Source: Raillietiella orientalis
Lineage: Eukaryota
Length of the DNA stretch: 64,000 bases
Reading direction: 5' to 3'
Assembly: GCA_036172245.1 (NCBI GenBank)
Contig: JAYWIR010000013.1
Span: forward strand, 4,154,001 to 4,218,000
This document shows positions 1 to 64,000 of the stretch, piece after piece. Within the stretch, counting starts at the first letter, position 1. Each line of letters starts with the position of its first letter. Under the pieces are notes generated by a model, which was given only the letters and a program-made list of their open reading frames with translations, was not told where the DNA came from and ran no database searches. A program made the translations under genes and the position numbers.

Positions 1-130
1 TCCCTCCGGAGAGAATAAGCTAGGAGATTCCTTTCGAGGTTCCCGGGCGTGACAGGAACGGACTCTCTTTCCCGGAGCCCTTCCTGGATTCAAAGGTGGT
101 CACCATCCGGGGTAGCTGCCACCTTGAAGA
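1..130 (+). repeat. Partial 3' body of tRNA-headed SINE-like family (cut by window edge)
   Basis: tcc(c)tccggagagaataag...ccttcctggattcaaagg is shared with 12507-12650 and, inverted, with 28128-28265. Confidence 0.7.
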
Positions 131-2049
131 GTCAACACGCACCCTCGGGTGGCGTAGAATAGCGTCAAAGAGCTGCGGGGGGCGTCGCCAGGGACGCGAC
201 GGTTCTTGAGGATCTTGGAGAACCAAAAAAAAGCTGAAAGGGAAACAGGGAAGACAGAAAAGAACCCCAGAGGGATTTTCCATCTGGGTGCAGAGCGCGC
301 GCGCGCGGGCTGCGATGCAGCAGTGCTGTCGTGCGTGCACGCAGCGCTCGTAAAGAAGTAACATCCCCCATACGAAGCCAGACTCGAGTGCACGTTATGA
401 TCGATTGTGGCTCTTTCTGTGAGTGCGTTTGTTCAGATTATGTATCCCACGTCAAGAGAGACGCACCTGCTTCCCTTCAGATGCCCTGCGGGACAGCTGC
501 CATGTGGAAGAAGAAATGCAGGTGTACTTCGGAGACCAGAGTCAAGAGAGAAACGGAGCAAGCCCAAACTTGTTCATCGCAGTCAGGAAGCAGTCAGAAA
601 CAGTCGAGGAAGCTGCGGAATCTGAAAATCCATTAAGTTTAGCAGGAGATGGAAACAGCTCATGAAGATGTGCCCCTGGCACTGGCTGCAGAACTCATGT
701 CATTCGAGATGGCATGACGAAAGACGAAGCACGAGTCTGCTAAAAATCAGAGCAAGTCATTCTCTATCTGATTATCACGAACACTCTTGGCATCCTGCTG
801 AAAGGTGAGTAAGACGTGGAGAGAAGGGGAGGCGGATACGCTTGGACAAACGCAAGCGTGGTCACGAGTGAAGTTTTGCTCCACACGAAGGGTCCAGGTG
901 GCCGGACGGAAAGAGTTTCCACCACGTGCGAAACTCGTGGACGCTGCTCCCGGATGCAGCAGGTACAGCGGGAAGCACTGGATCGCAGCTTCCCTGCACC
1001 AAAACCCATGTGGCTCTGGTCCGTGCTTCCGCAAGCGTGTTCCGCCTTTTTCCTAATCAGATCTTCAGGGAAAACGGAGCAAAAGAAGGAGAGCTGGAGA
1101 AGAGAGGTACGAAGCCTTTGCGAAGGAGAGGAATCGGATCAGCGAAACAGAGAGACTTTGGCCGACGCCTTGTTTTCTTTTGCAGCATAAGCGAGTGAGG
1201 TCAGCTCGTCGCCTACGACCCGTGACGGCGTTGCCTCCTTCGAACGGAAGACGACGAAGACATCAACAGATGATTCTCAAACGATTGCTTGTACTGGGGC
1301 GAAATGCAGGAAGCAAAGTGGCAGTGCGTGCCACTCACTCACGGTGTCGAGATCTGTGGACGAAGATCCATGCAATCATCCAGCTCCAAGTGACGATGCT
1401 CGCTCGTTCCGGTATCCTGGGCGAAAACTGACCATGAAAGAGGTTCTGAAGGAAACCGGCGCTTGTTCAGAATCGCCGGAGGAATTTTTCGTCGCGTTCT
1501 TCCATGACAACGGAAGCCTTGGAGTGTTCCCGAAGCAACAGCCGCATCCTGCTTCCCTTGGACTTCGGCGTCTCTTCCAGCACTTTTCCGAAGCCTTAAC
1601 TGTTCCCTTATCCCAACCTTGCTGGGTCTGCTGACAACCTCGACATCTCTCTCCCCTTCGCTCCATATGAGTCGCCAATTTAAGCGGCATAAGTCTTGCG
1701 GCAGAGGAAGATGAGAGGGAGATTTTCGAAGCCACTCTTTCCTACCAGCAAGTGAGGATGGCTTCGAAAACCTGAAAACACAAGGAGACACACCTGGAAG
1801 TAGTGTTGGTTGATTGGAGCCCCACGCGAACCCTGTGTTGTTTCCCGGCTTTCGTCCAGACTCAGAATTTCAAGTATCGAAAGGGATGCTCGTTGGGACA
1901 GCGTCCACTCTTCCGTCGAATCTTCTTCATGCAAACTGATTTCCATTTAAAGCCTTGAAGATTTCCGGGTTTTCAAAGTCTTCAAAGTGTACAACATGTT
2001 ACTCAGGTGTACGTGGTTTATTCAAATTTCTAAGACAGAATGGATGTCC

Positions 2050-3100
2050 GTGGGATTTTGCTATGGGTAGCCCGCTAGCAGCTGTTCATCTTGGCCGATA
2101 AACCAGGATGTGTCTTCAGCACGCATCTTGGATGTGCCACATGTTGTTTCCCATCATTCTCTTCGTATTTGCTGCCTAGAAAGCACCTCTCATCCGGTCT
2201 TCTGGGTCAGTCTGTACATCATGCTTCCCAAGTAGTCTTCCAGTTCATGCATCTCTTAATTATTAATGATCTCACATCAACAACTTGTTCAATAGTATTC
2301 TGAAAAATATTGACTTCTTGTTTGTTTTGCTCTTTTCAATTCTCCAGATGCCTCAGGAGAGAATGGCCCCTGCCCTTGGTTAACGCGAATCCCCTTTGGA
2401 ATCAAAACTTAGCTGGCTTATTTATCAGATCATTAGATTCCTCAGCGAGGAGAAGCAGCTGAAATTGATCCCCGTGGTGTCATGAGTTTGTTTGGTCTCC
2501 TTGAAGGATTATTATGAAAAGGATTGCTTCTTGGAATAGGCAGGATATGCGGACTAAGGAGGGGTTGAGGAAACCATGTCGACGATGATGGGAATGGTGT
2601 GAAGAGTGCTCTGTGGAAATGAAAATCTATAATTGGCGTTCGGCAGAAGTAGGAAGGCCGAAGAGGATGCTTTGGTAAAATAATGCTTTCCTGCGGCTTG
2701 TGAAGCTCTCAGCTGCTGCAAAGGGCACACTGGCCATAGAAGCAATTCAGAGCTTGCCCGCGTTGAGACAAGGCTTTCAGAGTGATGTAGGGGGACGGAT
2801 CTGTGTTCCTCCTCGGTTTGGTACCGAGGTCCGTGGTTTTTGATGGGTATGAGTGTTTAGCATGAAGGCATGGATTTTATTGGGGTTGGAAGAGTTAACG
2901 ACATCGTTTAGTGTTCAATATGCTGCTCCGATTCCAGTCTCCAGTTTATAAGATGCAGTCATGATGTCATGCCGCTCTCCTTCTAGGGATAATGCTAAAA
3001 CGATGTGGCACAGTTTTACGAGTTGATTGGATCAGCAGAATGGTTCATCTTGGCAAGAATCCTAAGGTAGTTTGAAAATCTATGTTTATGTTTTGTGTCG
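2050..3100 (-). mobile_element. Decayed non-LTR retrotransposon RT fragment (L1/Tx1-like)
   Basis: Minus strand gives TLIPIK...RSVPL (cf. TLIPK...RPISL) followed by RT-like remnants; many stops and frameshifts. Confidence 0.45.
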
Positions 3101-3929
3101 TAGCAACGACGGCAGTGTGAATGTCCATGGTTCCACCTAATGCATTAGCATTATCAGTTATTTGAGTCTCCATTCAAATCACTCCGTAGTCTCTGAAGCA
3201 AAGAGCACGAGTGCACCTCAGTTGTCTAAGTTCCTTGGAGTCTCAAGTAGGTCTCCGGGTCCCTCATGAGTTTCGGCACAGGAAGGAAGGGAGACCGCGA
3301 ACCCGCCATCTGTACAGGAAGAACGAAAATGGCGAAACAAATTATGCAAAGACCTTGCCGAAAAGGCTATCAATTTTCTTTCCTCACTTTACGCGGGGAA
3401 ACTCAGCTCACGTTGTGGTTCATCCGCCGAAGAAGTTGGCAGAGGACGACGGCAAGCCGGTGGAGGCTGCGCGTCTTGACATGACGGCAAGTCTTAAGGC
3501 TAGAGGGCTCCGGTCAAATTGTGATGGGTCAAATTGATCCTCAGTCCTGAACTATTTCAGAGCACGGAGCAGAAGCTGCATCGCTCTATTCAGGTGAGAG
3601 TAAGTGACTCAGTACCACAGTCAAGTAGTTTTATTCAAAATTTGTTAATGATGCTAACGGGAGATACAACTGCATGACTAAGGAACTTCCCACCATCTTC
3701 TTTGCTTGTCCCTTCCCTTCAACCCGCCCTGTGGCGTAGAAAGTTCTTCCGTCGCTGGTGATTTTTCACCCGAGTTCGCTATGAAGTTTATTTGAAATGG
3801 AATCAACATTTACGATTTTTGCGGTCGGTCCAACCGCATCCTTTCCGCAGATACCCTGCCGTGTTACCGGTTCGCAGACTGGCGAGGACCACCACGACAG
3901 CAGAGCAGAGGAGCCAAACAAAAAGAAAA

Positions 3930-4620
3930 ATAAACAAAACATAAATAAAACAATTTCAAGAGGTTACGGGGAAGGGATCGCAGCCTGCTGGGGGCGGTCC
4001 TCTGCATCCTGTGGAAGAGGCCGGCAAAGTCTTGTTTCATGTTACTATCCAGGTGGGGTCATCTGACCACTATCCGTAACAGCGGAGAGAGAAGTGGATG
4101 CAATCCCTGTCGTTGGCTCCTCCGTTGGCTTCTCTACACGCCGCCACGATCTCACGAAGGCAGCAAAGTGCTGCAGGGCTTCTCGCTCAAAGAGGAGCCG
4201 TATCACAACTCTGGCGTTGCCGCCGGGGTTCCAAGGGTCGCGGAAAAGCGTCCCCAAAGGAGCCGGAGAACAACACAGTCCTTTAGGGAGTGCGGAAGGG
4301 ATTCCATCGCGGGTGGTATTCGCCGCTTCCGGTACGCATCCTGGAACGATTTTCTATCCAGCCCTTGCAAGATGCGCTGTAGCGCCGAATGCGGATTCCG
4401 CGACCTGCCTAGAGGGGAGGGGAGCTTTCCTCAGTCTTCGAGGTTTTCCCAAGCAGCTCCTTACCTATCATCTTTCAGTGAGGCTGGAGGATTCCAGACG
4501 GCGGCCCGTACAACGCCTGCAGCGGATCGGGCGGGAGTCCTGAAAGTTGCCCACTTTTTTCTCTGGCTGCTGACTCACTTTTGTGGAGTCTTCAGCTCCT
4601 TAGGGGTTATCTGTCTTCGC
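3930..4620 (-). mobile_element. 3' end of non-LTR retrotransposon (zinc-knuckle C-terminus plus 3' UTR), family X
   Basis: Minus strand MESLPHSLKDC (knuckle remnant). The cc(t)aggtgggg(t/c)catct motif and T-rich tail are shared with 26350-27030 and 56110-57130. Confidence 0.6.
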
Positions 4621-7600
4621 CGTGCGGAGCTCACGCTCCGTAAGATCTTCACACAAGCACACTCACGGAAGCGGGCGCGCTCCCCCTCTAGGGAAGAAGG
4701 CCAGATGCCCAGCTCCAGTGCTTGCCGTCCTTCCTTTCCCTGGCATCTTCCGAGACCGTCGGCTGGTTTCCGCAGCGATGGATTAGGTGGAGTGCGGTGA
4801 TCCGACCTTCGCTCAGGAGCACCAGGCAGTCCGGCGGATGTCTCGATTGAAGACGAGCAGCCTCCTCCATTGGCCTGCCGTCATCCTCTTGATCCCGCCG
4901 ACCGAATCGCCGAAGCCCACGTGGTTGCGTACGAGCTGCAGGTACACAGACTGAGGATGTGCCGCAGAGGTGCTCTCCTAGTCGCATACTTCCTGCTCCT
5001 TGGCAACGTGCCACTCGTTCAGCATCCCGTCATCTTTCAAAACCGATGAGCTTCCGGAGATCGCTCCTACGGCGACTGCTTTTCCTTGGTGGCGAAACGG
5101 AAAGCCGATGCCCAGCAGCTGCTCTCCTCCTTCTGTGTCGCCCCTGCCGACGCTGTTGATGGATGCTGGTGCGGGCAAGAGACGTCCGGCTCTACTGCCA
5201 GCCCTTCGCTCCGGAGCAGACAGCTCTGGGTTTAGCTGCGAATCCGTCTCCGGAACAAGTGCTGACTGGAGGCCACCGCCTCCCACTGCTTCACGGTGGC
5301 CTTCTCGACCTGGGTCACCATGTCGTCGTGCCTAATTGTAGTCTGGCTTGTGATCATGTCACTCGAGGATTTATTCAAATTAAAGAAACATGCGTTAACT
5401 TGCCTTCGGGGCGCGTTTTGTGGAACGCTGATGCAGTGGTCACTCGTTGAAGAAATAAGCGCTCATTTAAGATTTAAAACAGTGTGTTTAAAGGGCCACG
5501 TGCACCGCGAGGCACGCAATCGACTCTGAGGTACTTGGCGAACCAAAAAATAAAAAGGATTGTGGGGAATGAGGGGATGAAAAGAAATATACATATCTAT
5601 ATAGAGTGATTATGGGGAAACACAGAGCACAAACGATTCTGGTCTCCGGGAGAAGATCTGAAGGCAGAGGGAAAGGAGTGTCACCGGGCTGCTGTCCTGC
5701 GTTTTTGTTGCAGTCTGACTGCGATGCTGCCTGTCGTCTTCCTCAATTTCCCATCGAGGATGCGAACATTTTGCTAGCCTCCCCTTCGTGAAGAAGATGC
5801 GACGGAGAGCCATCCTTCTCTGTTGCAGCTCTTTGTTGCTCTCCTGAGCGGTGGTTGCTGCAAGGGGTGAAGCACTGGATGACCGGCACGCTCATTGTTC
5901 AAAGTCCTTGAAGCCGAAGAGAGCCCTCAGGGTGCAAGGGAGACCTCCGCTCCTAAGGCTGGCTGGTGCGCGTTGCCGCCCACTACGGCGGAATTCGCAG
6001 TCCAGCAGCAGCTTTTAGGAAGATCCCGTAGCTTTGCATTGGATACGGTTCAGGATCGCGCTTTTCCTACTCGTGCGGTGGCAGCGTTGGTTCCACGAGA
6101 AACCCCAGTGCAAGAAGAATGACACCGGGTACTGCAGCAAGAGGAAGAGCACTGAGCTGTCTAGGAGAAGAACAGATGACTGTTTTTTTCATCTGAAAGA
6201 TACCATGAGCGTCTGCACTCCAGAGCAGTTCTTGGACGGATGCAAGCTGCCTCTGAGTTCGAGTGCTTCCACTCCGACCACCCCCTGAAGAGTGCTTGTA
6301 CTCTTGCTAAGGCTTTGAAAACCTCCCACGACCTGGTTGGTAACGGAGATGACGCTCTTTTAGGGAGAGCATCGCTGCTGCTAGGGAGGTTGTATGTGCT
6401 CACTTCTTTGGGCATTTTCTGGAAAGACGCCATCTCAGTGCTCTGAATGGGACGAACCTGTGGGCTGGTCTGCGAGGTCAGCGCACAGCCTCCTGTGTCC
6501 GCGTGTTCTAGTTCACAGGAAGGCAGAAAATCTGTGCTCTTCTGCAGCTTGAAATCCGTGTCCTTAGGGGTTAAATTCTTAGCCTTTCAACCTGTTGCCG
6601 TTTCAGAGAATGAATCCCCACCCCCCTTCCCCTCGCAGCCGACAGGGTTGTGCACAGGAACGCACCAGTGACCGTTTCACTGGCAGGTCCATTTGGGAAG
6701 GCATGCGTAGAGGTGGCCTCCGAAAGTGGACCAGCATTTCCAGCTTTTCCAGTGTCGCCACGTCGAGACTGGAATCACAATGCGCGGGCAATGGGGCCTT
6801 GAGGCTTACTCGTAGCGTTGCCGTGCCTTTTCGAAGTTCCTCTGCTCTCTTTTTTTCTCCCCTCGTGTGGCGGGAGCAAGCAGTAAGCAGGAATCGGTGG
6901 GGCCAGGCAACGAAGTCGCTTCACATGGAGGCTGGTTCGGACAAAAGAAAGGTGGCCGCCCTCCAGCGCTCTCCACGCCCTCCTCACCTTCTGGAAGGGG
7001 GCAACCAGGCCACGCTCCTGCAACGCAGCAGGAGCGTGCAGCAAGACAAAGAACACGCCGGGGAGTTTGTTTTCCTGAGAAAAAGGAGAAACAAACAGGC
7101 CGTGTGGATTAGTAAGTCCACATGGGTCTGTGAGAAATTCAGGGAAGGAAAATGAAAAAGGAAGAAGAAAACCACTGACTTGCAGACCGGCTGGGAAGGG
7201 ACACTGAATAAATAAGTAAATAAAAGGGGAGAGGGGAAAGCAAAGGGATCTTCTGAAAGGAGTGCGCGAGACGCAGGTGGCGTCCTCCATCCCTCTGGCA
7301 TCCTCCGCAGTCCACTTTGCCACATTTCTCACTACGGAGAAGCGGAGGAGGCGTGTGGTCCTCTTTTCTTAATGGCGCGTGCTTTGACATGGGTCCCGTG
7401 ACAGTGGTCCCGTGTAGTCAGCCAACTCGGTGGCTCGTCTCTCCGGCTACGGAGCTCGAGAGCACCCACTCTGCAGGCTGGGAACTGTTGCTTATCTTCA
7501 GTAGATAGGAAGGCACTACGGCTAAGTGGGAGGCGACAGTGGCTCAGGCCCACTTCTTCTATTCATTTTCGACCTCCTCCAGGAAGACCACCCCAGCCCG

Positions 7601-7699
7601 TGGGTGGCCTTATCAAGGCTGCATCTCAGGGCGCGCGATACCGACCCGGGAGCCTACTGCTTCCTGCCGCAGAGAGTTGTGGGTGTCAGGGCGGCAGGA

Positions 7700-8690
7700 G
7701 ATCCATTGATGCTTTGCGTATAGGGCAGCGATGGGACCCAAGCGCCCTCATGCGGTCCTCAGGCCAAAAACGAATGCACTTCCTCGCAGCCGACCCCGCG
7801 CCACAGAATTTCGTGCTCAAGAAGACAAGAATGCCGCATCGAGTTGTCGGTCATCACCCTAAACAGTAGCTCCATCTTCTTAGGCTCGAGGATTTCGAGT
7901 CCTGAATCTCTTCGTGGAGCAATCTGGTCTTTGAGGGAAACCTCATTTACCGAAGGTAATATCCTCGGAGATCCTCGAGTGGATGCAACCTAACCGCTCG
8001 GTCCACACCACTTGGACGATTTAGAAGGGTTCTTTCTGAAGCAATGTGCCTCCGAGCGCTGCAGCTGGAAGGAGACAGTGGGAGATCTGGGAGACCACCA
8101 GTGATCATCCAAGGACATGACAAGATTGCCAAGAGCACAATCACGATCTGGTTACTGACCCACCTGCTGAAGATGTGAGCTGGGGATTCTCGTCTTTCGC
8201 GCCTCCCGCATTGGACATCAGCATTGGATATCAGTGGTGAGAGATGCTCGCACAAACGGGAGACTGAGCAGCACCTCATGAATGAACCTGAGTACCAAGA
8301 CTGTTCGCCGTTTTACGGAAAAGTGCCCTGAGGCCCGATGCCGCCCAGTCGCAGAGTATGTTATTTCTCTCCTGATCGGCTTGCAATCCCATATGTCCAT
8401 GCTGTCCTGCGCCGAATTGTCCAAAGCCTGCCAACGTCGGGACTGAGTCCATTATGAGGGTCCGAGCGCGTTTTCTGTAGACAGCAAAGATGATGATGAC
8501 AGAGTGTGGCCACTCTTCATGCCATCGAGTATGAGGCTGCCCAAGAGCCATTCGCGGTTTAGTCAGCTCATCATGAAGTCCGAGGACTCAAGATTCTGCT
8601 GACAGGATCTTGTTCTCATCACTGGAGCGACTGGACATGCAAGGTGCTCAGCCAGATGGCCCAATAGAGGTCATGAATGTTCTGTAAGAA
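7700..8690 (-). mobile_element. C-terminal remnant of restriction-like-endonuclease non-LTR element (R2/NeSL/Utopia-like)
   Basis: Minus strand ...EVLLSLP...DVQCGRRERRESPAHIFSR (cf. CRxC..ETxxHIL) followed by degenerate RLE-like sequence; frameshifted. Confidence 0.5.
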
Positions 8691-9129
8691 TTTTCAGGTT
8701 GCGATTGTGCCTTGCTCGTGGATCAGCTCTTTGGGTGCTGAAGAAAACTGTCGGCGTGCGCTGTGGACGCCCATATGTGTTCGGCGCGGACTATGGACTC
8801 ACATACGCGTTTGGCAAACGATCTTGACCTTGCACGCGCGACATAAGTTGATCAGTGGTTGGGATGGACATTCTCATGATTCCCTTAGCAAGGACAGTAG
8901 TCGAAAATTCTCTTTATATCCACTCGCTGTCCTCGGTTTTTCTAGGTGTCGTGTAGAATTGATTATGTCGTTTTTTCATCTTTGTGATATATTAAAAATG
9001 TGGATGGATTATTGATTTATCCGATTTTCAAATAAACATGTGCTTGGGAAAAATGAAAATATTTTATTTGATGGGGTGTAAACAAGCAATTACAATAGTA
9101 ACTTCAATCAGCACTTTATAAAGTCAATT

Positions 9130-9405
9130 GGTACTTTGATCGAGTGCGTGGCATGCGAAAAATCATTCCGTCGACAGAGATCGCGTGCCGTCATCGCGGA
9201 ACGTTTAAATCTGATGAGCTCCGCACCCAAAGGGTTAACCCCCCATCCACGAATATTCTCGTTCTCTCAAGATGCGAGGCTTCTTTCTCTCCACGGTAGA
9301 AGGACAAGAGCAGTGGCACGTGGCACCGTTCTCATGTGCCCTCGTCCCCATCTTCCTCTCAGCGGATGCTCCATGAGATGCTGGAAGCACAGTAGATTGC
9401 CTTGA
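9130..9405 (+). pseudogene. Decayed C2H2 zinc-finger gene fragment
   Basis: ECVACEKSFRRQ...FSFSQDARL...MCPRP: finger spacing kept, many Cys/His ligands lost. Confidence 0.4.
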
Positions 9406-9649
9406 GTCTGCGTTCTCCCTAAATTTGATCCCCAAACGACCATCGCGCCCGAGCGCACATTAGCATTCTGCTTTCCCCTTTAACGCAATTCTTTACTTCC
9501 GATTTCCATTGCAGATCTCGAGGTTCCTAGGTGGAATTCCACAGTCTATCAAAAAAAAACTAGAAGACCGTCCGAGATTCAGAACACGTGGATTCCCAGC
9601 GACGCCAACAGGAGCGAGCACAGTTTCGGATACGCTATTCCTTTTCAAG

Positions 9650-10250
9650 GATGTTCCCCCCCCCCCTCATCTCCCTTTGTGAAATGATGTGCCTTCTCTT
9701 CAAAACACTCGAAAGATTCTGCATCTTCCTCTGACGCTTGCCCGTTTGTTTGGATCCAGGGAGTAGGGGATGCTCGTTGGCATCCGAATTTGGCTGCTGC
9801 TGCATCCGAAATGCATCCGAATGGTCTTCTTCGCGTCCGAACGACTGAGTTCTGTTGATTTATGCCGTCGTTTATTCCTTGGAAAGGACACACTCGCTCC
9901 TGTTGCATAGGAGAACCTTTCCTTCGGTACGTCTTGCACTTTAGGCGTTGAGCACCTACTCCGACGGAATACATACTTTGGGTCTTTTCTGGTTTTAGCG
10001 CACAGGGATCCTGTTTCTTCCCGCTGCCAGCTCAAGCCGTTCGAGAGATAGGTGATTTTCAACCTCTTGAACGTGTCCCGTGAGTGCAAATCATTCTGCA
10101 AGCGTAAAAGACTTCCACGGTCAACGGGAGTAGCAGAAATTCCGTGTGCACGCATACACTCCCATAAATGAGCGAACGGAAACTGAGAAATAAAGAGTCC
10201 TCGAGGCTGCAACTATCCAGGAACTCCCGAGAGCTCCGCCACCAGCAGGC
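9650..10250 (-). pseudogene. Decayed C2H2 zinc-finger gene fragment
   Basis: RTRRRPFGCISD...KFG...ESFECFEE (cf. HTGERPFxC linker) and FYACRMIC in a different frame. Confidence 0.35.
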
Positions 10251-10273
10251 GTTGGGATGTCGGCTTCTGATGG

Positions 10274-10310
10274 CGTATGGAACTGCGTGGTTACCACGCA
10301 GTTCCATACG
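10274..10310. repeat. Perfect palindrome, 18-bp arms with 1-nt centre
   Basis: cgtatggaactgcgtggt-t-accacgcagttccatacg; extends with gatgg/ccatc after a 1-nt bulge. The ORF track reads WNCVVTTQFHT on both strands. Confidence 0.95.
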
Positions 10311-10849
10311 GCCATCTTCTTAGCACGCTGTGGTCCCATTTGCGCTCGCTCGAATCAGCACGCCTTGGGTACTGCTACTAGCAGGAGCTCTCTAGAAGTT
10401 GCGTTCCTGAGGAGCACATCCTTTTTCTTTTTTTTTCCATCATCCTTTTCAACTTCTCCTTAATAATCCTTGCCAGTTCTGGGCTCCGTGGGCAGCGCTG
10501 GTTCAAAAACACATGCGCCTGTTCCTCTTTCCTCTCGAAAGATGCTAAGGGTTTGCCTGCGTGGACCACTCGGGACGGTGGATGCGGAAGCGTGCAGTCG
10601 CCGGCGGCTTTCCTTGTGCCGATTCGGGGTTTCCTGGAGAAGACGCGATTCTCGCATTGGTGCTCGGCCTTGGCAGAGCCGCTGACCTTGCAGCCGGTGA
10701 AACGGAATCTCCGAACGATGTTTGCCCCTTCTCGAACATGAAATCCGAACGGACTACCACAGGAATTCGCTGCCTTCTACTGTGGTACCACTCTCGTGTG
10801 TTAACCTACTGATATCCTTCACTAAGTGTTTCCCCAGAAGGCACCAAAG

Positions 10850-11700
10850 TTGGAATTCTTAATTTGAGTCCATCTCACCAACAAAGCTGTTCTTGTATTT
10901 CAAGGCTTCAAGCATCCGCGGTGTGGCCCTCCAGCATCACTCCGAGAAGAATAAACATCGCTGCAAGCGAACTTGAAAGGATGACTTGCTGGTGAAGAAT
11001 CCTTTCTTTAGATTCGGAAAAATAAGCCTTGACTTTCTTCTCTGGATGCAAATAAGAAGAGACGTGATCCTGTTTCTTGAACTTCGACCATCTCTATGGA
11101 ACATGTGGAATATCGAATTCATCACGAAATTAATTGATACATCCCGCTAGAATCTTTCTGGAGGCAGATCAACTAAGCTTCATTCTGATGTGAAATGGCT
11201 TTGTCGTGCGTGCCGTGAGACTGTGGAACATCGTGGTATTGAGAGCTTACTTTCCGTTTGATGAAGCGTGCATCCGGTTCAGATGATCCAAGTGGACTGT
11301 GATGCACGCTTTGGACCAAGCCTGTGTCTTCCCCAGACCAATTCTCTTCCAGGATTTCCACCCACTACTCTCATCGTGTCCAAACAGTTCCATTCGAATC
11401 CTCTTCTTATTCATCCGTTAACGATCAGGGATACCAAATTCGCGACTCCATAATGGAAACCCTCCACTGGCACTGGCATGAAACTATAGCAACCTTATGT
11501 TCTCAGCAGTGCAGGGCTCTGTTTCCCTTTGCTCTTCGTGTACCTATCGGAGAGTTTGGATTGAATAAAGGTGATGTGCGAGCCCACTGAAGAAACTATG
11601 AGAAACTTCACACGAAAACATCTTTGATTCCATGATGACGTTTCAAGTATGAGCGTTTCCTTCAAACTAAATGGCATTTTCGAAAAATTTCAGCTCCCTT
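10850..11700 (-). pseudogene. Decayed leucine-rich-repeat gene fragment
   Basis: Minus strand FHYGVANLVSLIVNG, SLVDLPPERF, SRNRITSL match LxxLxLxxNxI/LPxxxF periodicity. Confidence 0.45.
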
Positions 11701-12009
11701 CCACCGCAAGATTTCCTGGACGTACTTCTGGTTATGCGCGTTGCAAAGGTTCACTCCTGGGAAGGTGAGAAGCAGAAAACTATGCAACACTATTGGAACA
11801 GCAGACTGTCAGAGTCTTAGTGGAACTTTGCTGGTTCTTCGAGAACAGGAAAACAGACCAAGGGACTGGCCATGAGAAGCTGCGTGCTTTCTGAAACCCT
11901 GTAGGAAACCTGTCTCTGTATTTTCCCTTTGGAAAGATTGCAGACTCCCGTCATGATGAGCTTTTTCTTTTTGGTGCATCAGAAAGCTTCACCGTTACCA
12001 AGTGCCCGC

Positions 12010-12655
12010 GTCGGAGGTCGTGTGGTTAAGGTGGTCTCCGCGCGTGGCACCACCATGCATCGTGGGTTCGAATACTCCGAACTGAATCGACGCAGGGCGC
12101 CTCGTGGGTTCCGAGTTCACCCCACAAGGTGACGCTGGCTGGCCTACATTCATCCGGGTGCGGCACTGGTCGCGGTTCAAACCGCATGCCCCCCGTGAGG
12201 ACCGGCACAAATGGGAGTCTACCTCCGGGTGCTTCCAGGAATCAAGTTCCCCCTCCGGTTGTGAAGGAGAGGACCTCCCTTCCCGGGAGGACCCTCCGCG
12301 TCGTACTGATGGAGTAGGTGTGTCGCCAACACCCCTCCAGAGAGTGCAGAGAAGCGAGCCGATCCCTTCGGAGAAGCTGAGTCCTTCCGAGGAGTAAAAA
12401 CAGGAGCGGATCCCTTGCGGGGGATCCCTCCGGAGAAGAAATTCCAGGATCGGATCCTTTCCGGGTTCCCTTCAGAGAAGAAAGAATGGAGCGGACCCCC
12501 CCAGGGTCCTCCGGAGAGAATAAGGAAGAAGGGTTCCCTTCTGGATCCCCCTTAGGAGGCAACCAGGGTGGAGTTGATCTCCATTTCCGGCGATCCCTCC
12601 CCAGGCGTGAGAGGAACGACTCTTGAGTCCTTCCTGGATTCATAGGGCGGTACAT
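12010..12655 (+). mobile_element. tRNA-derived SINE-like element (most complete copy)
   Basis: Head has A-box-like ggtcgtgtggttaagg, B-box-like ggttcgaatac and gtcggag/ctccga acceptor-like pairing (12010-12082). The body is repeated at 1-130, 28128-28700 (inverted) and 39790-40040. Confidence 0.7.
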
Positions 12656-13599
12656 CGGTACTTCGTTTTTGGCATTAATTGAGCAAAGGAAAAGTACATC
12701 AGCTTTGAAACAACTCGTTCATCATTCCTGGTTGTTGTGCCTGAAGGAAATAAATGGTTCTTTTCTGCAAAGCACCAATTATTCATATTTTATTCTTCAA
12801 GATCCTCATGAAGCACTAAAAACAGGTTCTTCTTCTCCAGAGCAGTTGTGCGTTTAGAATTGAGCTAATGCCTCGAACAATCAGAAGGGCCTCATTGACC
12901 CACGGAATTCTGCTTTGAACTTGAGCATTTCCAGCCTTCTCTTGGCTGCAGTCATCCCGAAGCCATTCAAATAACAAGTGTGGAAAACGGGAACCAGCTG
13001 TGTGGGTGTGTCTTATCTGTTCCTCGGGGAATGGGGGGAAACTCACAGGAGAACCCCAACAAATTCCTGAAGACTTTGCAGACGCCGATTTCCCGGAAGC
13101 TCTGAGTTCTTTGCGTGGCCTCAAACGACCATCTCAAAGGAAGGCATCTCTGTGAGGCTGCGATGCCTTTGGAAGAACATAGGAAAATATGAATGCGACC
13201 AGAATGAGAACCGATGGCAAAGAATGAGATCATCTTGCAGAGAACAGTCAATTGAATTATGCATGCATAGTCCATGAAGCAGTTAGCTGATATGAGAGAC
13301 AAAGGAAAGGAAGAAAGTCTCAAATAACTCCAAAACTTATGAATAATTCATACTCTGATTTGAAACGAAGAAAGTTTTTCTTCGATCCAAAAGTTGCAGC
13401 ACGGAGCTGTGATGGCGTCCTTTCTTCCACGAGCTCATACTTCGGGCTGTTCGAGCAGACTTTCCGATGCTCGCGGCAGATGCATTCTTCTCGCGAAAGC
13501 GCGCGCACTCGCAGACCACACGATGACGCCGAGCGGAACACGCGATGAAGGCGAGAAACACTTTTCCCAGACAGACGTCACGTGCCTGTCGCAGGCGGC

Positions 13600-14050
13600 G
13601 AGGTGTACGGAATGACATCTCACAAGCCGTGTGACGGGTTCGCGATCCGAAAGTCGGCCTCGTCCCTTTGCCTCAAGCAGATGCTTCCGTGCAGCGCTCG
13701 GGTTCGTAGACCAGCAGGGACTTGACTACGATCCCTTTTCCTGCTGAGGGCTCCCTCATCCAGGAGTTCTGACCAGCATGACTCGTAGCATGGGAATTCC
13801 AAGGGAATGTCTTCCTCGAAAAGGACGCCAATGAAACGCTCGTTCAGAACCGCAGGCGATTGCAGGAATGATTCGGAAGAATTGGCGTCCTGCCCTTGGG
13901 AGGAGTGCGAAGAAAAAAAATTTGGTCATCGAAGCCGAGCCAAGGGCTGTAAACAACGAGTTGTAATGACGGCTTGCAAGTCAGCCAGCCCACGGTTCCG
14001 ATCAAAGTTGGGTTCGTGCTCCTGCGCGTGCTCTTGGAGATGCTGCTCCC
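13600..14050 (+). pseudogene. Decayed LDL-receptor class A repeat fragment
   Basis: PCDGF..., ECLP...GDCRNDSEELASCPWEECEEKKF (cf. CDGxxDCxDxSDE..C...F.C). Confidence 0.4.
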
Positions 14051-17000
14051 GCTTATAGCCACGCTCTGTCCCTTCCTTCCTGTTCGTCCGAAACGACCCT
14101 TGAGGTGGGAACAGTGAGGGAGGTAGAAATGAAATGGAGGTTCTCCAGGAAGCAATCAACGCAACGTGTTTATTGATGCGCGTAGTGTACAAGTATCGGA
14201 AGCTGCAGGATGCACACGCCTCGTGGACCATGAAGCGCTGTGGTTTCGAGACGCAGCTGCTGGTCACGGAACCCTCAGGTACGGAGATCGATCAGTTTGC
14301 CTCAGTTCATTTTTGCCATCTTTCTTATAGATCGCGGCAGCTTAGGGTTTGTGCCCTCTGGCGAGACAGTGTGATTCCAGCTCTCAACCGCGAGGGAGGA
14401 AGTCATACTTGTTGGTGAGGGTCTTCCTTATCTTTTGAGCGAGTGCTGAAACCCACCACTCTGTTCCTGGAGCGTATTGGCTGCCGGAATGCATAGGAAA
14501 TCAAATTGGAACCCTCTGAAACGCATCGAAAGAGGGAAGCCCGTGTCCGCACTGGTTTTGCCGTTTGGTCTTTCCTCTCTTTTGCTTATAAGAGCCACGT
14601 GGGAGGAATTCATGGCTGGACACTCGAGTTCCGTCCGCAAAGCATCTTACACCCGCGAACTTGATGCGGAGACGACTATTCTCTCCAAGGCTCTCAACTT
14701 TCAGTTTCTTCGTAATATTTTTGGGTTCCCCACTGAAGCCATTTACTATGGACGGATGCGGTCTTGAAGGGTTCGGATTGCGCACTTGAGAGTAAAAACC
14801 CATCGACATACACACATACACGCTCTTCCTTGCTGTCTTGGAGACGCAGCCTCATTATCGCCTCCTTGCAGAATAGAGGTCACCATTGTCATATCACCCG
14901 TCGCCGTTTATTGCATTTTTCCAGAAGGAGCGCTTCCCACATGTTGTGCATGTGGGAAGCGGTCCTGGGGATTCTGAGAGACCGGGTTCCTGAAAGTTTC
15001 TGGTGGAAACTCCAGTCGTAAACGATCTCTTTCAACCTTCCCCTCCGCATACCCTCTTGCTTGGGGCGTTTACTGAGCTATTTATTTCCGGAAAAATTTT
15101 CGCATACTGTAAAATCATCTGCAGTCTCCCCATCTGTTGATTACGAGCTTCAGTCCTCATCTCATAAGCTCTCTTTTTCGTAGGTTTCGGTTTCCTCCGA
15201 AACGGCTCTGCTCGTCGATTTTCAGCAAACTTCCATCATTTCGGAGAACAGCGACGAAACGCTTCTTCCCGGCAACGTCGCTAGGAAACGGCACGATAAG
15301 CCTTTGAGGCTTCATCAAAACAACCCGAACTTTCCCGGCTGATTAGCTGGAGAGGCACCCGCCTCCGTGTAATCTACCGGAAAGGCGAGAGGCAATTCGT
15401 GCTGCAGATCCGTGGACCGCAAGTTGCAGAAAACGCAGGGCTGCCGTCCTTTATCTCGGCCAGGGTGGTGGATCCCGTGGATTTGACGAAGCATGGCGAA
15501 TAATGACACTCCTTGATCCACAAACGGGAAACTTTGTGTGGAGATAGTTTAGTAAGCTCTGGAGCGACAGGGCTTTAAGAGCAGCGTCAGCAGCTTGCTC
15601 TGTGTCTCTAGGATTCCTCAAAGTCCAAACTAAATGCCAAGAAGGTTCCTTCCTCGGGAGAAGGAAAGACGGTTACAGGAACGAGGTTTCCATGGCAGTT
15701 TAAGCAAGAAAGCGAAGAGCGGCACTTCCAGAGACGAACACCCATGGTCTACTCTACAGGCTACCTGGACTGAAGATTCACTGCAAAGGACCTGCTCTTC
15801 GGCACGTGTTTCCATCCAGTTCCAATCCTGTTCCATCCACCTAAACTCATCTCACAGCCGCATGAAGAACTCAGCTCAAAGAGCGAATCGGATCTTCTCC
15901 CAAATCACCAGCGTGATTACGGGCACCTCGGGGAACGCCTACTACAAGATGACACTAAAATGGAGCATCAAGATGCTGGATTGAAGGAAGCATCAGTAGC
16001 AGAGGTGGCGAGTTAAGTATTTGCGCGCAAAACTGCGCGTTTCGTTCACCTGGAAAGTGCGCTCATCCGGATCAGGATGCATTTCGTCGCATGTACGTTC
16101 AATTGACAAAGAATGAAATGTACTTACATCGAAGTGTACACCTTCGCCGTAGACGACACTAGGAATGTTTAAGAAAAAGAAACACAGGTCAGGTTGGGCT
16201 GAGTTAGGGTGTTGACCTAACCTGAGTTTCAGGCTGTTGGGTAACACCACAAATGTGGAAAATATGTACAAATACTGAGATTGTGTAATACAGCAGTGGT
16301 TACAGCAGAAGCGGTTGCAGCAACTCGTAAAAAAAGAGGATCTCATTTGATCTCGTTATCAAGCCAGAAAGGTGTTTCCAAGATCGAAGCATTGCTCCTT
16401 GCAAAAAGAAAATAAAGTCCTATGCGATGCATTCTTAATCTCAGTTGCCTCTCGACTTTTATGAAGAAACCTTCTTAATGGACTACCTGGAACCCTCTGA
16501 GCCACCACAATGTGGCCGTCCAGAAGGAAATTTTTCGAAATAGATGCTTTTAGGTGGATAACAGTAATGCCTCAACAGAGACAATCAGCACCGATGGAGT
16601 TACGATAGGAAGGCTGTTTGCATTTGCTTCTAGAGGGTGTTTAGTGACCATCCAACCACTCTGCAGAATAAAGCTGACTTCAGAGAACTCCCACGCACCT
16701 AAAGTCAATCACATACTCTTCCATTCTTCCAATCTCCTCAGTTACATGTCGATACTCCTTACCGACAACCTTGCTGCTATCAGTAACGACGGAGCATCAA
16801 TGCAAAACCAGCTCAGCGGCTTTGCTCCTTCTATCCAGCTTCCCTCCTCCCATCGGATCCTTTCGCCCACTGTCACTCGTAGTCGAACCGGAAGCCTAGT
16901 CCGAAAGCACTCTTCCTCGCTCCGCCAATGCCTGCTTGAATTCCTCCATCTCCTCTCCGGAAGAGCAGCGCCAACGCAGCGAAAATCGCTCCAGGCCCTT

Positions 17001-18479
17001 CCAATGCATTGAACTGCACCTGACCCAGAGTCGGAACGGATGATTTGCATTCGCGTGTTTAGCGAGGCACGTGGTTGAAGCTCACAGCTGAGCCTGAAGA
17101 ATGCTGACCTTCATCATCACGCGCTTGTGGGATTGCCTTCGAAACAAGATGCGCGGACCATTAGCATCTCTTGTACGTGGTTCGAGGATGGACCCATCTT
17201 AATGGATCGCATAGCTGTGGATTCGAAGTGTGGAGCGTTTCGGCTCTGCCCACTGCCGGGATGCCGACGTACGAAAAAAAGCAAGCAGCTCAGAGACAGC
17301 TCACACCATTGGATGGAAGGTGCACGAAAGACCTACTGAGAAAGGAAGCAAATCACCATTAGGGTGACCTGGGGATCTTTGGAAATAAACTTGAAGCTTC
17401 AGAAGAAGAACTTGGGCAAAATAAAAACCTCAAGGAAGAGAAAAACCAACGAATCATTCTTGAGGTATTCGTGAGTGTGTAGAAAGGCACGATCTACAAA
17501 AGAAAAGTGTCTTGTCTCACCTGGCGACCTCGGAGACGTACTGAAGCCCCCTCTTTTTGCGGAGCGCCAGCTGCCTCGGTGGCAGCGCTCTGCTGTCTGC
17601 GCGGTGCCTTCGCAGCGCTTAAGATGCAAGGCCGAGAGAGGACACGGAAGCCAATCTCTTCTCAACCCGGTTCCCGGGGAGAGCGCTGGTGGGGTGGACC
17701 CACCTTGGAAGACAGAGAATAGGGTCCCTCCCCCCCCCTTGTCCCACAGAAACGGAAAACACGCGGAAAGACAAAAGCGAGAGTCTTGAACGAAATTCCC
17801 ACCTGCAATCTTCCTGGGGCCTCGAGAACTGCATATACTTCACCATTCGCTCGTTTCACCCCACGTAGTCCACGTGCAAAAAAAAAGGAGAAAGAACTGT
17901 CATCTGAAGTTGTGTGATCGCTTCCTCTCCTTCTGAGCAGCCTGTTGGATGAGTTACCCTTTTCTTGCTTTCCTCGATGCACCATTTTCTTCCACTCCCC
18001 ATAGGTTGAGGTGGATCTTCCACTTTTCATCTGCCCGCAATTGGCTGGAAAGAAAGTCACTTCCGGGAAACAATTGCCTCGTTACTCGTTCCTATTTGTG
18101 AGCATTGTCTGCTGCTTTCGAGGGTGGGATTTACACAAGAAATTTAATCTTCACAAATTTGCAGGTGATGGTGAGGGATGCTCATCATCCCACCTCGGGA
18201 ATGATTTCAGCGTCATACGGGCAAAGTCTCTTTCCGATCTCATAACTGCCCTGAAGGCTTCCTCAAGACCAGATGCCGAAGAAAACTAAAAGGGCTTAGG
18301 CTCTTTCAGAAGAGACGGAGGGATACTGGCAACCAAGGGAGAACAGTCTTCGAATGCCCCTGATCGATTTTCATCTTCCCTTGGAAAAAGCAGATTCTTC
18401 TGAGCAAAGGCCATCTCAAGAACTGCCCGCTTTAAAAATTCGAGTTCTCACCTAGAGACGAACCGAATTCCAGGACGTG

Positions 18480-18640
18480 AGACCCCCCCTGCTGATTAAG
18501 ACTCCAGTACTCCTCTTCGAAGAACGCCTCGAGAGTGGCTGCCGTTGGGCACACAGGCAGCAGAGGAAGCAAGTCGTCGGCTACGCTGCCCGCCACAACG
18601 TTGGCGCATCATTGGAATTCGACAGGAGTCAGGCTGGGTC
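18480..18640. repeat. Dispersed repeat of unknown coding origin, copy 1
   Basis: gctgat..ttcgaagaacgc..cacaggcag.agaggaagcaagtc..cgttggcgcat recurs at 23200-23340 in the same orientation. Confidence 0.8.
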
Positions 18641-18844
18641 AAAGCACAAAGAACACCTAAAAGTGCATCCTCACCTACATCACCTCTACGCCTCACCTCA
18701 TCCTGCATCCGTTACTCCTTTGACTATGGCATCTGGCGCTCAAGTTAGTTTCAAGAAGATTTCTCTTGCAGCACCCTTTATTTGTTCATGTTTAATAGCT
18801 TTTCCAAAAGCCTTTGGCGGTTGTGATGCATGGGCAGAGCGACG

Positions 18845-20810
18845 GTGCCTGAGAACGAGCGAGCTGGTGAATGACGTCACTTCTTAGTCCCAGGCGAACG
18901 GAACTCTTCGGTGGAGCGAACTCTCGAGTGCGCCACTTGAAGAACTCGCGGACCCTCTTTTGTGTTTGGACACTTCCATGTCCCACTTGAGGTGAAAACA
19001 CGGCGTTCTTCTGCTTCCCCACTGGAGGGTTACCCATGCAATCAGAGTTGATCCCCTTGGCTACTAGGGAGTTGCATCCCGAAACTACTCAAGGTGCGGG
19101 ACGATCGGATCGCTCCCTCACCTGTTGCAGGACTGTGGCGCCGTCCACGAACAGCGGCAGACACTAGCAACAGCGCTCCTGCACGAAGAGGACACTGCCA
19201 AAGGCTTGGCAGTACCCCTCGGTATGCGGCCGTACGCAGCGCACAGGGCGTACTCGCTGTTGTTAAACTCGAGAGGTCTGATGACTGCGCTGCTCGGCAG
19301 AGTGGGCATAATGGTCCACCATCGACCCAACATGGCGGAGAAAACAGCAACTAATAAGGAAAGAACAAATCAAGATCATCCCGAAAAGCAAAGAACTCTG
19401 GCGAAAGGAATCCATCCTGGTTATCCCGTGGATGCTCCGCGTGCAAGATGACACCAGGAGCTGGATACGCCAGCGGTCCAGAGTTACTTTGAAAGCCACT
19501 GAGACATGGAGACCTCAGCGATACCTACACCATTCCAGGGTGCTCCGTTACGTCCAAAGGATCTCTGGCAGCTTCACCCATAGGACCCGCGAAGTGTGGA
19601 AAAACCATAACGACTTCGCGTGGTCCAGGATAACCAAGAACAACCTACGCCGACTAATAGTCGAGGAACAAGACACCAGTGCCCTCCAAGAAGCCGACGA
19701 CCACCACGCCAGCAGTCGATTTAATCCACTAGCGATTGGGACGATGCTCTGGCGGAATGATCTGCCACAGGACACTCAGGTTAACCTCCTTATGTTTTAC
19801 CATGGTGGCATCCTGAGTGGATCCAGAATGAAGTTTTTCACGGGCAAAAGGGAAGAAATCTGCAGAGCATGTGGTGGCATCGATACAAGACGTCATGTTT
19901 TGGTCTGCCCCACATTGCAAACCGAGTGGTTTACCCTTAAAAGGGTCATCGGGCTGCTTAATGACTCGGCCATGGCGGTCTTGGCAGGGATGTTCCAAGG
20001 AAATGGAACTGTTCCCTGCTATAACCCAGTGGTAAGAGTGACCATCGCCCTCTTCATCACCGCCATCCTTGTGCGGTGGTGGCAGATGAACACCACCAGG
20101 ACTGCCGTATCTTCGATGGACATCCTGAAAGGGCTTATCCAGAAGGAGATCGGCGTCAGAAACTGCGGAATAGTGCAGGCCTGGAACTACCGTCACATCC
20201 TGAGAAGGATTGAAGGCAGCATCTAGGCTCAAACGACGCTCAGGTGAATAAGTGCTCTTTTCAGAGACCCAAAGAAGTAGACTCCAAGCGCTTAATTGTG
20301 AAGTGCAGTGAAGTTATTGTGCAATTTGTATGAATGAGATTGTAGTGTGAATGAAAAGTAAATAAATTCACCCTACCCCTTGTGGGCGTGACGGGATGAT
20401 TCTGCTTGTGCGGCGGATTCTCTGCAGGTCCCTTGATTGCAGCGACGTGCTGCTTCCGCGCCATCTCCACGGTACTCCGTGTGCGGGCGTTTGGCGCGCA
20501 CACGGCGTACCGTGGCGAAGGGAGGACGCCCTCGCGGCAGCCGCCTGCATGAGGACGGCCGAGAGGTGGTCAAACCGGGAAGAAGAGAAGTCGTGCAGGA
20601 GATCCCCGGCATTCTGTACCGGTACTGGCCAGAAGGAGCGCCCGGTGCCAAAGAATCCTAGTCCTTACCCTTCATTTGTTTATTTATTGTCTCCTCCTTT
20701 TGCTCTTTGGACTGTTCCAGTAGCCAACCTGCGTGCCGGCGAACCCTCTCCTTGAAATTCCATTTTTTTTGTTTGGGGAGCGGCGTTTCCTCTTCCTTTA
20801 TTTTTTTCAA
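18845..20810 (+). mobile_element. 3' end of I-like non-LTR element A, interrupted by an insert at 19209-20390
   Basis: NYSRCGTIGSLPHLLQDC knuckle. An uninterrupted inverted homologue lies at about 51290-52066. Confidence 0.7.
19209..20390 (+). mobile_element. 5'- and 3'-truncated L1/Tx1-like LINE insert; open ORF2 C-terminal fragment 19432-20226 (zf-RVT-like)
   Basis: 264-aa open frame with CRACGGIDTRRHVLVC (CxxC..H..C). Homologous to 38220-39260 including the 3' UTR. Absent from the paralogous site at 51709/51710. Confidence 0.8.
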
Positions 20811-20829
20811 TGAACGTCCCCCCGGAGTG

Positions 20830-21529
20830 ACCAGGTGAAGAACTCTGCCCGAAAGGAAACCACGTTGCACTGGGTGACCCCATGCAACGCACGAGTCCGC
20901 CACTGGAAGAGGCGTGTTGCTGGTCCGGCCTGTGCCAGGCTCCTGGAACGGGAAACCTTCCCACACCTGTTGTTGGATCGTGTTGCCCTCCTGAGTGCCC
21001 GGGAACGCCTCTCTGCGGGGCCCTTCCGCTCCCCATGGGCAACGGCAGAGAGATCTTCGCTCGCTACGCGATGTCGCCAGCAGCTTCCCTCGCAGCTCGG
21101 TGCTGCCTTCGCGGATGGCGGCGTCGAGTAGCCGCACCGAGAGAGGTCAGTCGAACGGTGAGGTCGCCGCAGTCCTTCACAAGGAGGGAGGCGACAAGAT
21201 GGCACCGCCAACGAAAGGAGGAAGTTCGTCTGCCAATATCCTCCAGAGGCTGCTGAGGACACCAGGAAGAAATATGTGCTCCTTTCCCACCACTTGTCAA
21301 ACTGAACTTTCGTGTGTGTGTGTGTGTGTGTTTTTTTGTTTTTGTTACCCCTTCCCCACTCCCCCTGTGCCAAGACCTCATCGGGAAGCTGCTCACGAGA
21401 AGCAGCGCCTCCGAGGCATTTCCCTTCGTGGTGGTGATGTTGAAACCACTACGAAGGAAGGCATTTTTATATTTTATGTGACTGTTTTATGGGGTGAATT
21501 TTTCTTTTCAATAAATGTCCTTGCTTGAC
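20830..21529 (+). mobile_element. 3' end of I-like non-LTR element B with (GT)n and T-rich 3' UTR
   Basis: GPACARLLERETFPHLLLD knuckle remnant. Near-identical inverted copy at 50567-51270; diverged relative at 28710-29350. Confidence 0.75.
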
Positions 21530-22189
21530 CAAGTGAGAATAAAGGAAATCACGTAAAGCGCTTTCGTCTTGTGGAACTAGAAGAACGCAGAAATGTAGTT
21601 CAATCCCTGATACGAAAAACTCCTTCGGTCATGGGAAGTGAAAGCATCACCACTTTGCATTCACTTTCAGAATGCAGCAGAACGTGGTCAACGGCTACCT
21701 CGCGGCGGTAGCGTGAGAATAATTACTGTGCAAAAAGAGACTCACAAGAAGAAAAAGTACGGAACTTATGTGAGCTTCGGAGTTTGCAGGAACGCCTTAG
21801 GAATCCCTTTTCTTGTTAGTGAAGTCATATCAAAAGGATGCTGGAGCTGCTCGTTCGTGCTTCCAGTGCATCTCAAAGGGATCTGCGCTACGTTTCAAGC
21901 TCGGGCGCTTCTGACGAACGACGTTACGTACTGGAGCCCACGGAGGGGAAGAAGTAAGAAGATTTGAAATATTGTGGTGGCAGGCGACGAAGGCGATATA
22001 GAGGAGGGAAAAGAAAAAGCACCCGAACTGCGAGCCAACCATCATGGTGCAGCCAAAACGTTGGAAAGGATAAAAGCGCGATCGTCAGGTGCAAAAATCT
22101 ATTGCCAGTCATGGAGAACATTCCATCACCGCCAACGGCATGTTAAATTGTAAGTTCTGGAATCTGGATGACAATAATCCGACGGGCTC

Positions 22190-22780
22190 TTCCAGTAGCC
22201 CACCGTGTAAGTTCCTTCAGTTAACACTCGAAAGATCCAGGTGCCATTCACCTCAAGGACTTGTTGTTGCCGCATCAGGGTGCTGACCTCGGCACCCTGA
22301 CGTGTGATTAGGTGGAGCTGCAAGTGCAGTTGAGGACATTGGTCCTTCCTGACGAGTTGTGAAGTACCCCGTGTGTGCACCGGCATACCACATCCTCCGG
22401 CGTTGCGCACGCTACGAAAGATGCGCTTCCATGCTTCCGCGCGACTCACCAAAGATGTGGATAAGCTGCGGATGTCCCCTGAGGCGAATAATCCCAATGT
22501 CGTAGTGACATCGCTGGATCTCCTGCCATCTCGAAAAACTCAACTCTTGGACGCTTCTTACTGTGCAGAATACCGTGGAAACCTGGGTGTCCACCTTCCG
22601 GGTGACCTGAGAAGCACTTCTTTCCCTGAAGAAAGATCCAGGTGGCATTCGCCTCATGGACTTGGTGTTGACGGGTCAGGATGCTGACCCCGGCACTCTG
22701 ACGTTGGACAGGGAAGAGCTTCAAGTGCAGTTCAGGGCATTGGCCCTTCCTACTGAGTTGTAGAGTACTCCTCTGAGCAG
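22190..22780 (+). repeat. Two tandem diverged copies of an unidentified coding-like repeat
   Basis: gaaagatccaggtg..att..cctca.ggactt..gctgacc..ggcac.ctgacgt..caagtgcagtt occurs at about 22230 and 22630. A third copy is inverted at 31760-32030. Confidence 0.85.
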
Positions 22781-23199
22781 CATTTCCTTGAAAGAACCTC
22801 CACCGAATCCGAGAAAGCGGTCCCGATAGGCCGTCACACCCTATGCTGCAGCACTGTTCGCCCTACGAGATTGCGATAACAGTTTCTAGGAGGCAGGATG
22901 GTGGTCTCGTGTTTCGTAGCAAGAGAGGGAGCTGGTGGGGACGGGCCACACATCCCGTGTCCACGTTAAAGGACGACTCCGTTGGGCAGAATATCTGAGC
23001 ATTCTTCTGTCAGAGCTTGTGATCCCTTCTCTCTACCTGAACCGCTCTGTGCCCCACCTCACGTGACAGCACGAAAAGGGCTTTGCTGTTCATGAATGGG
23101 GCCTTTTAATTTACCCATGGGGGATTTCAAAAGTTCCCTCCTTGAAAATTCCGGTCCTCATCGAGAGGTTAATCAAGGTCCCGACCTTGGACTTTGTCG

Positions 23200-23340
23200 T
23201 GCTGATCAGGACGCCAGTGCCCCTGTTCGAAGAACGCTTTGAGAGTGATTGCTGGTGCTCTCACAGGCAGAAGAGGAAGCAAGTCATAGGAGTGAGAGGC
23301 CCGCCACACCGTTGGCGCATTAGCGGAGTTCCACTGGAGT
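23200..23340. repeat. Dispersed repeat of unknown coding origin, copy 2
   Basis: Homologous to 18480-18640; the ORF track shows PVLLFEERLES vs PVPLFEERFES. Confidence 0.8.
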
Positions 23341-23739
23341 CAGACTGGAGGGCGCCCGCACAGATTCAGCTCAAGTTCGAAGAGCAGACTGAAGAGCATC
23401 GGGTTCGGGCTATCTCACGGTCGGATTCCCCGTCCGATCTTCATGCTTTCGGCCTGGAGACCGCTGCGGAAGACGGAAGTTCTCACTTTGACCTCAGAGA
23501 GCGCAGGGGATCGAGAAGGCCGCTTGGCAAACCAAACCGTCATAGCGGTCTCAAAAGGATCTTCTTGTCGGCTCCGTCGCAAGCCGTTTCCTCGTCGGCT
23601 GCGCCAGCCGATGCTCCTTCCTCGGTAGTTGTCTTGAGCGAAACCTCCATGCAGCTTGTGCTGTCTCAGAAAGCGTCCGTGGCCTCTTGCTCGCGCGATT
23701 GGAACCCGGCTCAGGCATAAGGCAAGTCGGCATCCATGG

Positions 23740-26100
23740 TTCAACCCAGGTCTGTCTTAGGTCTGTTCCGAGCCAACTATCGATTCCACTCTTCCTCCCA
23801 ATTGTCGTGTTTCCTACCTGCTTTGGAGAACAATATTGAAGCACTTATTCCTGAGGGAGAGTGATGGCACGCCAGTTGCTCAGGTAGCGCGCCTGTTCCT
23901 TTATGGGTAGGAGACAACTATCTGGAGGAGGTCAGTCCTGTCTCCGGGATCAGCGGCACCAATTTGTGTGTGCCGGGCCCTCCAGTTCTACCTCGAGGAT
24001 TCCATACAAGTCTGCGGAAATCCATCCACGCCTGCTCAGTCCTGCTTGTGAGATGGCAGAAATTCCCGTGATGCGTTCCTCAGGTCAGATGGGAGTCTCC
24101 ACCAACAGCCCGCACGCAGGTCGCCTCGAGGAGCTATTGTGCGCTATCTCCGTCAAGGGGAGCGCGTCACATCCGGGAGGAACGCTTTCGTGCACGTTCC
24201 GGCGCACTTGGTCCTTTCGGAGTTTGGCAGGCACGCTGCACTCGGCTGCCAGGTTTGCCTCTCCGTCAACACAGAGCACTCCCTTCGGGGATCCTGGCAA
24301 CAGAATGCTTGCCAAAAGTGCTTCGCCTGGAGGTGGCCTTCCCTGCTCTTCTTCCTTCCAGCAAAGCGGAGAAAGGCGGAGAGGGAGCCGCTCCAGGAAG
24401 AGACCCATGAAACCCTTAAAGCCATTCGGGTCCCTCACGGAAGCTTCTTCTAGGAATTATTCTTTCCGCCTCCCCGATGCCTGATCCAATCATCAGGTAT
24501 CCTCGAAATCCTTGTTTCTGGGGCATTCCCAGAAGGAACCAGCTCAGTCGCCGATCCTGCGATGATCCTACGAAATGGACTGCACTCGTCTTCTTTGACC
24601 CATGCTCGAACGCAGGTGGTCGTCGACGAACACGTGGCCACCTCAGCTTCGTCTGCCAGCTGGCTCGTGGTGCGCGTCGCTGCACGCAACCCGTTGGCTG
24701 TTGAGGGCATTTTCGGAAAACAAGCTCCATCTGAACGCAGAAGTTCGCTGAAGTCCTGCTATGAGGCGAGATGCCCCGAGTCCGCTGCCTGCAGCCAGCC
24801 CTTCCGGAAGAGCCCACTCTCTTTCTGTAGGGCTGGTAGTTGCAGGGGGCGCGAACGTCCCTTATGATGAAATCGACCGTGACCGTGACCACTCCAATGC
24901 AAGCAGGTCTGCGTGACCTCCCTTTTCAAATCGGACGTTGCTCATCGCCCGCCTCATGCGTGGCTTGGAGAGGAACTCGACCCGCAGTCATGTGACAGGA
25001 AGCATTTCGCTTAAAGATTCCTCCTGAGAAGTGTTCGACCTCGCATATCACCCTCGTGGTGACTTTTGCATCTACCCTGCGGAAGCACGAGGTCGAAACT
25101 TCCCGGTGATTTTGCCGTCGCGCGCCTCTCTCTTGGTATCGTTCCACGAGCCGCTGACTTCCCATAAGGCCACATGGATCACGCGTGAAGACCCCACCAT
25201 TATCCCTGGGAATTTCCTTCTTTGCCTTCCTTTCCACGTGGCGGGACACGTCTTCAAGACTGCGATGGGGCCCCATGGCGCTGAAGTTCCTGGTCTCTGG
25301 GGAGCCATCCATTCTGTCTGCGTTCTTCCTCGCCATCTGAAGAATGTGGAAGCTGGACCGCTCTGCCTCTTCCAGCGCTGCTTCGAGGATACTCATATTT
25401 TCCCGACGCTACCTTTCTGCGCATCGTGTTCCTCCTATGGAATTCTGACAGCGGTCTGCTCTCAGGTCTTCACGATTGCCTCGAGACTGCGCACTCCATT
25501 TGTGGCCGGGCATCTCTGTATCCGCAGTCCGGATTCGGAGAGATTTCTTTCTCCTCCTACTGGAAACGTCTCCTCCTAGAGATCGTATCGCCTGCAGGTA
25601 AGGCAGTCAAATTTAGTCTCACTTTTTTCAACCTGTAGGTTTTCCGTGATGAAGGTCATCTCGAAAGCCGGGGTCGTTTCCATCAAGGACGTTGTCGTAC
25701 CTCGGTGTTTGCGGAGGACTTCAGATTTTCCTTCCACCGCAAGCTCCCTTTTCCTTCTTTCGGAGGGCGCGTTCCCTGTGGCGCGCCATCCACACGGACA
25801 TTCGGCCCTTGGTCTGTTTCGGGTACGGCCGTTCTTTTTTTCCGGCGCTCCCAACCGCCTGCGCCGAGCAGCCTCTTCATCCACCGCATTTCGGATAGGC
25901 AGCATGGTTCCCATGGAATTCTTTTGATTGCTTTCGTCTTGCAGGAGGTTCGTACGTAACATAACTGATCGCAGTAAATGCACTGAATCTTCGGACTCGA
26001 CTTCCTTCAGATATCCTGAAGGTTCACAGAAAAATCTGAACTTTCTCACGCAACACACATCGATGATGCAGTCCGTACGGTCTCGCTATCCGGCACTGTG
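23740..26100 (-). mobile_element. Decayed R2/NeSL-like non-LTR element: N-terminal zinc fingers plus RT domains 1-2
   Basis: Minus strand AECPCGW and KFDCLTCRRY (N-terminal fingers); downstream CLLPIKEQARYLSNWRAITL (cf. LIPK..SNWRPITL) at about 23860-23920. Confidence 0.6.
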
Positions 26101-26349
26101 TTCCAATCTTCCTTCTGAATAATTTAAAAGGGAAGTGGAGCACGATTTTTTTTTTCCAGATTGCGTGGACATTGTCGAATCGATTCGGCCACCACGGTAT
26201 CTTTTGACATGTCGATGGATTTATCACCCGGTCTCGCTGGGACGTTTATTCTTAAAAATAAAGTAAACATATATATGCAGGGCCATCGGCCCTACATAGT
26301 CCGAAAATGCTCGGAAACTGTCGAGTGACAGAACGCCGGCGAGGTTCGC

Positions 26350-27030
26350 CTAGGAAGCAAAGAGGGAGAGGACAAACAAAAGTAAAAATAAAACAGAAAA
26401 ATATATACAAAAAATTGGGAGGGGTAGGGAAGGAATCACTGTCCTCTGGATGCGTTCTCTGCATCCTTTCCAGGATGCTGGCAAGTTCCATCTGTGTATG
26501 TCCCAGGTGGGGCCATCTTGCTTCCATCCGCAGGAAGCGCAGGGCGAAGGGCAGATGGCGTCCCTATCGCGTCGTCCTCCCCTCGCGTAGCCCCAGGCCG
26601 CCACAATCCCACGCAGGCAGCAAAAAGCTGCTGGGGATGCGGAGGCGAAAGGGCACCGCTCATGAAGAGGCGCTTCAACACGTCCCTGAGATTGTCTTTT
26701 GATGGGCCGTTGCGTAACGGCACCAGAGGGGCCGGAGGGCAACACAGTCTACGAGCAGGCACAGGAGACCCCAGTGCAACAGCAGAAGTGCCCACTCCTG
26801 TCACTTCCAAGGGAGGGCCCGGTTGTTATTCAGTTCTGGGGGCCACTCGGGGTCTTCCCATGGGATTCTCAGTAGCTCGCCCCAGCTTAATAGTTCCTTT
26901 GGTGGAACACTTGGGATCGCGGCGTCCTTTAGCTGGTCCGTGGTCCAACCACTTAATCCCTTTGCTCTTCCTCCGATCTCACATCAGGTCTCCCATTTGG
27001 CGGGTCGGCTACTGCCCAGGTGCTCCCTGA
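26350..27030 (-). mobile_element. 3' end of non-LTR family X
   Basis: Shares caggtggggccatct, gcaacagcagaagtgcc and the T-rich tail with 56110-57130; the first motif and tail also with 3930-4620. Confidence 0.65.
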
Positions 27031-28127
27031 GGGAGTGCAGTGACACAGCTAGGAATGTTCTTTGCGACTACGTACATGCGGTGGGCTGCACGATGACATC
27101 CTGCAGCGATCCGTTGTTGCAGACAGCGTGCAGCAGCTGCTACCGCATCTTTGGGCTAGCTCTCTTGCTCGTAGCTTATGTGCGAATGGTTTCAAAACGA
27201 AGGGCCATTCATCTGCCTATGAGAAACGAAGGAAGGCGAGACTAGGGAGGGAGCACCCGAAAATATATTAACAGGGATGGGTTAACCTGCCACACCATGG
27301 TGATGGTTGAGGAGTGTCACTGCTCTCAATCTGGACACGGGGCCTCAGCAGTCGTGCTAATCATCGCATAGACCTAGATCCATTTCACCCCCTTTTTTTT
27401 CTGGTGCTCCCTCCCCTTTCTCCCTGATTCCGTTCCCAGTCATGTTTGGTACCGCACGAGCCTTTTAATTGTAAACGTTTATTTACCTATTCTAGGGAGA
27501 CGGTCCGGCAGTTTGAATGAGCAGGTCAATCCCGGAAGTGGAAGCTATGTAAGGCGCCTCTCAAGAGGAGATGAAAGAAAAGCGTGGCGTGTGCAGACCG
27601 CGATTCTAACTTGGAGGAGCTCCGATAGAGTGCGACCACAGTAGCACCGGAGCTGGCGAACTGTTTCCGGTCAGAGAGACGCCAAGCAGCGCCAACTGAC
27701 ACCACGCGGCGGCAGAGCTCGCTCACCTGAGGTGATTCCTGGAGCCAGGACCAACGCACGGAACCAGGAGCGGCTGAAAAGTCAAGGCGAAAAGCCCGAA
27801 TGAAAAAAGGGGGTCTTCGAAGAGTCGTGGGAAGGCGCATTTGACGGATTCAGGGAGATGAGTGCCACCAGGAGAGGATTTGAGAGGCGGCTGCGGTCGC
27901 GGTTGCTAACAGAGAGCGATGCCGCGGGGTGCACACAGGACTGCATTGCTGACCGCCATATCTGATATCGAGCGCGTTGACGTCACATAGCGGACTCCAG
28001 GAGGGCCGGCTTTGAGTTGCTCACCCTGGAGTTCCCCCTAAGTATCCCAGTAGCAAGGGCTGTGAAGTGATTTCATCAGAGACCACAATTGAAGGAAGCT
28101 TTTGATGTAACTCTTCAAGTTAGGGAA

Positions 28128-28700
28128 ACCACCTTTTGAATCCAGAAAGAGCTCCTGAGGAAGGAGTCCCTTCCTCCCTTACTCTTGGGAGAGAGACCCA
28201 AAGGGAACCCTCCACCCTGGTTGTCTCAGAAGGGAACCCCTTTCTTATTCTCTCCCGAGGGACCAACCGGAGATGGCCACTCCTCATTTCTTCTCCGGAA
28301 GCAATCCTCAAGGGAATAGATGCTTGTTTCCCTCTCTGCAGAGAACCCCGAAGGAACGCTGCCCAATTTCTCTGAAGGATCACTCAACGAAGGGAGCAGT
28401 GCGCTTCTGACACTTTGGAGAAGTATCGATCCACCAGATCCAGATCCATGGCATGCAATGGAGGGTCCACCCTTAAGAGAGAGAGGAGGCTCTATTTTCA
28501 CAACCAGAAGGAAACCCCGAAGGAAACCGCCTCTTTGATGTCCCGGGAGGACCCGGAAGATCAGCTTTTAATCCTGGCCAGTCAGTGGGGACACCCGAAG
28601 TCTACACACCAGCCAGCGTCAACCTGCGGAGGGGACTCGAAAGCCACGACGTACCTATTTTTCCGAGGGTCGATCCTTCATTTTCAGACGGTCACACCTG
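28128..28700 (-). mobile_element. tRNA-SINE family copy, inverted; head truncated next to a LINE tail
   Basis: Reverse complement aligns with 12095-12650 (tcgtgg..cgagt..tgacgctggctgg; ggagagaataag; tt.ctggattca). Confidence 0.75.
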
Positions 28701-28709
28701 GAGTTAATG

Positions 28710-30200
28710 TAAAAAATAAAATAGATTCACATAAAAACGGTAGCATAAAATATAAAAAGTGTCTTTCCTCGCGGAGGCATCACATGACCACTCCGAAGGG
28801 TAATGCTCACACGGAGGCGCTACTCCTCGTGAGCAGCTGCCGCGATGAGACCCGCACAGGAAAAGTGGGGGAAGTAGGGGTAAATAGAAACAAAAACACA
28901 CACACACACAACACTTAGGGGTGGGGGTGGAGGGAGGGGAGGAAAGGGATTGCAGATTTCTCCCAGCATCTTCTGCAGAATGTTGGCATTTTCCTCCCTT
29001 TGCAGGCAGAGACGCGGCCGTCCTGTCGCCTTCCCCACCGAGGAGCGGACCACTGCGATGACCTCACCGTTCGACTGGCCTCTTCCGGCGCGGCTTCTCT
29101 CCGCCGCCATCCCACGGAGGCAGCACGGAGCTGCGAGGGAAGTCGCAGGCGACATCGAGTCGCGCGCGAAGAGGCACCACAGGACCTCTACCGCTGCCCG
29201 CCGGGAGCGGAAGGGCCCCGCGGCGAAGCGTTCCCGGACACTCATTAGGGCAACAGGTGGGGGAAGGTTTCCCGTTCCTCGCGCCTGGCACCGTCTGCAC
29301 TACCCCTCGTCCAGTGGCGGACTCGCGCGTTGCATGGGATCTCCCAGTGCAGCAGCTGCGACGCCGAGTCCGGCAACTTCGGGGGAGGCGCGGAGCTGTC
29401 CACAAACACGGGGAGAATTTCTGTCTCTCCAGGAGCTCCCCTCAGTGACGAATTCCTTCGGGGAGGACGGCAGGGGTGCATGCGTCAGCCAGTTGACGCG
29501 CCGTCCAGCATCCCAGCTACTTCCCCGCGATTCCTCAGGATTTCCCATCTTGCAAGTCCATTGCTGTTTCCACTGTGTTGGATTGTGTGGAGCGTGGCTG
29601 CAAGTGGAATGCTCCATTCCCAGATGGTCTTCCTTGGGCAGTCCGTGATTTCCTGCAGAGGGCAGCGAGCGTACTCGGGAATAGGAGGCATCGAGACGCC
29701 TCGGGACTCGTGTCGTTCCGTTCCGCCCACGCCTAAACCGTTTCCTGTTTCCAGGCACTGCAGTTGGCGGGGCAGGAGGAAATCCATCCGTCCTCCTGGA
29801 CCGAAGCAACCACTTGCACGAGTTGGTATCCGCATCGGAGCAACTGTCAGTAGCCACGCAACGTTTGGTACCACGCTCGGTGACCGAGACAATCCTTTAT
29901 CATTATGCGCAGCACGCCTGGCTGTTACAGCCCTGTTTACTTGACTCCCACCAAAAGCACGGCTCGGGAGTTCACAGAGCTTTGTTTGACCAGGAGAGGG
30001 AGTTGACTGCCATATGTGAAGCGGTCACCCTCGGGCCACTTTGCATCCTGGATGACGTATCGTAGTTCCAGTCTTCGTGTTGGGCGAAGAAAAGAATGGA
30101 ACCACATGCGATCTTGAGGAGAATTTCCGGTGTTACAGAAAGCTTGAGGGAAGCCTTCTCGCCATCGACATGACACAGCCCGACCACCTCCCAGGTTTGA
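28710..30200 (-). mobile_element. Truncated I-like LINE (RNase H remnant, knuckle, 3' UTR) related to element B
   Basis: RETFPHLLP knuckle; RIPTRASG and HVDGE RNase-H-like remnants; 3' UTR aligns with 50610-51240. Confidence 0.6.
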
Positions 30201-30429
30201 CACCTAGTTGCGCCGGGGCGTTTACTTATACAAAAAATAAAGATACAAGTTAGCGTCAGGACACTTGATCCTGCCACGTTATAAATGTACTAAAGAGAAC
30301 CTGCCGAATACCGGCACACAGGTCAGCGAGGTTTGTCTCGGGAGAAGAGAGGGGGAGGGGAACAAAAAAAAATGAAACAAAAAATATATTAAAAAAATGG
30401 AAGGATTTACTGTGTGCGGGAGGGAATCC

Positions 30430-31015
30430 TTTGCATCCTTTACCCTTTACCACCTCCTTCTTCTCCCCCTTCTTGCACACACTTTTTTTCCTGCCCACCT
30501 CCTGTACTTCCCCTCTTCCTCCTCCGCATTCTCCTTCCAACTTAGCCCACCAAGTTTGCTAATTTTCTTCCCCTTTGCTCCTCTTTTTGCTCTCTTTCCT
30601 CTTCTCTACATGAGAGTTTGATCCTCTGTTTCTTCTCTTCTTTCTCATCCTTGTGTTCTCCCAAAACGTCCTTCTACTCCTCCTCAATTGCTTTTTCCCT
30701 CTCCGCTTTCTCTTATTCTTTCCTTTTCCTTCCTTCCTCCTTCTCCTCCTTTTCCCGAAATCGCTCCTTTCTTATCCTTACTCCCTAACCTTCCTTTTCT
30801 CCCTCCTCCTTCTTCAACCTTCTTGCACCTTGTGTTAACATTCCTCTCCTCCTCTCCCTCCTCCACATTTCCTCTTTCTCCCACTCTTTTTTCTCCTTTT
30901 TTGTATTCTCTCTCCACCTTTTTCCTCTTCTTCCTTTCCCTTTCTCCATCTTTCCTCTTCGAAATTCTCTACCTTTCCCTTCGTCCTCCTGTTTCATTCT
31001 TCTTACTCCTTCTTA
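30430..31015. repeat. About 580-bp polypyrimidine/polypurine low-complexity tract
   Basis: Plus strand is overwhelmingly C/T with no fixed period. Confidence 0.95.
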
Positions 31016-31089
31016 ATGGGGAGAAGTAGCCAGTCACACTAGTCTGTCCTCAGTTTCCTCGAGGCACCCTCTGAAGTCGTTTATCACTT

Positions 31090-31480
31090 GAGGCCACTCT
31101 GCGTCTGGCATCAGCGCGACCAAGGTTTCCTTGGACGGCTGCGGCCATGCACTTCGACTGTAGAGGTATTCGCTGTGTCAAGACGAACGCTAGAGAGGAA
31201 GCAATTCTTAGATCCGAAGAGGAAAGCCTCTGGAATCATCAAGGAGAATCAGCGAATTTGGATTTCCCTGAGATGTTGGTTCAACCTCAAGCGTTTGAGG
31301 AACATACGTTTCAGGGTCTTCACGATCCCTGAGTGCTCATTGAGTCATCTCCGATGTCTCAGGAAAATCCACACTTTCCTCTTCCCGAATATGTGGAGAA
31401 AGCTTTACAGCATCGGTAGTGACATGCCGATAGGTCGAAAAAATCGACTTTGTGTCATCCAACACTCTCTTAGGGAGACT
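31090..31480 (+). pseudogene. Decayed LRR gene fragment
   Basis: FDCRGI (LRRNT-like), QFLDPKRKASGIIKEN, TIPECSLSHLRCLRKIH. Confidence 0.45.
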
Positions 31481-31759
31481 TACTAAAAGCGGAAGATGGC
31501 ATTCGTGAGAGTTGGTCTCTGGAGTGATCCTGACGTCTAGCGATACCCGCTGTCAGGAACGGCAAGGTGCCTACATGCGATCCTCCGGCAATACGGCAGG
31601 TAGGCGAGGAGGGCAACGCGGTCCTGTTTTCCACCAGGAGGTGGCAGAGTTGCCTTGCAGTGCATGCCTTTCTTCCCAAGGACGAGTTCAGAAAGACACT
31701 GATGCTGCTGCTCCGCTGCACCACTGGGGTCAGACTCCAGAACAATGCTCCCTCTCCTT

Positions 31760-32030
31760 GCATCCAACTGCACTTGCAGCTCCACCTTGTCCAACGTCAG
31801 AGTACCGAGGTCAGCATCCTGACGTGGCCACACCAAGTCCTTGAGGTGAATGTCACCTGGATTTTTCTTCAGGGAACGAAGTACTCCTGAAGTCACCCGG
31901 AAGGTGGACATCCAGGTTTCCACGGTCTTCTTCCCGATGAAAAGCATAGATGAGTTGAGCTTTTCAGCGCGGCAGATCCAGCGATGTCGCTACGACATTG
32001 AGATAACTCGCCTTAGGGGATATCCGTAGC
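31760..32030 (-). repeat. Third, inverted copy of the 22.2/22.6 kb coding-like repeat
   Basis: Minus frame ETWMSTFRVT...KKNPGDIHLKDLVWPRQDADLGTLTLDKVELQVQL; aligns with 22460-22735. Confidence 0.8.
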
Positions 32031-32959
32031 GAATCACAATCCTTTCGGGTTCCCCACGATCTACTGCTCAAGCTCGGCTAAGGAATCAATTCCGAGTAGA
32101 GCTTCTAGGCGTGTCCGTCTTCATCTGTATGCACTGAAGCACTACTGAATAGCGGCATTGAGAAGCTGTCCTTTGACCTTCTCCATTAATGAGGGAAGAA
32201 CGCTGTACAGCTGCTCAAACACGGAATCGGCAGCGAGAGCGGTCCCCGTCCTTCAGAAACTTCATGGGAGGCTGGCCGGAGCACAGTGACGAATCCTGAC
32301 CTTTGTCCTTTTTCTCTTTTGGCATGGATCCTTCTCTCGAATGGTCTCCGGGGGGCTTCTTTCAGTACCGGACCGTGGTTGCGGACTTCCGCTCCCGGTT
32401 AGCGCATCCAGTGGGAAGTTCGTTTCCTTCATCTAATGCTCCTTCGCATATCTAAAAAAAACAAAAAAAAAACAAACAAAAACAAAAGCGCTCGCGTGCA
32501 ATCAAGTGAGGACCCACTCCAGACTTGAAGACTCAGACAAGAACGTGACGTTTTGAGCTTTCCGAGATTGGCAGGAAAGCTTGGATGGAGGTTGCGTCCT
32601 GGAGGCCGTCTTGAATTTTAAACCAACAGAGAGGGACGAGGCACCGATACTGACGGAAGAGCTGCGCTTGCTAGTGTGACATTCCTAGTTCCTTTCTGAC
32701 CCACTAACCCTTTGATCTCGGAATTTCCTGTTCGGAGGGAGAGAGGAAAAGAAGGAAAGGAGCAGAGCCTCTGGAAACTCGTCTTTGAGCGGGACTGCTC
32801 TTCGCCCCGCGACCAAGGGGCGCCCTCTCTTCGCGCAAACTTTCAGCCGGACAGAGAGACACTGGACGCCAAGGTTTCCCTCCTAAGGACTGAGCAGCCT
32901 GGAGGATTCACAACACTCACTGCAACTCATCAGAGCTCTTCTATCGCTTTCCGGATTGA

Positions 32960-34100
32960 GCAGCTACCCCTCGGAGCATGATCGATAGTGAAGGGTTGGG
33001 TGCGATAACCTCGTCGCCATACCCGTGTACCTCGTGGTGCACGGAAACGAAGTGTGGAAGGATTCCAAGAAGATCTGCGAAACGCCTCTTCGGAGGGAAG
33101 TTGTCCTAATTGGTCGGCTTCAAGAGTGATGGCTGCTGCTTTCCAAGGGCTGCGTGTCTGATATTTCATTCGATCGATGGGAGAATGGCAGAGGGAACAC
33201 TCCCCTAGAAAGAGGCTCTTCCTGGCAAATCTCTTTCTGCTCGATGCAGATTGGGGCGCGTCTTCCGCTTCTGTGGCATCCGAGACCATGGATACAGCGA
33301 TCGAGGTAGGAGTATCGATTTCATCAGGACCCAGCTCGAAAAGGTACAAGGAATAGATCCAGGGGACGCTTTTTCCTGTACACAGCTGCATGCGGACACG
33401 CTTCCACCTGAAACCGATCTAGGGAACCACGGAAGCAGATCTGTGGCTGAAACTTTCCTGAGACTCACTTGCATCACTTTCCGGTTTGCATCCATCTTCA
33501 CTTTCCTGTTTTTTTTTTTGTGCGTGTGTGCTTCTTCAAAGCCCAAAAGAGGTTGATGGGAGCAGCTGGAAAATGAGCTGACCAGGAGAACTTCATTTTT
33601 CCCGTGCATTTTGAGTGGGCTGACCGGACTCAGCCCGCTCAAAACCTCAGCTTCAGCTCGCGAAAACGCGCAAGATGCAAGTAAAACTATCCATGAATCC
33701 AAGAGATCATTGCTCGGCAACGAGAGGACTGCCTAGCAGCGGTAGAATAGGCCAGCTCCAGAAAAGTAATATCGGATCAAAGAAAAAGTGAGTTTTGTTT
33801 CCAGAGTAGGAATGGCTGGCGTTTTCTTCTCCTTTTTTTATTTTTTCTTTTTTTTCGTGGGGGAAGGAGGGTTTGAGGATGGTCAAATAATCCCGGAGAG
33901 GAACTATTTGGAATTGCATCCATCGGTTCAAGTGAAACCAAAACATGCTTCTAGCGATATGTCCTGCGTACGGAAGGAGCAAGATGTTCGGAGGACCGGC
34001 AGCTCTCTTCGTTCACATTCTGAAGTAACAGATGGTGCCACGAGCGTTTCTTGGGAGGAGAGCCGAATAAACGAGAAGCAGGAACGTTTTTTCCCGAGAT
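32960..34100 (+). pseudogene. Decayed animal heme-peroxidase domain (peroxinectin/Duox-like)
   Basis: Ordered remnants: ASRVMAAAFQ (cf. ARxIVxAxxQ), GIRDHGYS (cf. AFRFGHS), GIDP, NPRD..RGLP, PGEELFGI (cf. PGELFxxI). Confidence 0.4.
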
Positions 34101-34286
34101 TTAAGGAAGGTTCTAATTAGTCTCAAGAATGCAATTCTGGAAACTTTCGCCTTGGAGTTCCTAAGCCACGTCGTTCTTCATGGAGTCCGTCCAATAAGAT
34201 GACCCACGCGATTCTCCAGCTGTGGCGGATCGCCCCCACTGCAACTAGGGCCGCACTCGCGGCACCAACGAAGGAAGGTTCTTCCT

Positions 34287-34589
34287 TTGCGCTATTGCTC
34301 TTTCACAGCGCTGAAGACGCGCCTTCAGCCACCGCTGATTGTTTTCCGGATGAAGCTCATCGAAGCCGCGTATCAGCAGATGGATCGCCAAAGAGACGGA
34401 GCGATCGCCGTCGACGATTGCCGGAAAATGTACAGAGTGGTGAGAACCTCGAAGCACCCGAATGGAGAGGAGCAGATCGTCAAGAAGTTTCTGCCCAAGG
34501 TCGTTGGCTGTGCAGAAGGTGTCGGAGGAGTCACTGCACCATCTACTGAATCATTACCATCCCATCACGAGACGCAGCGATCTGATTAA
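34287..34589 (+). pseudogene. Calcyphosin-like EF-hand gene fragment
   Basis: LQPPL..RMKLIEAAYQQMDRQRDGAIAVDDCRKMY..KHPNGEEQIVKKFL..GGVT matches my recalled calcyphosin LRPPM..R..LI..AF.KLD..GDG.IT..D...Y...HP.Y.NGE...Q....FL; frameshift after VT. Confidence 0.7.
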
Positions 34590-36099
34590 CTGAATCAGAG
34601 AGCCAATGGGAAGACGTGGGGGACTGTTGGGCTGCTAGCAAGCAAACAACCTCAGGTCAGAGTTTGAAACCTCGCTCAGAAGTGGCACTCTAGAAGGACC
34701 TCAGCGTTCTTCACGCTTTCCGCATCTTCTGAAGATCGGCGACACTGCTGGAGAAGACACGGCTTGGGAAATGGAGCAGGCCTTTGTCGAACTGACTCTC
34801 TTCTTCGGAGCACCGACGTCTCGGCCCCGTCTCGACGTGCGCACTGGCGTCGGGATGAGTGTTAACGGTAGGCTCCCCGGATCGTAAGATCCGAAGTCTT
34901 GTAGTAGCGTGAGATGCTCTTTAGCAATGTGGTTCCGCCGAGCAACATCCGCCTCACCCACGCGGCAAGTAACCTCTTTTGAAAGCGAGCGTCCAACAGA
35001 GAAACAAATGAAAACAGCAGGAAAGCTGACCTGTACTCGACTAAGAGCATCTGGCTGTCGGGAACTCCAGCCAGCCGCGCTTGCCGTGGAACCGTGGATG
35101 CTGGAACGCTTGTATCCAGGCGGTGGAAGCATGAGACACTGTGCGCAGTGATGCTGAGCTGGCAGCAATCCTGGAAAAGGTGGTGAGGCATCCGAAAAGG
35201 AGCGGTCTTAAGTGCTCACCACATGAAGTTGCGTTCGTGGGAATCCCTAGAATGGATTCTGATCTTGAAATTCATGGAAAGGCGCATTAGAAGTTGATCT
35301 AAGAAGCTGCGCGTCAGCTTATTATCGCACCTCAAGTTAGTTAAGGTTCGCTCTAAAAATAGGCCACTTGCAAATCATCACCAATTGTGGCTCTTTGCCA
35401 CCCAGTAGAAGGGAAACTGTGGAGCCTTCGGGCATGTTTCGGGAAATCCCCCCCCCCCCAACTTCCGTTCTCTGGTGAGACAATCCAGAAACCATAAAGC
35501 ACTGCCAAAAATCAGAATCATCAACAACCCATTTTCGGACCCTTAAAGTCTTTGATGCGGGGAAAGTCAGCAGGTAAGGAATCGAGTGCATTGGGAGTGT
35601 TATGCAGAGCTGACGTTCCGAGGGTCATTCAGCGATGTTTGGAGGGAGAAGGGGGGAGGGGAAAGGGGCAAGACTGCAGAAAATGAGAAGCAGCGGAGCC
35701 AAACCGTTCGCCATTCGATTTTCAACTTACTGCTGCCGTTAGCAAGGAAAGAATGAGAAGTATTTTTGGGAGAGAAGGAATGCGTGTTTTCCCGCCAAAG
35801 ATACTTGTGAAACCATGAACCTCGGAACACGTCAGCCCTTCCGGTTTTCCCCATTTTCCAAACATTGAGGGCAAATTTTGTGAGCCACCTGCACCTGATG
35901 CATCTGATAAATCGAATGTTTTTTTTTGTTTTTTGGGGGGGGCAAGATTCAGTGATCTTGTGTTTAGGAGTGCGCTTGATTTTCTCAACTAAAGAGAGCG
36001 AAAGAATGACGTCACTAAGAGCCAATCGATTCCACGACGTCCTGTTCACAGTACTTCGAGTGCGTGCTGGGCTCAAACTCGAAAAGTCCAGTACATGGT

Positions 36100-37450
36100 C
36101 AGTCCTCTGGAAGTAATGGCTTCCAGTCGTTACTGGCAGGTGGTGTTGGCGGTTGGAAAAGAAGTCAATCATCCATTAGTCAGGAGCAACATTTTGCACA
36201 CGGAATGCGCTCCTTTCTTCCATCCGGATAGAACTGATCCGCGATTGCTTATTGAAACTGCAAAACAGATAAGGAGCTCGTGGTTTTTTTTTTTTTTTTG
36301 TCTGCGTGCAAATGTGTTCCTCCGGATCATAACTGTAACTAATACTAGGCGACCACATTAATAATGTAATGTCTAGTGGCAGCTCTAACGGTGATCGTCA
36401 GAATCTGGTTCACGTCATTCGAGCAGCAGTAGGATGACCAGGACCATAGCAGCCGGCAACTCTATGGCACAGTATTAACAGCGACCACCACGCCGTTGAG
36501 GAGATAGAAGTCGACGTTGGCTACCACGATGGTGACTGCAGACTGCATGCTTCTGTAAATAGAGTTTCCAGATTTTCCATTCATCTTCCAAACCATTTTG
36601 CGATTAGCGAAAGAAGAAAAGCAAGCGGAAGGGATTTGAATGGGTCACTTCGAGGCGAAGTCCCGAAAGGCAAAAATGCGTTTTATAAACAAATGCGCCT
36701 ATAAGGAACGAAGTCTGCTGGAGAGTAGAGCTGAAAACTTTAGTTCGAGAGGCCGCTGACAAACGATCCAGGAGAGTACAGTTCCTCCTCCATGCGCGAG
36801 TGATTAATGGACCAAGAAGGAGTTGTTAGGAAGATGCGAGCTCACGGCAAAGGGCAATCCGGATGCCGCGCCTGGAAGCATCTGCATGAGCTGCCAAGGT
36901 GTCGTGTGGAGGTACCCAATGGCTGTGTTGTAAGAAAACTGACTGCTGCACATGGATGCAGAACATGAGAGCTAAGGATCACTTGCAGATTGCAGGTGGC
37001 ACATCCACACGAACATAGTATCCTCCAGTGGCGATCGTTCCTGTTTTGTGGATGCCCATTCACGTTTTCCCTAGCCGGTGCGTCCGTCCTACGTGCCTGT
37101 GAGCCCCACTGTTCACCAAACTCAAAAGAGATGTCGTCGATTGCGCCATCGGACGCATCTATCCCGTTCCCCCTAACGCTCCTTACGCCTTTCGTTTGGG
37201 AATGTACGCTGCCTCTTCATCCTGAATGAAAACTTCAATATGGTTTTCAGGAGATTTCGGAGGAACTTACTGAAGAAGACGAGATTGGCACAAGAGTACC
37301 TCCGTTCCTCATTCATCCGTTCCCATCGGCAACGGGATTGAATGGTAGCAATTTCGGGTTCGTTTGTCCGTCCAGAGAGAATGTTCCTCAAAGGGAAGCG
37401 TTCGATCCAATGTCTCCTTTGCTGTCATTGTGGTCAGCTTTAAATCCAAG
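36100..37450 (-). pseudogene. Decayed SLC22/organic cation transporter-like MFS gene with intron-like gaps
   Basis: Ordered minus-strand remnants: DRTLPFEEHSLWTD (TIVTEWDLVCD), GYLHTTPWQLMQM (AY..RDWR.LQL), FLTTPSWSINHSRMEE (LPESPRWL..GR.EEA), AIELPAAMVLVILLL (VExPA), PLLPED (LLPET). Confidence 0.55.
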
Positions 37451-38219
37451 GGCATGTCGTTCTCAGTAAAAAAGAGAAAATGAAAGAAACTTTTGACATG
37501 GGCGGCCCTCGATGCAGTCAGCATTTTGAGTTTTGAGGCGAAGGGAACGCGGAGGACTGCGGTCGCCCCATGCTGTGGCCACACCTAAAAACGGGATGGC
37601 GATCTCGAAATGTCCCGAAATGGAAGGAGCTTCCCATTCGTGGCTCTCACAGCAACAGCGAGGCTCGGGGAAGACCATCGTCCCCAACGAAATCTGGAAA
37701 GGAAAGCCCAAGGAAACGGCTGGGACGGAGTGAGGAATTTCGGGGGAGAGATGGGTGGCCGAGCACCTTCAGCAAAAGACATGACACGCCATGCCATGAC
37801 ATGACATGCCATTCCGTGTGACGAGAGAGAGAGAGAGAACGTAGTAAGTGACCCTGGGATTACGGGCTGGGCGGAAGGAGAAGACGGATGAAAACCGTGC
37901 TCATGACCCGGGTACCCCCACGAGCGTGCAGAAGAAATTGGAGATGAGAGGGGCAACCGTGTTCCAGAACCCCAAAATCGGCAAAGTCATTGACCACTCA
38001 TTCAAGTTCGCTGTGTCTGCCTCCCTGTTCGTGAGGTTCTTCCCTCCTGAGAGGAGGAGTACGGGAAGAAGCTTGAATAAAATTTTACACCGTATCATCA
38101 TCATTCACCATACCCCATCATCATCTTTACTCTTTGTAATGTTACTAAATTCGCTCGTTGGATTATGAAAATTCATACTGCTGTTCAACAATTTGGTTTA
38201 TTCCATTTCATCATCCAAA

Positions 38220-39260
38220 ATTATTTTTTTTTTTATTTAGACCACCCATCTCGATACAATCAGCAACATCCATACAATCACCAACACATAGACAACACTC
38301 TTAAAATTTCGATTTTCCCCAAGTCCCACAAGGGGTGGGGTCAATTTATTTTCTAATTTTGTCATTCACACTACAATCTCATTCATACTGTCTCGAACTT
38401 TGTTTTCACTTGGAAGTCTACTTTGGGATAACACAAGTTCTGCACCCAGGGTGGGTTCCTCGTTGTTGTTTCCCGGGAGTCCTCGATCTTCTTCAGAATG
38501 TAAAGGTACGTCCAGGCTTGGAGTCTTTCACAATTCCTGATGCCGATCTCCTTCATTAGTCCTTTCAGGATCTCCATCGGGGATGCGGCTGTCCTGGCTT
38601 TCCTCATCTTCCAACACCACACAAGTATGGCGGTGATGAAGAGGGCAATGGTCGTTCTTACCATGGGGTTGTAGCAGGGAGCATTCCCATTCCCTTGAAA
38701 CATCCCGGAGAGTATTCCCATTACTGAGGTGGTGGTTAGTCCTATGATCCTCTTCAGGATCAGCCAGTCGTGTAGCAATGTGGACACGTCAAGATGTGCA
38801 GTCTTGTGTCTGTGTCTGCACATGCCTTGCGGTCTTCGTCGTCCCGTCTTCCGGTGAAATGCTTCAGCCTGGAGCCGCTCAGGATTCTTCCGTGATAAAA
38901 CATCAGGAGGTTGTCCTGGGTGTCCGGCGGAAGGTCACTCCTCCAGAGCGTCGTGTCGATCGTTAACAGGTTGATCCTGTCACTCCCGTAGCGATCGGCT
39001 GCTTCTTCGAGGGCACTGATGTCTCTTTGGTCTTCTTTAATTATTTTCCGGAGGTTCAGCCTGTTCACCCTGGACCACGCATAGTTATCGTGGTTCTTCC
39101 ACACTTCGCGCGTCCTGTAGGTGAATCTTCCCAACATCATCTCTATATACCGAAGAATACGAGTGTGATAAAGGTATCCTCCTCTTCTCCATTCCTGGAT
39201 TCTTCGCAAGTTAACTCTGGGCCGCGGGTACATCCAGCTCCTCGTGTCCGGGGGCACTTT
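38220..39260 (-). mobile_element. 5'-truncated L1/Tx1-like LINE with 3' UTR and A-rich tail
   Basis: Frameshifted ORFs 38760-39257 and 38383-38823 are clearly homologous to 19432-20226 (TREVWKNH, LWRxDLP, MFYHG, GMFQGNG..PCYNP). A-rich end at about 38222-38240. Confidence 0.8.
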
Positions 39261-39789
39261 TCAAATTTCGATTCCAGCAAAGGTGACCATGTCGAATGCT
39301 CACCGTGTCACCTTGAAAATGAGAAGAAAGGACTTTATTCCACCGTGTTTAGATCCGATTTACAGAAGGTGCTCCAGATTGTTCATCGGAGACCTATGTT
39401 TGGATGGTGAAACTATCGGCTTAAAGCACGAGCAGTGTTTTTTTTTTTTTTTTAATGATTTGGACACCAGGAAGGCCCACTGCAATTTTTCACTCTTCAG
39501 ACGGTCATTCCCTCTATAGGAAGCACTCGTCCTCCTGTTGGCAGCTGGCATAAGTGAAGAAACGTTTGCATGAGGTCATCATGAGGAGCGGATCTGAGAG
39601 ATGCGTTGCTCAGCCAACCGGCTAGCTGGAAAGAGAGCCACCTCTAAGTCCGTTTCTGAACAGTTTCTTGAATGCGCTGATGGTATTCGAGAAAGAATCA
39701 CTCATCGGTTGCACAAGCCATTCTCGATTTGCGTTGTCTTCGAACTGAGGGGGTCAGCGCTGCCTTGAGCTTTCAGAAACCACGTTGGT

Positions 39790-40040
39790 TTCTAAAGGCG
39801 TTAGCGGCTAAGGTCTTCGTGCGTGGTACCAAGCGTTGCCCCCCTTGACTGGCTGGGATTGGAAGCTGACCCTCCGGGGTTCTCCCAGGAACCGAGGAGG
39901 CAATTCCCTTCGGGCTTGTCCCCCCTTCCGTTGTGCACATGGAGCCGTCCCTACTTTTCAGTGCTGGTGGGCCGTCCATCGAGTACCATGGAGCTAGTTG
40001 ATACCCCCTCCCTCGTGGGAGTCGCCTCCCCAGAGTGTTA
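39790..40040 (+). mobile_element. Internally deleted tRNA-SINE family copy, adjacent to the group II intron remnant
   Basis: gcggctaaggtcttcgtgcgtggtacca matches the head at 12022-12052; tgac.ctggctgg and cctccggg..tcc.cagga match the body. Confidence 0.6.
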
Positions 40041-40087
40041 ATTTCCTAACACATCCTTCGAAATTCTCGAAGACGTGGTTTTTTGGG

Positions 40088-40398
40088 TGAGGCAGAAAGG
40101 TGAACCACTGACGCATTTTGGAAAGTGCGTGAGAGATGACCTTTAAAAGTAGGGGGTAATGTCTAACCTAGGATGGATCTATGAAGAGCTTGTTGACTGG
40201 GTAGATGGCATTCATCATGATGGTGGAATGATCTATTTCTGGCTATTGTGTGGAACCACAGGACGACAACGAGGAAGAAAATTCAATGAGTCCCATGCGG
40301 AAAACAGGGGCTTACCAGCTCGTAGAGGTTTCGTGACGGAAATGGAGCGAAGGGTCTGAGTTATTCGGTTTTAATTATTTATCAACCGAAAGGGAAGG
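40088..40398 (+). ncRNA. Decayed group II intron ribozyme (3' part of domain I, domains II-III, start of IV), bacterial class D-like
   Basis: Collinear with my recollection of class D introns such as RmInt1: gaaaggtgaacc; ggct..gtggaac..cagga; gagtcccatgcgg..aggggc..gctcgta; gtgacggaaatggagcgaaggg (DIII); tcaaccgaaaggga.gatga. Confidence 0.75.
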
Positions 40399-41340
40399 AT
40401 GAATCAGCAAAACCGAGTCTTTTGGTATGCTGAAGCAAACCCATGTGGGGAGCTTTGTAAGCAGCTATCCAAAGAGCAAGGAGCCACGGGTGTGGGTGCC
40501 ATCACGGTAACAAAGTCTGAAGAAAATCGAAAAGATGACCTTTGCAAGTCATGGAATCGGTACTGGGGGGAGGGAGGGGAGATTAATTTGCCGAACCTGC
40601 GAAAGCTGCTTCCTGCAATACCAAAAGGGAGGAGGGAAGGATTTTTGTGCGCTTCCACAGTGTACAATGGGATGACGCAAGCAGCAGCCACGCCGCATCT
40701 CGAGCCGCTCTTGCAGGACCAAAACTTCCACACAAGCTCGTATGGATGTGGACCGAATACATCTGCGTTGGACGCGGTAAGGGATGCTGGGTCAAAGATC
40801 TTGATATATCTGTACTTTCGGACAATTCGGTCGACGAGTCAGAGCTGCGGATTATCAAGCAGCGTACGGACTGCAACTCGGTCATATGGTACATTAGAAG
40901 GTGGATGAAGGCTCAGCAAGCAGATGGCAGTACGGTGGCTGGAAGTTTTGCACGTTTGAAACAATTGAGCTATGAGCTCAATTATTTCAAACGTGTGTAT
41001 GCATCATGTATTTGATGATGTTGCTTGAAACAAAACCACGCGACAATTCCTGCCGTTCCAGAGAGATGTGGATGGTGTGATGGGGCATCGAAGCGGGCGG
41101 AACTCGATCGAAGAAAGTTTGGCAGGGTATAAGCTAAAATCACATCCTGAAAAGTGTGCCATAAGGACGAAGGTGGAATGGGTCCCGCACAAGCTTTTGA
41201 TTTTAGGGGGTTACACCTTTGGTCCGAGAATGACGCATCCGTGGAAGGCGGATACGATCCAGGAAATCTCACTCAGACGGAAAGAGCAATGTGAGGTTTG
41301 CATCTCGTGCTGACTCGATGATGGTTTCCTCAACCCTTCT
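40399..41340 (+). pseudogene. ltrA: Frameshifted group II intron reverse transcriptase/maturase (class D-like)
   Basis: QGATGVG..EENRKDDLCKSWNR (RT0), IPKG..STV..Q..LEP..FHTSSYGCGPNTSALDAV (RT1-2), WVKDLDI..DN..RTDCNSVIWYIRRWMKA (RT3), SSIISNVCMHHVFD (RT4), PFQRDVDG (dead YADD, 41065-41076), LKSHPEK (RT6), GYTFGPR (RT7). Confidence 0.9.
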
Positions 41341-42339
41341 ACTTTAATGGCGGCGGCGGTGTGCGGCTCGCAAATCGCGCGTCGCAAACCGTCACTGTGG
41401 AAGCCGTGAAGTCAGGCGGAAACCGTTCTTTCGGTTGGTCTTCCCTGGAAGAAAAGCCCATTTTTGGTTCTGTTTCAGCTCCTACACCATGTTCCCTGTT
41501 TCTGAATTTCAACTGAATCCATGCATGAAACGAGTTTCCTGCGCTGCAACCAGGGAGCCCAACGTACAATGGAAATCAGTAAACTGCAACTGCAAACTTT
41601 CTTCTGAAGCAGAAATGTTATCATCAACGAGAGAAATGAACGCAATGGTCAACAGGAAAAAATTGCATCTCGGGTGACGGATTTACTTTAAACACATACA
41701 GTAATCTGAAAAATAAAAGAGGGTGTGAGCAGATGCGAGGAGCTTGGTAGTTTTAGGAGTTGGCTAAGGGAACTGGAACACCTTTTCCGAAAGCTGCTTA
41801 CACTAAATGGTGAGGACAAAACACCACGGCTTGGAGCTGGTCGGAAAATTCGAAGGGAGGCGTCCGAGCTGGGGTTGGGCTGATCTCGAATTCCTGTGAA
41901 TAGGTGTTTGACCTTTCGGAGCCCCTTCTTCGTGTTTCCCTTATCCCCAGGACTTGGAAGATGGTGAAAGTTTGGCTGAATGGGTGAGTGCATCGGGAGG
42001 AGAAATCCCATCAGAGCCCTTCTATCAGGGATCAAAGAACTGATCCGGTGCGTATGCGATCCCGCGAGGATAGAGACTCGGGAAATTTTCAAGGGCTCGA
42101 GAGTTCCATTTAGTACCCACCTGAATGGGCGTCACCAAATAGGATCCATTGGGTGCGTCGATATTTTCTGTTTCTTGGTGAGCGGCTTTTTGACTACTAG
42201 CCAGTAAAGAAAATGAGAATTTGCGTGAGACTTCCACATTCATGATTGTGGAAGGTCAGATTCCATGCTCGGAGGTCAGAACGAAAAGTGGCCGACTACC
42301 AAACCGAGGATGAGGATGGTCTCAGCCTCGGCCAGCTCC

Positions 42340-43700
42340 GAGGTCGATGCAATTCTGTTCTTATGCAAGCTGTACGGGCCGGAAGCCCTGCAACGATTCG
42401 GACTTGATCTCTGTCTCTCCTGAGTGTCTCATTCCAACTCCTACCGTGCAAGCATTCCTCCACAGGATAAACTCCTCTTGGGTTAATTGCTCTCTGGGAT
42501 TTCAAAGGCTTCTGTGGAGAGCTAAGAACTAGGAGATCGAGGCGAAGGTTACTAAGATGACAAATTGAAAAATCGATACACTGAGAAATGCGTGAAGTAG
42601 ATGGAATTATGAAAAATCAACTATAAATGATGCAGATGCAATTCATGCCTGATCTCTCTGGTATATGCTATGCATGCGGGTCATCCACGTATGCATAGGA
42701 CGAATGATGGTAACTGACCGATGACTTTTCCTAGATAGCAATCCATCTGTCCTTGAAAATTTCCTGCAACTGTGCGGCATTTTGTACAGATGCTTTCCGA
42801 ATTGAGGAGATTCCATTACGAAGCCTTCGATGCATGTGGGAATTTCTCAAAACGAAAGCTTGCAGTAAGTCAGGAGACAGTTGAAAAGCATCCCTCCTTT
42901 TGGAAAATGGCTGCCGTAGATGGCTAAGCATGCAGAAAAGGAATTCCAGGGAATTCACTCCCTCTTTCTCCTTAACGTTAAGGACACACAGGATGCTCTA
43001 GTTTGGTTCTGCATGTGGAACGCTGTGCACTTATTTTGCCGGCAGAACAGGGAGAACAACTTCTTTTGCTTTTCAGGGATAAATTCGCTGCTCTGTCCTG
43101 GAATCGCACTTGTTCCTTCGATAAATCATTGCTGTACATAGGGACATTCAGGAGAATGCAGACAAACACTCGTGCAACGAGAATTTGCTGAGCAAATTCG
43201 GGAAGAAATTCGTGTCTGTGAAAAATAAGGGATGGCTTCCTTCACAACAACAAAAAATAAAAAAAAAAAACATGTGATTACGGCTGAGGCACCTCGAGCT
43301 ATCCTAAGTTAAGTATAGCTGTCTTCCATGCAAATTGCCTCTGTCCATGAGCTCCATACTCTTAGAGTATGTTTCTCGTCTGAGAAAATTTCAATCTTCC
43401 ATTGTGAGTGCACGTGCCGCCGGCCTTTATAACGGAAGTGGGAAGAAGAATGGGAAGAAGAATTGAAGAGTACGTCTGCAAAAGGAGACGCAAGGAAGAA
43501 CTTGAAAAAAAGAAATGTCTCTTTATTTCCGCGAGGAACGTCCATCGACTTTTCTCGAAACTTTGGAATGCTCTGCTCCATTCCTTTTTAATTAGCCGCC
43601 TCAACAAATTTCCAAAACTGCAGACAGCACACGCTCCAGTGAGACTCGGTCCAGCCGCTGAACCACCCATGGATACCAACGTTCTAATCTGTAGTTAACC
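42340..43700 (+). pseudogene. Decayed LRR gene with LRRNT-like cap
   Basis: SCTGRKPCNDSDLISVS..; KEFQGIHSLFLLNVKD; ALSWNRT; LFSKLWNALL..LNKFPKL. Confidence 0.45.
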
Positions 43701-43909
43701 TGTGGGTGCGCAGGAATCATTCATTTGGGAAATTTCACATTCCTGATCTACAAATGTATTTGTTCCATTACTCTCGTTCTCATTCTTATGGATATTAATC
43801 ATTTTCTTGGCGCAGAGAATGTCATTTCATCAGTACTAAATACATCGTTTCAATGATTTTTCTTTTGGTTTGATTTTGATACATGCAATAAAATTTCATT
43901 TAAGGGACT

Positions 43910-44340
43910 GTTCACGATTCCCGCCATCTTGTTTTGCTACCGGAGGCTCGCTGGCATGCGTTCATCCTGACCTCTGAGCCACGATGTGTCCCTCAGTTCG
44001 TGCCCTATCCACGCGCTGGCTCACACATCATCATCCTCTCCGTGCTCCCTGCCCGTGTGAGAGGTTCCATAATTCCGGGGTACCTCCAATTTACCCCCAG
44101 GTTCCACTCTCCCATGGATCCCATCACTAAAGCTCCTACCGAAGCCGTTCCTTCCGTCATCGGCGAAGAGGGATGACAGGTTCTTGCGTTTGCTCCATCT
44201 CCTTCCACTCTTCTTCCGATGCTGTGGTCAAGTCCTCGCATGAGTAGGCAACATCGAATGCGGCGAAGCGACCCTGGAGAGCCAACTCTGGATAGTTCCA
44301 GGTCGTCTCTCGGGATCGGTTGGTTTAAGGTTATTTTCTT
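43910..44340 (-). mobile_element. RT 5-7/thumb fragment of an R4/Dong-like non-LTR element
   Basis: Minus strand PRDDLEL (LYMDDLKL), DHSIG (FSxDIG), WRYPGIME (YKYLGIxE), QNKMAGIVN (ANKxxAIN). Confidence 0.5.
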
Positions 44341-44739
44341 TGCGTTGCTTCCTCGATGACGTAATAGAAATTCTGGGTGAGCAATGGGAGACGCTGTTGT
44401 TTGGCTTCGAATGGGAAAAATAGCAGCTCCGTGCTATCATTGGGACCTATCTCAGTGACCTTACATTAGGTACTTTCCTTGTCTCGCTCGAAGTCACATA
44501 AGAAGCTCTACACTCTGGAGAACTCACCCTTGTTTGGGAACAAAAGGCTTGAATGTCCCTGAAAATTATATGCGTGGCAGGAGCCGCCCTTCCCAGATGA
44601 AGGGGTCCAGATTCGAAAACGATTCAAGCAAGGAATGGGCAAAGGTCATTTAGCCTGCACGGATCGGAAAAGCTTATCTACTTGCGCACGCTTGGAACCG
44701 GTCCACTCGTGGCTCTTCTGAGTTTTCCATAGCTCTTCG

Positions 44740-46300
44740 ATCAGTGAGTGCTCTTCAAGAGAGGCGCAATCTGTCCTGCAGGAGCTGCGTCTCGGCCTCA
44801 ACTAGAAAATGGAGAATCTCGAAGATTGTCCTCAGGCGGTCGTGTCTGCTTTGCAGAACACCGTCACAGTGGGTGTGGACGTGCAGTTTCAAGCAATGTC
44901 GACTTTGCCACCGACTCTTCCCGCGGAGCATGGCATCATGATGAAGAATATGAAGGGTTAGGGGGAAAAAATGAAAAAAGGCAGATCTCTGTCTCAGCAG
45001 AACGTGTGGGCGGAGAGACGTTTACAGACAGTCTTCAGACGTCCCTCTGCAAGCACTCCCGAGGAAAACGCATATCTCCTGTTGTTACAGACTTGGATGT
45101 GGGGCAACGCGTATTCAAAACGTATGCTGGATGCTTGCAACTCAGAAACCTTTCAAGATTTGGCCACTGCTACCTGAGAAAAACATCGCGGGGCAGCGAT
45201 ACCGAGCAACGCCGCTTCGCCGATCTCTTCAGGATTTTGGTACAGCGCAATGCATGCAGCTTCTATAAGAACGACGGTAATTTCCGTACGCTTTGATAGG
45301 GAAAACCCCACAGACCCGCTGGAATATCGAATCGCGCGATCTTCGACCAGAGAGAGGAGGAAATGCTGCGCGTTTCCTCTGGGAAAGCCGAGAAGTAGCT
45401 GGGGATGGGAAAAGGCGGGATCTACGATGGGAGAACGGAGGAGAGGAACATTGGGAGGATAGCATTACTGTCGCGCCATCTTGCAAAGGATGGCGGTGGC
45501 ATCGATACCACCACTTCACAACGCGCATCCGTGCTCGTGCATCCCAGTCTCCTTCGGAAACACTGCTGGCATTCGAGCGAATTTGCGAGGATGCTGGAAA
45601 GATTTTTTCCCGAAAGGCAGAAACCTACGGGTAGAAAGGAACATCTTAAACGGCTCGCTCGGCTTCCGATTTCTTATTCATCCTTCCCTAGGAAAATTGG
45701 GAAGTCAAATTTTCGGGGCGGATAGAGAGGTTGGTTGAGGGTAATCGGGGATATAAAGTTCGTGTACGATAGCACACCCTTGAAACACGTTTGAAATGGA
45801 AACTCGCGAAGGCGTTACGACCATCCGTTTCAAAAAGCCCTCTTCTGCTGAAGGCTAAACATGAAATTCTTAGGCATTTGAACTCTTTGGCACCAATCCA
45901 AAAGGATGCTCCTGGTGAACTGCAACTTGTAGAATGATCCCTTCCTCGATTCAGTAGTAAACAACGGATTTTCAATGATTCGGGAACGATCGGGTTCGGG
46001 AGGATGGTACGCACCATGGAAACGCGGCTGCATATCAAAGGACGACGTCTTCCGGAAAGGCAGCCACGACACGGAAGGCAAGTTGCGTGCTTTCCTGTTT
46101 CCTCAGGGAGAATATCCTCAGTGCACAGAAGACACTACAAGAGCATCCTGTTCACATAATCTCTTGGGCTTCCGTGCTGGATTTGGTTGGCATGCTTAAG
46201 TCGGGAAACTGGAGTGGTACACGGAGTTTGCAGAGGAAACTCCGGAAGCGCACTTGGCACCAGTCGGAGGCCGTTCCAAAGCACTGCTGCACTTTTGCTA
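44740..46300 (+). pseudogene. Possible decayed BTB-BACK-kelch gene
   Basis: SKIVLRRSC (HKxVL), LSQQNVW (ITxxNV), ENAYLLL..ETFQDL (BACK-like), ISVRF, and weak kelch-like GKLRA / GSQIFGA remnants. Confidence 0.3.
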
Positions 46301-46799
46301 CTTAGAAAAGACGCAACATGGCTGATGAACCGGAAAGGACTGCATGACCGATGGAAAGATCCACTTTTACTGTGCCGATCATTTTGCTTATTTCTGGCTC
46401 GATACGTTCCAGCTTCTTCAGGGTCATCCATTTAAGGATTGGTCAGAATGAAATGTCCCAATCTGGAGTCAGAGTATCTTAAAAAAGAAGCCGAAAATCC
46501 GTTTTTGGATTGTGAAGCCCTACAACAGGAAACGAACACTCACACGCCTTCTTCCTCATCACTCACAGGTTCCAAAGAGCCTTTGACAGAGAAATCATCC
46601 CGGTGATTCCGGAAACCGGATGCTCCAGATGAGTGACCGGGATTGGAAGTTGACTCTCCGGGATCCCTCCAGGATCCGATTACCTTCGGGGTTCTTTCCC
46701 AGTTGTGGAACAGACAGCTGCCCTTCCTCCCCCCTCTAGGGGAGGAGGTTTTGCAGACCCAGTCAGTCTTGCAGAGTACCTATTCATCCGTGCATTTCA

Positions 46800-47830
46800 G
46801 ATCTCCAAATTCTCCGAGCACCATCTAGGAAGCGGGAAGAAGGTCGATCTTGCCAACGGTGCCTGAAATGAGATCGAAAGTTGGCAGATGGCACTTTCAA
46901 CTGTACATCAAGTGCGAAGCACGAATCATAAAAGAATTTGCCTGCAACCAAGGAATTTCGAAGTGAACCCTCGTTGTGCCAGCGGATCGCGATCCCCCCA
47001 AAACAAAATAAAAATGGAACCACGTCATAATAAACGACGATGCCGCCCATTCGAGAACACATCGGTAGCGTCCTAGAAGAGAAAAGCTTGGAAAAAGCTT
47101 TCACTCTCAGAAACCAAGAGTCAGTTTGCGTGATCACCTTCAGACCATTGGAATCCCAGGAAGGTCGATTTCCTGCAAGAGTTGGAAACTCTTAGACCTT
47201 ATGGGACCTGGTAGAATGAAGTTGTCCTTCTTCCAGCATGGCCGAGACATCTGCTTAGTGCACCAGCTGGAACATTCTTCGTGCTAAAGCACAAAAGCAC
47301 TCAAGCAGAGGAAATGCTAGAAGACGACACGTCCCTTGACCTGCAAAGTCTTCGGAGTTCGTCCAAGCAGGCGCAGCGTAGTGACCGAATTCGACTGCCA
47401 GTGCTGAACTCGACACTGCGAGTATGAACCGAGGCTGTGGACCCGGCCAACACCCTTCCCCCATCAGCATTTATCTTGTTTCATCCTTTCGTGGACAGTG
47501 ACACAGCCCATGAGCTGAATGACGATGCTTGCTGGAGGCAAGCATGGTCTCTTGGAACTCGTGGCGGGAGTTCCAAGATGCCGTTTGTCTTGATTTCCCA
47601 GTTGTCAGCACGGCATCTTCAGGTTTTGGTGACGTCATCCGAATAGCTCAGAAATCTCTTCAAATTTCCTGTCACGTGCATCACACACAGCTGACTTCAT
47701 ACTCAAAGCACCTTTGTCCGCATGCCTCACGGGAGCTTTCACGTAAGACCTCAGTTCGCATCGCGGCTGTGAACTCCCCCAAGCATCGTTTCCACTCACA
47801 ACGAAGTGTACTCCACCCTTGAATAGCTCT
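46800..47830 (-). pseudogene. Decayed integrin alpha N-terminal beta-propeller (FG-GAP repeats)
   Basis: Ordered remnants: SYVKAP (LVGAP), YAAPAWTN..QGTC (ACAPxW..GxC), NFILPGP (LLGAPG), GSLRNSLVAGKF..DVQLKVP (YLGYSVxxGxF..DxxxGAP). Confidence 0.5.
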
Positions 47831-48399
47831 TCTAATACCTACCCATCGTCAGGAAAGAGGAAACTGGAAAGGTCGAGGAAGCAGCGGAAGTAGTTAGAAA
47901 TCCTTCGTTTGCGTTCTTCAAGTATTTGCAGCCTTGCGAAAAAAGGATCGGATCAAAGGATGCTGTTTACGTGGTCAAATAGTACAATGGCAGATCACCT
48001 ACGCATGCTAAAAGGTGCCTTGAGACCGGTACAGTCGTCCGAAAAAGGTGAGGGTTAAGAGAACGACCAAAAAACCAAACTGATGAAATAACGACGTAAT
48101 CACAGCTGCAGCCATCACGAAGTACCAGCATCCACTGATGACTTCATCATCCCTTAGGAATGACTCCAATATAAAAAGAGAAATGCCTTCTTCTCTGAAC
48201 TGAGGAGAGCTGGAAAAACTGCCGTTTCGATGTTCCGCTGAATCCTCCCTCATGTGTCGGGAGGCTCTTCCTCGCTCCTCAAGATGAACTTACTAGCAGG
48301 AGTCCAAGGAATGAGTCAGCAGACTTTATGAAGGAGTCCCCGGGAGCCTGGCTAGGTTTGTCTAATTTTTTTTCCTCGTTTCTCCTTCTTAAATTAACG

Positions 48400-49900
48400 C
48401 ACTTCAGCTCAGCAATTTCAAGCTCAGTCCATCAAACACCAAACGTGCTTGGGCAGCACCCAGGCAGCCGGCTAACTGCCCCATTTTGGTACAGCATTTC
48501 TTCTGCTTAGTCGACGCTAGACCTGGGTTTGTCTCGATGCTCACGTTTGAGAACATCCCATCCGTGCACCTTTTCTTCCTCTCAGGAAGCCAACGATGCA
48601 TCTCTGCGTGTTGTTGGCTCCCTAAGATCGCTTTGTCCGCCTCTTTCAGTACGTCGGAAAGTACCTGCGCCTCGGGTAGCACGCCTGAACATTCTTATGC
48701 ATGCGTAGTCCCACCTAGACAATCATCTGGACGCAGCATCACGAGGAAATCTTCATTCCTCTGCAGCAGATCCGATGGAACCTGCATCCTCCTTCCGCCT
48801 CTCATGCCAAACGGAAACACGTGCTGCTCAGAATGTAGGGTTTGAGGACACATCCTTTTATCCCCGGGGGGGCACAATACTGCATCCGAAGTAGCCATTT
48901 TCGCCTGCGGACAAAGAGGATAAATGCCTGCCGTCCCTCTTACGGTTCTGTATCTCTTCTAAACGAGTACCCTTCCCTGCAGGTTCTTGCAGCTTCGCTC
49001 TCTTACTCTTATCGGTCGGCTTGGAAGTATCGACAGCTCGCACAGCTTTCTTCATCTCACTGACCTCCAAGACACTGAAAGGCTTTGCAAGAACGCAGTT
49101 ATTGAGGTCGGAGCATTTTTCTCCGTGCAGCAAACTGATCCGCTCCGAATCCTCCGAATGGCCCCGTCGAATGGGACAGCGTAGAAATGCTGCGGCACCG
49201 ACGCACGAAATAGGGTTCCGTTGAAAGGCGGCACTCCTATGCCCATACGCCCCATTCGCCAGCAAGCGGTACAGCGGCTGGAACGAAAACATTCACTGTT
49301 CGAGAGGAGAGTTATTTCTGGATGATCGAGCGCCAGCGGAGAACCAAATCCACGACAGGAGAAAGAATGGGATGGAAAAAAAGACTCACACGTAACACAA
49401 GAACTGGAAGCAAAGACCCAAACCGGCAGAATGACAAAGATGGCTGAATGCTAGAATGGTGGTCATCTTTAGTATGCCAGTGGGATACTTCCACTTACCA
49501 TTGGAGGAGATTTCCGGTTGTGCAACAGCTTTCGAAGATGCGACCCCAGGCGTGACTTTGTCTCCAGCATGAGCAGCAGCTCCATTCCGAAGCCATCACA
49601 GAAGACGTTAGAATCGAAGTCATTATGCTGCAAATTGCACTCCTCCTTCCTTCACTAAAATCTATCAGTGATGTGGCCATCCCTTTTTCATCTGCTTCCA
49701 AATGGTGGAATACACTGCTCGGGCAAAGATGAAGAGCATGAACTGCAGAAGTACCAACTCTACACCCCCTGACACCTTGCATAAGGTCATTCCCTCTTTT
49801 TGTCTCATAAGACCCTTTCTACTCGACGCTCCGGGAAGAAAGGTGAAAATGCGCTCAGGAATCTTCCTGACTCTCGGAAGAATGGTTGTCATGGTTTGAG
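48400..49900 (-). pseudogene. Decayed atlastin-like GTPase gene with intron-like gaps
   Basis: Ordered remnants: FLPGASSRKG (VAGAFRKGKS), VSGGVE (WRGGSE), TSLIDFSEG (LLMDTQG), FQPLYRLL (FQxLxFLVRDW), CSDLNNCVLAKP (CFxxIxCFLMPHP), LPEAQVLSDVLKEADK (LPEPKSMLxATAEANN). Confidence 0.6.
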
Positions 49901-50566
49901 GATGCGCGGCAGAGGAAGGAGCGAGAAACATCGCAAACAGGCTCTTCATTTCTTCTCCAGAGGAGTACAGGCATCAAGAGTGGCAGGTTTTTCGGCTCTC
50001 GGAACTTCCATCGGCCGCTTCTGCGGCCATTCTTTTACCTCAGGGCTGCTGGGGATGTCGTGCTGCGTCCGCCCAGCAGTTGCGAATCGCTCCACGGTTG
50101 AAGCAACGGCAGCAGCGGAGGACGGCCGTTCGCATCGTTCCATCCACGCTGCGGAGGGTAGCAAGATGGCCGGACATCGAGGCGGAGGAGGCTCGGACTT
50201 CGGGAAGGCTATAAGGAGGACACGCGGCGCGGAAACCCATTGAGCCTCGCTTCCTCCTTACCCTCCCTTCATCTCCCGGAGACGATAAGCGTTTTCTCCG
50301 TGTTTCCCCATACCGTCTATATGTCTATCTATTTTTATACGCCTCCATCGCCCCTTGACCCCACCATACTCAGAGAGCTTTCCTTTAGGTTACCGACCTG
50401 AGTTACCGGGGCTCGTACCCCCGGACACGTGAATGCATGCTGCTTTGAATAAGCGTCCCGGTGTGACTGGGTTTCACACAACGGCATGCGACTCAAGAGA
50501 GGAAGAAACCAGGAAAACAAACTCATTTCCCCACAACGGTATACACAATGTAGTTAATTACCCAGT

Positions 50567-52066
50567 CATGCCGAGGCATTGATTGTAAAAAAAAAAAAAA
50601 AAATTCACCCCATAAAACAGTCACATAAAATATAAAAATGCCTTCCTTCGTAGTGGTTTCAACATCACCACCACGAAGGGAAATGCCTCGGAGGCGCTGC
50701 TTCTCGTGAGCAGCTTCCCGATGAGGTCTTGGCACAGGGGGAGTGGGGAAGGGGTAACAAAAACAAAAAAACACACACACACACACACGAAAGTTCAGTT
50801 TGACAAGTGGTGGGAAAGGAGCACATATTTCTTCCTGGTGTCCTCAGCAGCCTCTGGAGGATATTGGCAGACGAACTTCCTCCTTTCGTTGGCGGTGCCA
50901 TCTTGTCGCCTCCCTCCTTGTGAAGGACTGCGGCGACCTCACCGTTCGACTGACCTCTCTCGGTGCGGCTACTCGACGCCGCCATCCGCGAAGGCAGCAC
51001 CGAGCTGCGAGGGAAGCTGCTGGCGACATCGCGTAGCGAGCGAAGATCTCTCTGCCGTTGCCCATGGGGAGCGGAAGGGCCCCGCAGAGAGGCGTTCCCG
51101 GGCACTCAGGAGGGCAACACGATCCAACAACAGGTGTGGGAAGGTTTCCCGTTCCAGGAGCCTGGCACAGGCCGGACCAGCAACACGCCTCTTCCAGTGG
51201 CGGACTCGTGCGTTGCATGGGGTCACCCAGTGCAACGTGGTTTCCTTTCGGGCAGAGTTCTTCACCTGGTCACTCCGGGGGGACGTTCATTGAAAAAAAT
51301 AAAGGAAGAGGAAACGCCGCTCCCCAAACAAAAAAAATGGAATTTCAAGGAGAGGGTTCGCCGGCACGCAGGTTGGCTACTGGAACAGTCCAAAGAGCAA
51401 AAGGAGGAGACAATAAATAAACAAATGAAGGGTAAGGACTAGGATTCTTTGGCACCGGGCGCTCCTTCTGGCCAGTACCGGTACAGAATGCCGGGGATCT
51501 CCTGCACGACTTCTCTTCTCCTTGGTTTGACCACCTCTCGGCCGTCCTCATGCAGGCGGCTGCCGCGAGGGCGTCCTCCCTTCGCCACGGTACGCCGTGT
51601 GCGCGCCAAACGCCCGCACACGGAGTACCGTGGAGATGGCGCGGAAGCAGCACTTCGCTGCAATCAAGGGACCTGCCGAGAATCCGGCGCACAAGAAGAA
51701 TCATCTCATCAAGCCTTTGGCAGTGTCCTCTTCGTGCAGGAGCTCCGTGCTATTGTGTGCCGCTGTTCGTGGACGGCGCCACAGTCCAGCAACAGGTGAG
51801 GGAGCGATCCGATCGTCCCGCACCTTGAGTAGTTTCGGGATGCAACTCCCTAGTAGCCAAGGGGCCAACTCTGACTGCATGGGTAACCCCCCAGTGTGGA
51901 AGCAGAAGAACGCCGTGTTTCCACCTCAAGAGGGACACCGAAGTGTCCAAACACAAAAGAGGGACCGCGAGTTCTTCAAGTGGCACACTCGAAAGTTCCC
52001 TCCACCGAAGATTTAAGTTCACCCAGAGTGTCGGCATCCACCAGCTTGCTCGTCTTCCAGCCACCC
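50567..52066 (-). repeat. Inverted duplicate of 18845-21529 lacking the L1-like insert (LINE A and LINE B 3' ends)
   Basis: ORF translations are identical between copies (e.g. 20658-21137 vs 50963-51442, 159 aa; 20882-21256 vs 50844-51218). The outer part is visibly more diverged. Confidence 0.95.
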
Positions 52067-52245
52067 AGGAGTTCGGTCTTTCCTGCAATGGTGCGGAAGA
52101 ACTCCCTCCCCGTCGGTTGGCGACTGCCGTTGCTCGCTGATAGGGCATACGGGGGAAGGGGCTGCAGAAAGGAGTGCATCAGCGGGAAGGAGCCATTTCT
52201 TCCTGCCTTGCAGTGCATGCTCCATTGGATGTCTTAGGGGACGTC

Positions 52246-52722
52246 GCAGCACTGCAGTTTTCAAGTCTCCACTTGAATCATTGAGCCACTTCTTGCGGCG
52301 GAGGAAGGAAGGCGTGGTAGCCACCGGGCACGAGGTCAGGACTGGTGATCTTCCCATTCGAATGCCTGAACTGCCTGGAATGTGCGGACGGCATGTGTTG
52401 CTAAGGCGCGCGTTGCCGTGAAGGAGAGGAACCGTTCCTCCTGACCTCAGCCCTCCACGTCTTCGGTCCTGAATGGCACGCCGCAGCTTCGAGAGTGTTT
52501 CTACGCAGTGGACTGGCCAAGTGGTGGTCGTTCCGGGCTCCATAAAGTCCACCGAAAGCACGCACGCTGCCGTCCGCACACTCCACACAATTCAGGCATT
52601 CGAATGGGAACTTTTTGAAGTTCTCGCGCCCGGTGGCTACCACGCCTTCCTCCCTGCACCTCATGAAGTGGCCTCTTCTATCTCGAGGGGGAAAGTGGGG
52701 AGTCGGAAAGTGCAGTGCTGCT
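52246..52722. repeat. Diverged inverted repeat (about 155-bp arms) within an RNase-H-like LINE region
   Basis: gcagcactgca..gccacttc..ggaaggcgtggtagccaccgggc..ttcccattcgaatgcctgaa..tgtgcggacggca (52246-52395) recurs as its reverse complement at 52558-52722. Confidence 0.85.
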
Positions 52723-54129
52723 GAGCTGGCCCCACTCCCAGGCGGCGGAATTCCATGCAAACGGTTCCAAAAAGCTCGTTCCACGGAAGCAAAAGTGCTT
52801 GGAAGCAAAATGGTGACCACGTGGAAAAGTGACACGGGGATGTATGGAGAATGCACAGATTTGTTCACGGGTGGGCTCACAGATTTCAGGGAAAACAAGA
52901 GGGATCTTGGAGGAATCTCTGCTGTTTACTTCTCAAGCGAGAGTAGCACGTATGAGTTTTGTAAAGGAGGACGTTTTGCAAAGATGCGTTCAGTGATTAG
53001 AAATGCGTGTGTAAACGCAAAATACATGCGGCCAATAGTACATTACGCGCACATTGCGAGTGTTGCCTCGTTTTCGCGGTGTTCGGCACGAGTGGGTCAC
53101 TTTGCTTTCGAAACGAACAGGTTTGACTTGTCTCCGTTTCGGCAGCACCGCGCTCCAGTCGCTGCTTGGCAACGGAGGCGCATCGGAAGAGCTTCCACGG
53201 CAATCACTTTCACTGAATTCCGGAGGACTTTGCCGAGTTTCTTGTGGCCGACCGGGAAATATTGGATTAAAGTATGGTCGAAGTACTCTGAATTCGAAAG
53301 AGCCGGTTTGACAGTGGCGCATTCCGCGTGCAGCCACTTTTCGGGATGATTCAGACTTCCTGAGTTGTGCGTTTTTGAGGGTACCCCACTGGAAATGCGC
53401 TGCTTCCTCTAGGAAAGAGTGAAAGCACTATCCACACTTTGGATTCCTTTTTTTTTTTTTTTTTCCTTCCCTGAAAAATTCATAAAATAATCTTTGCGGA
53501 TGGAAGAGAAAGAGCCTTCTGGCTGAAAGGAAAACCCAAGGGGATTGGCGAGGAAGAGCTCCAGAAGCTCGGATGGACGAATCTTATGAATATAAATACC
53601 GCGGCTCCTTCGCATCATGATGATTCCGAGAATTTTCCGAGATGCTGCTCCGTTCGCGCTCGAATCTCGTAAATTTTTTGTAACTTTTGTCAGTTATTCG
53701 AAGCACAAGATGGAAACAAATTTTTGTCCCCCTTTCACCTCTCTCCCCCTTTTTTTTTTCTTTTCACTTGATTAAGTGTTGTCTTTAAGTCCCTGGACCC
53801 AATGGACCGTTGAATTATTTTATGACATAGCCATCAATACGAAACTAAATAATGCACCTTGTCAGCTGTTCGAATTGGCATTCAGATGCCCGGAGCACGA
53901 TTGCCTTTCCTGCAAAAGTTCACGATACACCTGGGAATAGGATGGAACATAACGCAGCTCCGTTAATGGTCCATTCCTCTAGAAACTAAGTTTTCCGAAA
54001 TACTCTACAAAAAGCCATTTCACTGAGACCGCTCGTGATCTGAATAACTTCCCGAATCACAAATTTAGAGCGATTTCAACACGTTCAGATTTCCGTAGGT
54101 CGGAATGCTGCGAATAAAATGGCAGTTCA

Positions 54130-54600
54130 GTTGCTCCGACCTCTGTGGATCAGGGCAAAGGGACGCTCATTTCAACCAAGGTGCTCTCGTGCAAAAGCGC
54201 TTGGATCTCCTCGGAATGTGCTGTTTATGACGCGGGCGAGGGAATGTCATCGGATCTCCGGGTCTTCGAAAGAATCAGCACCGTTTTCCCATTCAAATTT
54301 CCGATCATCGGAGAACATGTTCCAAGTACATGGCAGGTACTTTCCTCCGCAGCGAAAGTCTGCAACCCGTGATCAAGAAGACGTTGCAGCTACCAGCTAG
54401 GAGCGAAAAGCGTCCGAACGTGAATTCAGAAGACCACGGGCCACGGGGCATTAGCAGGAAGCATCTCCGGCAAGCGTGCCGAAGATGGTGTGCCCTCTTC
54501 GTGGAAAGACCCTTACCATCAGCACTCACGGAGCATTGGCTGAAGCAAACGGTGTTGCGGAGGCATCTTCCAGCCAGACACACCTCCTGATCGGGGAAAT
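54130..54600 (+). pseudogene. Decayed C2H2 zinc-finger fragment
   Basis: GTFLRSESLQP..SEKRP..RKHLRQ..ERPLP..VLRRHL..H. Confidence 0.35.
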
Positions 54601-56109
54601 TTTAATGATCGAAGTGTAATTGAACTTTCGTCTTTTAGATGCGTTTGTGCGCCAAAGTATCGGACGGATGCGCGATGTGTGCGATGGTTTCGCCCATTCC
54701 GACTTCACGACCATATAACCCATAAATGGTGCTGCGCTTCAAATTTTCCAGAGGTGTTCAGCAGTTAGGAATGGCAACAGCGCCGAAATAAGAATGAAGG
54801 CAAAAGAAAAACAGCCATTAACAGGGGCTTCGAAAACCGTCCTGGAATTGCAGCTATCTTCATGCCTCGCCTAATTAATTAGCCACACTTCAAGACGCAC
54901 AAAAATTGGTAATACGCACATGTATTTTTGATTTCCATCATTCCTGCAGGCATTTTCTTTCAAATAACGGGAGTCGGAAAGGAACCACCGCTGAACAGGA
55001 AGTGCGAATCCACCTTGTTGCTGTTGTTTTTCCGAGCAGGAAACCGAAATCGGCTAACTTTGGTTTTGAGTCAATCACACGAAATGCTTGGCATTCCAAA
55101 TTCGCCGAGAGAAAAGTTTTTTTCTGGCCACGACTGTAAGCCCCATCGACAGCCCTCCTGAGTGATCTGTGAAATCCAGCTTCTTATTCTTGTAGAGTAC
55201 CCCCTTTCACCTTTGTACCTTAGTGTACCACGATGGAAGGTGCACGTCATGCAACAAGACCTACAACGCAAAAAAAAAAAAGGGGGCACCATAGCATTGA
55301 CTGTGCCAGCGGTACGTGGAAATTACCCGAGGGAATCATAGCTTTGGCATGGCAGCAATAGCAGAAGGAGGAGAAATTACAGCTTTGCTGCAATCATATT
55401 GCTTACCAATTAACCACAGGGTTACACTATTTACCCAAGAAGCAGTTTGTGTTTCGTGAAGAGCGACGAACTGTTCCTTGAACTGATATTTTCGAAGACT
55501 GCACTTCCTCTGTACGTTCGGAATAAAGGAATCTTCATGGATCATACGAGCAGTTGGTGTCTACTGACTGATGTTGGCCAGGCACAATGTAGAAGGAACT
55601 TGGGCTTATGTGCTCATGTAAATGCTCACGCCCGAGGCTCTAGATTGGTGAGCGCTGGGGGTGGAAACGCATAGCATGAGATCATCACGTCACAAAACAG
55701 GAAAAGAAGAGGGAGTGCAGTTCACACCCGAAACCAATGGCCGCACTCCTTTTCGAGCCCTTTTGATCGTGATTGAAAGTTTGCGATCCCGAAGTTATAG
55801 CGTAGATATCCATGGAGGTGAAAACTTGAAAGTCCTTTTGAAAGCTGAATTTGAACAGTCTGATCCGCCTCCCAGGGGTCGCGCGTCGCTCGTGGCGGCA
55901 GCTCGCAGAGGGACTCCGGAAGCGCGCCTCTTCTGTCTGCCCCATTCCCGCGGTGATCCGCGAGGGCAGGAGGGAGAAAAGGGAGAACCTGAGCGCCAAG
56001 GAGTTGCCACCCGGTAGCACTGGGGCGTTTATTGACCAAAATAAACTCACAACCATCGTGCTGGGGGTACGAAGCCCCACCACAGCCAATTCTACAGTTG
56101 GACCTTCCC

Positions 56110-57130
56110 GATCGCCACACAAATAAACATGAAAAATGAAAATAAATAAGAACACTCTGGAGGGTCGGGAGGAGATCACTGTCTGCTGGAGGTAGTCTGC
56201 ATCCTTTTCAGGGTGCCATCTGAGTCCATCAGTATAGACCCTAGGTGGGGTCATCTGACCTCTATCCGCAGAAAGCGAACTGCAAGCTCGATGGCGTCTC
56301 CCTCGTTTCCTCGTCTTTTGGCTTCGCTCCAGCCTGCCACAATCCCCCGGACGCAGCAAAATGCTGCCAGTGCTGCGGCTGGTTGCAGGGCGTCCCGCAC
56401 GAAGAGAAGCCGTAGAACGTCCCTGGGGGGGCTGCCAACCGAGATCCGGAGGGTCGTTCGTAATCGTTCCCGTAGAGTCTGGAAGGTGCGGGAAGGATTC
56501 CCGTTTCCCGCATCTGCTACAGTCCGGTCTCACCCTCCCTCCTCAGAGTCCAATAGTGTCGGCGTGTGCTGCAGGGAAAATCCCAGGGCAACAGCAGAAG
56601 TGCCGATTTCTTCCACTTCAGGGGGAGGGTGCTTGTATCCTTCAGCACTGGAGGTCACTTTAGGTCTTCTGATGGAATGCCGAGTAGCTCGCCCAGCGCT
56701 GTAGTCCTCGTGGAAGGGCGCAGCACCCCCCAGCTGCCTGTGGTCCATCCACTCATCAACATCAGTCTGCCTGAGATCCCGCAGGAGACTTGACACCTCG
56801 GCGTAGGACTTCTTCTGACTGCACTCCGCAGGGAGGGCATCGCCGCAGCGAGGGGGGTCGTCTCCAACCACGTGCTCCTGCCGGGGCACTCCAGGATCTT
56901 CCGCAGGGAGCAGCCGGCGTGGCTGTTGAGTGGCAGACGGTTCCTCTTCTCGGAAGTAGGCTCATTCCACCTCGACCGCGTGCCAACTGTTTCCTCCAGA
57001 CAGACTCTAGAGTTGGCGGGGCAACGGACGATCATTTCCAGGATGTCCATGCGTCCCAGGGGCCCCTCGGAGTGGGCCTTGAGAGCTCAATATGGGACAA
57101 GAATTTCTCCCTTAACAATCCTTCTCCCTG
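56110..57130 (-). mobile_element. 3' part of non-LTR family X (RNase H remnant, knuckle, 3' UTR)
   Basis: PDCSRCGKRESFPHL knuckle; VCLEETVGTRSRWNE (cf. WVPGHxGIxGNE); shared 3' UTR motif with the 4.0 and 26.5 kb copies. Confidence 0.7.
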
Positions 57131-58329
57131 AAAAAAAATCAAAGTTGACTGGAAGCCCTGTCTGACGACAGACCTATAATCAAGAGCACTCACGAAATGA
57201 ACACTTGGAACTTTTGCACAAGAGCTACATTATCTCACAATGACTGGACTTTGCACTCTTAAATTGGTGCGCGAAAACACGAGCTAGCCGAAATTTTAAA
57301 TACCCTAAGTCTCTTTAGAATCTAAAAAGAAAAAGAAAAAGAAAAAAATGAGACGTGAGAATGTGAGGCGAATGAGATTCAAGGAACCTGAGGATGGCAA
57401 ATGATTACGTTTTCCGCTCTATAGAATTTCCCTTGAAGGGAATCTCAAAAGCATTTCTTGCATTTCCATAGTAAGAGCGAGCCTGGACTGCATGAGACAG
57501 TGTTCCGAGGTCAGAATGCAAATGTCGGAAGCGGTTATTACAAAGGAAAGAGGAAGAACTGATGCTGCGGGCGGTAATATCGTGGGTTTAAAGAAAAGGA
57601 TCCCTCAAGTTCAGAACCTGGCTTCATGCTTCTTAGGTAACAGATGATGGGTACCAAAGATGGCCGCAGAGATGACATAGGTTGCAACAGTGTCCAAATC
57701 AATCGGTGGAAAGCTTAGGGCTTGCATAGGGAGAAAATCTCGCTGCTGCACTGCTGCTTGCATCAAACATGGAAGTGCTGTGGGGGAGAACAGTCACGTG
57801 AATTATATCGGTGTTGATGTGTATTCCCCAGAAAATGCTGAACATTCTGAAGCACCAAGTGTGAATTTGCATGCATGGAACGTGTACAACGCGTATTTAA
57901 TTCAAGATTCTATTGACATTGGGAAGTTTAGGTCTTCGTTTAAGGAAAGACCGGAAAGATTGGGCAACGCATGGGATGAAGCTGAAAGTGAGAAGAAAAT
58001 GGCTGCCGGAACCGGAATCGCAGTAGGTCCTACCTCACACTTGTAGCCCACGCGGTAATCGCAAAGCAACAGCGCTCTTTCCGGAATTGGGGCTCTTGCT
58101 GTACAAAACCCTCCTTTCATATTTCTTCAAAACTAATTTCATGTCCATCACAATGGTTAGCATCATAAAGCAGCTGGGATGCGTATGTGTATGAGTTTTG
58201 ACTTGATTTTAACCCTTTGCCCTCCAAGAGTTTGTTGACACGACCGACCAGCAACCCCCCAGCAACCGAAAATAGGAAGAGTAATGGCTTTGCTTTGATA
58301 AGAAAAAAAAATGATAAATGTTCATCCAT

Positions 58330-58755
58330 CGGGTGGTTCGCTGCGATGGTTCTTCTCGCAAAGCTGTCGGTTTCTTCTTCGATGATCCCCTTGACAAGCT
58401 CTTCTGTGAAGAATAAGTAGAAATATTCTGTTGGTTCCACAATGTTCGATGCAATCTGTGGTCCAGTGACCCTGGGAGAAACTGTAAAATTAATCCTTTC
58501 TGGAACCCTTTCGCTATCCATTATATCGACCCATTCATCTTCTTCTCCGAAAGAACTTTCACTCTCGATGATTCCGATTCTTCGTCGCCGTTTCACAGTA
58601 ATTTCGCTATCACTAGAAAGAATTCCAGAATCATCATCACTTGCACCATCTTCAGATGCAGCATCAGTTAAATTGTCATCAACTAGGTACAAATGAAGTT
58701 CTTCTTCACTTTCACTCAATTCGAAATTTTCATAATCCCTTTCCTCTTTATCCAT
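58330..58755 (-). pseudogene. piggyBac transposase N-terminal fragment (no DDD core)
   Basis: MDKEERD..., acidic/Ser-rich stretch, then TGPQ..EPTEYFYLFFTEELVKGIIEEETDSFA (cf. PxExFxLFFxxxLxxxIVxxTNxYA). The catalytic region is missing before the 3' TIR. Confidence 0.85.
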
Positions 58756-59026
58756 CTTTAGCAAATTGCTTTGCAACTGACTGATGGCAGTTAGAGAGCA
58801 ACTTTTATAGCAAAGTCGAGGTCCCGTTCGAAAAGAGGCAAACTTTAAGAAATCGTGGCAGCAACTTTGCACCGTGCAGTGTTTGCAGAGCAGTGATCTG
58901 TAACGGGAAGCTGTGCACCATCACGGCGCCGCTTCCTCCCACTCACTTCGACGAGCGGTCTGCAATGTAAAGAATGCATAACTGCGGTCCCCCCATTCCC
59001 ACGCATCGACACAATACGTCCTCTCA

Positions 59027-59370
59027 GGTGCCCTTTTCAATGTCCCCTCGGCGGGGCCAGGGGAGGAGTGGCGCCGTTTTCAATGTCCCCTCGGCGGGGC
59101 CAGGGGAGGAGTGGCGCCGTTTTCAATGTCCCCTCGGCGGGGCCAGGGGACGTGTGGTGCCCTTTTCAATGTCCCCTCGGCGGGGCCAGGGGACGTGTGG
59201 TGCCCTTTTCAATGTCCCCTCGGCGGGGCCAGGGGACGTGTGGTGCCCTTTGCAATGTCCCCTAGGCGGGGCCAGGGGAGGAGTGGTGCCCTTTTCGACG
59301 TCCCCTCGGCAGGGCCAGGGGACGTGTGGTGCCGTTTTGAATGTGCCGTCAGAGGAGCCAGTGGAGTGAG
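59027..59370. repeat. 43-bp minisatellite, 7 full units plus a degenerate 8th running into the TIR
   Basis: Unit ggtgcccttttcaatgtcccctcggcggggccaggggacgtgt starts at 59027, 59070 and so on to 59328. Confidence 0.97.
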
Positions 59371-59989
59371 AAGGGTTAAAGGTTTTTGACGATTTTTCAA
59401 TTTAGAAAGCCACAAATGAGAATTGTGTGACTTTTGCAATCAGCTGAAAGACAGTAATGTCTCTAATAGTGCATAAAAGATGAAATTTTTTGAAAACTGT
59501 TACATAATGAGATGATAACCTTGAAGATGAGGAATTAAGTGCCTGCTGGGGAATTAAAAAGGGCGGATGAATGCGGATGAGAAAAGCTATACAGTACAAA
59601 CATATTTTGCTTCTACAAAGACCGCGTTCCTTATATATGCATGAAAAATGCATAATTCAAAAATAAAATGGACTTTCCAGTGAAAGTCTTTTGTGACAAC
59701 ACAAGTGAAGTGGTCTAATGCTCTTCAGCTTCGGTATGAATATTCATGCCTACAGATACAAGCTTCTCGAGATCATGTTTTCCCTTATTAACTTCGGTCA
59801 CAGGCAAGAATGATTTACCCAGGTTTCGCAACGCACACTCGGAATGGTTCTGTACATACATTATGGACTCTTGTACTCATCTGAAAAACTACTTACCGAG
59901 GCAGAGATCTGTAATGCATTTCCGAAAGTTCCCGAGCGTGCTGGGTCTGCGGTTTGTGCGAAGGATGAAGAAGCAGCCGTGAACCTTGG

Positions 59990-60380
59990 CATCTTTGACT
60001 ACCTTTTCGTAACCCTTTGACCACCCAGCTTTTGGTGACCCCTCAGGCAGCAAGCAAGGCTGCACGGTCGGGTCGCATACTGAGGCGCCTCCCTGAAACG
60101 TCTTGGACTTTCCGTTCAACGGGAAGCGGCCAAGAGCTGTCCCCCGGAGATGGCCCGGTCGCTTGCAGGGCACCCGAGCGACCTGACGCTGCTGCCAGGC
60201 GACGCTGCTTCGGTGTGGCAGCCGAAGGGCAGCGCCTCCTTCTGCACACGTCGGTCGCCGCCGCCGCCGCCGCCGCCGTGGTGTGGGGCGGCGTGCTCTT
60301 TCCGTACGGAAGTGTCCCTCAAGCCCGTGGCTTCCTTCTCTGTGTACAATTCCAAGCTGCACGTCTCAGTTCGGCGCTTA
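59990..60380 (+). promoter_or_regulatory. GC/CpG-rich island with a (GCC)n run upstream of the POU gene; promoter or 5' exon candidate
   Basis: Local GC-rich block inside AT-rich DNA; the GCC run reads as poly-Ala in the 60017-60391 frame. Linkage to the POU gene is not established. Confidence 0.35.
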
Positions 60381-60878
60381 TCGATTTCTAACGAGCATGC
60401 AGTTATGAAGCATGCAATCTGTTGGTCCTTTTCATGATGAAGTACGTAACGAGCTTTCGAAAATTTGATTTTTGTTTACCGAGGAAATGTACGAAAAGAC
60501 GTGCAGGCTTGTAAGCATGGGTTATGAAAGTGGGAAAAGATACATTCTGACCAAGAACCCCGTAAGAACTACGTGACAATGAGGATAAGTTTCAGGCTTA
60601 GTTTCCCATAAGAAAAGTGTAAATGGTTTGAAAGTATTGACTTGCAAATCTCGATAATGATGTATTTTTCCAAAATGTTCTCAGTTGAGTTTCGTATACA
60701 TGTTGCAGCAAATGAATTGTAGATTCTGGTCCATAATAGACATGGATATGCAGCGTTTGATGTACACATGGTAGAACAAATCCGACTTGAAAAAATTTGA
60801 TATCTGCACATTCGGTCAGCAGGACACTTGGTAGATTAATTTGAGATTCTTTATTGCTATGACATCCACACCATAGTA

Positions 60879-61714
60879 ATGGCTGTCGGCCAGGACACAC
60901 TACTCACATCTGGTACGACTTTTAATTTCATGGTTATCATGTTAAAATAGTAGTCTCTTCATTAGCCATCCCAATGGTACTTCAGATAGTGCCTCCACAG
61001 CAAGTAGATGCACAAAACTCTTTGGTGTATATACCACCATCTATTACGCCTGTTGGTATGCAGCAAACAGTATGTGTATCTGGAAATGGAAATCAACCTG
61101 TATTTGTTGTACCACAAGGTAATTTGTAATATTTCACAAAAGAGTTACACAGCCTTTCAGAATCTATTCCCACTAATATAGAGTCAGTTGGATCTCCTGT
61201 CTGGCTCTATGTTTCAATTCCTCAAGTTGTGGATGGTGTTGATCTGAGTGAGCTACAACAGTTTGCAGGAGCTGTGCGCCATAGAAGACAAGAACTGGGT
61301 TTAACACAGAGCCAAGTAGGCCAAGCTTTGCAAGCTTATAGCCAGAGTGCCATTTGTCGTTTTGAAAAATTGGATGTAACACCCCGCAGTGCCAAGAAGA
61401 TTCGCCCCTTATTAGAGCGCTGGATGTCAGAAGTGGTACAAGGATGCCAAGAAGACTGTGCACCTAGAAAGCGCAAAAAAAGGACCATCTTCACTTCCAG
61501 CACTTTACATGCTTTGCATGCAGCTTTCCAGAGGAACAGTCGGCCTTCTAGTAAGCAAATAATATGTTTGGTTCATCGTGTTTAATTCTGATTTTGTGTA
61601 GGTACTGAACTAACTCTTTTATCCCAACAGTTAGGATATGATCGAGAAGCTATCCGCATTTGGTTTTGTAATAAAAGACAAGCCATGCGCCACACAGCAC
61701 AGCATTCATGCTGA
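60879..61714 (+). CDS. POU6: Class VI POU-domain transcription factor (POU6/pdm3-like); exons 60879-60912, 60966-61118, 61161-61550, 61602-61714; true start uncertain
   Basis: POU-specific DGVDLSEL..LGLTQSQVGQAL..YSQSAICRFEKLDVTPRSA and homeodomain KRKKRTIF..YDREAIRIWFCNKRQA. Three GT-AG phase-1 introns (53, 42, 51 nt) keep the frame open to TGA at 61712-61714. Confidence 0.92.
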
Positions 61715-63706
61715 TACAAATAAGATAAGTTTGCATTCAAAGCTTGACACTTCATTAGTATTCTCTGACAGTATCACAATATAAAGATGTTTTCTATAAC
61801 TTCATTCATTAAGTAATTGGATATAAATAGCGGCATATAAAATTGCATTGGACATTGGCAAAGACTTTATTTTACAAAATTTTTTAGTCATCAGAGTGAG
61901 GAGGAGCAAAAGTTTCTTATCATTCTGACTTCTTATTAAAGAATTTCTTAATGAGCATATTTGTTTGAAACAACTCTTGTAAGCTCAGTTCATTGTTAAA
62001 GCAATAAATTTGATTTTGTTTGTAATTTATATTTAACTATCTTGATACTGTTTGTGTGTAAAACTTGAATCAGGGGATTGGTGCCCGTGCTTTGTTGGAG
62101 TATGCATCATACCCTTGCAATCTTCTCTCATGAGATGAGATTTCAGTGAAAATTGTTCTTTGCATCTTCACTTCATATTGTATTTAACTAGTTGCATAAA
62201 CAATAGAAATGGTACATGCTCTGACTGTACACATACTAAACAATGGAAAGAATTGAATTCATCAGCTTACAGGTATAGTGGAAGTATTTGCTTGGTATTT
62301 TGATTTCAAAAGCAGTGACTTGAAATTTGAAATTAGATATTTTCTCACAAAAAACATTGTTTAATTGTTTTTAAACAATTAAACGATGTTTGTTTTGGAA
62401 ACTCTGTATCTCAAGTACAATCTCTGGTCTGTACAAAGTGGACAAGGGAAAAGTGCTAGGTATTAAATAGTCTCCTCAAAAACATCCCCGAGTCAGAGTC
62501 AGTGGTGTTTTTCATGCTTTCTGATCACATCAGGATTTACCTTTTTTGTATGTTCTTTATAGTAATCAATTTTTCAGTGTTGAAATTAAAATCATAAATT
62601 TCAAGAAAGCATCTAAAATTTCCTTCTCACATAAGAAGCTTGTTGAGAATTGCATTCCGAAGATCAGTGAAATACTCTAGTATAGTTCTTTGAATGACTC
62701 CTTAAGGTCAAGAAAAATATTTACATAGCTGCAAATTGCAATTTCCTTTACTTTATCTTAGAAACATCTTTTTAATTCTGTATTTCTGCTGTAGTATTGC
62801 ATTTCCATGTCAGGATTGTTTCAGGTGCAATTTTTTTCTTGTCATCTTAGTTTGTTACCTTCACAAAAGAGTACTCCTAAGATTTTGCTATTCACATTGC
62901 CAGGGTTTTCCTTGCAAGCATCTCAAGTTATCAGCCAAAAATTTAGACAGATCTTAGAAGTCTGTTGACTTATTTTTGCCAACACTGTTGCATTCTAATA
63001 CCTAACTTTGGGTTTTTACTAAGAATGTTTGCTTTTCTTTATTTTTAATTCAGAAGCTAATTGCATGCAGATAACATTTGAAAGTCTCCATTCATTTGTG
63101 ATTATCAGAAGTTCTTGTTTGAAATGATAAATTTATAATCATATAAATTTCTGTATTAAATAAATTTGATTAGTTAAAATGAAATAAGAATTCATATAAA
63201 TTTGGAAAACTCTGCACCACTATGTTTTTGACAAAAAACTATAATGATTAAACGTGATGAAAATAACCTCTTGTACTGTTTTTCGACAACTGAGCTTTAT
63301 CACTGTAAAATTTGCATAATGAAAGTTTTGGATCACAGATCATGAGAAGTTCGAGGGAGTTTTTGTCAAAGATAAAATGAAACTTGGTTGCTATTGAAAG
63401 AAAATAATTTAATTTTGTAATCGGATATTTCCTTTTTTCTGGAGTAGTGCGTATAAAAAAAATGTGCAAATCCTCTCTTGAAGAACAGTGAATTTTATCA
63501 GAGAAAAAAAAAAAATTTTCCATTTTATTTGAAAAAAAAATTTGATTCCAAGATTAGTGCATCTAATACAGTATTTTTCTCATGTGTTAATATTCAGCTT
63601 TCTATGAAGTACTTTGTTTGAAAAATTGCACTTTGAACATATTGTTACCGTCTTTTCTTTAATTTTTAAGATGCTACATTAGTTATTTCACATTTCCAAC
63701 AGGATG

Positions 63707-63945
63707 TTATGCTTTATGTAGTTTAAGTAATTTGGATAGCTTATCAACTTGCAATGCTTTAATTCGTACCTCTGGAACTAAATATACTTTTCTTATTTCC
63801 ACTTCATTCACACATCATTAAGCCACTTGATCTTGCTGTTAAAGATTTGAGGTCTAATTTCATTTTCCGAATTCGTTTTTCAAGGTTGCTACAAACAATT
63901 TGTGAAATTATCAAAATTGTATCTGTATTACTCTTAGACTCCTAG
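63707..63945 (-). CDS. Possible terminal exons of an unidentified gene entering from the right
   Basis: Open stretches ESKSNTD..LEKRIRKMKLDLKSL and EVRIKALQVDKLSKLLKLHKA*. The implied intron is only about 34 nt, so the model is weak. Confidence 0.25.
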
Positions 63946-64000
63946 CATATAATACACATTCTTTCCTATTATTGTAACAATCGTGTAAACCAAATTGCAA

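Follow-up and report, generated by a model that had tools for sequence, protein, structure and literature searches.

A decayed internal fragment of a Wolbachia-type group II intron in an animal nuclear contig

The window, i.e. the whole stretch of 64 kb that was analysed, contains at positions 40097-41229 of the + strand a single stretch, about 1.13 kb in length, that is collinear with the interior of a group II intron. It consists of a ribozyme remnant followed by a decayed reverse transcriptase (RT) gene. In the assembly, the fragment forms one contiguous sequence with host repeats and a POU-homeodomain exon, within 64 kb of eukaryotic sequence; this exon identifies the contig as animal nuclear DNA. 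The features are the following:

40097..41229, + strand: whole fossil, an internal piece of a group II intron of Wolbachia type (class D-like) (nhmmer, blastn)
40097..40398, + strand: ribozyme remnant, comprising distal domain I, domains II-III and the 5' side of domain IV (nhmmer, blastn)
40399..40785, + strand: RT0-RT2a in frame 0, still open, from the ATG at 40399 (tblastn, local alignment, phmmer, hmmsearch)
40788..40946, + strand: RT3 in frame 2 (local alignment, hmmsearch, tblastn to plasmid ltrA genes)
40957..41232, + strand: RT4-RT7, again in frame 0 (tblastn, frame-wise local alignment)
41168-41254, + strand: last recognisable residues, in a frame-1 stretch (frame-wise local alignment)
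38325..39248, - strand: old host LINE-like 3' end, context only (self-blastn)
61130..61585, + strand: exon encoding a POU-specific domain and homeodomain positions 1-34, context only (Pfam Pou 3.2e-21, Homeodomain 2.4e-6)

The extent of the fossil was determined by means of two DNA profiles. The first one, which has 1851 positions and was derived from 10 copies of the intron in a single Wolbachia genome, matched the window with its positions 162-1380 (nhmmer, 526 bits, E 8.4e-160); no second piece was found with this profile in the 64 kb. The second one, a general class-D whole-intron profile, was derived from six class D-type introns other than those of Wolbachia, and its sole match in the 64-kb window was 40072-41237 (188 bits, E 5e-58). 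A blastn alignment with one Wolbachia (wStri) intron copy gave 64% identity (copy coordinates 1105-2319). About 190 nt are absent from the 5' end of the intron, including the RF01999 region, and about 455 nt from the 3' end, which comprise the thumb/maturase (X) and domains V-VI (RF00029). No homology was found past position ~41254. The preliminary description of this locus, which was made from the letters of the window, had placed the fossil at 40088 to 41436; its left limit was correct, its right limit lay about 200 nt too far. A candidate for an intact intron 5' end (GTGCG at 39819) was dropped, because the profiles match nothing upstream of ~40072. As the intron 5' end, the maturase/thumb and domains V-VI are missing, the element can neither splice nor move and does not encode an RT: it is a non-functional molecular fossil, which derives from a member of group II intron class D / IIB3 but no longer works as one.

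The domains of the ribozyme remnant were named according to their position in relatives, without folding; its 3' limit is set by the ATG with which the intron-encoded protein (IEP) begins. A profile of the 5' non-coding part of six class D-type introns matches 40083-40428 with an E-value of 1.5e-24 (nhmmer). Therefore the collinearity of about 310 nt upstream of the reading frame with ribozyme domains, which had been noted before, is real. Lenient blastn additionally aligned 40097-40256 and 40288-40366 with an RmInt1-type intron. The 5' GUGYG end and the catalytic domain V of a six-domain ribozyme are both lacking. A comparison with Rfam, proposed earlier as a check, remained without a match in 38000-44000 at E<=1 and in the whole window at the gathering score, because the regions modelled by Rfam are exactly the missing parts: Only the stretch between the RF01999 and RF00029 regions is present. 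Four control introns, RmInt1-type and Wolbachia among them, match both families.

Downstream of the ATG, the RT blocks span at least three frame changes, and three in-frame stops occur along the reading path. Stops in frame 0 are found at 40906, 40957, 40966 and 41026, the last three of which lie within RT4-RT7. By means of tblastn, residues 16-292 of an RmInt1-type IEP encoded on a Sinorhizobium meliloti plasmid (sequence coordinates 2114-3373) were aligned to 40450-41232 (E 6e-13 within the window), and a Bradyrhizobium IEP aligned from Met-1 at 40399 (E 2e-9). A class-D protein profile matched 40459-40815 (i-E 4.4e-13) and 40785-40937 (i-E 7e-9) in hmmsearch; the RT0-RT2a segment gave 75 phmmer matches at E<=1e-3, the best one at 2.4e-8, and the local alignment of RT3 with RmInt1-type residues 133-184 scored 113. 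Residues 1-300 of class D proteins align in order over three frames, and the blocks follow each other from RT0 to RT7. Both this order across frameshifts and the decay of the YADD motif to DVDG, as stated in the preliminary description, were confirmed: DVDG occupies 41065-41076 in place of the relatives' catalytic YADD, and the 'PQGG' stretch of RT4 is largely lost. No frame gave an alignment past residue ~300, where the X domain and the C-terminal tail of class D proteins would lie. Pfam, applied to the separate frames, gave no RT match in 9 ORFs at E<=1; a word-based protein search at longer lengths scored none of 678 candidates, and solved structures contributed only 4 weak matches, all with E>=0.054.

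In a phylogeny of IEPs, the read-through protein falls inside the clade that holds RmInt1 (11 of 20 rows, SH-aLRT 99); in a larger tree, the corresponding clade comprises 32 of 36 rows, again with an SH-aLRT value of 99. Note that this clade is labelled class D via RmInt1 only and that the other lineages of the panel carry no label; passages of PMC5894124 assign RmInt1 to IIB3 / class D. RmInt1-like proteins reached 45-50 bits, whereas solved RTs of other lineages reached 12-16 bits. These results support the initial idea that the sequence is the fossil of a group II intron of bacterial, class D-like type. EcI5, which had been named there beside RmInt1, is a chloroplast-like IIB1 intron. RmInt1 of S. 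meliloti and the fossil have the IEP clade and the motif order in common as well as a recognisable 5' ribozyme segment, and the proteins are 33% identical over 285 residues. However, RmInt1 is more distant than the Wolbachia copies (112 vs 160 bits), and it is intact and mobile, whereas the element in the window is a fragment. The IEP of RmInt1 has no endonuclease domain.

Relatives were sought in a profile-guided scan of one genome per species, which covered 185,579 prokaryote species; 483 related stretches were confirmed. Of these, the two best belong to one Wolbachia genome (E 2e-20 and 3e-20, at 45-46% identity), followed by a stretch with an E-value of 2e-14. The guess that the source was an intracellular symbiont is thus borne out. 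Aligned with Wolbachia proteins, the read-through protein scored 154-160 bits at 41% identity, compared to 112 bits for the best of 78 other proteins. The DNA identity to Wolbachia introns is 65-69%, and the DNA profile of the Wolbachia copies exceeds the one of the six other class D introns by the scores given above. AT-rich non-coding stretches by the start of the ORF agree nearly letter for letter with the Wolbachia profile. In the protein tree, the window sequence is grouped with two Wolbachia rows (support 100/100). In the DNA tree, it lies within the Anaplasmataceae intron clade (100/100), at a position that does not single out one of the Wolbachia subfamilies. Its branch is very long, with 2.16 changes per site for the protein and 0.59 for DNA, the median of DNA end branches being 0.048. 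An AU test did not reject at 0.05 the placement of the window sequence with the RmInt1 trio (lnL 41.3 lower). Matches were found in 24 of 98 Anaplasmataceae genomes, at 65-67% identity; one Wolbachia genome contains about 25 long intron matches, and the closest that any Wolbachia copy gets is about 67-71%. Single-protein scans detected no further copy of the decayed sequence: 224 pattern stretches in metagenome contigs and 125 in species genomes were inspected, none of which was confirmed. A blastn comparison of 39250-43250 with plasmids at distant settings gave no match.

PMC4424553 and PMC11376236 cite Leclercq et al. 2011 for the abundance of group II introns in Wolbachia. The wStri copies are collinear with the fossil over 1133 nt, share with it the ribozyme segments and RT0-RT7, and are grouped with it at 100/100. 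In contrast to these copies, the fossil is devoid of the first ~190 nt and the last ~455 nt, contains the frame changes, the stops on the path and the DVDG motif described above, and has a G+C content of 0.48 instead of 0.40. We infer that the donor belonged to the genus Wolbachia.

In order to characterize the decay, we considered the 908 sites at which three subfamilies of Wolbachia copies share the same nucleotide. The window differs at 233 of them; changes from AT to GC occurred at 133 of 554 sites, changes from GC to AT at 59 of 354. For the three codon positions, the differences are 0.264/0.220/0.345 in the window and 0.078/0.052/0.197 between living copies. The element has a G+C content of 0.479 and a CpG o/e value of 0.86; the values for the window are 0.50 and 0.83, and the G+C content of the Wolbachia copies is 0.39-0.41. 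Thus, the element evolves as host DNA, with neutral decay and host-like composition. The nearly even spread over codon positions and the AT to GC direction fit long neutral decay in the host and not contamination, which supports the view taken in the preliminary description; part of the GC excess could be older than the transfer. A CpG o/e value of 0.83 is not vertebrate-like and corresponds to weak CpG depletion; because the host itself shows this value, CpG depletion was uninformative as a clock of residence. Neutral rates of invertebrates lie between 1e-9 and 1e-8 per site per year. Taken together with the 233 of 908 sites and the DNA branch of 0.59 (median 0.048), these rates roughly suggest that the fragment is very old, at 10^7-10^8 years or more.

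The DNA around the fossil is of host type. Of the SINE, L1 and LRR debris that the preliminary description had named as putative flanks, the analysis recovered a LINE-like repeat. This LINE-like 3' end on the left (38325-39248) matches 19450-20207 at 70% identity and 20328-20386 at 86% (self-blastn). Among 105 ORFs of at least 70 aa in 33-49 kb, Pfam at E<=1e-3 yielded nothing except a sub-threshold Glyco_tranf_2_4 at 47215-47424; the flanking DNA to the right of the fossil has no Pfam match. The flanks matched neither the 98 Anaplasmataceae genomes nor one Wolbachia genome (tblastx), and no other Wolbachia-like sequence is present in the 64-kb window. This is in agreement with the earlier remark that no bacterial gene adjoins the element.

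Symbiont-to-host transfers, including those from Wolbachia to its hosts among arthropods and some nematodes, are common. We consider it likely that the element is an old, isolated nuclear transfer of Wolbachia type that decayed neutrally and has no function. A short DNA piece from a Wolbachia-like intracellular bacterium, one of those whose genomes hold dozens of class D-type group II intron copies, would have been joined into germ-line nuclear DNA of the animal, presumably when a chromosome break was repaired by end joining. The captured piece would have lain wholly within one intron copy; the 5' end, the maturase/thumb and domains V-VI may never have been present or may have been lost since. 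Neutral drift would then have introduced indels, frame shifts and stops and would have moved the G+C content from about 40% toward the 50% of the host. Introns of this kind account for no more than roughly 2.6% of one Wolbachia genome (about 25 matches x 1.85 kb / 1.786 Mb); therefore a random fragment consisting of intron only is a priori uncommon. Note that the recognisability of RT motifs biases what gets reported.

The same route from symbiont to nucleus might have started from another bacterium, e.g. another symbiont of arthropods or nematodes. Because even the best Wolbachia copies stay at about 67-71%, the donor could be an unsampled relative or a different bacterium harbouring this intron lineage, and group II introns do move between bacteria. 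The best DNA identity of only 65-67% among the 24 matching Anaplasmataceae genomes, the G+C content above that of the Wolbachia copies and a position in the DNA tree that is not tied to any one Wolbachia subfamily would all be compatible with such a donor. However, the two best stretches are from Wolbachia and lie six orders of magnitude ahead in E-value, the clade with Wolbachia has full support, and the AT-rich stretches by the ORF start are nearly identical to the Wolbachia profile; moreover, as the changes are spread evenly over codon positions, most of the divergence seems to stem from decay after the transfer and not from a distant donor. We therefore regard a donor other than Wolbachia as unlikely.

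It is considerably less probable that the sequence entered as RNA or cDNA, i.e. that excised symbiont intron RNA or its cDNA was copied or integrated by the intron RT or a host LINE RT; the locus would then be a genuine retrotransposition of a bacterial group II intron into the nuclear DNA of an animal. Such an entry would explain that only intron sequence is present, with no bacterial exon or gene at either flank, and the 5' truncation resembles abortive reverse transcription. Yet the 3' end, where cDNA synthesis would start, is also absent (~455 nt including domains V-VI), an inspection of the ends revealed neither poly(A) nor direct repeats, and both ends lie at arbitrary internal positions, as expected for a random DNA fragment or later deletions. 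The specific variant that excised intron RNA or cDNA of a germ-cell symbiont reached the nucleus via reverse transcription and lost its 3' end later has a slightly smaller chance still; if this variant were true, it would be a natural echo of a step that has been put forward for how spliceosomal introns arose. For the Wolbachia-type transfer, we infer a route at the DNA level.

There is likewise only a slim chance that a degraded intron pseudogene of a contaminating or resident bacterium was mis-joined into the animal contig during assembly. The junctions are those of the assembly, and Wolbachia genomes do contain short degraded intron pieces (short matches of 70-78%). An artefact is, however, hard to reconcile with flanks that have no counterpart in the Anaplasmataceae and Wolbachia genomes compared, with an element composition equal to that of the host, or with changes that run from AT to GC, opposite to the composition of Wolbachia DNA. 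In addition, a chimera normally brings a longer bacterial stretch than 1.13 kb within 64 kb of repeat-bearing eukaryotic sequence.

Finally, a NUMT with a mitochondrial group II intron, or a LINE RT mistaken for a group II RT, has a negligible probability and is already contradicted by the data. Mitochondrial debris is a known source of nuclear group II sequences according to reviews (passages of PMC4424553), and a few animal mitochondria have group II introns (PMC2198948), but the 12 examined among the 75 best matches are all RmInt1-like proteins of bacterial type, the 300 nt upstream fit a class D ribozyme, the nearest relatives are Wolbachia introns, and no mitochondrial gene family occurs among the 105 ORFs in 33-49 kb. 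For a eukaryotic LINE RT in particular, the candidate was ruled out by these 300 nt and by best protein matches that are annotated group II ltrA genes. The homology search and phylogeny suggested in the preliminary description thus gave relatives of bacterial class D type, with Wolbachia nearest, and neither LINE nor organellar ones.

Group II introns are excluded from nuclei, with the exception of organelle debris, as stated in passages of PMC4424553. The mitochondrial group II debris in plant nuclei treated there is similar to the element in the window, as both are inert nuclear intron sequences which arrived via DNA transfer from an endosymbiotic compartment; here, in contrast, the source is a bacterial symbiont (class D-like) and the host an animal. 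The locus would be a clean example of an animal nucleus with group II intron sequence that stems from a bacterial symbiont rather than an organelle. The literature covered by our search contains neither an account of this locus nor one of a class D intron fossil standing alone in the nucleus of an animal. No principle is changed by the finding: transfers are common, the copy is dead, and the locus is an ordinary relic. Nevertheless, the fossil would show that the lineage leading to this animal once harboured a Wolbachia-like symbiont, possibly tens of millions of years ago or earlier; should related species carry orthologous copies, their presence or absence would date the infection.

The element resembles the nuwts of arthropods and nematodes, which are also degraded, non-functional symbiont DNA in host chromosomal sequence and record past infection. 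By its nearest relatives it would be counted among them, with an AU p-value of 0.084 for the one alternative placement. Wolbachia remnants in filarial nematodes are treated in 'Ghosts of symbionts past' (PMC12693587). For the woodwasp Sirex noctilio, passages of PMC8962096 describe a group II intron RT-like ORF among the Wolbachia remnants of the genome, with 74-95% protein identity; it has the same source family, the abundant Wolbachia group II introns. In contrast to these cases, the sequence described here comprises just 1.13 kb, all of it intron, and compared to the ORF of S. noctilio, the fossil is far more diverged, at 65-69% DNA identity.

On the plus strand, window positions 40399-41254 show by eye the hallmarks of a reverse transcriptase encoded by a group II intron. 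In a tblastn search, residues 16-292 of the RmInt1-type intron-encoded protein (IEP) of a Sinorhizobium meliloti plasmid aligned to positions 40450-41232 (E = 6e-13 for the 64-kb window), and the alignment of a Bradyrhizobium IEP (E = 2e-9) starts at its own first methionine, which corresponds to position 40399. Frame-wise local alignment gave the following reading path:

40399-40785, plus strand: RT0-RT2a, frame 0, still open
40788-40946, plus strand: RT3, frame 2
about 40957-41232, plus strand: RT4-RT7, frame 0 again
up to 41254, plus strand: short frame-1 stretch

Three stop codons lie on this path (40957, 40966, 41026), and DVDG at 41065-41076 replaces the YADD of the relatives. A DNA profile made from the non-coding 5' segments of six introns of class D type matched positions 40083-40428 (E = 1.5e-24); a whole-intron profile gave a single match at 40072-41237 (188 bits, E = 5e-58) and no second one below E = 0.4 in the 64-kb window. 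According to tblastn, the reading path and both profiles, the preliminary description was correct in observing a group II intron fossil; its right limit (41436) was placed about 200 nt beyond the last detectable homology.

Pfam detected no reverse transcriptase in the separate frames, and Rfam, which had been proposed as a check, gave no match at the fossil or elsewhere in the window. In the intact relatives used as controls, Rfam matches were limited to RF01999 near the 5' end and RF00029, which represents domains V-VI. In L015, a Wolbachia copy of the intron, these regions are located at 967-1080 and 2697-2772, and the counterpart of the window homology at 1105-2319. Rfam is silent because what remains lies between the two regions that it models: some 190 nt are missing on the 5' side and some 455 nt on the 3' side, the 3' loss including the thumb/maturase domain and catalytic domain V. 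Judged from its sequence, the fossil would be unable to splice, to make a reverse transcriptase or to move.

For the 177-residue open piece, phmmer found 75 matches at E ≤ 1e-3 among 1.84 billion representative proteins, with identities of 33-40% and a best E-value of 2.4e-8; none matched at 1e-10. All 12 of the 75 matches that were inspected carry an N-terminus typical of RmInt1-like proteins. The read-through protein, in which X marks each break or stop, was scored against 15 plasmid-borne proteins forming a graded panel (14 are group II IEPs). Its scores were 70-112 bits with the six panel members at least 46% identical to RmInt1 and no more than 52 bits with the remaining nine; solved reverse transcriptases of other lineages gave 12-16 bits. 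Trees placed it inside the clade holding RmInt1 (SH-aLRT 99). Since PMC5894124 lists RmInt1 as IIB3/class D, the earlier designation "class D-like" is supported, with RmInt1's class taken from that source and the other panel lineages bearing no class labels.

Sequence comparisons indicate that the nearest relatives of the fossil are Wolbachia introns. A prokaryote scan (one genome per species; query, an alignment of the window piece and 11 library matches) confirmed 483 related stretches. The top two, both in one Wolbachia genome, showed 45-46% identity (E = 2e-20 and 3e-20); the best of the others had E = 2e-14. The same genome contains about 25 long matches to the fossil (65-68%), and a profile of 10 of its intron copies matched 40097-41229 with 526 bits (E = 8.4e-160), several AT-rich non-coding runs being nearly identical. 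At the DNA level, positions 40100-41229 and L015 are 64% identical over 1244 columns. With the Wolbachia IEPs, the read-through protein shares 41% identity (154-160 bits; best of 78 others, 112 bits). The protein tree joined the window with two Wolbachia rows (support 100/100), and the DNA tree placed the element inside the Anaplasmataceae intron clade (100/100), its place among the subfamilies not being fixed. Matches to the window occur in 24 of 98 Anaplasmataceae genomes, none above about 67%. Leclercq et al. (2011) reportedly described the abundance of these introns in Wolbachia genomes. The assignment to Wolbachia relatives is, however, weakened by the very long window branches and by an AU test, which did not reject at 0.05 a tree grouping the window with the RmInt1 trio (41.3 lnL lower, p = 0.084). 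A non-Wolbachia bacterium with the same intron lineage is a rather improbable donor.

As assembled, the window is animal nuclear DNA. It contains one exon that probably belongs to a real host gene and presumably resembles the POU6 class:

61130-61585, plus strand: open exon, POU-specific domain and first 34 homeodomain positions (Pfam Pou, 3.2e-21)

The CpG observed/expected ratio is 0.83 at 50% G+C, unlike that of a heavily methylated vertebrate genome. The interspersed repeats include a LINE-like 3' end at 38325-39248, 70% identical to a copy at 19450-20207. The statement that no other bacterial gene is adjacent held for Pfam, blastn, tblastx and the 98 family genomes. Among 105 ORFs at 33-49 kb, the sole Pfam match was a weak, sub-threshold one to glycosyltransferase family 2 (Glyco_tranf_2_4, 47215-47424, plus strand, E = 4.4e-4, 21.1 bits versus a cutoff of 27.5), where tblastx detected no Wolbachia similarity. 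The 20 kb to either side of the fossil had no blastn match in the Wolbachia genome; the element, used as positive control, did match. With tblastx, the entire window matched 1.786 Mb of the Wolbachia genome only at 40147-40561 and 40779-40921, and all matches to the 98 genomes are confined to 40097-41154. That the fossil is an assembly chimera is highly improbable.

Decay was counted at the 908 aligned sites on which three Wolbachia subfamilies are in agreement; of these, 233 are changed in the window (74.3% identity). AT>GC changes affect 133 of 554 AT sites and GC>AT changes 59 of 354 GC sites, an excess that raised the G+C content from about 0.40, as in the Wolbachia copies, to 0.48, towards the 0.50 of the host. 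Within AT-rich Wolbachia, no such rise in G+C would be predicted for a decaying pseudogene, and the rise, together with the non-bacterial flanks, makes contamination an unlikely source. Broken down by codon position, the differences amount to 0.264, 0.220 and 0.345 in the window versus 0.078, 0.052 and 0.197 among living Wolbachia subfamilies; the near-even spread implies that most of the window's divergence arose without selection on the protein. The DNA end branch of the element measures 0.59 changes per site (median 0.048). With invertebrate neutral rates as a clock, the fossil may be some 10^7-10^8 years old, as an order of magnitude only. Relative to the Wolbachia consensus, sense-strand transitions in 40097-41229 are asymmetric (A>G 65/303, 0.215; T>C 37/239, 0.155), which could reflect a transcription-linked mutation bias or chance.

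The well-known passage of symbiont DNA into host nuclei would best explain the fossil. Both ends lie at arbitrary internal positions, as would fit a randomly derived piece of DNA or subsequent deletions. Entry as RNA or cDNA would account for the intron-only content but is at odds with the missing 3' end, and we consider it very improbable. About 20% of the projects on arthropods and nematodes showed such symbiont-to-host transfers (PMC4299567), Wolbachia genomes are described as rich in group II introns of this kind (PMC11376236), and a group II RT-like ORF is listed among the Wolbachia remnants of a wasp (PMC8962096). According to reviews (PMC4424553), nuclei exclude group II introns other than those present as debris from mitochondria; the fossil would differ in stemming from a bacterial symbiont. 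Every large Wolbachia insert implies symbiont-derived debris of this kind, for which there is one explicit report. The fossil is of value because it may serve as a dated record of an old infection; it reveals no new mechanism.

The region holding the fossil is flanked by inverted repeat copies of about 1.4 kb, 29 kb apart and 97-99% alike (18893-21508 and 50594-52023). A LINE-like 3' piece (about 19170-20384) interrupts the first copy; the LINE family was therefore recently active, whereas its copy beside the fossil is old (70% identity). A tandem array at 58984-59408 has a 43-nt unit (seven overlapping 167-nt registers spaced 43 nt, 68-100% alike) and translates, in three frames, into repeats of the SPRRGQG... 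type. A 267-aa open frame at 58117-58920 (minus strand), for which Pfam gave no match, looks by eye like the acidic N-terminal part of a piggyBac-type transposase. Finally, in the S. meliloti plasmid CP140952.1 (L002, 1560-3610), an RmInt1-type intron interrupts another group II reverse transcriptase gene in its codons for YADD, and a second intron copy directly follows domain VI of the first, forming a tandem intron-in-intron arrangement.
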